Assembly: GCA_964196475.1 (NCBI GenBank)
Contig: CAXMUI010000151.1
Location: 1 to 51,905 of the forward strand
Reading direction: 5' to 3'
Length of the DNA stretch: 51,905 bases
Origin: an uncultured Acidimicrobiia bacterium
GTDB lineage: Bacteria; Actinomycetota; Acidimicrobiia; Acidimicrobiales; JAHEJN01
Under the pieces are notes generated by a model, which saw only the letters and a program-made list of their open reading frames with translations, had not been told where the DNA came from and did not search any database. Every line of letters starts with the position of its first letter. The first letter of the stretch is position 1. The position numbers were made by a program, and so were the translations under genes. Shown here in pieces: positions 1 through 51,905 of the stretch.

Positions 1-687
1 ATGGCTTCCTCATCTCACGCCACTGGCGCCCAAGAAATCCTCAACGTCATTGCCATCGATGGCCCGGCCGGGTCTGGTAAATCGACGGTCTCGCGACTCG
101 TGGCACAGCACCTTGGCCTTGAGTATCTCGATACGGGAGCGATGTACCGCGCCGTGGCATTCGCAGCCATTTCTCAGGACATTGACCCTGCCAACACAGA
201 GGACGTTGCCGCGCTAGTTTCCACTATCAACATGGAACTTGGCGTCGACACGGTGATCGTGAATGGGATTGACGCAACGACTCAGATCCGTGGGCCCGAA
301 GTGACACGAGCTGTAACAGCGGTGGCTGCCAATCCCGTTGTCCGAATCGAGATGCAGCGCCAACAACGAGAATGGGTCGCAGCGCGGGCCGGAGCGGTCG
401 TTGAGGGCCGAGACATTGGTTCCGCGGTGTTCCCCGATGCGCCGCTCAAGATCTATCTCACGGCCCGCTCCGATGTCCGAGCCGAGCGGCGGGGCAAGGA
501 AGACGAAAATCTCGATTATGGGGCGATAGCGACGGATCTCGCTCGCCGCGATATTGCGGACAGCAGTCGGGCGCACACGCCACTGAAGAAAGCCGATGGC
601 GCCATTGTGGTCGAGACATCAATGCTCGATGTCGAAGGCGTCGTAGCCGAAGTGCTTCGACTGCATAGCGAAGTAGGTATGGGCTGA
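1..687 (+). CDS. cmk: Cytidylate kinase
   Basis: IAIDGPAGSGKST P-loop, LDTGAMYR and EGRDIG motifs. Confidence 0.95.
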   Translation: MASSSHATGAQEILNVIAIDGPAGSGKSTVSRLVAQHLGLEYLDTGAMYRAVAFAAISQDIDPANTEDVAALVSTINMELGVDTVIVNGIDATTQIRGPEVTRAVTAVAANPVVRIEMQRQQREWVAARAGAVVEGRDIGSAVFPDAPLKIYLTARSDVRAERRGKEDENLDYGAIATDLARRDIADSSRAHTPLKKADGAIVVETSMLDVEGVVAEVLRLHSEVGMG

Positions 688-1403
688 TGGCCACTACCGA
701 AGCCGAACGACTGCATGGGGCAGAGTTGGGCTGGTTTTCCAATTTCCTTTATCGGTGGTTTCACTGGTTCACGAAGGCTCTGGTTGGCGTTTATTTTCGG
801 GCTTGGGTGATCAATCCTGAGAATCTTCCCGATGAGGGTCCGGTCATTATTTCCCCGGTCCACCGGTCAAATCTCGATGTTCCTCTACTGGGAATCACCT
901 GCAAACGTCGAGCACGGTATTTCGCCAAGGACAGCTTGTTTCGTACGCGTATCGGACGATGGATTGTTATTACGCTTGGCGGCTTTCCGGTAAAACGTGA
1001 TGCAACCGATCGAGCGGCGCTGCAGGCGGCGCAAGCCGTTCTGGAACGGGGCGAAGTGTTGGCCATGTTCCCCGAGGGCGAGCGTAAAGAAGGAACTGAG
1101 GTTCACGAACTCCTGCGTGGCGTTGCCTATGTTGCCGGTAAAGCCCAGGCACCGATCCTTCCTGTGGGTATTGGTGGAAGTCAACGGGGTATGCCGAAGG
1201 GCGTCTACTTTCCGCGGCCTCGCAAGATTACCTACATCTACGGCGAGCTAATTCAGCCGCCGGCGTTGTCGGGTAAACGTTTGCCAAAGGCCGAAATCAA
1301 TCGTGTTACTGAAGAACTCCACGCAGCCATTCAGGCACTATTCGACGAAGCGCAAGCCGCCGTCGGTGCTGATCATGATCGCCCGGTATTAGCGAGCGAG
1401 TGA
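687..1403 (+). CDS. plsC: 1-acyl-sn-glycerol-3-phosphate (lysophospholipid) acyltransferase
   Basis: HRSNLD (HxxxxD) and FPEGER motifs; start overlaps the cmk stop. Confidence 0.88.
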   Translation: MATTEAERLHGAELGWFSNFLYRWFHWFTKALVGVYFRAWVINPENLPDEGPVIISPVHRSNLDVPLLGITCKRRARYFAKDSLFRTRIGRWIVITLGGFPVKRDATDRAALQAAQAVLERGEVLAMFPEGERKEGTEVHELLRGVAYVAGKAQAPILPVGIGGSQRGMPKGVYFPRPRKITYIYGELIQPPALSGKRLPKAEINRVTEELHAAIQALFDEAQAAVGADHDRPVLASE

Positions 1404-2417
1404 ATCGAGGACGGTGCTGGCGCTGATTGAGCGGTCCGCAGTTGGTGCTGTCGTGGCGATGCCCATGGTGATTCGGAGCGCATCAGAGGCAGCGTCGGAC
1501 AAAGCCCGCAGTTGACGGGGCGGTGGAAAGTACTCTTGCTCTTCGGTCACGGTAATTTCTTCGACACCGTTGAGCGGCGCAAGCACGTCGATGACCTGCC
1601 GCACGAGATCTTCGGGAGCTGATGCGCCTGCAGTGAGGCCCACCTTGCCGTTGAGGTCATCGGGGAGTTCGCTGGCGGCGTTGATTCGGAGCACACGTGG
1701 GCACCCTGCTTCGATGGCGAGGCTCTCCAGAGCGGTGGTATTGGAAGAGTTGGCTGAGCCTACGACAACCATGACGTCGCATCGATCGACGATGGCGAGC
1801 AAAGCCGACTGGCGATTGGTGGTAGCGAAACAAAGGTCGCTTCGACCCGGTGTCCACATCTCCGGGTACCGATCTTGGGCCGCGGCCGCGACGTTTTCCC
1901 AATCTCGGTGACTGAGGGTTGTTTGGGCGAGCAGTGCTACGGGTTCGTCAAACTCTGGCAATGCCGCCACTTCGGCAACCGATTGAACCCGTGAGATTGA
2001 CAGCGGAGCGACGGCCATCGTCCCTTCGGCTTCTTCGTGGCCTTCGTGGCCGACATACACGATGCGGTAACCCCGTGCGGCGCGAACCTTGACTTCGTGG
2101 TGCACCTTGGTAACGAGTGGGCATACGGCGTCCACCGCGAAACGTCCAGTTTCGCCGGCCGCTGCGACGACCTCTGGGGCTGAACCGTGGGCGGACAACA
2201 TGACCGGCGAACCTGCGGGCACCTCGGTGATGTCGTTGACGAAGGTGACGCCGAGGGACTCGAAGCGTTCGACAACGCGGGCATTGTGAACAATTTCGTG
2301 GTAGCAGTAGACCGGCCCGTCGAAGGTGCGGACCATCCAGCCCAGTGCCTTGATGGCCATCTCGACGCCAGCACAAAACCCGCGGGGAGCGGCCAGCAAT
2401 ATCTTGTCAACAGCCAT
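1389..2417 (-). CDS. ispH: 4-hydroxy-3-methylbut-2-enyl diphosphate reductase
   Basis: PRGFCAGV, DAVCPLVTKVH, LCFATTNRQ, SANSSN and TAGASAP motifs. Confidence 0.96.
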   Translation of the reverse strand: MAVDKILLAAPRGFCAGVEMAIKALGWMVRTFDGPVYCYHEIVHNARVVERFESLGVTFVNDITEVPAGSPVMLSAHGSAPEVVAAAGETGRFAVDAVCPLVTKVHHEVKVRAARGYRIVYVGHEGHEEAEGTMAVAPLSISRVQSVAEVAALPEFDEPVALLAQTTLSHRDWENVAAAAQDRYPEMWTPGRSDLCFATTNRQSALLAIVDRCDVMVVVGSANSSNTTALESLAIEAGCPRVLRINAASELPDDLNGKVGLTAGASAPEDLVRQVIDVLAPLNGVEEITVTEEQEYFPPPRQLRALSDAASDALRITMGIATTAPTADRSISASTVLDSLAR

Positions 2418-2496
2418 ACCGCAAGGCTATGCGACTTCGGACACATTTGAGCGGAACCCCGAGCGCTATGGCGCAGCGCTAGTAGCCTAGTGAGCT

Positions 2497-3885
2497 GTGT
2501 CGTATCCAAGAGTTACCGGGATAACACCCGACTCAGCTGCCGCCGAGGCTGGCATCGTGGTGGGTGATGAGTTTGTCGCGATTAACGGCGAACGCCCTCG
2601 TGACATTCTTGAGTATCAACGGCTGGTAGATGAAACCGAACTGGTAATTGACATCAGCCGCGGTGGTCTGGAATTTGCGGTCGAGATTGAGAAGGCGGCC
2701 GGAGCGCCATTGGGTGCCGATATCGAGTCCGCGCTATTTGACCAGGTCCGCACCTGCGACAACCATTGCGAGTTTTGTTTTATCTATCAACTGCCCCCTG
2801 GGATGCGAAAGAGTCTCTACCTCAAAGACGACGACTACCGGCTGTCATTTCTGTACGGCAATTTCACGACGCTCACGCGGTTCACCGAGGCTGACCTCGA
2901 GCGCGTGATAGACGAACGACTGTCGCCGATCAACGTAAGCATTCATGCGATCGATCTAGATGCCCGAAACGAAATGCTTCGCAATCGCAGGGGTGGGCCC
3001 ACTCTTCGGTGGCTCCGTGCGCTTTTGGACGCCGGCATCGAAGTTCATGGACAGGTTGTGGTGTGTCCCGGCTTAAACGACGGTGCGGTGCTCGATGACA
3101 CCTTGGCATCGGTCCTCGATCGATTCCCTGAACTTGCGAGTGTCTGTGTGGTTCCCTTAGGGGTAAGTAAGTTCAATCCGGAACCTCGCATGAGGGCCCA
3201 CACTCGCGAAGAGTCAGTAGTTGTGGTTGAAACCGTCGAGGATTGGCAGGACATTTTCCTGCGAGTATTGGGCCGACGCATGGTGTTCTTGGCCGATGAG
3301 TATTACCTGTTGGCTGATCGCGAGTTCGCCAGCTCCGAAACCTACGAAGGTTTTGCGATGTACGAAGACGGCGTCGGAATGGTCCGCACCTTCCAAGCTG
3401 AGTTTCACGGCGAGACTCAGGAAGCGCAGCGCCCCGGTGCTGGCTTCTTTGCATGGGTCGATGGCGCCCCCGCCGAGGGGTACCGAGCGCCCCGAGCGCC
3501 TGGATCGGTCACTATCATGCCGCGTGCTAGTGCCCCAGTGGCCATCCTCACCGGTCCGCTGGCGGCCGAGCCAATGCGCAAACTGGTAGCCGAACTCGAT
3601 CGCGACGATGTTCGTGTAATTGCGGTCGCTAACGAGTTCTTTGGAGGCAATGTTGGCGTTGCTGGCCTGATGGTTGGCAGTGACCTGCAACGAGTTCTTG
3701 CCGACGAACCCGCCGGACATCGCTACCTGCTTCCTGACGTGTGCCTATCAAGTGACACCTTTCTCGATGGCACAACCCCTGCAGATCTTCCTCTGCCGGT
3801 CGAAATTATTCCTACCGACGGCATTGCGCTGCGCGAAGCGCTCGCACTCCAACCGTCTGCTACCTCTGTAGAGCTGGTCTCATGA
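2497..3885 (+). CDS. PDZ + radical-SAM-like Fe-S protein, DUF512 family
   Basis: N-terminal PDZ-like segment, CDNHCEFC (CxxxCxxC), QLPPGMRKSLYLKDDDYRLSFLYGNF, LADEYY and EDGVGM motifs. Confidence 0.88.
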   Translation: MSYPRVTGITPDSAAAEAGIVVGDEFVAINGERPRDILEYQRLVDETELVIDISRGGLEFAVEIEKAAGAPLGADIESALFDQVRTCDNHCEFCFIYQLPPGMRKSLYLKDDDYRLSFLYGNFTTLTRFTEADLERVIDERLSPINVSIHAIDLDARNEMLRNRRGGPTLRWLRALLDAGIEVHGQVVVCPGLNDGAVLDDTLASVLDRFPELASVCVVPLGVSKFNPEPRMRAHTREESVVVVETVEDWQDIFLRVLGRRMVFLADEYYLLADREFASSETYEGFAMYEDGVGMVRTFQAEFHGETQEAQRPGAGFFAWVDGAPAEGYRAPRAPGSVTIMPRASAPVAILTGPLAAEPMRKLVAELDRDDVRVIAVANEFFGGNVGVAGLMVGSDLQRVLADEPAGHRYLLPDVCLSSDTFLDGTTPADLPLPVEIIPTDGIALREALALQPSATSVELVS

Positions 3886-5195
3886 GTCTTCCAACTGTTG
3901 TAATTGCCGGCCGACCAAACGTCGGCAAATCTACGCTGATGAACCGAATTTACGGAAGTCGCGAAGCCATTGTCGAGGAGCGCCCCGGCGTCACCCGAGA
4001 CCGCAAGTCCGTCGAAGCCGAGTGGCTCGGCCGCCACTTCACCGTGGTAGATACCGGCGGCTGGATGGCCGCTGATGCCGATCACATCGATGGCAAAGTT
4101 GCGCGCCAGGCCGAAGAGGGCATCGCCGAGGCCGACCTTGTGTTGTTCGTCGTCGACGGAACCGTCGGAGCGACCGACGCTGATGCTCAGGTGGCCGAAG
4201 TCCTGCGACGCACCGGTGTCCCGGTGTTGCTTGTGGCCAACAAGGTTGATGATGCCAAACACGAAAGTGGCATCTGGGATCTCATGTCGCTTGGCATGGG
4301 GGAGCCGTTCCCTATCAGCGCGCTGCACAGCCGTGGTACGGGCGATCTACTGGATGCAGTAATCGAGCGCTTCGACGAGGCCGACATGGCGGCGGAGAAC
4401 ATTGCCGCCAACACGGGCGAGGACGACATGTTGGCCATCTCTATCGTCGGCCGACCCAACGTGGGCAAGTCCACCTTGTTCAACCAACTTGTCGGTGACG
4501 AGCGTGCCGTTGTTCACGACATGCCCGGGACCACCCGCGACAGTGTCGACACGTTGATCGAAACCGAATTCGGGACGATCAAGTTGGTGGATACCGCCGG
4601 CATGCGACGTAAGGCCCGTATCGAGGACGACACCGAGTATTACTCGATGATTCGCGCCTTGGCCACCGTGGACTATTGCGACGTGGCTCTGCTGGTTATC
4701 GATGCCACCGATGGCATTACCCACCAAGACCAGCGACTCGCCGAACGTATCGACGGCGCCGGGTGTCCGGTAGTCATTGTGCTCAATAAATGGGAACTAC
4801 CGACCAACGAAGACCGGCGCGAGGTCGAATATCAGATCGAACAGAAGATGCACTTTCTGGCCAATGCACCGATTCTCAAGATCAGTGCGCTCACCGGAAA
4901 GGGAGTTAAGCGTCTGTTGCCAACCCTGCAAGAAGTTATTGGCGACTACAGCACCCGCATCCCAACACGCGAAGTAAACCAAGTACTCCGTAAAGCTCAG
5001 GCCTTGCATCGTGCGCCTGACGGAGCCCGTGTCCTGTACGGATTGCAAGGGGCTACCAATCCTCCCACCTTCACGTTTTTCGCCAATCACAAGCTGCACC
5101 CGACCTATTTGCGCTATCTCGAGCGGTCATTGCGCGAAGAATTTAAGCTCGGCAGCACTCCAATCAAGATTAGGGTTCGTCGCCGGTCCGAGTAG
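3882..5195 (+). CDS. der: Ribosome biogenesis GTPase Der (EngA)
   Basis: Two GRPNVGKST G-domains, DTGG/DTAG, NKVD/NKWE and a C-terminal KH-like domain. Confidence 0.97.
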   Translation: MSLPTVVIAGRPNVGKSTLMNRIYGSREAIVEERPGVTRDRKSVEAEWLGRHFTVVDTGGWMAADADHIDGKVARQAEEGIAEADLVLFVVDGTVGATDADAQVAEVLRRTGVPVLLVANKVDDAKHESGIWDLMSLGMGEPFPISALHSRGTGDLLDAVIERFDEADMAAENIAANTGEDDMLAISIVGRPNVGKSTLFNQLVGDERAVVHDMPGTTRDSVDTLIETEFGTIKLVDTAGMRRKARIEDDTEYYSMIRALATVDYCDVALLVIDATDGITHQDQRLAERIDGAGCPVVIVLNKWELPTNEDRREVEYQIEQKMHFLANAPILKISALTGKGVKRLLPTLQEVIGDYSTRIPTREVNQVLRKAQALHRAPDGARVLYGLQGATNPPTFTFFANHKLHPTYLRYLERSLREEFKLGSTPIKIRVRRRSE

Positions 5196-5248
5196 ACCAT
5201 TTTTGCGTTGAAACCCCTATATGGCATCGGGGCAACTACCATCTGTCC

Positions 5249-6358
5249 ATGGTTACTGGCCTTCTCCTCATAGTTGCCGCGGTGTGTGCCGTTGCGGCTG
5301 GCGCATGGGCGCGGTCGCTCGGTTTCCGTTACACGTTTGTCCGACGCCTCGAAGATCAGGTCAACGCGGCGGTCGGCGACAACGAGGACAGCCAGCAACT
5401 TGACGACGCACTAACGGTTGCCCGGTCGGCCTTTCGGCGCGAAGCACATGCCACGCTCCTGTATTTTCTGTTGGCCATCGCAATGCTTGTCGTGGCATTT
5501 ACCTCGGGCCGGTCCTGGGTTGGTCTGTTTGGTCTGGTTGCGGTGCCGGCCATCATCTCGGTTGTGTGGGCTCGTAACGCGGTAATCGATGCGCGAGCAG
5601 CCGAATCGCGTTTCGAAGTTGAGCGTCGTGCCGAGGAAGCTTTAGCTCAGGAAGATCTTGCTCCCAAAGCGTGGGCCAGTCGTTTGGCACCCGACGAGTT
5701 GCCCGCCTTCGGTGGATTCGAAGTTGGTCGCGTTTACCAGGCCGGTTCCGGGTTGATGGCGGGTGACTTCTTCGACATTTTTCATGTGTCGCCCACCCGT
5801 CTTGCTGCGGTGATCGGCGATGTGTCTGGGCACGGCGTCGAGTCGTCAATTTCCGCCTTCCAGGCCAAATATCTTTTGCGGGTGTTCCTTCGCGAGTTTC
5901 GTGATCCTGCTCAGGCACTCGAAGAACTCAACCGCACCATGAGCGACACCGACCGTACCGAGGAGTTTATTTCCTTGGTGGTCGTGGTATTCGATACGGC
6001 GGCGAAGACCCTTCGTTATGTATCTGCGGGTCACCCGGCGGCGATGTTTTGGCACGAACGCGAGATTCATCCGCTGGCCGCAACCGGACCACTGGTGATG
6101 CTGGATCCTAAGGGCGAGTACTTCTCACGCGAACTTCCACTGGGCGAAGATGACATGTTGTTGATGTACACCGACGGCTTGTCCGAAGTGCGGCGCAACG
6201 GCGAACAATTTGGCGAAGAGCGTATTGCCACGGTTATGCGTCGTGATCCGGGTATCAGCCCAGATGTGTTGTGCAAGCAGTTACTCGAGGTAGCTCGGGA
6301 TTATGCGGCTGGTCCTATCGATGATGATGTTGCCATCATGGCCATCCGACACACGTAG
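5249..6358 (+). CDS. Membrane-anchored PP2C/SpoIIE-family Ser/Thr phosphatase
   Basis: About 3 N-terminal hydrophobic helices; AGDFFD, IGDVSGHG, SAGH, YTDGLSE and DDDVA motifs. Confidence 0.9.
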   Translation: MVTGLLLIVAAVCAVAAGAWARSLGFRYTFVRRLEDQVNAAVGDNEDSQQLDDALTVARSAFRREAHATLLYFLLAIAMLVVAFTSGRSWVGLFGLVAVPAIISVVWARNAVIDARAAESRFEVERRAEEALAQEDLAPKAWASRLAPDELPAFGGFEVGRVYQAGSGLMAGDFFDIFHVSPTRLAAVIGDVSGHGVESSISAFQAKYLLRVFLREFRDPAQALEELNRTMSDTDRTEEFISLVVVVFDTAAKTLRYVSAGHPAAMFWHEREIHPLAATGPLVMLDPKGEYFSRELPLGEDDMLLMYTDGLSEVRRNGEQFGEERIATVMRRDPGISPDVLCKQLLEVARDYAAGPIDDDVAIMAIRHT

Positions 6359-6369
6359 ACAGCGCTGAG

Positions 6370-6585
6370 ATGCCCTGGTGCGACCCCTGTGCCAAGTTCT
6401 ATAGTCCCAACGCCGCCAACGTTGATGGTACGTGTCCTGTGTGTGAGACGGCTTTAGACGCCCCGGATACGGTGGTGGAGCGCAACACCGTGCCCTGGCA
6501 TTTCTGGGTACTGGTGGCGTGTGCGAGTATCTATTTGGGTTGGCGAGCGATACAAGGTTTTATCGCCTTAATCGGGGCCTTCTAG
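6370..6585 (+). CDS. Small Zn-ribbon protein with a C-terminal TM helix, hypothetical
   Basis: CDPC...CPVC pairs, then a hydrophobic PWHFWVLVACASIYLGW helix; fills the gap before the tRNA. Confidence 0.72.
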   Translation: MPWCDPCAKFYSPNAANVDGTCPVCETALDAPDTVVERNTVPWHFWVLVACASIYLGWRAIQGFIALIGAF

Positions 6586-6628
6586 GGTCCCATTCGTGTC
6601 TTGTGCGGTTAGGGTATTCGTCGCACCA

Positions 6629-6703
6629 CGGGCTGTGGCGCAGCTTGGTTAGCGCGTCGGTCTGGGGGACCGAAGGTCGGAGGTTCAAATCCTCTCAGCC
6701 CGA
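6629..6703 (+). tRNA. tRNA-Pro(GGG)
   Basis: Acceptor stem CGGGCTG/CAGCCCG; anticodon stem TCGGT/ACCGA with loop CT-GGG-GG; T-loop GGTTCAAATCC; CCA not encoded. Confidence 0.96.
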
Positions 6704-6727
6704 CAAGTAGAGACACAGGTCACGAGA

Positions 6728-6990
6728 CTAAAGAATCTCACTGTGTAGTCGAGTAATTGGCTCTGGGGCGCGTATGGGTCGCGGCGGCAAAGGTCTGCTC
6801 GATAAAACAGAGGTCAACCGTTCCTCTAGAGCATCGATAAGCGACGTCTCTAGCAACGAAAATGGGTGCCCGCAGGTATGTAGTCTGGTCGTTTCCGATG
6901 AGTGACCGAGGCGCTTCATCATCGCCCGAGGATGCGCCCCGAGGTCGATCATTGTGTCTCCTTGAGCTGAGGGAGGGCGGAGTCGTAGAC
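6728..6990 (-). pseudogene. Tyrosine integrase C-terminal remnant
   Basis: MIDLGAHPRAMMKRLGHSSETTRLHTCGHPF resembles box II (G.HPK.I..RLGHS....T...YGH) with the catalytic Tyr replaced by Cys; a decayed HDLRH-like stretch lies near 6965-6987; N-terminal domains are missing. Confidence 0.72.
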
Positions 6991-7146
6991 GCCTGAAGTA
7001 ACCGCAAACGCTCCAGACCTCGCTCGACCGTTTGATTGGTCGCGTTGGCTCAATTTGGGGCGCGCCTAACGATGGCAACCCATCAGCTGCCCGTTCATAC
7101 GTTGTGCTACAACGGTTGCGTTCGTTGGTAATCGAAGGGGCGTGCG

Positions 7147-9324
7147 ATGTTCACAGTTGAGGTCGACCATTCCGGCACGGTGGGACGGGTTCTATCGACA
7201 TGCCCGAACCCGGCCGAGGCGGGGTCGATCTCGAGTTGGACAGTGTCGATCGACACGACAGGGCCGATCGAACCTGGCGGCCGCATAGCGCTCGTTCGTC
7301 GCTGGCCCAGCGACTGGGGCCTGCCACAGGCAAGTGATCCCATGGCCCCCGACTTCCTCACGGTGCACGCTGCAAGCGGCGCTCCGCTGCGGTGGTGGAC
7401 CGAACTCGTGTATCCGTGGCACCCATTTGACCACGTTCTGTATGTGGAGATGCTGACGCTACTCCCAGCGGGGGATCGCATCGAGTTTCGATTCGGTGAC
7501 ACCCGACGCGGCTCTCCGGGAGCAAATGTCCAGACGTTTATCGAAGAAGCGTCCCCGCTCAGTGTCCGTCTCCTCAACCAACCCGGCGGCAACTGGACCG
7601 AGATTGCCCGCGTTGAGGTAGCTGTCGAAGGTACGGATCCACACACCCTCGTCGCCTCGGCGCCGAGCCGGGTAGCGGCCGGGGAGTCGTTCGAGATCCA
7701 CCTCCGGGTCGAAGACATTTGGGGAAACCCGGCCAGCGGCTTTGATGCCGAGTTCGAGATCGAAACAGGTGAGAACCGAGGTGGTCGAGTCCGATCAGCC
7801 GAGGGAAGCTTCACCCGCTTAGAGACGGTTCTGCTTGAGACTGGGGTCCACCGTCTCCGGGTCAGTCAACGCGACGGCGGACTCGTCGCCGTGACGAACC
7901 CCATTGTTGTTGAACCGCATCCAGAAGAACGTTTGTATTGGGGCGATATACACGCCCAATCGCTGGTCGGATGCGGTGCGCGATCGGTGCCCAACTACTA
8001 CCGCCATGCACGCGACTTCGCCGCCTGTGACGTCGGTAGCCATCAAGCCAACTGCTATATGGTCACCGCACCCGAATGGGAAGAAACCGCTTCAACGACG
8101 GCTGCGATGCACGAACCGGGTCAATTCGTTCCACTCCTGGGTGTGGAATGGTCGGCACTCACCCCACTTGGCGGTGACCGAAACCTCTACTTTCCCGGTG
8201 ATGATGCCCAGCTTCGTCGGTGCAGCCACGAGTTCGTCGAAGACCTCGCGGACCTCGACACTGACCTATCTCACGTCGACAATCTTCACGACCACTATCG
8301 AGAACAGGATGTCATCATCGCCTTGCATGTCGGGGGACGTACCGCGAACCTGCGCTGGCATGAACCGAAGGTCGAGCGTTTGATCGAGGTGCACTCGACT
8401 CATGCCACGTCCGAGTGGTTCCTGCTCGATGCACTCGAGCGGGGCTACCGTATGGGCGTCATCGCCGGGAGTGATGGCGTTGACGGACGACCAGGCGCCA
8501 GCCACCCAGGTCACATGGCCGTGCGAAATGTGCGCGGCGGACTGACGGCATTTGCCCTGCCCGAACTGACGCGCGAAGCACTCTGGCAGGGGATGCGCGA
8601 ACGCCGCTGCTACGCAACGACCGGCGAGCGTATTTTCCTTGATTTCGAAGTGGACGGACACCCGTACGGCACCGAGTACTCGGGGGGCGGGCCTCCTATG
8701 ATTCGATTTCGGGTGGAGGGGACTGCGGCGCTCGAATCGGTCGAGATTTGGCGTGGCACGCAGCGAATTTACGAAGTGCCGCTCGAACCCACCGACTCTT
8801 CCCCATCAGACTCGATCCGCGTTGCCTGGCGTGGAACCAGTGCCCAGGGCAACTGGCGACAAGCACGAATGGTCTGGGACGGTTGCTTGCGCCTCGGCGG
8901 CGCACAAATCATCAAAGCAAACGGACACGCATTCGATTCTCCCGATGAGGGCCTCACCGAATGGACGCAGACCTCTGCCAACTGGCAGTCCGTGACGGCC
9001 GGCGATTGGGACGGTGTGGTGCTGCAACTCAACGGGTTGCACTCGCCTGACGCGACGCTTGAGTTCACCACCGACCCGATGACGTTCACGGTACCGCTGG
9101 CCGAGCTAGACACTGGGTCGTTCGTTGTCGCTGCTGCCGACCCTGCCCGCACCGTGCGAGTGGAGCGCTTGCCGGTCGGACTTCCACCCCCATCGTGCGC
9201 AGGAACATTTGTTGATACTGATCCACAACCTGGCTGGAATTCGTATTGGCTGCGGGTGTTGCAGCACGACGGAGCCCAAGCCTGGTCGAGTCCCGTGTTT
9301 GCGAGTTTCCCTGGCTCCAAGTGA
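7147..9324 (+). CDS. DUF3604-like protein with a PHP-type metallohydrolase core
   Basis: LYWGDIHAQS, LGVEWS, GGDRN, IEVHSTH, AGSDG and LTREALWQGMRERRCYATTG motifs; C-terminal YWLRVLQHDGAQAWSSP; SD-like GAAGGGG upstream. Confidence 0.82.
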   Translation: MFTVEVDHSGTVGRVLSTCPNPAEAGSISSWTVSIDTTGPIEPGGRIALVRRWPSDWGLPQASDPMAPDFLTVHAASGAPLRWWTELVYPWHPFDHVLYVEMLTLLPAGDRIEFRFGDTRRGSPGANVQTFIEEASPLSVRLLNQPGGNWTEIARVEVAVEGTDPHTLVASAPSRVAAGESFEIHLRVEDIWGNPASGFDAEFEIETGENRGGRVRSAEGSFTRLETVLLETGVHRLRVSQRDGGLVAVTNPIVVEPHPEERLYWGDIHAQSLVGCGARSVPNYYRHARDFAACDVGSHQANCYMVTAPEWEETASTTAAMHEPGQFVPLLGVEWSALTPLGGDRNLYFPGDDAQLRRCSHEFVEDLADLDTDLSHVDNLHDHYREQDVIIALHVGGRTANLRWHEPKVERLIEVHSTHATSEWFLLDALERGYRMGVIAGSDGVDGRPGASHPGHMAVRNVRGGLTAFALPELTREALWQGMRERRCYATTGERIFLDFEVDGHPYGTEYSGGGPPMIRFRVEGTAALESVEIWRGTQRIYEVPLEPTDSSPSDSIRVAWRGTSAQGNWRQARMVWDGCLRLGGAQIIKANGHAFDSPDEGLTEWTQTSANWQSVTAGDWDGVVLQLNGLHSPDATLEFTTDPMTFTVPLAELDTGSFVVAAADPARTVRVERLPVGLPPPSCAGTFVDTDPQPGWNSYWLRVLQHDGAQAWSSPVFASFPGSK

Positions 9325-9423
9325 CCCGGCCCCCATCAGACGTGTAGAGAACCGAAGGGAACAACATGCCCAGAACCATCACAGTAGCGGATACTGGCAG
9401 GCCGGAGAACTGCCCTCTACAAA

Positions 9424-9466
9424 CTGGGGACCGAAAGCCGGAGGTTCAAATCCTCTCAGCCCGACA
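9424..9466 (+). repeat. Duplicated 3' half of tRNA-Pro (attR-like)
   Basis: 9439-9466 is identical to 6678-6705 (28 bp); the match extends to the anticodon loop with 2 substitutions and 1 deletion. Confidence 0.93.
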
Positions 9467-9828
9467 GAGCGGCGACCAGTACTTTCGTGTTTTAGGTAGG
9501 TGCCGGGCCGATCGGCGGAAGATGGCCCGACACCTCGACGTGAAACATGTTTGTCGGGTGGTCGGCGAAAACCGTACCCGCATGTTGCGCGCCGTGGGTC
9601 CATAATAGCTGAATGGAGTGGCAGCGGTGCACTGTGGACTGACCGTGAGTTCAGCGATGTCGGCAAACACTCGCAGCACGATAGGTATATGGCTAAGCGC
9701 GCCGGCTAGGCGCAACCACGACTCGACTGTCGGAGTTGACATCGGTTGGACGGTGCCTTGACTATGTTCCAGCCGATGTCGCATGGTCCGGGCGATCGCA
9801 TATACCTGCGCTCGTCAAGGAGAAAAAT

Positions 9829-10185
9829 ATGGCCAATCAGATTCAGTATTCCGTAAAGTGGCGCACCCACGAGGGCAAACTCGACGCGTTCAAAGCATTG
9901 GCGGCCGAGGCCGTCCGGCTAGTCGAAGCCAACGAACCGAACATGCAGGGTTATCAGTGGTATTTCAACGCGGATGAAACTGAATGCACCCTCATCGAGC
10001 AGTATCCAAGTGCCGAACACATTTTGGCTCACCTCGGCAACGTTGGTCCCACGCTAGGAAAGCTTCTCGAAGTGTCCGATCTCGGCATTGATGTCTACGG
10101 AACAATCGACGACGATGCGCGTGCTGCTCTGGATCCATTGGGTGCCGTTTATCACGGTCACGCCATGGGCTTCAGCCGTTACTAG
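9829..10185 (+). CDS. ABM/dimeric alpha-beta barrel protein (putative quinol monooxygenase family)
   Basis: AAGGAG SD before ATG 9829; EANEPNMQGYQWY...EQYPSAE..LAHL pattern. Confidence 0.8.
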   Translation: MANQIQYSVKWRTHEGKLDAFKALAAEAVRLVEANEPNMQGYQWYFNADETECTLIEQYPSAEHILAHLGNVGPTLGKLLEVSDLGIDVYGTIDDDARAALDPLGAVYHGHAMGFSRY

Positions 10186-11362
10186 GTAACCGCCCCAAAT
10201 GGCTTAGGGCCACAATTAGGTCATCGATCTCGGCTTCGGTGTTGTAGTAGTGCGGCGCTGCTCGAAACACGACGGGTAGGTCGCGTGCTGCGGCATCCAA
10301 GCGGGTGCTAGCTGGCGTTGACGATCCAATACTGATTCCGTCGGCTCGTAGTCGAAGCACCGTTGCCCGCGGATCGAGGCCCTCGATGGTGAAGCTCACT
10401 ATGGCGCATTGCTCGGTTCCAATGTCGCGCAATTGGCAGCCATCGATGGCCAAAAGAGCGTCTCTCAGGTAATTGGCCAGCTGCCACGAGCGGGTTTGGA
10501 TGTCGTCCAATCCAAGGGCAAGTGCATAGTCGATTGCTACCCGTAGACCAGCGCGGAGTGCATAGGAATTTTCCCAGTTCTCGAAACGACGGGCGTCACT
10601 ACGAAGTTCATAGGTGTCGATGTGCGTCCAGAGGGCACCGAAGAAATCCAGCATGACGGGTTCGAGATTTTGCAACATGGACCGACGGGTGTAAAGGAAT
10701 CCGGTGCCGCGGGGGCCGCGCAGAAACTTTCGACCGGTGGCACTGAAGAAATCACACTGCAGTTCTTGGACATCGACTGGCATCTGACCAACAGCTTGGC
10801 AACCGTCGAGCAGGTAGGTGATGTCGTGCTCGCGGGCGATAGAGCCAACGCCAGCCGCCGGATTTACGAGTCCACCGTTGGTCGGGATCCAAGTAATGGC
10901 GATTAGTTTGACGTGCCCATCAATCATTTGACGAAGAGCGTCAAGGTCAATGGCACCGTCGGCACCACTGGGAATGACGTCAATGACAATGCCGTCGCGC
11001 TTGGCCCGTTGAAGGAAGGCCACATAGTTGGCGCCGTACTCCGCCTCGCAGGTGAGGATTCGGTCACCGCGGGACAGGGGAAGGGAGTAAAACGCCTGAC
11101 ACCACGAAGCCGTGGCGTTTTCGTGGACCGCAATTTCGTCGCGGTGGGCATTGAGGAGCGTGGCGATGGAGTCATAAACACCATCGAGGTATTCGGCTTG
11201 CCGATCCTCGGCCTCGTAGCCGCCAATCTGGGATTCCAATGTTAAATGATCCGTTATGGCATCCAGGACCGGTTGTGGCATAAGCCCAGAACCCGACGCC
11301 TGCAAATGGTTCACATGTTTGAGACCAGGGGTCTCTGCTCGAATTTTCGCGATGTCCATCAT
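10172..11362 (-). CDS. Class V PLP-dependent aminotransferase / C-S lyase-like enzyme
   Basis: DGCQAVGQ and SATGRKFLRGPRGTG (PLP lysine) motifs; C-terminal RAAPHYYNTEAEID. Confidence 0.88.
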   Translation of the reverse strand: MMDIAKIRAETPGLKHVNHLQASGSGLMPQPVLDAITDHLTLESQIGGYEAEDRQAEYLDGVYDSIATLLNAHRDEIAVHENATASWCQAFYSLPLSRGDRILTCEAEYGANYVAFLQRAKRDGIVIDVIPSGADGAIDLDALRQMIDGHVKLIAITWIPTNGGLVNPAAGVGSIAREHDITYLLDGCQAVGQMPVDVQELQCDFFSATGRKFLRGPRGTGFLYTRRSMLQNLEPVMLDFFGALWTHIDTYELRSDARRFENWENSYALRAGLRVAIDYALALGLDDIQTRSWQLANYLRDALLAIDGCQLRDIGTEQCAIVSFTIEGLDPRATVLRLRADGISIGSSTPASTRLDAAARDLPVVFRAAPHYYNTEAEIDDLIVALSHLGRLPSNG

Positions 11363-11382
11363 TGGTCTGAGCCTGCGGGTAT

Positions 11383-12486
11383 CTAGATCTTATGGGTGGG
11401 GTGAAGCGCGGCTTGGTCCTTCACTCCCGGACGTTGCAGCAGTTCGACGATAGTTTCGTCGGCGGTGCCAGCGGCTACCTCCGCTGCGATGAGATCTTCG
11501 ATGCGACGATCGCTCACAATGTCGAAGCCGGCTTCATGGATCATTTGATAGGTACGGCTGACCGTGGCACCTTTGGCATTGAGGTAGCCATCAAGGAACA
11601 GCGAGTTGGCCGGATAGAGACAGAGTGCTTCGAGGGACCGAAGGTGGAACTCTCGTCCGGCGGTGCACCGCACTTCGGCTTTCGGGTTGGTGAAGCGGTA
11701 CATCGCTAACACCTTGAGGCAATACTCCGGCGTAAGGCCCTGGGATTCAACGAGCACGTTGCCCTCGAAAGGCAACAAGAAATTGACCGGAATACTCTCG
11801 GCCTCGAGGGCTCGAAGGGTTTTGGCGATCTCGATGAGATCGGTGGCTGGCTCACCCATACCGGCAATGACACCCGAGCAAGTTTCGAGGTTGTTGCGCT
11901 TAGCCGAACGAAGCGTTTCGATGCGATCCTGGTACGTGTGGGTCGTACAAATTTCGCCATAGTGCTCTTCGGAGGTATTGAGGTTGTGGTTCATCCGGTC
12001 TAGCCCGGCTTCGGCGAGCACTTTGGCCTTGGCATCGTCGAGCAGGCCAGCCGATACGCATACTTGGATCGGGTAGGCCGACTTTATTTGACGCACAAGC
12101 TGGGCCAAGTGCTCGGTGCGTGCCTTCGATGGGCCGCGACCCGCCATGACCAAGCAGTAGCGAAACGCTCCTGCTTCATAGGCCCGTTTGGCCTCGGCGA
12201 GGATTTCGTCGTCTGGCTTCAGCGAATAGTCCTCGATGTCGGCTTCGCTGGTCTTGGCCTGGCTGCAGTACGAACAGTCTTCGGGGCAACTGCCATTTTG
12301 GGCGTTGTTTAAGATGTGTACCTGGACGGTGTTACCCCAGGTGGCTTTGCGTACTTCGTAGGCCGCATTGAGCAACGGCATGAGTTCGACAGCGGGATCG
12401 GTGAGGATCTGTTCGCATCGCTCATTACTGATGTCGATGTTGGCGAGAGCGTCGTCGGCAAGTTGGTTATAGAAGATTCGTTCCAC
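11383..12486 (-). CDS. bioB: Biotin synthase
   Basis: CPEDCSYCSQ radical SAM motif, NHNLNTS, CSG.I.GMGE, SIPVNFL and AGRE; start set at GTG 12486, 6 nt after a TACCTT -10 element. Confidence 0.95.
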   Translation of the reverse strand: MERIFYNQLADDALANIDISNERCEQILTDPAVELMPLLNAAYEVRKATWGNTVQVHILNNAQNGSCPEDCSYCSQAKTSEADIEDYSLKPDDEILAEAKRAYEAGAFRYCLVMAGRGPSKARTEHLAQLVRQIKSAYPIQVCVSAGLLDDAKAKVLAEAGLDRMNHNLNTSEEHYGEICTTHTYQDRIETLRSAKRNNLETCSGVIAGMGEPATDLIEIAKTLRALEAESIPVNFLLPFEGNVLVESQGLTPEYCLKVLAMYRFTNPKAEVRCTAGREFHLRSLEALCLYPANSLFLDGYLNAKGATVSRTYQMIHEAGFDIVSDRRIEDLIAAEVAAGTADETIVELLQRPGVKDQAALHPTHKI

Positions 12487-12538
12487 GCCGCCAAGGTACT
12501 GGACCAACTACTCGTTGCGAACAATCTAAGGTGCAATC

Positions 12539-13408
12539 ATGTGCGGCAATCACAGTCATCCGTCCGATGAGCATCATGAACACCAAAGGGTGTTTCATCC
12601 GCGTCCCCGTCTCCGGCAACTGAGTCGTCGACAGTTTTTGGGGGACGTTGGCAATAAGACGTTGGCTGTCGCTATTCTGTCGCCCGTGGTATTGGCCGCG
12701 TGCAGCAGTGGCGGTGGCTCGTTGGCCACGGTGTCTACGTCGCGGCCGGTGGACCCAACCGCCCAGGCCAACCCCACATCTATTCCCGAAAATTCAGCTG
12801 ACTCATCAACCGAACCCGAATCCGGTCTTCGGTGGGGGCGAACCAATCTTGGCAACGTGTCGGCCTACGTCCTCGCACGCGGAACCGAAGCGGCCATTGT
12901 CGATACCGGAAACCCTGGATCGGCCGAGGCAATCGGAGACTCACTGGCCCAACTCGGACTCACCTATAGCAACGTCAACTATGTGTTCCTCACCCACTTC
13001 CATGGTGACCACGCTGGTTCAATAGGCGAGGTGCTGGAAGCGGCGCCGCAAGCATCGGCGTATGCGGGAGAAGCAGATCTGGCCCAGATTCGAGCCGATG
13101 GGCTTGTTTCGGTAAATGATGGTGACGAAATCTTTGGCCTACAAATGGTGCACACGCCTGGGCACACCGCGGGGCACGTGTCCGTTTGGGACCAAGCGGC
13201 CGGGGTGATGGTGGTCGGCGATGCGCTCAACGGGCGTGATGGGGGAGTAGTCGGAGCTAATCCAAGTTTCAGCCCCGACATGGATACGGCTAACCAGTCG
13301 GCGCGCAAGCTCGCAACATTGCGGTTTGACACGTTGTTGTTTGGCCACGGTGAGCCAGTGTTGACCGGAGCAGATACGGCTGTACAAGCACTCGCGGCGA
13401 GTTTGTAG
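12539..13408 (+). CDS. Tat-exported lipoprotein, metallo-beta-lactamase-fold hydrolase
   Basis: SRRQFLG twin-arginine motif, LAAC lipobox; THFHGDH, HTPGHTAGH, GDA and GHG motifs. Confidence 0.88.
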   Translation: MCGNHSHPSDEHHEHQRVFHPRPRLRQLSRRQFLGDVGNKTLAVAILSPVVLAACSSGGGSLATVSTSRPVDPTAQANPTSIPENSADSSTEPESGLRWGRTNLGNVSAYVLARGTEAAIVDTGNPGSAEAIGDSLAQLGLTYSNVNYVFLTHFHGDHAGSIGEVLEAAPQASAYAGEADLAQIRADGLVSVNDGDEIFGLQMVHTPGHTAGHVSVWDQAAGVMVVGDALNGRDGGVVGANPSFSPDMDTANQSARKLATLRFDTLLFGHGEPVLTGADTAVQALAASL

Positions 13409-13426
13409 CGGGTACCGTCGGCGCCT

Positions 13427-14239
13427 ATGTGGTTGCCTTGGGACATAGCTGCGGTTGGCGCCTTGCTGTGTTTCGCGTTCGCGTGGGGAACCGTTCGGAT
13501 CAACGCCAAGGCAATACCGGTCGGTGCTGTTCTCCGCGAGGTTGGTGTTGTTGCCTCGTTGTACGCCCTTTGGCAGTTGGCCGGGCGCTTGTCCGTGGTG
13601 CACCTGGAGGGAGCTATCGATCGAGGCCAGCAACTATGGGACCTCGAACGTGCCCTTTATCTCCCTAATGAGGCGGGTTGGCAAGCTGCCTTGCTTCCGC
13701 ACAGTTGGTTGGTCAAGGCCGCGAACATTTACTACGCGGGGGCTCACGTCCCGGCCATGGGTCTCTTTCTCGTGTGGTTGTTCTTTCGCCACCGAACCAA
13801 ATACCGCCCATGGCGTACCGCTGTCGGCTGGGTCACGGGGGTGTGTTTGGTCATCCAGTTGTTACCGGTCGCGCCGCCTCGCCTTGTGCCCGGTATTGCC
13901 ATTGCTGACACCGGCGTCTTGTATGGCCAGTCGGTCTACGCAACATTCAACGGAACCGGCGCCGGGCAACTTCAGGCCATGCCTTCAATTCATGTGGCAT
14001 GGGCGGTGCTCATTGGGTGGGCGGTTTGGCGGGAATCGCATGGTCGATGGCGATGGATTGGCTGGGCCCACGCGGCCATGACGTCCTACGTTGTGGCGAT
14101 CACCGGCAATCACTATTGGGCCGACGGAATCGTGGCAGCGGTTATTTTGGTTGGCATACGTGCGATACAAACCGCACGAGTTTCACTGAAGGAGGAGGTA
14201 GAGCACACTTCATCCGCTGATGTTGTGCAACCGGTCTGA
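13427..14239 (+). CDS. PAP2-superfamily membrane phosphatase/phosphotransferase (AUR1/IPC-synthase-like)
   Basis: Multiple TM helices; PVAPPR, AMPSIH and NHYWAD motifs. Confidence 0.85.
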   Translation: MWLPWDIAAVGALLCFAFAWGTVRINAKAIPVGAVLREVGVVASLYALWQLAGRLSVVHLEGAIDRGQQLWDLERALYLPNEAGWQAALLPHSWLVKAANIYYAGAHVPAMGLFLVWLFFRHRTKYRPWRTAVGWVTGVCLVIQLLPVAPPRLVPGIAIADTGVLYGQSVYATFNGTGAGQLQAMPSIHVAWAVLIGWAVWRESHGRWRWIGWAHAAMTSYVVAITGNHYWADGIVAAVILVGIRAIQTARVSLKEEVEHTSSADVVQPV

Positions 14240-14245
14240 GTTTCG

Positions 14246-15223
14246 CTATTGCAGAAGCCGTGCCGCTCGGGTGGCGAAGTAGGTGAGCGTTATGTCGGCT
14301 CCGGCGCGGGCAATGCCAAGCAGCGATTCCATCATGACCCGGTCACCGTCGATCCAACCGTTGGCCGCGGCAGCTTCGATCATGGAGAATTCGCCCGAGA
14401 CTTGATAGGCAGCTACGGGCACGGTCACCATGTCTTTGACGTCTCGGATCACATCGAGGTACGGCCCCGCGGGCTTGACCATGACCATGTCCGCTCCCTC
14501 GGCCAGATCAATAGTGACCTCGGTGAGGGCTTCGAGTCCATTGGCTGGATCCATTTGATGGGAGCGGCGATCACCAAATGCGGGTGTGGAATCAGCCGCG
14601 TCGCGAAACGGACCATAGAATGAACTCGAGTATTTTGCGCTGTAAGAGCAAAGCGCAAGCTCGCTATGGCCGGTGGCATCCAGAGCGGTTCGGATGGCAG
14701 CGACACGCCCGTCCATCATGTCCGACGGCGCAATGATGTCGGCTCCTGCATGAGCGTAGGCCACAGCTGTTTCGGCGAGTAATGGCAAGGTGGCATCGTT
14801 GTCGACCACCCCATCGACCACGACGCCGCAATGGCCGTGTGAGGTGTATTCACACATGCACACATCGGCCCACACCACAATGTCGTCACGCTGGTCTTTG
14901 ATCGCTCGGATTGCTGCGGGAACCGGACCATCGGGGTCGGCCGCGGAAGAGCCAACCTCGTCCTTGTGGTCAGGAATACCAAACAACATGACCCCGCCGA
15001 CGCCAGCCTCGGCGGCTTTGGCAACAAGGGGAAGGAGACGATCAACCGACACCTGAAAATTACCAGGCATCGAGCCAATCGGCTTTTGTACATCGGTGCC
15101 GCCGGTGACGAACAGCGGCAAGACAAAACTCGCTGGGTGGAGCCGGGTTTCGGCAACCTGTCGTCGCAGCGCTGGGGACCGACGCAATCGGCGAGTTCGA
15201 ACAAAGGATGGGGCTTCGGTCAT
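14246..15223 (-). CDS. hemB: Porphobilinogen synthase (ALA dehydratase)
   Basis: DVCMCEYTSHGHCG zinc site; APSDMMDGR, FYGPFRDA, MVKP and AYQVSGE motifs. Confidence 0.97.
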   Translation of the reverse strand: MTEAPSFVRTRRLRRSPALRRQVAETRLHPASFVLPLFVTGGTDVQKPIGSMPGNFQVSVDRLLPLVAKAAEAGVGGVMLFGIPDHKDEVGSSAADPDGPVPAAIRAIKDQRDDIVVWADVCMCEYTSHGHCGVVVDGVVDNDATLPLLAETAVAYAHAGADIIAPSDMMDGRVAAIRTALDATGHSELALCSYSAKYSSSFYGPFRDAADSTPAFGDRRSHQMDPANGLEALTEVTIDLAEGADMVMVKPAGPYLDVIRDVKDMVTVPVAAYQVSGEFSMIEAAAANGWIDGDRVMMESLLGIARAGADITLTYFATRAARLLQ

Positions 15224-15283
15224 ACCGCAATGCTACCCCCAGGCCTACCTGCGATCCGATGTCAGGTGCTTTACAGTGGGGCA

Positions 15284-16129
15284 GTGGATGATGATGATGA
15301 TATTTTGGCGGGCCTGGGCGGCGCGCGAGATCCTGATTCACTTCCCCGCATAATTGATCGGTCAGTTGTCATGGCGGGCCGACGACGCAGGGCGCTGGCG
15401 GTTCTGGGCGTTTTTTGTGCCATCGGAGCAGGCTGGATCATTGTGAGCGCGTTTCGCGCCGATACGGGCCTGAACCTAGGTGGCGGTGGAGACAGCGGTA
15501 TCACCCTCACCGAGAGCGAAGGCTTTGTGGCACCTGATACTATTCCGGTAACCGACTCGCCGATTTTGCCCGATGGCGATGGAGCGGTAGTTGACATCGT
15601 GTCCGTCATCCGTGCGGGCGACGGGACTGTGGCCGACCGGGTGGACCTGGACCCTGACCTGGCACTGCTGGCGGCTTCCCCTGGTTCTATCCGACTCTAT
15701 GGACTGACTTTTAACACCCGCCCCCACGCCGCCATGATTGGCCCCGCCGGGTGGTTCGTCGATGGCTGCATCCAGATTCATGTCGCTGTGGCAACCGAAC
15801 CGGTGTATTCCACCTGGATCGCTGGCTCTGCAGGAGCGTGTCATAGCGAGGGCGTGGGGAAGCCCGCAACACCAAGCTGTGTCGGCGACGGTGTACTTAT
15901 CGTGCCCTTGTTGGCTGGAGCTGAATTGCCTGCTGACACCACGCCGTGGACGATAAGCGCCGATGTATTTCGTACTAAACTGCCCGATGAAATCGAGCTC
16001 GCCCTGTTATCGGGCACGGTCACATTGGACCGTCAACCTGGTCTCCTCGCTGCTGCTGGAGCGGCATCGGGCGAAGTGCTTACGCTGCAATCGCCGACCG
16101 CACCATCGGTCCAGTGTTTAGCCGAGTGA
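15284..16129 (+). CDS. Hypothetical single-pass membrane protein with an extracytoplasmic Cys-containing domain
   Basis: GTG 6 nt after TACAGT; RRRR followed by one TM helix; fills the gap between hemB and the SRAP gene. Confidence 0.6.
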   Translation: MDDDDDILAGLGGARDPDSLPRIIDRSVVMAGRRRRALAVLGVFCAIGAGWIIVSAFRADTGLNLGGGGDSGITLTESEGFVAPDTIPVTDSPILPDGDGAVVDIVSVIRAGDGTVADRVDLDPDLALLAASPGSIRLYGLTFNTRPHAAMIGPAGWFVDGCIQIHVAVATEPVYSTWIAGSAGACHSEGVGKPATPSCVGDGVLIVPLLAGAELPADTTPWTISADVFRTKLPDEIELALLSGTVTLDRQPGLLAAAGAASGEVLTLQSPTAPSVQCLAE

Positions 16130-16175
16130 ACCAAGTAATGCGCTCCGGGCTGTTCGCCGAGTACGTTGTGCAGTG

Positions 16176-16889
16176 ATGTGTGGCCGTTATGTTTCTTCGA
16201 CTTCTGCTGACCAGATAGCCGCGTATTTTGGAGCAGCCGAGGGAGAGACGCTTCTCGAGCCCAATTACAACGTGGCGCCCACGCGCGATGTCCCGGTCGT
16301 GCTCCAGGTCGATGAGCAACGTCGCCTTGAGGCATTTCATTGGGGGTTGGTTCCCTCGTGGGCTAAGGATCCCAAGATTGGATCTCGGATGATCAACGCC
16401 CGCGCGGATGGCGTGGCCACCAAGAATTCGTTTCGAGCGCCCTTCAAACGTCGACGCTGTCTGATTCCCGTGGATGGGTTTTACGAATGGGTAAGTATCA
16501 AAGGACGCGAGAAGAAACAGCCCATGTACATCACTCGTACTGATGGGGAGATGTTTGCCTTTGCGGGTCTGTGGGAACGATGGAAAGGACCACAACCCGA
16601 CTTTCCGTTGCACTCCTGCACAATCATCACCGGTGAGCCAAACGAGAAAATGTCCACTATTCATCACCGGATGCCGGTCATGTTGGCCCCTGGGGACTGG
16701 GACCTCTGGCTTGACCCCAGCTTTAGCGATACCGATGTTTTGCAGCAATTGCTTGTACCCGCGCCGTCGGAGATTATTACGTACCATCCTGTCGCTACTA
16801 CGGTGAACAACGCCCGCAACAAGGGAATCGAACTCACTGATCCAATCGGACCAGCGGACGAGATTCCGGTCGAGGCAACACTGCTGTGA
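16176..16889 (+). CDS. SOS response-associated peptidase (SRAP/HMCES/YedK family, abasic-site protection)
   Basis: N-terminal MCGRY, YNVAP, WGLVP.W, INARAD, RCLIP.DGFYEW and HHRMP motifs. Confidence 0.95.
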   Translation: MCGRYVSSTSADQIAAYFGAAEGETLLEPNYNVAPTRDVPVVLQVDEQRRLEAFHWGLVPSWAKDPKIGSRMINARADGVATKNSFRAPFKRRRCLIPVDGFYEWVSIKGREKKQPMYITRTDGEMFAFAGLWERWKGPQPDFPLHSCTIITGEPNEKMSTIHHRMPVMLAPGDWDLWLDPSFSDTDVLQQLLVPAPSEIITYHPVATTVNNARNKGIELTDPIGPADEIPVEATLL

Positions 16890-18454
16890 CGGTCTCAGCC
16901 TATTCCAAGGCATCTGTCTCGTGGTGGAAGCGCACCTCGAAGCGCATCGACCTGTGGTCGTTGCGGTGGCAAGCGCGTCTCGAAGGCAACGGTGTGGACC
17001 GCGTTGGACCGTGGTTCATTGCGTCTGTGCTCTTTGTGAGCTTGCTGGCTCTGGCTCTGGCTCGTTCCCGTTCGCTTGACGACGGGGCCACATTGGCCGA
17101 GTATTCGCAGACGTCATGGCTAATCGGCGAAGGGTTTCAACCGATCTCGTCGTTGGCTGACGGCAATGTGTTGGCCGACAAACTTTCGTTGGTGATGTAC
17201 CCCATAGCGTTCTTAGCGGCGTTCTTGCCGACGGTAACAACCTTGCTCGTTGTGCAATCTCTGGCGTTGGCGTTGGGTGTCGTGCCGTTGTGGCGTATTG
17301 CCCGGCGTATTTGTGATCTAAAAATTGGGCCAACCACCGCGGTCTTGTTTGCCTACGGTGCTTCTTCAGCACTTCATAACCTCAACTTGGCGGACTTTCA
17401 CCCCGAAGTGGTGGCACTGCCGGCAATTTTGGCGGCTGTGTACACGGGTCTTCAGGAGCGGTGGATCCGATTCTCGCTGTTAGTCGTGGTGATCCTTGCG
17501 GCCCGGGCCGATCTCGGCCTGGCTGTTGTTGGCTTGGGAATTTTACTTGTGATGGAGGGGCGCAAGCGAGCCGGATGGGTAACTGCCATTGCTGGTATTG
17601 GTTGGTTTGGGTTGGCAGTCCTCGCCATTCAACCCGACTTGGCAGATGGCAACTATTTGCCCGCTGAGGCCTTTTCAACGTTTGCGGACGGCAACGCTAT
17701 TGATGTCCTCGGTGGCTTCTTTGCTCATCCTGTTGAGTTCCTCGAACGGATGGGGTCCCGATCGAACTTTGCGACATTCGTAGGGTTGTTGGCACCGGTC
17801 CTTTTCTTGCCCGTTGTTGCGCCCCGCTATCTACTTCCTGCTCTCCCGGTCTACTCGCTGTATCTCGTGGCCGATGTGCCTGAGGGGCGCTTACTCGAAG
17901 CCCCACAAGCAATCCCGATCATGGCGTTTATTTTTGTGGCCACGATTTTTGCGCTCCAGCGTTCTGGCATTGTTCGGGTCTCGCGAGTGAGCGTTGATCG
18001 GCGATTGTTGTGGGCTCTGGTATTTATGGCGTCCGTATTCTTCATCCGCGATTCGGCTAGCTCGCCGTACGAAAGTCCATGGTCGTGGGGTTCCCGTGAT
18101 GCGACGGACCAACAGCGGATAACGGCCGCGGCCCAAATCCCGCCTGAGGACTCCGTGCGGGCATCACCGAAGGTTCTGCCGTTGCTATTTGAGCGCGAGC
18201 GTCTCTATGAGCTTGATACTTCTTTGCTGGGGGATCCAAGCCGGAACGGAACGGTCGATGTGGCGGTTGATCGCGATGTCGACTGGATCATTCTTGACCT
18301 GACCGAGGTTGACCATTGGACGGCGCTTGAGCGGCAGTTCTTTGATCTTGGTCTTGGTATCGCCCGGGATGTGGGCAGTCGGAGCGAACGGTTTGAGCGT
18401 GTCTATCGTGATGGCGACTTGATTATCTATCGCCGCGTGACCGTTGAGGAGTAG
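16886..18454 (+). CDS. DUF2079-like polytopic membrane protein (GT-C-like)
   Basis: About 11 TM helices, NLADFHPE motif, soluble C-terminal domain with IPPEDSVRAS. Confidence 0.75.
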   Translation: MTVSAYSKASVSWWKRTSKRIDLWSLRWQARLEGNGVDRVGPWFIASVLFVSLLALALARSRSLDDGATLAEYSQTSWLIGEGFQPISSLADGNVLADKLSLVMYPIAFLAAFLPTVTTLLVVQSLALALGVVPLWRIARRICDLKIGPTTAVLFAYGASSALHNLNLADFHPEVVALPAILAAVYTGLQERWIRFSLLVVVILAARADLGLAVVGLGILLVMEGRKRAGWVTAIAGIGWFGLAVLAIQPDLADGNYLPAEAFSTFADGNAIDVLGGFFAHPVEFLERMGSRSNFATFVGLLAPVLFLPVVAPRYLLPALPVYSLYLVADVPEGRLLEAPQAIPIMAFIFVATIFALQRSGIVRVSRVSVDRRLLWALVFMASVFFIRDSASSPYESPWSWGSRDATDQQRITAAAQIPPEDSVRASPKVLPLLFERERLYELDTSLLGDPSRNGTVDVAVDRDVDWIILDLTEVDHWTALERQFFDLGLGIARDVGSRSERFERVYRDGDLIIYRRVTVEE

Positions 18455-18457
18455 AGG

Positions 18458-19081
18458 GTGAATTCGCCGGACAATTCATTGGGCCCATTTCTTACGATTC
18501 CTAATGTCATTTCACTGGCGCGTTTGTTAGCTATTCCGGTGTTTGTGTGGCTGTTGTTTGCTCAAGATGATCGTCTGAACGCTGCCATCTTGTTGGCAGT
18601 ATTGGGTGGCAGCGATTGGGTAGATGGTTATATCGCTCGCCGATTCGACCAAGCGTCCGAGATCGGCAAGATCCTCGATCCCACGGCCGATCGTTTGATG
18701 TTCATCGTGAGCATTACGGCAATGATAATCGACGGATCGGTAGCTAAGTGGTTTGCTATCGCAGTGCTCATTCGTGAGGCTGGGTTCGCAATTGGTGTCG
18801 TCGGGTTGGCCGCCGCTGGTGCAAAACGTCGCATTTCGGTGACGTGGTTGGGCAAGACCGCCACCTTTGGTTTGATGATTGCCTTTCCCTTGTTCCTGGT
18901 TGGCCACGCGGATGTGCAGGGCGCCGACACGTGGCGGTTGCTGGGTTGGTTGTTCGGTATTCCTGCTCTGGTATTGAGTTATTACACCGTTATCGAATAC
19001 ATACCTATTGCAAAAAAGGCGCTCGCTGATGGCCGTTACGAGAGTGCTGGGTCGAGCAAAGACCCTGATGCTTTGGTTTAG
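18458..19081 (+). CDS. CDP-alcohol phosphatidyltransferase (PgsA2/cardiolipin-synthase-like)
   Basis: TIPNVISLARL and D..DG.IAR.......G..LD...D signature. Confidence 0.93.
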   Translation: MNSPDNSLGPFLTIPNVISLARLLAIPVFVWLLFAQDDRLNAAILLAVLGGSDWVDGYIARRFDQASEIGKILDPTADRLMFIVSITAMIIDGSVAKWFAIAVLIREAGFAIGVVGLAAAGAKRRISVTWLGKTATFGLMIAFPLFLVGHADVQGADTWRLLGWLFGIPALVLSYYTVIEYIPIAKKALADGRYESAGSSKDPDALV

Positions 19082-19108
19082 GGTCAGTTTGTGCGGTAAG
19101 TTGCCCGT

Positions 19109-19489
19109 ATGAATGTTCCGGAAAACCTGAAGTACTCGAAAGATCACGAGTGGATCCTTGTCGAGGGCACCCGAGCAAAGGTTGGTATCACCGACTACGC
19201 CCAGGACGCCCTGGGTGACGTGGTGTATGTGGACCTGCCTGAGGTTGACGCGGAGGTTGAGGCTGACACCACGTGTGCCGAGGTCGAATCCACCAAGTCG
19301 GTGTCGGACATTTTTGCGCCGTTAACCGGCAGCATCGCCGAAGTGAACGAGGCACTCGACGAAGAACCCGAGCGACTCAATACCGATCCTTACGGTGCTG
19401 GATGGATATTCGTCATGGAACTTGGTGACGATGCAGACATCTCGGGCCTGATGAGTGCAGCGCAATACACCGAACTCACCGAGGGTTAA
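19109..19489 (+). CDS. gcvH: Glycine cleavage system H protein
   Basis: HEW, GITDYAQDALGDVVYV, VESTKSVSD (lipoyl lysine) and DPYGAGW motifs. Confidence 0.97.
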   Translation: MNVPENLKYSKDHEWILVEGTRAKVGITDYAQDALGDVVYVDLPEVDAEVEADTTCAEVESTKSVSDIFAPLTGSIAEVNEALDEEPERLNTDPYGAGWIFVMELGDDADISGLMSAAQYTELTEG

Positions 19490-19491
19490 TC

Positions 19492-19923
19492 ATGTCGGAT
19501 CAGGCTTGTCCACGATGCGCATTTGGTAACCCGTACAGCGCCAACTTCTGTGCGTCCTGCGGGGCGCCCATTGGCAAGTCGGATGAACACACCGAGTCGC
19601 ACGACTTCGATCTGACCGGAGAGATCGAACCCGTGGGAACGTTGTTGGCCATTCAGGGTCCTACCGTCGGCGCCAAATACAACCTCGAACCTGGCACCAC
19701 TACGTTGGGTCGTCATCCTGAAAGTCATATTTTTCTCGATGACATAACGGTCTCGCGCCGCCACGTCGAAATCAAACATGTCGACGGTGCCTTTCGGGTC
19801 CGCGACGTCGGGTCACTCAATGGCACCTATCTCAACCGCTCTCGCATTGATGAAGCTGAGCTTCAGCCGGGCGACGAACTCCAGGTGGGCCGTTTCAAAC
19901 TCCAGTTTGTAGTTCGTACGTGA
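19492..19923 (+). CDS. Zn-ribbon + FHA domain protein (GarA/OdhI-like)
   Basis: CPRC...FCASCG; FHA motifs GRHPESHIFLDDITVSRRH and DVGSLNGTYLN; sits directly after gcvH. Confidence 0.9.
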   Translation: MSDQACPRCAFGNPYSANFCASCGAPIGKSDEHTESHDFDLTGEIEPVGTLLAIQGPTVGAKYNLEPGTTTLGRHPESHIFLDDITVSRRHVEIKHVDGAFRVRDVGSLNGTYLNRSRIDEAELQPGDELQVGRFKLQFVVRT

Positions 19924-20615
19924 ACATGGCCGGGCATCGTTCGATCGGTGACGTCTTGGCGCTGCTTAAAGCGGAATTCTCCGATATCACTATTTCGAAA
20001 ATTCGTTTCCTGGAGAGTCAAGGTTTGATTAGCCCTCATCGCACTCCTGCGGGCTACCGGCAATTCAACGAGGTCGATATCGATCGGTTGCGATGGATAC
20101 TGATGCAACAACGTGATCGGTTCTTGCCGCTAAAGGTGATCAAGCAACGCCTTGATGCAGGGGGCGGCCCTAGAGAGGGCGACGAACCGGCGAGCGAGGG
20201 CGAGATTCCCGACCCACTCGACTTGGGTCCAGCCGGTCTTCAGCTGACGTTGGGCGAGTTGACGTCGGCATCGGGACTGACGAAGGTTCAGGTTGCCGCT
20301 CTGGAGAAAGCCGGCGTGTTGACGGCGAAGCGCACTAAGCAGGGCGAATATTACGACGACGATGCCATGTTGGTGGCGAAGACGGCAGCAGGATTGTTGG
20401 CCAAGGGCTTGGACGTTCGGCACCTCCGTTCCTATAAGATCGCGGCCGAACGCGAAGCTGGCATTCTGGAACAGTTGTTGGCAGGACAGGCCCATGCCCA
20501 GTCGGCAGTAGCACAGCGCGATGCGCTTCGGTCGCTAGGGCAAATGGTTATTTTGGGCGAAGAGTTACGACGGGCCTTGCTTCGGCAGGCACTGCGTGGG
20601 TCTGCCATTATCTAA
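19920..20615 (+). CDS. MerR-family regulator (Rv1828/FtsR-like)
   Basis: SIGDVL..LK.EF.DITISKIRFLES.GLI.P.RTP.GYR and QRDRFLPLKVIK motifs. Confidence 0.92.
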   Translation: MNMAGHRSIGDVLALLKAEFSDITISKIRFLESQGLISPHRTPAGYRQFNEVDIDRLRWILMQQRDRFLPLKVIKQRLDAGGGPREGDEPASEGEIPDPLDLGPAGLQLTLGELTSASGLTKVQVAALEKAGVLTAKRTKQGEYYDDDAMLVAKTAAGLLAKGLDVRHLRSYKIAAEREAGILEQLLAGQAHAQSAVAQRDALRSLGQMVILGEELRRALLRQALRGSAII

Positions 20616-20667
20616 AACCTTTGCTGCTGCCAGTGCGGCCGACTCTCGGTGGTATTAGGGTCAAGTT

Positions 20668-21159
20668 GTGATGAAAATGGAACTCGTCGGCGTCCGTTCG
20701 GAGATGCGTACTAACCAGCCAATCGTGCTGTTACGCGAGCTCGAGGGAGCCGGGCGTGTCCTTCCGATATTTATCGGCGGCTCCGAGGCGACAGCCATCT
20801 CGCTGAGCTTGGACGGGGTCACGCCGCCGCGGCCGATGACCCACGATCTCTTTCTTCAGACGCTTGAGAAGGTCGGTGCCACGATCGACAAGGTCACCAT
20901 TACACGGCTCGAAGACAAGACATTCTATGCCGAACTCACCGTGGTGGCTGACAAGAGCACCTACACGGTTTCGGCCCGTCCCTCCGACAGCCTGGCGTTG
21001 GCGGTCCGCGATCAGATACCGATCTTCGTGGCCCCCGCGGTCCTCGACGAGGCTGCGTATCAAGAGGATCGCGATGCCGAGGACGACGATCAAACTCTTG
21101 AGGAGTTTCGCGAGTTTCTTGATGGCATTAGTCCCGAGGACTTCGAAGCCACCGAGTAA
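20668..21159 (+). CDS. Bifunctional nuclease family protein (DUF151, Rv1829-like)
   Basis: LPIFIG..EA, RPMTHDL, ARPSDSLALA and EEFREFLD.ISPEDF motifs. Confidence 0.93.
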   Translation: MMKMELVGVRSEMRTNQPIVLLRELEGAGRVLPIFIGGSEATAISLSLDGVTPPRPMTHDLFLQTLEKVGATIDKVTITRLEDKTFYAELTVVADKSTYTVSARPSDSLALAVRDQIPIFVAPAVLDEAAYQEDRDAEDDDQTLEEFREFLDGISPEDFEATE

Positions 21160-21214
21160 GTGAGTGTGGTGTTCGTTTCGGAAGTGCAGGTCAGCGCGAT
21201 ATTTGGCCAGATCA

Positions 21215-21243
21215 TTGACCAGCGCGCGCGGCTTCTCTAGGCT
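21215..21243 (+). promoter_or_regulatory. Housekeeping sigma70/SigA-type promoter
   Basis: TTGACC-N17-TAGGCT upstream of the Rv1830-like gene. Confidence 0.7.
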
Positions 21244-21249
21244 TATGCG

Positions 21250-21267
21250 AGCCACAATGATGTAATT
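21250..21267. promoter_or_regulatory. Putative McdR/ResR-type operator
   Basis: AGCCACA-atga-TGTAATT compared with the recalled mycobacterial motif AATnACA-N4-TGTnATT: 2 mismatches. Confidence 0.45.
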
Positions 21268-21336
21268 TCGTTGTTGTATTACCTTTGCAGCGCCGCCTGG
21301 CGGCCGATAAGGAAACCAATCGTTCGAGGAGCAGGC

Positions 21337-21822
21337 ATGTCCCAAACAAGCGTTGAAGACTACAGCGGTAAACGTACGGCTGAGATTGTTGGTATTTCTT
21401 ACCGCCAACTCGACTACTGGGCTCGAACCGATTTGATTCGCCCCTCGGTTAGCGATGCCAACGGGAGTGGGTCCCGTCGTCGTTACTCCTACCAAGACCT
21501 TCTGGAACTCAAGGTTATTAAGAACTTGCTTGATTCGGGCATAAGGCTTGAGGCGGTCCGCAAGGTGTTCGGCTTCCTGCGCGAGGATCTCAATCAAGAC
21601 ATCGCCACGGCGAATCTGATCATCCGTGGCGAGACCTCCGTACTCGTGAAGAGTGACGATGACCTGTTGGATGCACTGCACAATGGGCAAGGCGTGCTGA
21701 GTATTTTGCCGCTTGGCGATGTAGTCGTCGAGCTAGATACAGCCATTGTAGAGCTGTACCCAGCAGCAGAATCTGCCGTTCTCGCCGACACGGCTGTCGA
21801 GTCCGCTGCAGCTAACGGCTGA
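21337..21822 (+). CDS. MerR-family regulator (Rv1830/McdR/ResR-like)
   Basis: GISYRQLDYWARTDLIRPS, GSGSRRRYS..DLL.LKVIK.LLD.GI and GQGV motifs; GAGGAG SD. Confidence 0.93.
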   Translation: MSQTSVEDYSGKRTAEIVGISYRQLDYWARTDLIRPSVSDANGSGSRRRYSYQDLLELKVIKNLLDSGIRLEAVRKVFGFLREDLNQDIATANLIIRGETSVLVKSDDDLLDALHNGQGVLSILPLGDVVVELDTAIVELYPAAESAVLADTAVESAAANG

Positions 21823-21828
21823 TAGCGC

Positions 21829-22905
21829 GTGAGCGAAGCCGACGACCTACGCCATAGTCCCATTGAAGCAGCTCACGTAGAACTCGACGCCAAGCTGGTG
21901 CCCTTCGGCGGCTGGAACATGCCGCTGTCCTATCCAAGCGGAACCCTCCACGAGCATCGCGCCTGCCGTACCGGCGCCGTGGTGTTCGATGTGAGCCACT
22001 TAGGCACCGTGCGGGTTAGGGGAGCGAATGCCTTCACTGCTCTGCAGGCTGCGTTTACCAACGACCTTGGCCGTATCGAGGTCGGCAAGGCACAGTACAC
22101 CCACCTGTTGGATGAGCACGATGCCTCGGTTCTCGATGACATCATTGTCTGGTGGCGCGAGGACGAGTTGTTTGATGTCATGCCGAACGCGTCAAACACG
22201 AGTCGAGTCGAAGCGGCACTTACCGCGGTGGATGGCGTTACTGCAGCAAACGTGACAGAGCATCGAGCGGTCTTTGCCGTACAGGGTCCAGAGGCTAAAC
22301 AACGCCTCGCCACTGTTGCGCCAGAGTTGGCTGATATTGGGCGCTTCCGTGTCGGTGAACGTCAATGGAATACAACCACGTGTGTCGTGGCAGGCACTGG
22401 CTACACCGGCGAACCCGGTCTTGAGATAGCAGTGCCGCTCGAAGCGGCCAACGACTTGTGGAAAGCAATCGTTGGCGCCGACATTGAGCCAGCTGGACTC
22501 GGCGCACGCGATACCTTGCGGCTCGAAGCCGGATTACCACTGCACGGTCACGAACTTGGCCCTGGCATCACCTCTCTTCAGGCCAAGCTGGGCTGGGTAG
22601 TGCGCTGGGACAAAGGCGATTTTCGAGGCCGTGATGCCTTGGCCATCGAGAAAGAAACCGGCCCAGACCGAGTTCTGGTCGGGCTTACCGTTGAGGGGCG
22701 TCGCCCGCCTCGCGAAGGACAGCCAGTAGTCGTCAACGGTCAGGCCGCCGGCATGGTCACCAGCGGAAACTTCTCGCCGATGCTCGAGTGCGGTATTGCT
22801 ATGGCATTCGTTCCGTCATCGGTAACCGATAATGATGATCTCGCCGTCGATATGCGAGGCAAATTGGTAGCGGCTTCGCTAACCAAAATGCCGTTCGTCA
22901 GTTGA
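21829..22905 (+). CDS. gcvT: Glycine cleavage system aminomethyltransferase T
   Basis: FGGWNMP, FDVSHLG, AVQGP, TGYTGEPG and GLGARDTLRLEAG motifs. Confidence 0.96.
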   Translation: MSEADDLRHSPIEAAHVELDAKLVPFGGWNMPLSYPSGTLHEHRACRTGAVVFDVSHLGTVRVRGANAFTALQAAFTNDLGRIEVGKAQYTHLLDEHDASVLDDIIVWWREDELFDVMPNASNTSRVEAALTAVDGVTAANVTEHRAVFAVQGPEAKQRLATVAPELADIGRFRVGERQWNTTTCVVAGTGYTGEPGLEIAVPLEAANDLWKAIVGADIEPAGLGARDTLRLEAGLPLHGHELGPGITSLQAKLGWVVRWDKGDFRGRDALAIEKETGPDRVLVGLTVEGRRPPREGQPVVVNGQAAGMVTSGNFSPMLECGIAMAFVPSSVTDNDDLAVDMRGKLVAASLTKMPFVS

Positions 22906-22906
22906 G

Positions 22907-23464
22907 CTAAAGAGCGGCCACTGCGTCGAGGATGCTCTGTTCAGGCATTCCGCCTGCCCAACTGGCAATAATTTCACCATCGGCAGTCAGCAGACGTCCT
23001 TGCGGCTGTCCAGCGATGCGAAGCTCTCGCCAACTGTCAAAGGTTGGGTCCCATAGCATGTCGAACGGCGCTTCTCCCTCGTATAGATCCATGAAATCAA
23101 GGGCATACTCCATGTCATTCTGTGCGCCAACACCGATGATCGTTACTTCGTCTGCATGCTCTCGGGCAAACTGCCCGACGCCAGGAGCTTCCCGGCGGCA
23201 GGTCGATCAATAGGGCGCCCAGAACCACAGAACAATGGGTTTGTCGGCGGGAGCATAACTAGCCAACTGCACGCTCTCGCCGGTATTGAGGTTTATCATC
23301 TCGACATCCGGCAGGTCCGACTCGCCGCTGAGAGAGGGGGCCTCGGTCGGGGTGTCGCCCGTCGTTGAACTGGCCACGTCGGTCGTGCTGGCACCTGAGC
23401 AAGCGCCGGCAAAAAGCCCAAGTGCCACAGTGGCACTCGCGAGGGCTTTGGCAGGTTTGATCAT
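22907..23464 (-). CDS. Thioredoxin-fold (TlpA/ResA-like) lipoprotein with an in-frame TGA at the active site (UxxC); probable selenoprotein
   Basis: ORFs 23207..23563 and 22907..23113 share one frame; read-through gives LWFWAPY-TGA-STCRREAP...IIGVG...IAGQP; FAGAC lipobox after ATG 23464. Confidence 0.8.
23171..23201 (-). promoter_or_regulatory. Candidate bacterial SECIS hairpin
   Basis: CTGCC-GCCGGGA-AGC-TCCTGGC-GTCG-GGCAG begins 5 nt after the UGA; the G-containing apical loop is 17 nt after the UGA. Confidence 0.5.
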
Positions 23465-23513
23465 AGAGAAGGCTCTTTTGTTGGGCGCGACAGAGTGGAT
23501 GCGCTCTCTAGAT

Positions 23514-23539
23514 AACTCTGTACAAGGTGGAATAGTTCC
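23514..23539 (-). promoter_or_regulatory. SigR/SigH-type ECF promoter candidate
   Basis: GGAAC-N18-GTT in the 79-nt gap between aroC and the thioredoxin-like gene. Confidence 0.5.
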
Positions 23540-23543
23540 CGGA

Positions 23544-24629
23544 TTAGCAAAGATTGTTGACATGCTGCCGGAGCAGGTGATCGGCGAGCACCAAGCACGT
23601 CATAGATTCGACAATGGGCACAGCGCGTGGCAGTACACAGGGGTCATGCCGGCCATGGGCAGCAAGCTCAGTGGGTTCGCCGCGCGTGGTGACTGTCTGC
23701 TGAGCAGAGGAGATCGTGGCAGTCGGTTTGAATGCCACGCGCAAGTCAATGACGGCACCATTGGAGATACCACCTTGGACGCCACCGGAGTGATTGGACG
23801 TGGTGACGGGTGTGCCATCGGGACCTGGAACGAAAGGGTCGTTGTGTTCGAGACCGGTCATCGTGGTGCCGGCAAATCCGCTGCCAATTTCGAAACCCTT
23901 GGTGGCCGGAATGGAAAGCATGGCTTTGGCAAGGTCGGCATCGAGTTTGTCGAATACGGGTTCCCCCCAGCCAGCCGGGACATTCTTGGCTACTAAGCGA
24001 ACCACGCCACCTAGTGAGTTTCCTTCATGGCGCGCTTGGTCGATGGCATCAATCATGGCCGCGGCGGCTTTTGGATCGGGACACCGGGTTGGTGTTGCCT
24101 CGACGTCGGACCTTGTCACGTTGGCGCCGTCGATGTCGCCGGTGATGGTGTGAACGGACTCGACCCATCCGATTACCTCGACCCCAGCAGCAGCACGGAG
24201 TAGCTGGCGGGCTACGGCCCCTGCCGCCACGCGTGCGATGCTTTCGCGAACGCTTGAACGTCCGCCGCCACGATGGTCACGCAGGCCGTACTTGGCGTCG
24301 TAGGTGTAGTCGGCGTGCGAGGGCCTATAGACATCTTTGAGATGATCGTAGGCACCGGAATTGTGGTCTTTGTTGCGCACCATCATGGCGATAGGGGTGC
24401 CCAGGGTGACACCGTCCACGATGCCAGACAGCACTTCGATCGTGTCGGCCTCGTCGCGTTGGGTCACGAGTCGGCTTTGGCCCGGACGTCGTCGGTCGAG
24501 TTCGGCTTGCAGTTCGCCGAGATCGACGGCTAGTCGAGGAGGGCAGCCGTCAATGATGACGCCAACACCTACGCCATGGGACTCGCCGAACGTGGTCACG
24601 CGAAACAACGTGCCGAAGGAGCTACTCAT
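23544..24629 (-). CDS. aroC: Chorismate synthase
   Basis: TFGESHG, RPSHAD, GGGRSS.RE, GG.QGGISNG and GRHDPC motifs. Confidence 0.97.
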
Positions 24630-24669
24630 GGGTGCGAGGATAGAGGTTCCAGGCGGGCGTCAAGGGGAA

Positions 24670-25380
24670 TTAGGCGTCATGGAGCACAATACGAACTCGT
24701 TTGTTGCCTTTGCCCTTGGATTCGGTCTTGACAATTTCGAACCGGCCCACTTCTGAGGTGTTGGCCACGTGGGTGCCGCCGTCGGCTTGTTTATCGAGTC
24801 CAACGATGTCGAGCACACGGATTTCGGTGACGGAGTCAGGTATGAGATTTACCTTCGTGCGGATGAGATCATCGTCGAGCAAGGCCTCGTCGCGGGGCAA
24901 GAAACTCACCTCGATGGGCCTGCTGGCCGCGATCTCTGCGTTGACCATGTCGGTAACGCGTTGGGCGAAGTTCTCGGGTAGGGGATCGAACTCGAAGTCC
25001 ATACGGGCCTTGAGCGGTTCCATGTTGCCGCCGGTGACACTGCGGCCCCATTCGTTCCAGATAACACCACAGAGCATGTGCATAGCGGTGTGAGTGCGCA
25101 TAAGTTCGTGGCGGCGACCCCAATCGACCACGCCGTGAACGGTAGTTCCAACAGCGGGCAGGTCGCCGTCGAGTGTGTGAGCCACGTCGCCGCGCCCGCG
25201 GACATCAGTGACCGCGGCCGAACCGCCCTCCCAGGTCATCGTTCCGGTGTCGTGGGGTTGCCCGCCGCCGGTGGCATAGAACGCGGTTTGGTCAAGCGTG
25301 ACGGCGCTTTCTTCGACGCTCGCAACGGTCGCATCAAACTCGCGGCAGTAGGCGTCGTGAAGATAAAGGCGGTGAGTCAT
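24670..25380 (-). CDS. Freestanding alanyl-tRNA editing protein (AlaX-M type)
   Basis: LDQTAFYATGGGQPHDTG, MRTHTAMH and DGGTHV motifs. Confidence 0.92.
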   Translation of the reverse strand: MTHRLYLHDAYCREFDATVASVEESAVTLDQTAFYATGGGQPHDTGTMTWEGGSAAVTDVRGRGDVAHTLDGDLPAVGTTVHGVVDWGRRHELMRTHTAMHMLCGVIWNEWGRSVTGGNMEPLKARMDFEFDPLPENFAQRVTDMVNAEIAASRPIEVSFLPRDEALLDDDLIRTKVNLIPDSVTEIRVLDIVGLDKQADGGTHVANTSEVGRFEIVKTESKGKGNKRVRIVLHDA

Positions 25381-25425
25381 GTAAGTAGTTTGGCAGCACC
25401 CGCACAAATGGGCGACCATGCAGTC

Positions 25426-27054
25426 GTGCAACTTCCGGATATGAACTTGGCCGACGCGTGGGAAGCCGTGGCAGCGGTGGTACCTGATGCTGAGGCGGCG
25501 GTCTGCGGTGATGAACGACGCACCTGGGCCGAATTTGAAGCAAATGCCGATGCGCTGGCTTCCGCACTGGCCCAGCGTGGTGTTGGCCGCGGGACAAAGG
25601 TCGGATTTTATTTACGTAACTCGATTGGGTATCTGGAGGCCCAGTTCGCCACGTTCAAACTCGGCGCGGTGCATTGCAACGTCAATTACCGGTACACCGC
25701 CGAGGAACTACGGGATCTCCTGGCATCATCGGACGCCGAAGTTGTCTTGTTCGACGAAGACCTTGGTGCACAGGTAACCGAGGTGGCGCCCGACTTGCCG
25801 GGACTTCACACGCTGATACAGGTGGGTACTGGTCCGCGTGTCGATGGCGAGAACGTCCACACCTACAACGAACTGATCACGGCTGGGAGCGGTAAACGTG
25901 CACCCGCCGATGGCCGATCTGGCGACGATTTGTGGTTCTTGTTTACCGGCGGAACAACGGGGCTGCCCAAGGGCGTCATGTGGCCGCATTCTTCGCTGGT
26001 TGGCATCATGAAAACGTATTACGACGGATTGCGTATGACATTGCCGCAGACGCCAGACGAGGTAGCCGCACGTGCGCTCGACATCCATGATCGCGGCAAA
26101 GTAACGCGCATGATGACGGCGGCACCGCTGATGCACGGGACGGCGAACTTCACCGCCCAGGGCACGTTGTCACAAGGCGGAACCGTGGTTCTGTCGGCCA
26201 GCCGTTCCTTCGACGCTAACGAGTTTTTGCGCCTCGCCGAACGTGAGCAGGTCACCAACCTGGTGATCGTTGGAGATGTATTTGCCAAGCCAATGGTGGC
26301 TGCACTTGAGGACGCCAAGGCCGCCGGTAACCCGCTGAATCTAAGCCACCTCCGCATCTTGTTGTCATCGGGAGTCATGTGGAGTGCACCGGTAAAGGCT
26401 GCGTTGCGCGAGCACCTACCTAAAGTCACCATGGTCGATTCGCTAGGGGCGTCGGAGGTAACGAACGCCGGCACATCGGTTGATCGGCCCGGAGGCAAGA
26501 CCCGGACGGCCCGATTTACCTTGTCGTCGGTATCGGCAGTGTTCACCGAAGACGGACGTCGGGTAGAGCCGGGGTCCGGTGAGCGCGGGTTGCTGTGTAC
26601 CGGTGGTCCACTGCCTCTGGGTTACTACAAACACCCTGAGAAGACAGCGGCTACTTATCGCACGTTCGAGGGCCAACGGTGGGCGGTGCCAGGAGATTGG
26701 GCGACCGTCGAGGAGGATGACACTATTACGCTGCTCGGTCGCGGCTCGGGTTGCATCAACACGGGCGGCGAGAAGGTGTATCCCGAAGAGGTCGAGGAGG
26801 TGCTCAAGTTGCAAGATGCGATCGCCGATTGCAATGTGGTGGGCGTTGCTGATGACCGGTTCGGTCAACGGATCGTTGCCGTAGTAGCGGTAAACAGTGC
26901 GATCTCCGACGACGAGATTATCGCCTCCGCTCGCACGCATTTAGCCGGATACAAAGTTCCCCGCGAGATTATTCGCGTGGATCAGGTCGTGCGAGGACCA
27001 AACGGCAAGGCCGATTATCGCTGGGCCCAACGCATCGCCGAAGGTGCCGTCTAG
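25426..27054 (+). CDS. Acyl-CoA synthetase (FadD19-like AMP-binding enzyme)
   Basis: FTGGTTGLPKG, PLMHG, VGDVFAKP and LLGRGS.CINTGGEKVYPEEVE motifs; start is GTG 25426 or ATG 25441. Confidence 0.92.
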   Translation: MQLPDMNLADAWEAVAAVVPDAEAAVCGDERRTWAEFEANADALASALAQRGVGRGTKVGFYLRNSIGYLEAQFATFKLGAVHCNVNYRYTAEELRDLLASSDAEVVLFDEDLGAQVTEVAPDLPGLHTLIQVGTGPRVDGENVHTYNELITAGSGKRAPADGRSGDDLWFLFTGGTTGLPKGVMWPHSSLVGIMKTYYDGLRMTLPQTPDEVAARALDIHDRGKVTRMMTAAPLMHGTANFTAQGTLSQGGTVVLSASRSFDANEFLRLAEREQVTNLVIVGDVFAKPMVAALEDAKAAGNPLNLSHLRILLSSGVMWSAPVKAALREHLPKVTMVDSLGASEVTNAGTSVDRPGGKTRTARFTLSSVSAVFTEDGRRVEPGSGERGLLCTGGPLPLGYYKHPEKTAATYRTFEGQRWAVPGDWATVEEDDTITLLGRGSGCINTGGEKVYPEEVEEVLKLQDAIADCNVVGVADDRFGQRIVAVVAVNSAISDDEIIASARTHLAGYKVPREIIRVDQVVRGPNGKADYRWAQRIAEGAV

Positions 27055-28400
27055 AGGCCTAAGAGCGCGTTCTCTACAACTTCGCTGAGCGCAGGGTGGA
27101 TCCAGAGTTGGCCGGTGGCCATTTGGTCGACGGTAAGGCCAAATTTCATGCCTTGGATGAGCATTTGGATCAGCGTCGATGCCTGGGGTCCAATGATGTG
27201 GGCGCCAAGGAGTAGCCGGGTTTCGGGGTCGGCCAGAAGCTTGCAGAAACCACTGGTGTCCTCCATCGCCCAGCCGTAGGCTACGTCACCGTAGTTCTGT
27301 ACTTTGACGAGATAGGGCGTGCCCGCTTCCTTGAGCGCCTGCTCGGTGACCCCTACGCTGGCAATTTGAGGCGACCCGAACACCGCGTGCGGAATCGGCC
27401 ACAGGTCGACTTCGTGAAGGTCATCGGGATGGGCGATGTTGTGGGCCACAACGACTGCCTCGGCGTTGGCAGTGTGTTTAAGTTGCGCATCGTTGCTGAT
27501 GTCGCCAAGGGCCCAGATACCTTCGACGTTCGTATTCATCGTGGCGTTGGTGATGACATAGCCGCTGTCGTCTAGTTCGACGCCGGTGGCTTCGACGCCT
27601 AGTTGCTTGCCGTTGGGTGTGCGCCCCGTGGCTACGAGAAGCACATCGCATTCGAGGTCCGCCTCGCCTTCAAATGCGACGGTGATGGTGTCGTCTTGTT
27701 GACTTACGCCGGTTATCTGGCTGGATAAACGCACACTCATGCGTTGGCTTGTCACATCGGTAAACCGCTCGGCTACTTCGAAGTCTTCGGCACGAAGCAG
27801 TGGCGCGGAGCGGGCCACAATCGTTACGTCAGTGCCAAGTGAATCAAAGACGTGTCCCATCTCGGCCGCAATAAAGCCACCACCAAGGATGACCATGCGC
27901 TCGGGTAATTCGGGAAGGCGCATGACGTCGTCGGAAGTGTGGTAATTGACATTCTCAATTCCGGGAACATGAGGCTGATGAACACGCGCGCCTGCCGCGA
28001 GCACGATGTTTGGGGCAGTAATTTCGACACCATCCACGGACAAAACTTTGTGGCCGGTGAATTTGGCGTCGCCACGGACGACGGTGACGTTGTCGAGGCT
28101 TTCGCGGTAGTCGTCGCCACCTTGGGCAATGGGGTCGATACGACCAAAGACTCGCTCGACGATGTCGCTCCAGCGGACGCCGTCCACGCTGAGGTCGACG
28201 CCGACGGCCGATGAGTGTTTGGTGTGTTGCACCATGTCAGCGGCATAAACGAACATTTTGGACGGAATACAACCGCGGTTTAGGCAGGTTCCGCCAAAGA
28301 CGCCGCGTTCGACGATGGCAACGTTCCAGTCATCGAAATCGGGGTTGATGATGCTGTTGCCGCTACCGGTACCAATGATGATGAGGTCAAATTCTTGCAC
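27051..28400 (-). CDS. mtr: Mycothione reductase
   Basis: IIGTGSGNS, GGTCLNRGCIPSKM, YGDVAYGWAMED and WIHPALSEVVENALLGL motifs. Confidence 0.9.
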   Translation of the reverse strand: MQEFDLIIIGTGSGNSIINPDFDDWNVAIVERGVFGGTCLNRGCIPSKMFVYAADMVQHTKHSSAVGVDLSVDGVRWSDIVERVFGRIDPIAQGGDDYRESLDNVTVVRGDAKFTGHKVLSVDGVEITAPNIVLAAGARVHQPHVPGIENVNYHTSDDVMRLPELPERMVILGGGFIAAEMGHVFDSLGTDVTIVARSAPLLRAEDFEVAERFTDVTSQRMSVRLSSQITGVSQQDDTITVAFEGEADLECDVLLVATGRTPNGKQLGVEATGVELDDSGYVITNATMNTNVEGIWALGDISNDAQLKHTANAEAVVVAHNIAHPDDLHEVDLWPIPHAVFGSPQIASVGVTEQALKEAGTPYLVKVQNYGDVAYGWAMEDTSGFCKLLADPETRLLLGAHIIGPQASTLIQMLIQGMKFGLTVDQMATGQLWIHPALSEVVENALLGL

Positions 28401-28470
28401 TGCACGACCCTACATAGGGTTTCGTCGCTAACGCGGCACAAAAAGTCAGTTGTAGCAGTGGTGCAGGCAG

Positions 28471-31344
28471 TTACCGGTAATCGTCTAGGGGAGTACAGGC
28501 GCATATGAGGTTCTTGTCGCCGTGGGCGCCGTCGATGCGACTAACCGGTGGCCAGTAACGGTCCATATGAGAAATGTCCGCTGGCCAGGCGGCATCGCTG
28601 CGACTGTAGCCATGGTCCCATTGGTCGGCGGTTGCTTCGGCCGCGGTCAGCGGAGCGTTGCGTAGGGGGGAGTCTTCGAGGTCCATATCACCTGCTTGGA
28701 TTGCGGCGATCTCGCCGCGGATGCAAATGAGTGCCTCGCAGAAACGGTCAAGTTCGGCCAGGCTTTCGCTTTCGGTGGGCTCGATCATCAGGGTGCCAGC
28801 AACAGGAAACGACATGGTGGGGGCGTGGAAGCCAAAGTCGATGAGACGCTTAGCGACATCGTCGACGGTTACGCCCGAAGCGTCTTTGAGATCACGAAGA
28901 TCGATGATGCACTCGTGGGCCACAAGGTTGCCATGGCCGCGGTACAGCACGGGGTAGTGCTCGTCGAGACGGTTGGCGATGTAATTGGCTTGCAGAATGG
29001 CCATTTCCGTTGCTTCGCGTAGCCCGTCGCTTCCCATTAGGCGCACATAGGCCCAGGAGATGGGCAAAATTCCTGCCGAGCCATAAGGAGCAGCAGCAAC
29101 GGTGCGTTCGGCCGATCCGAGACGGTCGACTGCGAGGGGGTGGCCGGGGAGAAACGGTGCAAGGTGGGAGCCGCAGGCCACGGGGCCAACGCCCGGTCCG
29201 CCACCACCATGGGGGATGCAAAAGGTCTTATGCAAGTTGAGGTGAGAGACATCGCCACCGAAGTGACCAGGCTTGGCCAGTCCGACGAGGGCATTGAGGT
29301 TGGCGCCGTCGACATACACCTGACCTCCCGCGTTGTGAATGATGTCGCAAACCGTAGTGATGGTGTTCTCGAATACGCCGTGGGTGGAGGGGTAGGTAAT
29401 CATTGCTGCGCCGAGATTCTCGGCGTGTTGGTCGGCCAAATCGGTGAGGTGAGCCATGTCGATGTCGCCATCGGTGCCTGTGTTGATCACGACGACCTTC
29501 ATGCCCGCCATAACGGCACTAGCGGCGTTGGTGCCATGGGCGGAAGCCGGGATGAGGCAGATGGTGCGTTGGTCATCGCCGCGGGACTGGTGGTAAGCGC
29601 TGATCGCAAGCAGACCAGCAAGCTCTCCCTGTGATCCAGCATTTGGCTGTAGCGAGACGGCGTCATAGCCGGTGATCTCCACGAGGTCAGCGGCGAGTCC
29701 GTCGATAAGTTCCTGGTAGCCCGCGGTCTGGTTGGCTGGGGCAAAGGGATGAATGTCGGCAAACTCGGGCCACGTGATGGCCTCCATTTCGACGGCCGCG
29801 TTGAGTTTCATGGTGCAGGAGCCCAGCGGAATCATCGATCGGTCAAGGGCAATGTCGCGATTTACGAGCCGACGCAGGTACCGAAGCATTTGCGTTTCGG
29901 AGTGGTGCAGTTGGAAGACTCCCGCGGTGCAGAACGCTGAGGTGCGGGCCAAAGCATCAGGGATCGAGGGTTCCGCTGAGGCGAACGCATCACTAATGTC
30001 GGCAGCAACGGCGAAGGCATGGAGCAAGTCGCCCACGGTTGCGGCGGTGGAGGTCTCATCGAACGTCACACCAACCGTGTCGGCATTGATACGACGGATG
30101 TTGTATCCCGCTGCAAGTGCTGCTTGCACTATCGTGTCGGCGTCACCAGGGCTAGTCACCGCGACGGTGTCGAAAAAATCGTTGTTCTCGACTCTCAGGC
30201 CATGGGTACGACAAGCCTGAGCGAAGGTGCTAGCAAGCTTGTTGACGCGGGTGGCAATAAACCGAAGACCGTCGGGGCCGTGGTACACGGCATACATGCT
30301 GGCAATCACTGCGAGAAGCACCTGCGCAGTACAGATATTGCTGGTGGCCTTCTCGCGACGGATGTGTTGCTCGCGGGTCTGCAGCGCCAGACGAAGTGCA
30401 GGACGACCGTGCGCGTCGACGGATTGACCAACAATACGACCAGGCAATGACCGCTTGTAGTCCTCGCGTGTGGCCATGAATCCGGCGTGCGGACCGCCGT
30501 ACCCAAGCGACACACCGAAGCGTTGCGCCGAACCGACAGCAACATCGGCTCCTGCGTTACCGGGGGACTCGACCAAGGTGAGACCGAGCAAGTCGGTAGT
30601 TACCGCGACCAAGATTCCGGAGTTGTGCGCTGCGGTAGAAATTGGGCCGATGTCCCGGATGCCTGTGACCGAGCCGAACTGAGCCAACAGCACCGCAAAT
30701 GTGCCTTCGGGCATGGCGCCGGTGGGATCGCCGACAACAACTTCGATGTCAATTGGTGTGGCCCGTGTTTGCACTACAGCGATGGTCTGCGGATGGCAGT
30801 GTTCATCGACGAAGAAGACTGAGCCCTTGTTTTTCTTGTTGACCCGCTTGAGCAAAGTCATGGCTTCGGCGGCAGCAGTTGGCTCATCGAGCATCGACGA
30901 GTTGGCAACAGGCAGTCCGGTCAGGTCGCCGACCAAGGTCTGGAAGTTAAGCAGTGCCTCGAGGCGCCCCTGGGAGATCTCGGGTTGGTAAGGCGTGTAA
31001 GCCGTGTACCAACCAGGGTTCTCCAACAGATTACGGCGCAGCACAGCGGGCATAATCGTATTGGTGTAGCCCATGCCCAGCAGCGAGGTAACTACTTGGT
31101 TCTTGGTTGCGATAGACCGCAGACTCGACAAGACGTCGACCTCACGACTCGACGGACCGACATCCATTGCTTCGGCCAGACGGATGGAGCCGGGTATGGC
31201 CGCATCGACCATTGCCTCCATCGTGTCGAACCCGATAGCGGCCAACATCGCGGCCGTTTCTCCAGGGGTGGAGCCAATGTGACGAGGGATGAACTCGCCG
31301 TGATCTAAAAGGTCATCAAGTGAGGCGGGAACATGATTAGTCAT
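28471..31344 (-). CDS. gcvP: Glycine dehydrogenase (decarboxylating), single-chain P protein
   Basis: [36 protein letters not shown] and [18 protein letters not shown] motifs. Confidence 0.97.
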
Positions 31345-31393
31345 CAACCAGAAACCTAGCCGACTAGTCAAGCGAATACTGAGTTGGTCGGTG

Positions 31394-32233
31394 TCAGATT
31401 TTGCGGACGATTGCTGTCCGTAGACGGTCTGGAACCACTCGCAGTAGTTGGCCAGCGATCCGAGCGTCAGGGCCGGCGAGATACCTGGATTTTGGGAACC
31501 GGCTGGTTAACGCGTGTTCGACAAGCTTGGCGACTTTGTCTGGCTCAATAGCGTGTTTGGAGCTGGTCTCTATCACTTTCGTGAGGTGGGTGATTTCTTC
31601 TTTGTAGCGCTGGAGCGCTTCGGCAGGGTAGGCGTTCCGCATGTCGGCGAGTGAGTCGTTGGCTTTGTCCCATATTGGCGTGTCTACTGCGCCGGGTTCA
31701 ATAAGACTTATCTTGATCTTGGTAGAGCGCATCTCGGCTCGTAGTGATTCCGTCAGTGCTGCGAGCGCATGTTTGGAAGCCGAATATGGACCGAGGGTTG
31801 GTCCGGCGACCCGTCCGGCGATCGAACCCATCATTACGACGCGCCCCTTTGCGGCACGCAGCGGTTCTCGGAAGGCTTGCACCATGGCGATAGGGGCGTA
31901 CACATTGATTTCGAACTGGCGGCGTAGCTCGTCGAGGTCGAGATACTCCAGCGGGCCACCGACAGCGATGCCAGCATTATTGACTAAAGCACCAAGGCCT
32001 GAGGATCCGAGTTCGGTTGAGAGTCGTGTGGCCAGATCGGCAATCTGCTCCGGCTTGGTGACGTCGAGGGTTACGGGTTCGAGCAGGGGAGTGGCGGCGG
32101 CTCGTAGTGTCTCGCCCGACGCCTCGTTGCGAACGCCCGCGTATACCTTCCACCCGTTGGCATCAAGGCGTAGAGCGCAGGCCCGACCAATTCCGGTAGA
32201 GGCACCAGTGATGAGAACCGAAGACGGGTTCAC
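31394..32233 (-). CDS. Short-chain dehydrogenase/reductase
   Basis: [17 protein letters not shown] and IEPG motifs. Confidence 0.93.
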
Positions 32234-32235
32234 AG

Positions 32236-34494
32236 CTACGAAGCGTCAGCTAGGGCTTGCCAGATTTTGTTCGGGGTGCATGGCATGTCGATGTGATCGA
32301 CGCCAAGATGGCGAATGGCATCTATCACAGCGTTGTGCACTGCAGGGGTCGAGCCAATCGTGCCGGACTCACCGATGCCCTTGGCCCCAATGGGGTTTTG
32401 GAAAGTTGGAGTCACCTGCTCGACCCGTTCGAACGATGGGAATTCGCTTGCCGCCGGAATGGCGTAATCAGCCAAGGTGCCGGTGAGTAGGTTGCCCTGT
32501 TCGTCATAGACGACCTGTTCAAACAGCGCCTGTGCGGCGCCTTGGGCGATACCACCGTGGATTTGACCCTCTGCCAACAATGGATTAACGATTACACCAC
32601 AGTCGTCTACAGCTACATGCCGCAGGTAGTTAACGGCTCCGGTTTCGGTATCCACCTCCACCACGGCGCAATGCGCACCGAACGGGAACGTAGACCCACG
32701 TTGCTCGAACGAAGAACCGTCGCCGGTGAGCGTGGCGTCGGAAGCAGCGGCGACCGAGGCCCAATCCACCGAAACAGCTGGAGTGCCCACAACATGGAAC
32801 ACACCACGATCGACATCGAACACAACATCAGAGGCCGCGGCCTCGAGCGAAGCGGCAGCGGAGTCGATAGCGATAGTGACGAGGTTCTCCGATGCGGCCT
32901 TAATGGCCGAACCAGCGAGCTGCACCGAGCGTGATCCGCCGGTGACACTTTCCGAAGGGATCTGACTGGTATCACCCATCACCACGGTGATGGCGTCGAT
33001 ATCAATGCCAAGTTCGTCGGCGACAAGCATGGCCCAACTGGTGGCGTGACCTTGGCCGTATGCCTGGGAACCACTGCGGGCAATTACGGTGCCATCGTCT
33101 TGCAATTCAACAGTGCCAAACTCGCCACCGCCACTAGGGTCAGCCATACCGGTGATCTCCACGTACGATCCGATTCCTAGGCCAAGCTGCAGTGCGTCGC
33201 CGGCTTCGCGCCTGCGAGCCTGCTCTGCTCGTAGATCGTCATAACCAACGGCCTCAAGGACCAGACGAAGCGACTCGGGATAGTCGCCTACGTCGTACGG
33301 AGTACCGGTAGAAGTGGTGTGTGTGGACTCAAATCGGGGGAGCAGATTGAGGCGTCGGAGCTCGGCAGGATCCATGTCGATCTCGGCGGCATACAAATCA
33401 ATGGCGCGTTCTAGCGCTGCAGCAGCCTCGGGTCGACCTGCGCCACGGTAGGCGCCGACCGGCGTGGTATTGGTGGCGTAGGCTTTCGCGGAAAACTCGG
33501 AACGGTCGAAGTCATAGACACCACTGAGCATCAAGAAACCCGATCCGATAAGTACCGCACCCGCGTTGGGATAGGCACCTGCATTCTGGCGAGTGTTGAT
33601 ACGCCAATCGGTGATGTTGCCATCCTTGGTTCCGCCAATGGTGATGTGTTGTTCTAAGCCGCGTCCGTGCACCATCGCGGTGAGGTTCTCCGAGCGCGTT
33701 TCGGTCCATTGCACACCGCGGCCAACGTGGCGAGCAATAGCGCCCATCAGCATTTCTTCGCAGTGCGGGCCACCCTTGGCACCGAAACCGCCACCCACAT
33801 CGGGGACGATTACCCGAATCTGGTCCTTGGGGATGCCCAACAGCGCACTGACAGCGGCGCGGAAAGCTCCGCCGCCTTGGCTGGACGCCCATATGTTGAG
33901 CTGGTCACCTTCCCAAACGGCGTAGGCCGACAGGGTCTCGATAGGAATAGGAGCCACGCGCTGATTCACCCAGGTACGTTCGATCACTACTTCGCATGAA
34001 TCAAAATCGGTGCTACCGAACTGACCAATGGCTTGGAGTTCGTTGGAGTCGGTGCCGTCATAGAGCAATACATCGCCCGCGACAGACTGCTCGAGTGTTA
34101 CCGCAGCATCAATCGGCTCGATATCGACAAACACCAACTCAGCAGCATCAATGGCCTGAGCAAGTGTCTCGGCCACAACGGCGCAGATGGGCTCGCCAAC
34201 AAAGCGGACCTTGTCGACCGCCAGCATGGGTCGGTGCGACTCGGGCGGGACTTCGCCCCACGGAGAAGGAACCCGGCCCGTTGCTAGGTCAGCCGCGCTC
34301 AGCACGGCAAGAACGCCCTCGCTTGCTAACGCGTCGTCGAGGTCGATCGACTCGATGGTCCCGTGAGCAATAGTGGACCGAACGTAAACCACAACGGCTG
34401 TTCCAGGCGGAACAACATCAGCAACATAGGTGCCACCAACGGTAAGCATGGCGGCGTCTTCGCGACGTAAGACTCGGTTTCCTAGGTATCCCAT
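32236..34494 (-). CDS. Xanthine dehydrogenase-family molybdopterin large subunit (form II CoxL-like)
   Basis: DVGGGFGAK, AYRGAGRPE, GQGH.T, GQIHGG.AQG and GAKGIGE motifs; AAGGAG SD before ATG 34494. Confidence 0.92.
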   Translation of the reverse strand: MGYLGNRVLRREDAAMLTVGGTYVADVVPPGTAVVVYVRSTIAHGTIESIDLDDALASEGVLAVLSAADLATGRVPSPWGEVPPESHRPMLAVDKVRFVGEPICAVVAETLAQAIDAAELVFVDIEPIDAAVTLEQSVAGDVLLYDGTDSNELQAIGQFGSTDFDSCEVVIERTWVNQRVAPIPIETLSAYAVWEGDQLNIWASSQGGGAFRAAVSALLGIPKDQIRVIVPDVGGGFGAKGGPHCEEMLMGAIARHVGRGVQWTETRSENLTAMVHGRGLEQHITIGGTKDGNITDWRINTRQNAGAYPNAGAVLIGSGFLMLSGVYDFDRSEFSAKAYATNTTPVGAYRGAGRPEAAAALERAIDLYAAEIDMDPAELRRLNLLPRFESTHTTSTGTPYDVGDYPESLRLVLEAVGYDDLRAEQARRREAGDALQLGLGIGSYVEITGMADPSGGGEFGTVELQDDGTVIARSGSQAYGQGHATSWAMLVADELGIDIDAITVVMGDTSQIPSESVTGGSRSVQLAGSAIKAASENLVTIAIDSAAASLEAAASDVVFDVDRGVFHVVGTPAVSVDWASVAAASDATLTGDGSSFEQRGSTFPFGAHCAVVEVDTETGAVNYLRHVAVDDCGVIVNPLLAEGQIHGGIAQGAAQALFEQVVYDEQGNLLTGTLADYAIPAASEFPSFERVEQVTPTFQNPIGAKGIGESGTIGSTPAVHNAVIDAIRHLGVDHIDMPCTPNKIWQALADAS

Positions 34495-34609
34495 GATGCT
34501 CCTTGGGGCAGTAGCGGGGGTGAAGAAGTTGACCACGTCTGACCCGTCGAAAGGTCGATGGCGTGGAGTCAGCACAAGGCGATGGTAGACCCGCCAGCAA
34601 GAATAGGTG

Positions 34610-35497
34610 CTATTCGTTGACCGTTTCCGGAGCGGTGTCGTCCGCCGTATCGGAGTCAGTTTGTTCGTTGGGCGTTGCCGTCGGAACCGCGGTAGGCTCC
34701 GGTGTCGGTGAAACGAGGCCATCTGGGTAGGGCCAGGGGTTGGGAATACACCCGTCGAGAGCGATGCTCTGTTGTTGCATAATCGGCGCCAACTCGCCTA
34801 CCCCAGCGCACTGACGATGCCCTGTGCCGAATAACTGATGGCCGATCTCATGGTTGATCACCCATGTCCGGTAGGTCTCGATGTCTGCCGTCCAACCAGC
34901 CGAGGCCGTTTCCCATCGAATCAGATTTATAGCGATCACGTCGTTTATGGCGCAAGACAGCTGACCAATGGTTTGCATCGGTGAACAAAGCGCATCGGTG
35001 GTCTCGGGCGATGCCACGACGATCTGAAAGTCGCCATCACGCTCAACGCGAACAAGCGTGAGGTCCACGGCCGCCGCCCAACTTCGAGAATCAGCCAACG
35101 CCTCGTCCACCACGCGAGCAAAGGCTGTGGCAGTTACGCCAATACCGTCCTCGACAGCGACCGAAAACGTGAACTCATTTTCAATATCAATTGAGGAACC
35201 GAATGCTATGGGCCCAGTCAATGCTCCGGTGTAAGTGCCGGACCCAGATACTTCAATATCGGCTTCGGACCGGTCGCCTATGCCTGGAGTTGGTACAGCG
35301 GTCGGCGTGGCCGCTGCCTTGGCATCGGCGAGTTGCTCAGCAGCAGTCGGACCCAATGTGGCGCTAGTCGTAGGTGTCGCCGATGTCCCATCGGGGTTAT
35401 CTTCGCCACCACCCAGAAACACGACAACGCCAAGCGTCAAAAGTGAGACCGCTCCCAGGGTTGCGATTCGCTTGACTTCTTGACTGGTGTAGCGCAT
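34610..35497 (-). CDS. DUF3152-family zinc metalloprotease-like exported protein
   Basis: N-terminal TM/signal; L.D.RSW, YRTWVINHEIGH and APIMQQQS..LDGC.PNPWP motifs. Confidence 0.85.
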   Translation of the reverse strand: MRYTSQEVKRIATLGAVSLLTLGVVVFLGGGEDNPDGTSATPTTSATLGPTAAEQLADAKAAATPTAVPTPGIGDRSEADIEVSGSGTYTGALTGPIAFGSSIDIENEFTFSVAVEDGIGVTATAFARVVDEALADSRSWAAAVDLTLVRVERDGDFQIVVASPETTDALCSPMQTIGQLSCAINDVIAINLIRWETASAGWTADIETYRTWVINHEIGHQLFGTGHRQCAGVGELAPIMQQQSIALDGCIPNPWPYPDGLVSPTPEPTAVPTATPNEQTDSDTADDTAPETVNE

Positions 35498-35515
35498 GAG
35501 CCCTAAGGCCGCCGA

Positions 35516-35941
35516 TTAAGCCGATGCGGCAAGCAGGCCAGCGACGAACTCGCGGATGCCTTTATCGAGTTCGTGTTCTTGAAAGGACTGTGCCGCAATG
35601 ACGTTGGCGCCCCGTTGGGAAACAGCTGCGGCCATGGTGTCGAGCGACTTTTTAGGGTTCCACCGGTAGGTGCAGAACACGGCAGCGCGCTTGCCCCTGA
35701 TGGCAGGAAAGCTTTTGATCTTGGCCATGCCGGCTGGACCCACGCCAACCCAACGCAGACCGTGCACCCAGGTACCAAATACGACGAGGTCGGCTTCGGC
35801 TAGTTGGTTGAGATCGACGTCGTCGATGGAACGAACCGCCACATCGGCATCGCCGCGGCTAAACGCAGTGGCAATGTGCTCGCCGGCGGTCTGGGTCTTG
35901 CCCTTGAGCGTTTCAAAATATACGACGACCTTCATGCCCAT
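35516..35941 (-). CDS. Flavodoxin-like protein
   Basis: VVVYFETLKGKTQT loop, ADLVVFGTW and GKRAAVFCTY motifs. Confidence 0.75.
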   Translation of the reverse strand: MGMKVVVYFETLKGKTQTAGEHIATAFSRGDADVAVRSIDDVDLNQLAEADLVVFGTWVHGLRWVGVGPAGMAKIKSFPAIRGKRAAVFCTYRWNPKKSLDTMAAAVSQRGANVIAAQSFQEHELDKGIREFVAGLLAASA

Positions 35942-35953
35942 AGTTTTAGCAGC

Positions 35954-36244
35954 TTAGATCTCTTCTGCGGCGATTCGCTCGTGATGGTGAATGACTTCGT
36001 CAATGATGAAGCGAAGAAATTTCTCGGAGAACTCGGGATCAAGATCCGCGTCTTCAGCCAACGAGCGCATTCGCGAAACCTGGGTTTGCTCACGGGCCGG
36101 ATCGGCAGGCGGTAGCCCGACCTGGGCCTTATACCGGCCGATCTCCTGCGTGATTTTGAAGCGCTCGGCCAACATGGCGATGAGCGCGCCATCGATGTTG
36201 TTGAGGCTTTGGCGGTAGTCAAGGAGTCGTTGGTGCTCGTTCAC
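35954..36244 (-). CDS. Chorismate mutase (AroQ type)
   Basis: RQSLNNID.ALI.MLAERFK.T, K...LP.ADP.RE and EVIHHH motifs. Confidence 0.9.
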   Translation of the reverse strand: MNEHQRLLDYRQSLNNIDGALIAMLAERFKITQEIGRYKAQVGLPPADPAREQTQVSRMRSLAEDADLDPEFSEKFLRFIIDEVIHHHERIAAEEI

Positions 36245-36253
36245 AGCGCAAAC

Positions 36254-37459
36254 TTATCGGTGAATGGCCCGTAGTGCAGGTGCAAGATCTCCCCGATCGA
36301 CAATTTCTACGTTCTCCACGCCGACAAACCGAGCGAATTCTTGCAGCGCAGGCACAATTCGATCAGCCACACGGTCAGCGTTTACCCCTGTTTCGGTCCA
36401 TGCGCCGAGCACTCGGAACGTATTGGCGGCGCGATCGGTTTTGGCATCAATCCGGCCCACTATACGGTCATCGACCAACAGGGGCAGAACGTAATAGCCG
36501 TACTTGCGTTTCGCGGCAGGCACATAAATTTCGATTCGGTAGTCGAAGTTAAAGAGCGCACTGGCTCGGTCGCGATGCCAAACAACGGGATCGAACGGTG
36601 ACAGGACCGTTGCTGTGGTGATGGATCTTGCCCGGGTAGCGTCCGGCGAAAGAAAAGCCGGTTTGGAAAATCCCTCGACATTAGCGCGAATCAATGCGCC
36701 GTCCTCCGCCAATTCTTCAACCAGCCGGCGAGCATCGCGAATAGGAAGTCGGTAGTAGTCGGCCAACTCGTGGGCAGTAGCAACGCCATGGGCTCGGGCA
36801 GATCGGCGGAGCAGTTCCTTGATGGCATCATCTTCGGTTGGTGTCGCCACGGCCATTGTTTCGCTTGGAACGATACGTTCGAGCAAGTCGAATTCTTTGT
36901 TGAACCCGCCCCGGCGGCGAATACCAACTTTGCCGATGCGAAAGAGCCAATCCAACGCCACCTGTCCCAATGAGCGGTTTCCCCACCATTCGCCCGACTG
37001 GGGTCGGACATCGGACAGTTGGTTGGCCTGCAGCGGTCGTTCCGCTACTTGGGCGAGGACCTCGGCTATGTAGGCAGGTTCTTGTTGGGCCAGTCGAACA
37101 AGACCGCCCCATGTGTCGCCGTCCTGGGACCGTGTTTTTTGCCACCGAAGGAACGGCTCAGTTGATGTGGGCATTAGTGACGCTTCATGAGCCCAGGCTT
37201 CGAACCATTCGTCGTCTTGGTAGGCAATCTGGTCGAGCAGTCCAATTTCGTGATATCCGAGTCGCGAGAAGAGAACGAGATTTTGGGGGCGACACACGGC
37301 TGGGACGGAGTCGAGTTGGAGGAGGTTCTGTCGGCTCATACTGCGTCGCAGATGGCGTCGGTCAATGCGAGTCGTTGGATCCGTCATGCCGAACCCCTGA
37401 GCACGAAGGGCGATACGGCGTGCTTGCGCGGAGCTGAGTGAAACTATGGCCTCGGTCAT
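36254..37459 (-). CDS. YcaQ/AlkZ-family winged-helix crosslink-repair DNA glycosylase
   Basis: LQLDSV (QxD), WAHEAS, LSPFDP and YRIEIYVPAAKRKYGYY motifs. Confidence 0.92.
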   Translation of the reverse strand: MTEAIVSLSSAQARRIALRAQGFGMTDPTTRIDRRHLRRSMSRQNLLQLDSVPAVCRPQNLVLFSRLGYHEIGLLDQIAYQDDEWFEAWAHEASLMPTSTEPFLRWQKTRSQDGDTWGGLVRLAQQEPAYIAEVLAQVAERPLQANQLSDVRPQSGEWWGNRSLGQVALDWLFRIGKVGIRRRGGFNKEFDLLERIVPSETMAVATPTEDDAIKELLRRSARAHGVATAHELADYYRLPIRDARRLVEELAEDGALIRANVEGFSKPAFLSPDATRARSITTATVLSPFDPVVWHRDRASALFNFDYRIEIYVPAAKRKYGYYVLPLLVDDRIVGRIDAKTDRAANTFRVLGAWTETGVNADRVADRIVPALQEFARFVGVENVEIVDRGDLAPALRAIHR

Positions 37460-37469
37460 GGTTCGGTAC

Positions 37470-37811
37470 TCAGCCGCAACGGGTGTCGAGGACGCGACAA
37501 AGTGATGCAAAGCGAGCTTCATCGATCGTGAACCAGGCCCATTTACCGCGTTGTTCGCGGTTTATCAGTCCGGCTTTCACCAACTGGGAAAGATGGTGGC
37601 TAACGGTGGATTGCTTTCGGTCGACCAACGCAGGGAAATCACAGGCACATACTTCATCGGATGCTGACGCATAGATGAGGCTCACCAAACGCAGACGCAC
37701 GGGGTCCGCCAAGGCGCGTAGCACCCCAGCGAGGTCGTCCGCGTCTTGCTCGGACAAAGGTGCAGTGGCCAGTGGTGAGCAGCAAAGAGAAACGGTTGGC
37801 GGAGAAGTCAT
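37470..37811 (-). CDS. arsR: ArsR/SmtB metalloregulator (N-terminal Cys-Cys type)
   Basis: LCCSPL, ALADPVRLRL, EVCACD and QSTVSHHL motifs; divergent from arsI. Confidence 0.9.
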   Translation of the reverse strand: MTSPPTVSLCCSPLATAPLSEQDADDLAGVLRALADPVRLRLVSLIYASASDEVCACDFPALVDRKQSTVSHHLSQLVKAGLINREQRGKWAWFTIDEARFASLCRVLDTRCG

Positions 37812-37820
37812 AATAAACAT

Positions 37821-37874
37821 ATTGACATTGATCGATTCGTATGTCAAAGTCTTAACGAATCGACAACTGTCGAT
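37821..37874. promoter_or_regulatory. Divergent arsR/arsI promoter-operator
   Basis: Perfect inverted repeat ATCGACA-ac-TGTCGAT (37859-37874), a related box ATTGACA-tt-GATCGAT (37821-37836) and an inverted repeat TTGACAT-N12-ATGTCAA (37822-37847). Confidence 0.7.
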
Positions 37875-37894
37875 ATGATAACGAAAGAAAAATT

Positions 37895-38323
37895 ATGCGC
37901 TTACAACTTGCCCTCAATGTTCCTGACCTCGCCGAAGCCGTAGCGTTCTACGGGAAGATGTTCAACGCCGAACCGGCGCGAGAGCGTCCCGGCTATGCCA
38001 ACTTTGCCATCAATGAACCACCGCTTAAGCTCGTGCTCTTCGAAAACCCCGATGCCGAACCCGGATCGCTCAATCACCTCGGTGTCGAAGTCGAAACCAA
38101 AGAGGAGGTCGCCCACGCCGAAGCGCGTCTCAACGACGAAGGAATCGGAACCACCGGAGTCGACGACACCGAGTGCTGTTGGGCCACCAAAACCGAGACT
38201 TGGGTTAACGCCCCCGACGGTAACCGCTGGGAATTGTACGTCCGCACCGGCGATGCTGAACATCTCGGCAACACCGTTGTCGCTGACTCCGATGGGCACC
38301 CACAACCGGTGTGCTGCGGCTAA
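37895..38323 (+). CDS. arsI: ArsI/CadI-family VOC metalloenzyme (C-As lyase-like)
   Basis: QLALNV, PGYANF...PPLKLVL.E, LNHLG.EV, vicinal ECCWA, PDGNRWE.Y and C-terminal CC. Confidence 0.88.
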   Translation: MRLQLALNVPDLAEAVAFYGKMFNAEPARERPGYANFAINEPPLKLVLFENPDAEPGSLNHLGVEVETKEEVAHAEARLNDEGIGTTGVDDTECCWATKTETWVNAPDGNRWELYVRTGDAEHLGNTVVADSDGHPQPVCCG

Positions 38324-40617
38324 TCAGCGGGGGAAGGTGGTGCCGCAACCTCACCCTCATCAGCAATATTTGGTAGGAGTTTGTCTAACCAACGTGGCAG
38401 CCACCAGTTTCGGTCACCCAACAGTTCCATGGTTGCCGGCACCAGTAGCAGTCGGACCAGCGTCGCATCAAGGAAGACCGCCAACGCCAAACCAGTACCA
38501 AACAGCTTGATGACCCGATTCGGGTCAAACAAGAAGCTACCGAACACCACAACCATGATGGCCGCCGCGGCAGTGATGACCTTGGCGGTCATCGCCAGGC
38601 CGCTGGCCACCGAATTCTTGGCATCACCTGTGCGGTCGTACTCTTCGCGGATTCGAGAGATTAAGAACACCTCGTAATCCATTGACAAGCCGAACACGAT
38701 GGCAAACAACATCATGGGAACGAATGGTTCGATCGGTGCTCCGGCGCTAATCCCAACAAGACCGCTGGCCCAACCCCATTGAAAGATTGCGACGATGACA
38801 CCGTAGGAAGCACCAATTGAGAGCAAATTCATAGCTACCGCTTTGAGCGGTACCAGTAGTGACCGAAACATCACCATCAACAACAGAAACGACAGCGCCA
38901 GAACGGCCGCGATGAACACCAGCAAACGGCTGGCTAATAGTGCGGTGAAGTCAATCGACGCGGCGACTGACCCAGTCACATGGGCTGTAGCGAGCGTTCC
39001 CGCGACAGACAGTGGAATGACCTCGGAGCGCAAGAGCTTCACTAGGTCAACGGTGTCTCGATCCTGCGGGGACGTAGACGGGATGACCTGGATGAGCGCA
39101 GCGTCGGGAAACTCTGCGATATTAGGAATTGGGGCTGACACTTGCTGCACGCCATTGGTTGACGCCATGGCCTCAACCAAGAACTGGGCAACAGCCATGT
39201 CGCCCTCAGGTCCCAACTCAACCGCAATAAGCAGTGGACCGTTGAATCCCGGTCCAAACCCATCGGAGAGCAGATCGTAAGCCTTCTTCGTTTCGGTGTC
39301 GTCGGGGTAGTTGCCCGCATCCGAAAAACCCATCTGCAGCGACAACATAGGTATTGCCAGCACCAACAAGATGGTGGTCGCCAATCCAACCGCTGCCCAT
39401 GGATGACCTTGAATACGGTGACTCCACCGGTACCAGAACGTCTCGTTCATGGGGCGTTCCGGCTTGCTCTCGACCGGCCGTTTCAGTGGACCCCAGAATG
39501 ACCCAACCGCCAAAGTGGTCGCTGCCAGCGCCAGGAAGATCAGAATATACGCAGCGCCAACTTCAAGTCCCGCGGCCAACAACGCTAGAGAAACGAATGC
39601 TGCAGCTACAAGCCCCCGCACCCGGGTGACCGCGACCCGACCTTGAGCAAAGCCGAGGAACGCGGGTAAAAGCGTCAGGCTTGCAAAAATGGTCACTAGT
39701 ACCGTTGTCGCAGCAGCAATGCCAAGCCCAGCGATGAATGCCACGCCTATCAAGAGCATCCCCAACAGTGATATGACCACGGTTAGTCCTGCCAATATGA
39801 CGGCGCGTCCTGCGGTGCTAATGGCGCCGACGGTTGCGTCCAGAGGCGAGTAACCCTTATGGGTCAACTCCCGGTATCGACTAACAATGAAAAGTGCGTA
39901 ATCGATGCCTACGCCGAGTCCGATCATCGCGCCTAGCGTTACGCTGAAGTCGGGGAACGAACCAACATTGCTCATTAGGCCAGTTAGACCGGAGCCAATA
40001 ACCACGCCAAACAGCGCCACGCCAATCGGCATACCCATGGCTAGTACCGAACCAAACGCCAAGATAAGGACAATAACGGCGAAGGAGAGACCGATCAATT
40101 CAGCCGTCGGCGGCTCAAACTCGGCAAATGCTTCGCCCCCAAATTCGATAGTCAGATTTTCGCTACGCGGGGCAGTCGCTGAGAGGGCTCGGGCAAGGGC
40201 CTCCGATTCCTCGTCATCAACGTCAGCGTCGAGGTCAACAGTGGCGTACGCAATGGTGCGGTCCGCGGTAATTTGGCCACCGCCGGCAGGGGTATACGGA
40301 CTCGTCACAGCCACAACGCCATCCTTAGCCGCCGTCTGGGCGAACAATGCCGTCATAGAAGCGCTGACCAATGGGTCGTCGATGCCACCAGGAGCCTCGA
40401 ACACGATTGTCCCTTGGTTGCCGCTTCCGATGCCTCCGAAATACTGGTCGATAACGGCAAAACCCCGCGTCGACTCGGAATCAGGGAGAGATGGACTGGT
40501 GTCGTAGGTGGACCCAATAATGGAGGCGGCGCCAACGACAATAATCAGAAACGCCATCCATAACGCAACCGCAGATCGCCGATGAACAAAGCTCCATCGT
40601 CCAAGTTTGGCCAGCAA
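38320..40617 (-). CDS. MMPL family transporter
   Basis: GLGVGIDYALFIVSRYRE, TAGRAV, GFGPGFNGP and FGLSMDYEVFL.SRIRE motifs; TTG start after GGAG. Confidence 0.93.
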   Translation of the reverse strand: MLAKLGRWSFVHRRSAVALWMAFLIIVVGAASIIGSTYDTSPSLPDSESTRGFAVIDQYFGGIGSGNQGTIVFEAPGGIDDPLVSASMTALFAQTAAKDGVVAVTSPYTPAGGGQITADRTIAYATVDLDADVDDEESEALARALSATAPRSENLTIEFGGEAFAEFEPPTAELIGLSFAVIVLILAFGSVLAMGMPIGVALFGVVIGSGLTGLMSNVGSFPDFSVTLGAMIGLGVGIDYALFIVSRYRELTHKGYSPLDATVGAISTAGRAVILAGLTVVISLLGMLLIGVAFIAGLGIAAATTVLVTIFASLTLLPAFLGFAQGRVAVTRVRGLVAAAFVSLALLAAGLEVGAAYILIFLALAATTLAVGSFWGPLKRPVESKPERPMNETFWYRWSHRIQGHPWAAVGLATTILLVLAIPMLSLQMGFSDAGNYPDDTETKKAYDLLSDGFGPGFNGPLLIAVELGPEGDMAVAQFLVEAMASTNGVQQVSAPIPNIAEFPDAALIQVIPSTSPQDRDTVDLVKLLRSEVIPLSVAGTLATAHVTGSVAASIDFTALLASRLLVFIAAVLALSFLLLMVMFRSLLVPLKAVAMNLLSIGASYGVIVAIFQWGWASGLVGISAGAPIEPFVPMMLFAIVFGLSMDYEVFLISRIREEYDRTGDAKNSVASGLAMTAKVITAAAAIMVVVFGSFLFDPNRVIKLFGTGLALAVFLDATLVRLLLVPATMELLGDRNWWLPRWLDKLLPNIADEGEVAAPPSPAD

Positions 40618-40716
40618 GGTATCTCCGAGGGATCGCGACAAAACGCGACCCACAAATGCCCGGTCGCCGAGGTCGACGCTATCCCAGGCGGTGATTAGAC
40701 GCAATGAGCAATTGCG

Positions 40717-41460
40717 CTATATGGACGTGCCAATATCCCCCAATCGGCGTTGCCCCAGATGATCTGTAACGCGGTTGGCGATATCGGCTAATGCCGCTGT
40801 CGCAGTATCAAAGTTGGCGGTAAATTGCTGGGCTGTGTGGGCGGGGTGATCGACAAAATCGGTGATGGCCTTGATGGCAAACATCGGCACATGAGCCTCG
40901 TGGGCAACCCACGCAACAGCAGCGGCCTCCATGTCCTTGGCGCGCGCCTCGCTCGCGATCATCGCGGTGCGGTCCTCGTCTGACTGTCCCAGTGAATTGC
41001 CCGAAGTAATTACGCCGCGCTCAAGTCCAAGAGCCTGAGCTAGTTTGCGGGTATTGGCGCCCGGGTACGAGCCACGCCCGTAGGCCTCCCAACCAGTAAG
41101 GCCTATACGCCGGTCGTGAAAATGGAATGTGTCGTCGCTGAGGTAGACCTGTCCAATTGAGGTGCCGTGATGTTCCCAACCACCCGCAGTCCCGGCGCTG
41201 ATGATGACGTCAGGTTCGTGGGATTCGATCACCTGGATGGTGGTCATCGTCGCGGCTTGGGTGCCAATCAAATCGACGCCGTGAAGTCGATCTATACCGT
41301 TGATCGCAAAGAGTACGTCTGTCGTTTCGGCATGGGTCTGGTAGTAGCGCACCGGGTAACGCGAGGAAACTTCGAGTGCCGTGGCGCCAAATTGATCCAA
41401 CGTCGGATCCGCCTCGCCCTGCATAGCGAAAAGAAAGGCAACCCGGAGTCTTTCTGACAT
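40717..41460 (-). CDS. 5'-methylthioadenosine/SAH nucleosidase (plant-MTN-like subtype)
   Basis: AMQGEA, SAGTAGG, FHDRRI, KDMEAAAVA and KAITDFVD motifs. Confidence 0.88.
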   Translation of the reverse strand: MSERLRVAFLFAMQGEADPTLDQFGATALEVSSRYPVRYYQTHAETTDVLFAINGIDRLHGVDLIGTQAATMTTIQVIESHEPDVIISAGTAGGWEHHGTSIGQVYLSDDTFHFHDRRIGLTGWEAYGRGSYPGANTRKLAQALGLERGVITSGNSLGQSDEDRTAMIASEARAKDMEAAAVAWVAHEAHVPMFAIKAITDFVDHPAHTAQQFTANFDTATAALADIANRVTDHLGQRRLGDIGTSI

Positions 41461-41490
41461 GACCACAGCATGCCACCTGCCAACTCTAAG

Positions 41491-42399
41491 ATGGCCGCCG
41501 TGGTTGGAACTCCGGAAACACCGAAGGCGGAGGTGCACATCAGCGCCGAACTCGTGACCTCACTCCTTGCTGCCCAGGCACCACAATATGACGACCTACC
41601 GGTCAAATTCGTGGGCTCGGGGTGGGACAACGAAACCTATCGGCTCGGCCAGTCTCTGGCCGTACGAATGCCACGACGTGAGGCCAGTCTCGTGTGCCTA
41701 CGCAACGAACAGCAGTGGCTCCAAGCAATTCCAGAAGATCTCGGTATCGCCATTCCGCGGGTCGTGTTCTACGGCAACCCCGCACCAGAATTTCGGTGGC
41801 CGTGGAGCGTCGTTCCTTGGTTCGAAGGCTCCCAACTGGGGATCGACACACTTGCGGCCGGTGAATCCAAACGGCTAGGCACATTCTTTCGGCGACTCCA
41901 CCAACCCACGCCGGGGGATGCCCCCAGCAACCCCTACCGAGGCGGCAATCTTCAACTCCGCACGTGGACGCTCGATCAGTTACGAGAACACTCCGGAGAA
42001 CTGGAAAGGCGCGGTATCGACATCGATCAGATCTACCGCCACTGGGACATCGCATGCAATGTCGATCGCCCGGATCAGCAGGTTTGGCTTCATGGTGATC
42101 CGCACCCGAAAAACCTCATTTCACGCAAGGGTAAACTTGCCGCGGTTATTGACTGGGGTGATATTTGTGCTGGCGATGCGCCATGCGACCTCAACTGCGC
42201 ATGGATGCTGTTTGATCGGCTCGAACGTGAGCAGTTCTTTGCTGCCTATGGACCCGTGGGTGACGACGCAATGCGCCTAGCTCGAGGTTGGGCCATTGGC
42301 CTTGGGATGATGTTGTTCACCGTTGGGTTCGCAGGTGATGCAATATTTGCGACCGTGGGGGAGCGGACCATGCGGCGAATAGCGAGTGATGCATTATGA
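41491..42399 (+). CDS. Aminoglycoside phosphotransferase-family kinase
   Basis: SGWDN.TYRLG, RMPRR, WLHGD.HP.N and VIDWGD motifs; start may be GTG 41500. Confidence 0.9.
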   Translation: MAAVVGTPETPKAEVHISAELVTSLLAAQAPQYDDLPVKFVGSGWDNETYRLGQSLAVRMPRREASLVCLRNEQQWLQAIPEDLGIAIPRVVFYGNPAPEFRWPWSVVPWFEGSQLGIDTLAAGESKRLGTFFRRLHQPTPGDAPSNPYRGGNLQLRTWTLDQLREHSGELERRGIDIDQIYRHWDIACNVDRPDQQVWLHGDPHPKNLISRKGKLAAVIDWGDICAGDAPCDLNCAWMLFDRLEREQFFAAYGPVGDDAMRLARGWAIGLGMMLFTVGFAGDAIFATVGERTMRRIASDAL

Positions 42400-43160
42400 A
42401 TACCGCCCGGGCCATCGACTACCTCGAACGTGACCGCCTGCGCAACATTATCCCGCTCATGTTCTTGCAGGATTACGGCGATCGTGTCGACGTGGCCGTT
42501 GCGGAGGAGCACGGCCGTTCCGGAGTGCTACTACGGATGGCGACGGACATGTTCCGCTGGGACAAACTGAACTATGGATCCTTTGACCAGGTCCTCATTC
42601 CCGTGGTTGATAGCCCCGACCTACTGCCGATGCTCCTGGCGGACATACCGGCGGGGCCGACCGTGTTTAAACTCCAGTCGGATACCGATCTCCTCCACCT
42701 ACGCGCACGGTACGTGCTGACCCGCGAGCGGGCGATTGTTGATTACACCCAATCATCGGGCAATCAACCACATCCCGTTGTGCAGGTTTGCGAAACACTG
42801 GACGAACGACTCGTGGAACTGTTTGGCGCCAATACCTATGCCCGAGACGAATTGGTTCAGAAATTTCACCATGGTGCCGCGTCATTTGCCGTTTTCGTGG
42901 AGGGCGAACCGGTCTCAGTAGGCATGGCATTTCGTAACTACAAAGATGTATGGGAGATCGGCGGAGTCCGAACTGTTGAGTCCTCACTCCGTCAGGGACT
43001 CGCAGTGAAAGTCGTAGACACCGCCCTCGCGTACTTACATGAGCGCAATCTGAAACCACGCTATGTGTTGCTCGATACCAACCAAGCCTCAGCACAGCTG
43101 GCGATCAAGTGTGGCCTTCAACAACGTTCAACGTTCACCCATTACTCGACGTGTTTGTAA
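42396..43160 (+). CDS. GNAT-family acetyltransferase
   Basis: C-terminal WEIGGVRT...RQGLA and N.AS..LA.K.G; ATGA overlap with the kinase gene. Confidence 0.8.
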   Translation: MNTARAIDYLERDRLRNIIPLMFLQDYGDRVDVAVAEEHGRSGVLLRMATDMFRWDKLNYGSFDQVLIPVVDSPDLLPMLLADIPAGPTVFKLQSDTDLLHLRARYVLTRERAIVDYTQSSGNQPHPVVQVCETLDERLVELFGANTYARDELVQKFHHGAASFAVFVEGEPVSVGMAFRNYKDVWEIGGVRTVESSLRQGLAVKVVDTALAYLHERNLKPRYVLLDTNQASAQLAIKCGLQQRSTFTHYSTCL

Positions 43161-43240
43161 GCCGGGATGAGTCCCTGCTATCGCGACGCGACCTAGGGTA
43201 AGTAAATGGCTATACCTATGCATAATTGTCCGGCGGCGCC

Positions 43241-44107
43241 ATGAGCGGAATTGTCATTGTCGTAGGATCGGTGAATGTAGATGAGATCTACTCGGTGGCT
43301 GCGTTGCCTGCACCGGGGGAGACAGTGATTGGCGCGGCCTACCAACGAGCGGGCGGAGGAAAGGGAGCCAACATGGCAGTCTCTGCTGCTACGAGCGGAG
43401 CACCGACCTATCTGGTCGGTGCCGTTGGCGTGGATGCCTCGGGAGCTGAAGCGCTTAGCGAACTGCAAACCTTTGGCGTCGATACGACCGAAGTTGTCCG
43501 GCTGGATGAACCCACCGGACGCGCCGCCGTGATCACGGGACCTACCGAAAATCTGATCGCCGTTGCCTCCGGAGCAAATGCCGCACTGGATCCCGAACAC
43601 GTGACCCAGGCAGTTAGACGCATCGCTCAAGCGGCCAAGGGGGTGTGTCTGATCAGCGGTGAGATCGAAGATGAGGTCATTTCCGCAGCAGCCGTGGCCG
43701 CACACCAGGCAGGCTTTGATGTTCTGTACAACGCCGCTCCCGCGAAGCCGTTGGGCGGTCCACTCGCGGCCGTCGATCCAACCGTCATCGTGAATGAAGT
43801 TGAAGCAACCCAATTATCCGGGGTCGGTGATCCGTCCGAAGCGGCATCCTTCCTCGCCAATCTTTATGGCTCGGCGGTCGTAACCCGTGGTGGCGACGGT
43901 GTGTCTTGGGTGAACGACCATCAACACACTTCTTCACCGGCTATTCCGATCCGCGTCCTCGACACGACCGGAGCGGGCGATGCTTTCTGTGGGGCATTCG
44001 CGGCCGCTCGGGCGGCCGGAGATGACTTTGGCGTCGCCATTCAGCGCGGCACTGTCGCAGGCGGTAGCGCGGCTAGTTCCGCGGGTGCCCGCGGTTGGGC
44101 GAAGTAG
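43241..44107 (+). CDS. rbsK: Ribokinase / PfkB carbohydrate kinase
   Basis: GS.NVD, GGKGAN.A, N.APA, NEVEA and DTTGAGDAF motifs. Confidence 0.85.
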   Translation: MSGIVIVVGSVNVDEIYSVAALPAPGETVIGAAYQRAGGGKGANMAVSAATSGAPTYLVGAVGVDASGAEALSELQTFGVDTTEVVRLDEPTGRAAVITGPTENLIAVASGANAALDPEHVTQAVRRIAQAAKGVCLISGEIEDEVISAAAVAAHQAGFDVLYNAAPAKPLGGPLAAVDPTVIVNEVEATQLSGVGDPSEAASFLANLYGSAVVTRGGDGVSWVNDHQHTSSPAIPIRVLDTTGAGDAFCGAFAAARAAGDDFGVAIQRGTVAGGSAASSAGARGWAK

Positions 44108-44146
44108 CCGCTTGGAGCACGAGCACCCGGCAACTACCGTGCAGCT

Positions 44147-45082
44147 ATGACTACGAAGCCCCGAATAATTCTCGACTGCGATCCGGGACTTGACGACGCA
44201 ATCGCAATTGCTATGGCCATTCGCCTCGGCGACGTTGTCGGAATCACTACGGTCGGCGGCAACGTTGATTTGGCGCACACAACCGAGAATGCTCTAGCCG
44301 TCTGCGACATTCTTGGTCGGCCTGAGCTACCCGTGCATGCTGGGCATGACTTACCTCTTAACGGGTCCACTGGCCATCGAGCTAACGATTTCCACGGTCC
44401 GCGCGGGACAGGTCACATTGAATTTGCCCCGGCAACTCGCCCGGCTTCCTCTCATGATGCAGCTGCATGGATTGTCAAAACCGTTCGCGCGGAACCGGGA
44501 ATTCATTTGATCGCCACCGGCCCCCTAACCAATATCGCTCACGCGCTTCAACAGGCCCCTGAAATTGTGGGCCTTACGGCGGGAATCACCTGGATGGGCG
44601 GCAGTACCGGCAATGGGAACACCACACCCGGAGCGGAGTTCAATGCATTGGTGGATCCCGAGGCTGTTGAGATCGTATTCGCCTCAGGACACCCAAACAT
44701 GACCATGGTTGGACTAAACGCCACCCATCAAGTCTTGCTGGACCGAACCTGGATACGAGACTTGCGGGTCGGCACGGTCAACGAGTCAATGACGGTGTTC
44801 TGCGACCTGCTTGAGTACTACGACGAGCGCCAACACGAATTCACAACTTTGGCCGGTGCGGCGGTTCACGATGCGCTCGCAGTGGTAGCGGTTACGCACC
44901 CAGACCTGGTGGCCGGTGTGCGCTGTCCGGTGCAAGTTGTTACTGCCCACGGTCCAGCGCGAGGCATGACCCTGGTTGATCAAAGGCCGGTTCGCCACCC
45001 CGACCCCGGCAATGTCCGTGTACTTGAGTGGGTCAACGTTCAGGCCACAAAGGCACTGCTTCGAGAAACACTCAGTTCGTAG
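44147..45082 (+). CDS. Inosine-uridine-type nucleoside hydrolase
   Basis: DCDPGLDD, TGPLTN, GN.TP.AEFN..VDPEA and VHDA motifs. Confidence 0.94.
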   Translation: MTTKPRIILDCDPGLDDAIAIAMAIRLGDVVGITTVGGNVDLAHTTENALAVCDILGRPELPVHAGHDLPLNGSTGHRANDFHGPRGTGHIEFAPATRPASSHDAAAWIVKTVRAEPGIHLIATGPLTNIAHALQQAPEIVGLTAGITWMGGSTGNGNTTPGAEFNALVDPEAVEIVFASGHPNMTMVGLNATHQVLLDRTWIRDLRVGTVNESMTVFCDLLEYYDERQHEFTTLAGAAVHDALAVVAVTHPDLVAGVRCPVQVVTAHGPARGMTLVDQRPVRHPDPGNVRVLEWVNVQATKALLRETLSS

Positions 45083-45195
45083 CTTGCGTTCGACGGCGTT
45101 CGCTGCCGGAAAGTCCTCCACATTTTACGGAACCCGTTGAGGGTGTCGTGTTAGTTTCGCTGTCTAGCATCCCTACTGATCGTGAGACAGAAATC

Positions 45196-46749
45196 GTGGG
45201 CAATCTGCGGCACCGCAAACTTTGGCTACGGCCAGTAGTCCTCTTGGCGTTGGTGGCCACCGCATGTGGAGGGGGCGCGACAACGATCGAAGTAGAGGAA
45301 TCAACCGATGATGTTGTTGAGGACGTTGCCGAGGATGTGCCCGAGCCGACCAACGAACCCGAGGAGACGCCAACAGCGGACATTGAGCCCGAAGCCGTAC
45401 TTGATCCCGTCTGTGGCATCAGCAAGGGCGACGGCCCGTTCGAGCAGATTGCATGTGATCAACCCCATGGTGGCGAGTTGGCTGCGGTGATCGAAAGTCC
45501 GGCCGGAGCGGTTCTGCCCAATGACGAGATGGCGGCAGCGATAGACCTCGCCGTTCTCTGTGCGCCTCACGTAGCAACGTACGCGAACGGTGATCCGGCC
45601 ACAGATGGGTTCGGCTCCATTGGCTACACCGCTGCAAATCCCGGCGAACCGTACGCCGCAACAGTTGACTGCTGGTTCGACTCACACACCGACAGCGGAC
45701 TTCATGCCCTCGTCAGCGAGGTCGGGTACGCGGCTGCTGTTTCGCCAGGCGTCGTTGTTACGACCCTCGCGGCCGGTACGTGTGTGACCTTCGTTCCGTC
45801 GGACTTGACGGTGGCCAATCTGGCGGATTGCAGCGACCCCGAGGCGGACACATTTGTTGGATTTGTTGACCTACCCGCCGAAAGCCCGTACCCGAGCAAC
45901 GACCAGATCGAAGAAGCCCTCTTCACCAAATGCCCAGCCAAGGCAGAGAGCGAAAATCTCGATGTCGACCTCGACGCGGTCGGCGGGACGGTTCCGTATC
46001 AAACGGTTTGGGCGGTCGGTTTTCACCGCCTTGTTTGTGTCGCTTGGCACGATGAATTTGTCGAGGATGCGGCGTTTCCGTCGTTGGTTCCGGGGCAGGG
46101 GTGCGCGACCTACGACGACAACCTGGCTGCATATGTTCAGTCCGCATGTGATGTGCCACATAGCGCAGAATTCGTGGGATCGATTGCACCGCGGGGCGAA
46201 TCGCTCCCCGCCGACGCCGAACTGGCGCAAGATGAGTTGGCCGATCTTTGCCAGTCGCTTGTTTCGGACTATGTAGGGCGACCACTTACAAGCAAAGGCG
46301 TCGGAATCGGTTTCAACCTGACTATTGGCCTGGGTGACCCTTATGACGGCGAAGTGGACTGCTTTGCCAATGTCTTCGGAGTCGACGTGTTTGACGCAGC
46401 CATTTCTGAAGTTGGGCTGCAGGCGGCGATGGGCAACCACGTGTTTCTGAGTGATCTGGACGCTGGATTGTGTTTCGTATTCGTCGGTGACAACTTCAAC
46501 GTTGGACTCGAAGCCCCCTGCCTGGCGCCCGATGCGCTCATGGCCCTCGGTACCTACGATTCGACCCTCGGAGATGTATACCCAGGGGACGAGGCGCTAC
46601 GGGCCGAAAGAGAAATCGAATGCGCCGCAGTGGGGGAGGCGAGTGGACTCAGTTACGACCCAGACACGGTCTCAGGGACTTTCCCGACTGAGCGCGCCTG
46701 GAAAATTAGGAACCACCGCCTCGTCTCATGTGATGCAACACCTATGTAA
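45196..46749 (+). CDS. Cys-rich acidic lipoprotein with Septum_form-like repeats
   Basis: VATAC lipobox, acidic linker, two C..PH..E motifs; start approximate. Confidence 0.7.
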   Translation: MGNLRHRKLWLRPVVLLALVATACGGGATTIEVEESTDDVVEDVAEDVPEPTNEPEETPTADIEPEAVLDPVCGISKGDGPFEQIACDQPHGGELAAVIESPAGAVLPNDEMAAAIDLAVLCAPHVATYANGDPATDGFGSIGYTAANPGEPYAATVDCWFDSHTDSGLHALVSEVGYAAAVSPGVVVTTLAAGTCVTFVPSDLTVANLADCSDPEADTFVGFVDLPAESPYPSNDQIEEALFTKCPAKAESENLDVDLDAVGGTVPYQTVWAVGFHRLVCVAWHDEFVEDAAFPSLVPGQGCATYDDNLAAYVQSACDVPHSAEFVGSIAPRGESLPADAELAQDELADLCQSLVSDYVGRPLTSKGVGIGFNLTIGLGDPYDGEVDCFANVFGVDVFDAAISEVGLQAAMGNHVFLSDLDAGLCFVFVGDNFNVGLEAPCLAPDALMALGTYDSTLGDVYPGDEALRAEREIECAAVGEASGLSYDPDTVSGTFPTERAWKIRNHRLVSCDATPM

Positions 46750-46795
46750 AGACCGGTGACTCGGTTTGGATGTACCAGTGTGCTAGTTTCGTCAC

Positions 46796-47095
46796 GTGAC
46801 GAAACGTTCGAAGTGTCAATGGTGCGGGGAAGTGTTACATCATCCGGCGTCAGGTGGCCGACCGCGCACGTACTGCCGACGATCATGTCGGCAAAGGGCC
46901 TACGAGGCACGAAGCCTGGCATTGCAGCACGGCTTGACCGACACCAAGATGGTTGTGGAGCGCAGCGACTACGAGCGACTCATTGATCTGCGGTACAACG
47001 TGGCTGAAGCGGTAAGCGATTACGACTGGGAGGCGCCGATCAACAGCGCGGAAACAGCTTTGGTTGTAGCGCTAAAGAGGGCGCTCAGTCTTTAG
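46796..47095 (+). CDS. Small zinc-finger hypothetical protein
   Basis: CQWCG...GGRPRTYCRRSCRQRAY motif; GTG 6 nt after TAGTTT. Confidence 0.75.
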   Translation: MTKRSKCQWCGEVLHHPASGGRPRTYCRRSCRQRAYEARSLALQHGLTDTKMVVERSDYERLIDLRYNVAEAVSDYDWEAPINSAETALVVALKRALSL

Positions 47096-47118
47096 AAGGC
47101 ATGAAGCCAACCGTATTG

Positions 47119-47508
47119 TCAGATGGTTTTGGTGTGCCAGAGTGGATCGTTAAAGCTCTGGATTTCGATTCGATAGCCATCCGGAGAGATGAACAACGAG
47201 CTGTACACACCGAACTCGTCACTATGGCTCGGCTGTTTGACGTACTCGATGCCCTTGGCGGTAAGAAAGGTGTGCCAATCATCAACCGCTTCGCTGACAA
47301 TTGTGAGGGTGACCCCGGCCTTGGACTGCGGTCGATCGGGAAGATCACATACACCTAGGAAGCTCTGTTCGGTGAGGCGGAAGATATGACAAGCACCTTG
47401 GTCGACCACAAAGTCAAGCTCAAGAACCTCACGAAAGAATCGAGATGACCCTTCGAGGTCATTGGTATAGGTGAAAACCACTGATTGGTTGATGGGAGGG
47501 CTGTGCAT
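47119..47508 (-). CDS. VOC/glyoxalase family protein
   Basis: FTYTNDLE.S.RFF..VL.L and F..PDGYRIEIQ motifs. Confidence 0.87.
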   Translation of the reverse strand: MHSPPINQSVVFTYTNDLEGSSRFFREVLELDFVVDQGACHIFRLTEQSFLGVCDLPDRPQSKAGVTLTIVSEAVDDWHTFLTAKGIEYVKQPSHSDEFGVYSSLFISPDGYRIEIQSFNDPLWHTKTI

Positions 47509-47541
47509 GCTTGGGACCCTATCTCACCGCATGTAGACATA

Positions 47542-47569
47542 ACTTTACATAACGTGTATTTCCGGCGGT
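47542..47569 (-). other. dif-like XerC/XerD recombination site
   Basis: Minus strand ACCGCCGGAAA-TACACG-TTATGTAAAGT: 11-6-11 layout with a strong XerD-type arm and a degenerate XerC arm; intergenic. Confidence 0.6.
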
Positions 47570-47673
47570 CTATGTCGATTCTAGTGGCGCTACCCCAGCA
47601 CTTCTACCGAGATCCAACCCAAGACGCGTTCGCCATACATGACATACATAGCAATGCTGTAGCCTCTACGGCC

Positions 47674-48675
47674 ATGAGCGATCTTCCTCCGGCTGGCTGG
47701 TTTCCTGATCCAGAGGGCGCAACAGGCGTACTGCGATACTGGGACGGGTCGGCCTGGACACAACACCGCCACTCCCCTGGCTACGCCGATACCGAAAGCG
47801 ACTTCGGCGACATCGGTGAGTGGATCCGGGGGTCCTTCGGTGCAGTAGGCAAGCGTTGGCGCGAGGTTGTGGCCTTGGGCATGGTGACGGTGGTGCCCGC
47901 CAGCATGATGATCTCTGCTTCCTCCGCGATAGCGCTCCAAGACACCGTGGTTGTCGCCAGTCCCACCAGTGACTGGCCCGAATTTGTGGGGTTCACGTTC
48001 GAGAACGCGGTGTATGCGGGTGCCCTGGCCCTGGTGGCGTTTGTGTTGTACTCGATCGGGTCACTGGGCTTTATCCACCTGATGCACACCGAAGCAAAAG
48101 GCGAGACGCCTTCGGTTGGGCAATCGTTTAGCGTCGCTCTGCGCAAATTTCCACGAATGCTCGGCTGGTCGATTGTCGTCGGAGTGTGTGTGTTCGGTGC
48201 ACTTGTTCTTATCTTGGGTCTCGCACTCATTGCCCCTGCCCTTGGCATCTTTGCCCTTATCCTTTTTATTCCTGTCGTTCTATGGGCAGTTGTCAAGCTT
48301 TATTGGTTGGCTGCGGCGGTCGTCATCTCAAGCGGCAACCCCATCACAGCAAGTGCGGCAGTGAGTACGGGCCGTTGGTGGCCTGCGTTGGGCAGGATCC
48401 TCCTACTCGGGATCATCGGTTTCGTCATCTCCTTTGTGGTGGGCGGTCTGTTTGGTGCCATCTTTGGCACCAGCGGCTTCAACCTTGGCAGCGAACCGGT
48501 TACCGACTCGGACGGGAGCTTCGCCTATTGGAACCTCGGTGAAAACACCGAGCTTTCCGCCGGAGCTTTGATCGGCACGGGGTTGTCTGCCGTTGTCGTT
48601 GCTTCCTTGTACGGCGCCGTGCAAGCCATGGCCATGGTCAAGCTGTATTTGCGTACGGTAATCGTGGGCAGCTAG
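47674..48675 (+). CDS. DUF2510-domain polytopic membrane protein
   Basis: PAGWFPDP....LRYWDG.AWT N-terminal motif, then about 6 TM helices. Confidence 0.85.
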   Translation: MSDLPPAGWFPDPEGATGVLRYWDGSAWTQHRHSPGYADTESDFGDIGEWIRGSFGAVGKRWREVVALGMVTVVPASMMISASSAIALQDTVVVASPTSDWPEFVGFTFENAVYAGALALVAFVLYSIGSLGFIHLMHTEAKGETPSVGQSFSVALRKFPRMLGWSIVVGVCVFGALVLILGLALIAPALGIFALILFIPVVLWAVVKLYWLAAAVVISSGNPITASAAVSTGRWWPALGRILLLGIIGFVISFVVGGLFGAIFGTSGFNLGSEPVTDSDGSFAYWNLGENTELSAGALIGTGLSAVVVASLYGAVQAMAMVKLYLRTVIVGS

Positions 48676-48705
48676 CGCTTATTGCGCACGAACCCCGGAC
48701 GCGAC

Positions 48706-48732
48706 TGAGCCCTCCCGGTTCGGGAGGGCTCA
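48706..48732. terminator. Hairpin between convergent genes (putative bidirectional terminator)
   Basis: TGAGCCCTCCCG-gtt-CGGGAGGGCTCA, perfect 12-bp stem, no U-tail. Confidence 0.65.
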
Positions 48733-48775
48733 AGCCGGCAACTCTGCCAATTAGGGGGCAGTTGGTCGCTTCGGT

Positions 48776-49480
48776 TTAACTTTGCAGGACCGATTCCTTG
48801 GCGGTTTCGACAACCAGGATTTCTTCTAGATCGCCATCTTTAGCTTTGGCGCTCCAGACCAACCCTCCACCGGCCAAGAGCAGCGTTGCTCCGAGGCCAC
48901 CGAACAGGCCAGATAGTGCCAAGCCCATTTGCAGTGTCGAGTGGGTTACTGTGCCGACACCTAACTCGGCTACCAGTCCGTGAACGGTTCCGCTCCATGC
49001 CTGGTCCCGTACTGGGCCCTCGATGGGGTGTTGACGGTCAAAGTCTGTCCAGTAGCGTCCCTCGACCGCAAAGTCGTAGCTTCCGGCGGCAAAAGTCTCG
49101 CCGTTATACTCGACGGCTTCGTCGAGGACAACCCCGATGGTGCCGTGCAGGGTGTGTTGCAGGATTGTGGCCATTTGGAACATGTACTCACTGGCAGTGT
49201 TGACCAGCGGGTCATTAGGATCCATGTCGCCACTTACTACCGGGTAAGCCCAGTCGTTGGTGAGCAACCCCATGATGGCGTCGGCTCCCTCGGTGGTTCC
49301 CCGATCGGTCAGTTGACCGTCCTCGTTGTAACTAAGCGTTACATTTTGCGCTTCACTGAAGGACTCCAGCGAGCCGTAGCCATCCTGGACTCGGGTGTAG
49401 GCGACACCGCCAGCAACCATGAAGATTAGTCCGACTATGGCTAAGGCATATCCGAGAAGTGCGAGTCGTTTGAGCATCAC
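48776..49480 (-). CDS. Hypothetical membrane protein (N- and C-terminal TM helices with an extracytoplasmic loop)
   Basis: AGGAGG SD; hydrophobic termini; 234 aa. Confidence 0.82.
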   Translation of the reverse strand: MMLKRLALLGYALAIVGLIFMVAGGVAYTRVQDGYGSLESFSEAQNVTLSYNEDGQLTDRGTTEGADAIMGLLTNDWAYPVVSGDMDPNDPLVNTASEYMFQMATILQHTLHGTIGVVLDEAVEYNGETFAAGSYDFAVEGRYWTDFDRQHPIEGPVRDQAWSGTVHGLVAELGVGTVTHSTLQMGLALSGLFGGLGATLLLAGGGLVWSAKAKDGDLEEILVVETAKESVLQS

Positions 49481-49501
49481 ATTCCCTCCTTGTGGTCAAG
49501 C

Positions 49502-49519
49502 TTGTGAAGGTTTTCACAA
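49502..49519. promoter_or_regulatory. Rex-type operator (also fits the CRP/FNR core TGTGA-N6-TCACA)
   Basis: TTGTGAA-ggtt-TTCACAA with perfect inverted arms, 21 nt upstream of the start codon at 49480. Confidence 0.78.
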
Positions 49520-49557
49520 GTTCATAACTTAAGTATCGGCAGTCCCGTTTCGGGTCA

Positions 49558-49577
49558 TTAGAGTCAGAAGTCCCGAC
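49558..49577. promoter_or_regulatory. DosR/DevR-like box
   Basis: TTAGAGTCAGAAGTCCCGAC, 14/20 match to TTSGGGACTWWAGTCCCSAA with a near-perfect right half. Confidence 0.4.
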
Positions 49578-49659
49578 CTTAGAATTGATCGATTTGACTC
49601 GCCGGAAACGACTCCTCGGCCACGAAAGACCGGTGGGACACAACCTTCGGCCGAGCGCG

Positions 49660-49693
49660 AAAAGGGCAGCGACACCACCGGTGCCACTGCCCT
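49660..49693 (-). terminator. Rho-independent terminator of the ABC operon
   Basis: Minus strand AGGGCAGTGGCACC-ggt-GGTGTCGCTGCCCT followed by a T run, about 25 nt after the SBP stop codon. Confidence 0.8.
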
Positions 49694-49717
49694 ATCTCAC
49701 ACTTTTACCTAGGTTTG

Positions 49718-50848
49718 CTAATTGCCGCCCTCGGTTAGCTCGACCGTGGTGGGGCTATAGCCGGCGCCGGTCACGTCGAGACCATCGGCCTTGAGGTTGG
49801 CGAGCGCTTCGGTAGCAATATCGGTGATGTAGGCACCTTCGGTGGGGGCCGCATTGAGGATGCCTTCTGAGGTGGCAACGTCAATGGTGTTGTCCCAAGC
49901 CGCGGGGTCCATCATGCCTAGGCCCAGAGGTGATGGCCACAGCAACTGGTTTACCTCATTTAGCATCCATGCCTGGTGTACTGGTCCGCCGTAGGGCGGA
50001 TTGGCGGCATTGACAATGTCGACGCACGAATCGAAATTGTCACGGCAGTAGACCCAGCCTCGGATGGAGGCTTCCACAAACTTGACGGCGGTGGCGCGGT
50101 AAGCCTCGTCGTCTTCGAGCTTGTCGGCATCGGCCCACAAAGCATCGTTCAACATGGCGGTACCGACATCATTCCAGTCGATTACCGTGAGGTCTTCTGG
50201 CTGAAAAAGCTCGCCAGTAGCAGGGTTGATGGTCTCCAGCGTTTGTGCGTACTCGTTGTAGATCATGGCCTGAGCCGCGTCGACGTCGCCATTGATGAGC
50301 GCAGTCATGGAGAAATCCTGACCAACCAGGGTTACGTCGCTATCGGGATCAAGCCCAACAGAGCGCAGACCGGCAAGCAGTTCGAACTCATTGCCGAAAC
50401 CCCAGTTGCCGACGTTTTTGCCGGCGAGGTCCGCGGGGCTGTTAATTCCAGAGTCAGCCAAAGATACCTGCAACGTCCCACTGCGCTGGAAGATCTGCGC
50501 AATGTTCGTAATGTTCAGGCCCTCTTCGCGGGGCACTAGCCCACGTGGTACCCAGGAGACAGCAAACTCGGCGCCGCCCGAATCGAGGACCGTAGCCGGA
50601 ACAATGTCGACAGCACCGTCGAGAATTGTGACGTTAAGTCCCAAGTCGGAGTAGAAGCCTTGATCGACCGCGGCAAAGTAGCCAGCGAATTGTGACTGAG
50701 GAACCCACTGCAATTGCAAACGGACATCGACGGGTTCTCCGCCTGCGTCGGAGCTGGAATCGCCCCCGTCGCTGCCGCAGGCTGCGGCGAGCAAGCCGAA
50801 GGCCAGCAGAATTGCTAGCACTCTCGTTACCAAATTAGTCTTCTTCAT
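49718..50848 (-). CDS. ABC transporter substrate-binding lipoprotein (NMT1/THI5-like)
   Basis: LAAAC lipobox; LQWVPQSQFAGYFAA..QGFY, WGFGNE and AQAMIYNE motifs. Confidence 0.92.
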   Translation of the reverse strand: MKKTNLVTRVLAILLAFGLLAAACGSDGGDSSSDAGGEPVDVRLQLQWVPQSQFAGYFAAVDQGFYSDLGLNVTILDGAVDIVPATVLDSGGAEFAVSWVPRGLVPREEGLNITNIAQIFQRSGTLQVSLADSGINSPADLAGKNVGNWGFGNEFELLAGLRSVGLDPDSDVTLVGQDFSMTALINGDVDAAQAMIYNEYAQTLETINPATGELFQPEDLTVIDWNDVGTAMLNDALWADADKLEDDEAYRATAVKFVEASIRGWVYCRDNFDSCVDIVNAANPPYGGPVHQAWMLNEVNQLLWPSPLGLGMMDPAAWDNTIDVATSEGILNAAPTEGAYITDIATEALANLKADGLDVTGAGYSPTTVELTEGGN

Positions 50849-50850
50849 GG

Positions 50851-51639
50851 TCACCCTCCAGGGTTGATTTCTTGTTCGCGAATTGATGCATGCCACGGAA
50901 TTGTGCGTCTCTCGATAACTAGCACAATCACATACAAGATAGTGCCAATAATGGTTCCGGCTAGAACCGCGGCCCACGCCTCGGCGTACCTAGCGAGACC
51001 GGCAGAGCTCGTAATGAGGTTGCCCAGGGCATCTTGGCGGCCACCAAAATACTCCGCCACGATGGCTGCGATGACCGCTAGCGACGAAGCAATCTTGAGT
51101 GAAGTGAACACGAAGGGCAGTGCATTCGGGATTCGAACCTCACGCATGATTGTCCACTTCGACGCGGCATAGGACTCCATGAGCTCGATTTGACTGTCCT
51201 CGACCTGCGTAAGCCCCTTGACCGTGTTAATGAACACCGGGAAGAACACGAGCAGAGCCACGATGAGCTGATTGCCGCGAGACGACACCAACCCAAACCA
51301 GTTATTGAAAATTGGTGCGAGAGCAATGATTGGCATCGCGCTTAGACCCACGGCTAAAGGCGTGATGATTTCGGCAGCTAGACGAAAACGTGTGACAAGC
51401 AGCGCTGCGATTAAGGCCGCCACTACCCCACCGAGCAGACCGATCACAATTATCCGGCCCGTAACCCGTGCTCCCTGAAAGATTTCCGACCAGTTTTCGA
51501 AGAATGCTTGACCAATCGAAGTGGGCGCGGGCAAGACAAAGCCATCGGGAGAAACAATGACGATGGCCCCCTCCCAGAATACAAAGCCGATCGCCCCCAC
51601 AATGATTGGGGCACTCCAGGCCAACCAGAGTTTACGCAT
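50851..51639 (-). CDS. ABC transporter permease (NitT/TauT family)
   Basis: LPAPT, P.IALAP, FFP.FINT.KGL, EAA-like loop R.PNALPF and AIVAEYFGG motifs. Confidence 0.92.
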
Positions 51640-51905
51640 TGGTTTCCACGGCTCGTAGTGCGGTTCGTACCTCGGTAACCGCGGCAAAGAAGGCCGAAGT
51701 TTCTCGAGTGGAGTCCGTGTGCTCGCCCAGGTCGACATCGACGACGGACGCTATACGGCCCGGACGCGGTGACATGACCACAACACGTTTCGACAAATAC
51801 ACGGCCTCGGCAATGGAGTGGGTCACAAATATAACCGTCGTGTCCGTTTCGCTCCAGATCCTGAGGAGTTCGTCCTGCATATGCTCTCGAGTCATTTCGT
51901 CGAGC
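51632..51905 (-). CDS. ABC transporter ATP-binding protein, C-terminal part (runs off the window)
   Basis: [20 protein letters not shown] and VMSPRPGRI motifs. Confidence 0.9.

Follow-up and report, generated by a model that had tools for sequence, protein, structure and literature searches.

Selenoproteins of the Prx-like and Trx-like UxxC type have appeared in marine metagenome catalogues since 2004-2008, and the catalogue passages on which we draw place UxxC thioredoxin-fold selenoproteins (pfam00578, pfam08534, COG0526) among the most abundant marine families (PMC2398784; PMC13188914). The kinds named in those passages include 'Prx-like thiol:disulfide oxidoreductase' (PF00578, UxxC/UxxU), 'Prx-like 1', 'Prx-like 3', 'Trx-like 1', and 'Thiol-disulfide isomerase-like' (cd02966) (PMC13188914; PMC2398784). 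We describe a gene on the minus strand (23464..22907) of a 51,905-nucleotide stretch of DNA from an uncultured Acidimicrobiia bacterium, the whole of which we call the window. Its product is very probably a thioredoxin-fold oxidoreductase that is exported, anchored by a lipid, and equipped with selenocysteine (Sec) as the attacking residue. Judged by the family definitions in the catalogue passages, it shares with the Prx-like and Trx-like UxxC families a thioredoxin fold, an AhpC-TSA/Redoxin match, Sec in the first position of UxxC, UxxU variants, a marine origin, and Cys homologues that are far more numerous. Those passages do not mention a WFWAP[HWY]U signature, a lipobox with a tether, or a spread through Actinomycetota, and this family may be among those in the supplementary tables. 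The first-pass annotation had called this locus the strongest candidate for new biology in the window, which is an overstatement given how abundant UxxC thioredoxin-fold selenoproteins already are in the catalogue passages. The gene represents a kind of marine selenoprotein that is already known, its actinobacterial branch is unannotated in public databases, and the finding does not amount to a system of a new kind.

Among solved structures, the best phmmer match to the window protein is M. tuberculosis DsbF (Rv1677, 3IOS; 4e-14), and M. tuberculosis DsbE/MPT53 (1LU4) matches at 1.2e-9. The same two proteins are the top Foldseek matches, with TM scores of 0.76-0.81 and 29% identity. All three carry the LWFWAPWCxxC..EAP..V signature, with Cys in DsbF and DsbE where the window protein has a predicted Sec. 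By its WFW(A/T)P(W)CxxC..EAP signature and by having 3IOS/1LU4 as its nearest matches, the window protein fits the actinobacterial DsbE/DsbF (MPT53) subfamily. Foldseek on the model also finds the same fold in ResA (1ST9, TM 0.81), CcmG (2B1K, TM 0.80), and TlpA (1JFU, TM 0.78), with a probability of 1.00 for ResA, DsbE, and TlpA. ResA, CcmG, and TlpA are likewise extracytoplasmic and membrane tethered and have a CxxC followed by a conserved Glu-x-Pro; their anchor is a transmembrane helix, whereas a lipid is predicted for the window protein. Pneumococcal Etrx1 and Etrx2 (4HQS, 4HQZ) are thioredoxin-fold surface lipoproteins too, and 4HQS matches residues 18-182 at 1.2e-9 with a TM of 0.77, but they have Cys rather than Sec and come from Firmicutes, and the window gene has no msrAB neighbor. 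Etrx serves in the CcdA-fed reduction of extracellular methionine sulfoxide reductase, a role that by analogy offers a plausible model for the function of the window protein.

Translation table 11 divides the locus into two short open reading frames, 23207..23563 (-) and 22907..23113 (-), which the first-pass annotation took to be one frame cut by a single TGA at 23207-23209. Reading TGA as U bears this out, giving a single 185-residue product on the minus strand with one in-frame TGA and one Pfam domain that spans both parts. The whole coding sequence (22907..23464, minus strand, 185 codons plus the stop) starts at the ATG at 23464..23462, the same Met that starts the same-genus homologue, and ends at the TAG at 22909..22907. 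Codon 86, the in-frame UGA and predicted selenocysteine (23207..23209, minus strand), lies in the context ...PIVLWFWAPY-U-STC-RREAPGV..., where a CxxC motif would have its first Cys. The earlier reading had placed the TGA correctly at the first Cys of the redox motif (FWAPY-U-STC-RREAP) and had given no strand; the strand is the minus. The redox motif itself, U86-S-T-C89 (23198..23209, minus strand), falls at the N terminus of helix 1 according to alignment A2 and the structural model. Family members retain the gene order aroC - gene - gcvT. The greedy ORF map of the window held no second TGA-split gene. One candidate, the gap at 14624-14965, was set aside, as it is spanned by a 325-aa minus-strand open reading frame.

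To place codon 86 in its family, we aligned homologues from 61 same-order genomes and from 301 genomes sampled across the phylum, with counts covering the best 30 loci per search. Among the matches listed from the order, the codon-86 column is TGA in 32 of 44 aligned rows and Cys in the remaining 12, and those 32 rows represent at least 31 gene copies from at least 23 of the 61 genomes. Of the 29 further loci listed from the phylum sample, 22 likewise have TGA there; 16 of these TGA loci lie outside the class, in eight families. The column total among the matches listed is at least 53 TGA copies from at least 45 genomes, against 19 Cys rows. A TGA that recurs in this one position across the homologues of many genomes is not there by chance. 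Homologues without TGA have Cys at the column and, among the matches listed, never Trp or Gly, and two paralogues in genome G032 are UxxU variants. In alignment A2, both U/CxxC positions are invariant if U is read as C, and the domain is conserved past the TGA. Compared with the gene of the same-genus relative G001, pN/pS is 0.17 for the whole gene, 0.19 on the 5' side of the TGA, and 0.15 on the 3' side. The TGA/Cys alternation that the first-pass annotation had proposed to look for is thus found at this very column, with conservation on both sides. Our single-protein search for related loci returned one locus, in a same-genus relative.

The genome, a metagenome-assembled genome (MAG) that is 76% complete, encodes the Sec machinery, with every component above its curated cut-off. 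It has a tRNA-Sec (64.6 bits in Rfam; SeC/tca by ARAGORN), selA (390 bits) adjoining selB (278 bits), and selD (365 bits), which itself has an in-frame TGA. All four of the genes singled out for a search at first pass are therefore present. All 45 genomes with a verified TGA form carry selA (23/23 in the order and 22/22 further ones), while among the matches listed the TGA form occurs in 0/16 relatives in which no selA match exceeded the cut-off. G008 and G013, both without such a match, have WFWAPWC Cys forms; Cys forms also occur in the selA-bearing genomes G032, G058, G084, and G235. A 2026 preprint on Actinomarinales presents Sec machinery as previously unreported for Actinomarina.

Two adjoining hairpins follow the UGA on the minus strand. 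Hairpin 1 (23179..23197, nucleotides 13-31 from the U of UGA) has a stem of 7-8 bp, a loop of AAGCU/AGC, a folding energy of -12.4 kcal/mol (z -4.0), and a spacing of 16-17 nt. Hairpin 2 (23162..23178, nucleotides 32-48) has a stem of 6-7 bp, a loop of (A)GUU(U) in which G is followed by U 34 nt past the UGA, and an energy of -10.5 kcal/mol (z -4.2). The GC-rich hairpin first reported at 23171-23201 has the SECIS spacing claimed for it, but it takes in hairpin 1 together with some of the 5' arm belonging to hairpin 2, and two hairpins describe the region better than a single-hairpin SECIS.

RNAalifold gave no consensus structure for an ungapped 22-sequence alignment because hairpin 1 slides in register among homologues and the clades use different hairpins. 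We therefore compared per-sequence folds with synonymous-codon shuffles and counted pairs clade by clade. Hairpin 1 is more stable than the shuffles (p<0.05) in 10 of the 30 Sec copies and in none of the 12 Cys copies. In the clade-wise counts, which favor the structures scored because these were derived from the same sequences, the share of cells that pair is 64.7% for hairpin 1 at fixed columns, 99.1% for hairpin 2 (19 sequences), and 91.7% for the hairpin of the second clade, which is a different one and has GGUC as its invariant loop. Covariation, which had been proposed as a check on the hairpin, is seen in hairpin 2 as compensatory changes at two pairs (CG in 17 and UA in 2; AU in 13, CG in 4, and GC in 2) and in the second-clade hairpin at four pairs, where 0/500 shuffles were as good. 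The bSECIS model, as quoted, has an apical loop of 3-9 nt with G in the first two loop positions, a stem of 4-16 bp, a distance of 16-37 nt from the UGA, and an MFE of at most -7.5 kcal/mol (PMC13188914). Hairpin 2 agrees with these values. From its cleaner covariation and better fit to the loop rule, hairpin 2 is most likely the SelB-binding loop of a putative SECIS.

The thioredoxin-fold (TlpA/ResA/DsbE-like) domain comprises residues 50-185 (22910..23317, minus strand), on the evidence of Pfam, AlphaFold2, Foldseek, and phmmer. Pfam AhpC-TSA (PF00578) matches residues 51-153, on both sides of the TGA, at 40.9 bits (cut-off 26), Redoxin (PF08534) matches residues 51-174 at 36.5 bits (cut-off 26.6), and PF00085 scores 29.9 bits (cut-off 23.5). 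The AlphaFold2 model (pLDDT 97.4) has the beta-alpha-beta fold, and in it U is domain residue 37 and a helix begins at residue 38. The cis-Pro position is taken by Gln153-Pro154 of the AGQP loop (23003..23008, minus strand), based on alignment A2, the DsbF alignment, and the model: this QP aligns with the QP of DsbF and immediately precedes the strand 106-110. Gln153 (Q104 of alignment A2) is nearly invariant, and the Pro after it is the consensus, not universal. The same alignment also has a nearly invariant Glu, E43, and the CxxCxxE.P signature persists.

None of the NCBIfam models scores above its cut-off, and none specific to selenoproteins matches. The DsbE/CcmG models TIGR00385 and NF011941 score 39.2 (cut-off 123) and 30 (cut-off 359), the ResA model NF002854 scores 32.1 (cut-off 170), and the TlpA model NF047696 scores 21.2 (cut-off 230). 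Within the window, none of the gene's neighbors belongs to cytochrome c maturation. On these two grounds, the missed cut-offs and the absent genomic context, we rejected an assignment to the DsbE/ResA proteins of cytochrome c maturation. A typical peroxiredoxin was also considered and rejected. Such proteins have a peroxidatic PxxxTxxC, with Thr/Ser at -3 and Pro four residues further up; the residues ahead of U86 are L-W-F-W-A-P-Y, with no Thr/Ser at -3.

The protein starts with a signal peptide and lipobox, residues 1-22, read from the sequence (MIKPAKALASATVALGLFAGA-C22; 23399..23464, minus strand). Within the lipobox region, ...LGLFAGAC(22)SG, the arrangement K6-ALASATVALGL-FAGA-C22 fits a lipoprotein pattern modeled on published Gram-positive ones, and position -3 is Ala, not Leu/Val/Ile. 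A pattern of this type occurs in 44 of the 53 Sec copies and in 5 of the 10 Cys copies. The genome encodes lgt (219.7 bits) and lspA (101.3 bits). Between the signal peptide and the domain is a Ser/Thr/Pro/Glu-rich linker, residues 23-49 (23318..23398, minus strand), whose length varies among homologues; from lipobox Cys to Sec there are 53 to 217 residues. The claims of the first-pass annotation that the rest of the fold is intact, with an AGQP loop and a lipobox, and that the protein is an extracytoplasmic, membrane-anchored Sec oxidoreductase are supported: both elements are present, the Pfam domain covers both halves, and the export signal and lipobox on which the predicted location rests are conserved in relatives.

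Two readings of the locus would do without selenocysteine. The TGA could be a nonsense mutation or a sequencing error, leaving a pseudogene or two unrelated small open reading frames. This would account for the way gene callers split the locus and for the state of the public protein sets, which hold fragments of 68-85 residues, unnamed or labeled 'hypothetical'; in a collection of 5.8 billion proteins, 0 of 695 candidates was a full-length homologue (101-324 aa, E <= 1e-10). However, the same TGA stands in at least 53 gene copies from at least 45 genomes, purifying selection continues past it (pN/pS 0.15), and the synteny with aroC and gcvT is kept. The public sequencing runs listed comprised 9 of DNA, in 4 studies, and none of RNA; the DNA was compared at the contig level over the covered parts only. 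Contigs from a run of a different study span 23173-23323 and show no difference, and the strain-specific TGY codon that had been raised as a possibility does not occur in the public-run contigs that cover the codon. We regard a broken gene as extremely improbable.

Hardly more credible is a UGA read without the Sec system, by a near-cognate Trp or Cys tRNA or through local reassignment, with an ordinary residue at position 86. It could draw on the 0 matches that Rfam gave at E <= 1 over 22850-23550, but bacterial SECIS elements are poorly represented in Rfam, so that this null says little. TGA is a normal stop in the window, where it ends 11 of 39 open frames of at least 250 codons, among them the adjoining 358-aa gcvT-like open reading frame (21829..22905). 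The confinement of the TGA form to selA genomes, the presence of Cys and never Trp or Gly at the column in the matches listed, and the covarying hairpins at SECIS spacing all argue against such read-through and for selenocysteine at codon 86.

In the selenocysteine mechanism that we propose, UGA codon 86 would be decoded by Sec-tRNA(Sec) brought by SelB. SelB would be recruited by the hairpins directly downstream, inside the coding sequence, with hairpin 2 as the likeliest site and hairpin 1 either belonging to that element or assisting it. The precursor would be exported, lipidated by Lgt at Cys22, and cleaved by LspA, so that a flexible tether rich in Ser, Thr, and Pro would hold the mature protein at the outer membrane surface of the cell. 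There, Sec86 may attack a disulfide (or sulfenate) of a substrate protein, and Cys89 would then resolve the mixed intermediate, leaving an internal Se-S bond. In oxygenated seawater, selenium would speed up exchange and guard against irreversible over-oxidation.

By analogy with ResA, TlpA, and pneumococcal Etrx, the enzyme may be a reductant recharged by a CcdA-type membrane electron carrier, a proposal to which we give about an even chance. A CcdA-like gene adjoins the Sec gene in three loci (G009, G059, and G308) and Cys forms in seven. The window gene has no CcdA neighbor, and the two CcdA-type genes of the genome each adjoin a Cys-type paralogue; the reductant partner is therefore a guess. 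The same selenoprotein could instead act as an extracytoplasmic oxidase or isomerase that makes or shuffles disulfides and is reoxidized by a membrane oxidase, not CcdA, which we consider possible though rather unlikely. The absence of CcdA beside the gene speaks for this, as do the best sequence and structure matches, DsbF (3IOS, 4e-14) and DsbE/MPT53 (1LU4). Both M. tuberculosis proteins are reported, in the passage cited, to aid oxidative folding in vitro, which points to the direction opposite to that of a reductase (PMC3853704). On the other side, CcdA-like genes flank the family in 10 loci, mycobacterial-like Cys forms included. The protein also retains the CxxCxxE.P signature, which is common to reductive ResA/CcmG-type proteins, and Se-S bonds generally resist reduction more than S-S bonds do, making the reduced form the better donor.

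The two clades of the family tree are each supported 100/99. The window gene belongs to clade 1, and the mycobacterial-like Cys forms (WFWTPWCPFCNAEAP) lie inside the sister clade 2; these forms have a plain signal peptide with no lipobox, and their loci have a CcdA-like neighbor. Sec forms occur in both deep clades, in at least 45 genomes and at least eight families outside the class, always with selA, and Cys forms are scattered inside.

As the NCBIfam cut-offs are not reached, automatic pipelines will go on splitting this gene in many Actinomycetota genomes, and the practical value of the finding lies in annotation. Its biological value is modest: it adds a well-supported, predicted exported and lipid-anchored Sec enzyme to a phylum with a barely described selenoproteome. 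The tie to mycobacterial DsbE and DsbF, for which structures and assays exist, makes a comparison of Sec with Cys in an extracytoplasmic oxidoreductase feasible. More tentatively, and in our view less likely than not, the actinobacterial DsbE/DsbF (MPT53) family outside cultured mycobacteria may consist mainly, perhaps ancestrally, of surface-anchored selenolipoproteins, from which the mycobacterial Cys proteins would be derived, selenium-free forms. If that reading is true, this exported enzyme would help to explain why marine Actinomycetota with small genomes retain Sec machinery despite its cost.

Under translation table 11, the gene appears as two same-frame ORFs, 23207..23563 and 22907..23113, both on the minus strand. 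Reading its sole in-frame TGA (23209..23207, minus strand; codon 86 in the context PIVLWFWAPY-U-STC-RREAPGV) as U yields a single product of 185 residues, from ATG at 23464 to TAG at 22909..22907. We placed the start at 23464 because the same-genus homologue begins at the same Met. A single Pfam domain crosses the TGA (AhpC-TSA, 40.9 bits; Redoxin, 36.5 bits; Thioredoxin, 29.9 bits; all above the cut-offs). This translation and domain match confirm the observation, made in the first-pass annotation, of one gene split by a TGA. TGA keeps its ordinary stop function in this organism: it ends 11 of the 39 open frames of at least 250 codons in the window, and the convergent 358-aa ORF at 21829..22905, which we take to be gcvT, stops with TGA at 22903-22905. 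Upstream on the same strand lies an ORF, presumably aroC, at 23544..24629. The order aroC-Sec gene-gcvT is retained in the window's own genome (G000) and in G001 to G004, and partly in G043 and G028; it marks the Sec genes as orthologues and carries no functional hint.

We searched the window's genome and 60 relatives (1 of the same genus, 4 of the same family, and 55 of the same order) in six frames, and best matches with one TGA were found in many genomes. Loci were cut out and translated with TGA as U, and query residue 86 was mapped onto each. Among the best 30 loci per search, which makes the TGA counts lower bounds, TGA falls at exactly this column in 32 of 44 aligned rows and Cys in the remaining 12. 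The 32 rows represent 31 gene copies, because a run of N splits the G003 gene, so the Sec form (TGA at the active-site column) occurs in at least 31 copies in at least 23 of 61 genomes, or at least 22 of 60 without the unpublished G046. The G003 orthologue (L025, contig C64, about 1301-1581) has the same 60 post-TGA nucleotides on either side of the N run, which suggests a gap in the assembly or an artefactual duplication, and was counted once. Close WFWAP-type Cys forms make up 4 of the 12 Cys rows (L048 in G058, L035 in G013, L049 in G032, and L036 in G008). G058 carries both a Sec form (L022) and its 43%-identical Cys paralogue, L048.

A family profile (alignment A2; 33 rows, unpublished locus left out) was run against 301 genomes sampled across the phylum. 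Among its best 30 loci, 29 were new, with TGA at the column in 22 and Cys in 7 (TGA in 21 of 28 without the unpublished G324). Sixteen of these 22 TGA loci carry the label "same phylum," meaning that they come from outside the class, and they represent at least eight families. Counts that include L028 (G046) and L077 (G324) draw partly on unpublished genomes, and the conclusions hold without both. Conservation of the domain continues past the TGA: columns W31, C37 (U), C40, and G62 of A2 do not vary, while E43, V47, D90, W96, and Q104 are nearly invariant. The pN/pS ratio relative to the same-genus gene is 0.19 on the upstream side of the TGA and 0.15 on the downstream side, which, with the TGA/Cys alternation at one column, bears out the expectation of conservation on both sides. 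Contigs from other public runs span the TGA codon and none lists a difference; one from a separate study covers 23173-23323 with 0 differences. The sequencing error or strain-specific change that might have undone the reading is thus not seen in these contigs. In locus L054 (G032, contig C38), two minus-strand paralogues, at about 1450-1848 and 2329-2727, have TGA at both redox positions (WAPW-U-PF-U-RAEAP). This UxxU arrangement is listed for the Prx-like family in the available text of PMC13188914.

The window's genome is a MAG, 76% complete and in 262 contigs. All four components of the Sec machinery sought are present: tRNA-Sec (Rfam, 64.6 bits, cut-off 47; ARAGORN tRNA-SeC, anticodon tca), selA (390.5 bits) immediately adjoining selB (277.6 bits; its 573-aa frame is matched at the C terminus too), and selD (365.1 bits; L016, G000:C93:21110-22057). 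The selD frame contains one TGA, and its product is probably a selenoprotein itself. As counts among kin that are not independent, and not as a test, selA is above cut-off in 45 of the 61 genomes, including all 23 with a Sec form, and a verified Sec form occurs in 0 of the 16 selA-less genomes. Of the latter, only G018 gave a one-TGA match, and that locus carries Cys at the active column; G008 and G013, with WFWAPW-type Cys forms, are without selA. In the phylum sample, selA was detected at E <= 1e-30 in 207 of 301 genomes, all 22 further Sec-form genomes included. Selenocysteine use looks common in this sample, itself rich in uncultured lineages.

Downstream of the UGA lie two adjacent candidate SECIS stems on the minus strand, hairpin 1 (23197..23179; nt 13-31 counted after the U of UGA; -12.4 kcal/mol) and hairpin 2 (23178..23162; nt 32-48; -10.5 kcal/mol), each with z of about -4 versus dinucleotide shuffles. 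The bacterial SECIS model, as given in the available text of PMC13188914, has a 3-9 nt loop, a 4-16 bp stem, a distance of 16-37 nt from the UGA, an MFE of <= -7.5, and G within the first two loop positions, usually then G or U. Both hairpins fall within its spacing and energy limits, and hairpin 2 fits the G-U loop pattern. Since the encoded protein alone might give rise to hairpins in a coding region, we ran 300 synonymous-codon shuffles per homologue. Over nt 9-36, Sec forms (n=30) had a mean dG of -10.2 kcal/mol and a mean z of -0.98, with p<0.05 in 10, versus -5.5 kcal/mol, -0.13, and 0 for Cys forms (n=12). Over nt 4-57, the corresponding values were -20.6 kcal/mol, -1.05, and 10 versus -16.6 kcal/mol, -0.31, and 1.

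Across 19 sequences of the window gene's clade, 99.1% of hairpin 2 cells are paired, in a structure derived from the very sequences scored, as are the others tested. Two of its pairs show compensatory changes (CG 17/UA 2; AU 13/CG 4/GC 2); in one of them, a Glu-to-Gly codon change in the window is balanced by a synonymous substitution in the Ala codon opposite. For hairpin 1, whose register slides, the paired share at fixed columns is only 64.7% of cells. A second clade (10 sequences) has another hairpin, whose GGUC loop is the same throughout and lies 26 nt past the UGA; this hairpin is 91.7% paired, shows compensatory changes at four pairs, and was matched by 0 of 500 shuffles. A GGUC-loop hairpin also follows in both UxxU paralogues. 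RNAalifold found no consensus structure in the mixed-clade alignment, and an Rfam search of the SECIS region gave no match. The single hairpin first annotated here kept its SECIS spacing and became two, with the cleaner covariation in hairpin 2.

An AlphaFold2 model with alignment A2 confidently has a thioredoxin fold (pLDDT 97.4), with U86 opening helix 1 and Q153-P154 just ahead of a strand, in agreement with the intact fold and AGQP loop noted initially. Sequence comparison with solved structures puts M. tuberculosis DsbF (3IOS, 4e-14) at the top, along with a Thermus thio-disulfide isomerase (3IA1), MPT53/DsbE (1LU4), and pneumococcal Etrx1 (4HQS); by structure, the best matches are 1LU4, 3IOS, ResA, a Chlorobium DsbE, Etrx1/2, TlpA, and CcmG (TM 0.74-0.82). 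No NCBIfam model reached its cut-off (DsbE 39 versus 123, ResA 32 versus 170), so that, strictly speaking, the protein does not belong with the DsbE/ResA of cytochrome c maturation. Peroxiredoxins have Thr/Ser at -3, a residue that the Sec protein lacks. The N terminus, with K6, a hydrophobic run, and FAGA-C22, fits a lipoprotein pattern, in line with the lipobox already reported. Sec copies match this pattern in 44 of 53 cases and Cys copies in 5 of 10; several of those that miss it still have, by eye, an ...AGC or ...SAC box. Both lgt and lspA are in the genome. The tether from anchor to domain is Ser/Thr/Pro/Glu-rich, and 53-217 residues separate the lipobox Cys from Sec among homologues.

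The family tree, which covers 62 domains (52 Sec, 10 Cys) and leaves out N-containing rows and the distant non-WxW paralogues, has two clades with support of 100/99 each, the window gene's with 24 Sec and 1 Cys and the other with 28 Sec and 9 Cys. Six changes of the Sec/Cys label are needed on it, of which well-supported branches force at least two. An ancestral Sec is a possibility rather than a result, because the tree was rooted only at the midpoint and sampled top matches to a profile in which Sec forms predominate. Four Cys forms (L079, L082, L083, and L084; family f94, 5-6.5 Mb genomes) carry WFWTPWCPFCNAEAP together with a plain signal peptide, lie next to a CcdA-like gene, and group with the Cys form of selA-less G013. 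We take them to resemble mycobacterial MPT53/DsbE.

The likeliest role of the Sec protein, to which we would give about an even chance, is that of a CcdA-fed reductant; this is favoured by its fold family, by the Glu-x-Pro conserved behind the motif, and by the CcdA-like genes beside family members in other genomes. A CcdA-like gene lies beside the Sec gene in G009, G059, and G308 and beside Cys forms in seven loci, the mycobacterial-like ones included; paralogue L048 adjoins such a gene. The window's genome encodes two CcdA/DsbD-type membrane proteins (L061, G000:C27:8076-9503; L062, G000:C85:691-1646), each adjoining a Cys-type TlpA-like paralogue and neither adjoining the Sec gene. The protein could, less probably, be an oxidase instead, in line with the oxidative folding that Mt-DsbE and Mt-DsbF carry out in vitro, according to the available text of PMC3853704.

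The available text of the GOS study (PMC2398784) ranks Prx-like 1 (pfam00578, UxxC, 225 sequences), Prx-like 3 (pfam08534, UxxC, 68 sequences), and Trx-like 1 (COG0526, UxxC, 321 sequences) among the most abundant marine selenoproteins. The Pfam matches and motif of the predicted Sec protein place it within these catalogued kinds. Our literature search did not find selenocysteine together with MPT53 or DsbF; supplementary tables and BSepDB (PMC13326102) may list the family. Literature joining "selenoprotein" with "Acidimicrobiia" is sparse, and the accessible portion of a 2026 preprint on Actinomarinales reports Sec machinery and about five predicted selenoproteins per genome without naming this family. 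Public protein collections yielded fragments only (five N-terminal, of 79-85 residues, and one C-terminal, of 68), unnamed or "hypothetical," and no full-length homologue. Thus, of the hidden selenoprotein and new biology first proposed, the selenoprotein is strongly supported by sequence comparison, while its kind was already catalogued. What is new, as predicted from sequence, is an actinobacterial DsbE/DsbF-like lipoprotein branch within that known selenoprotein kind.
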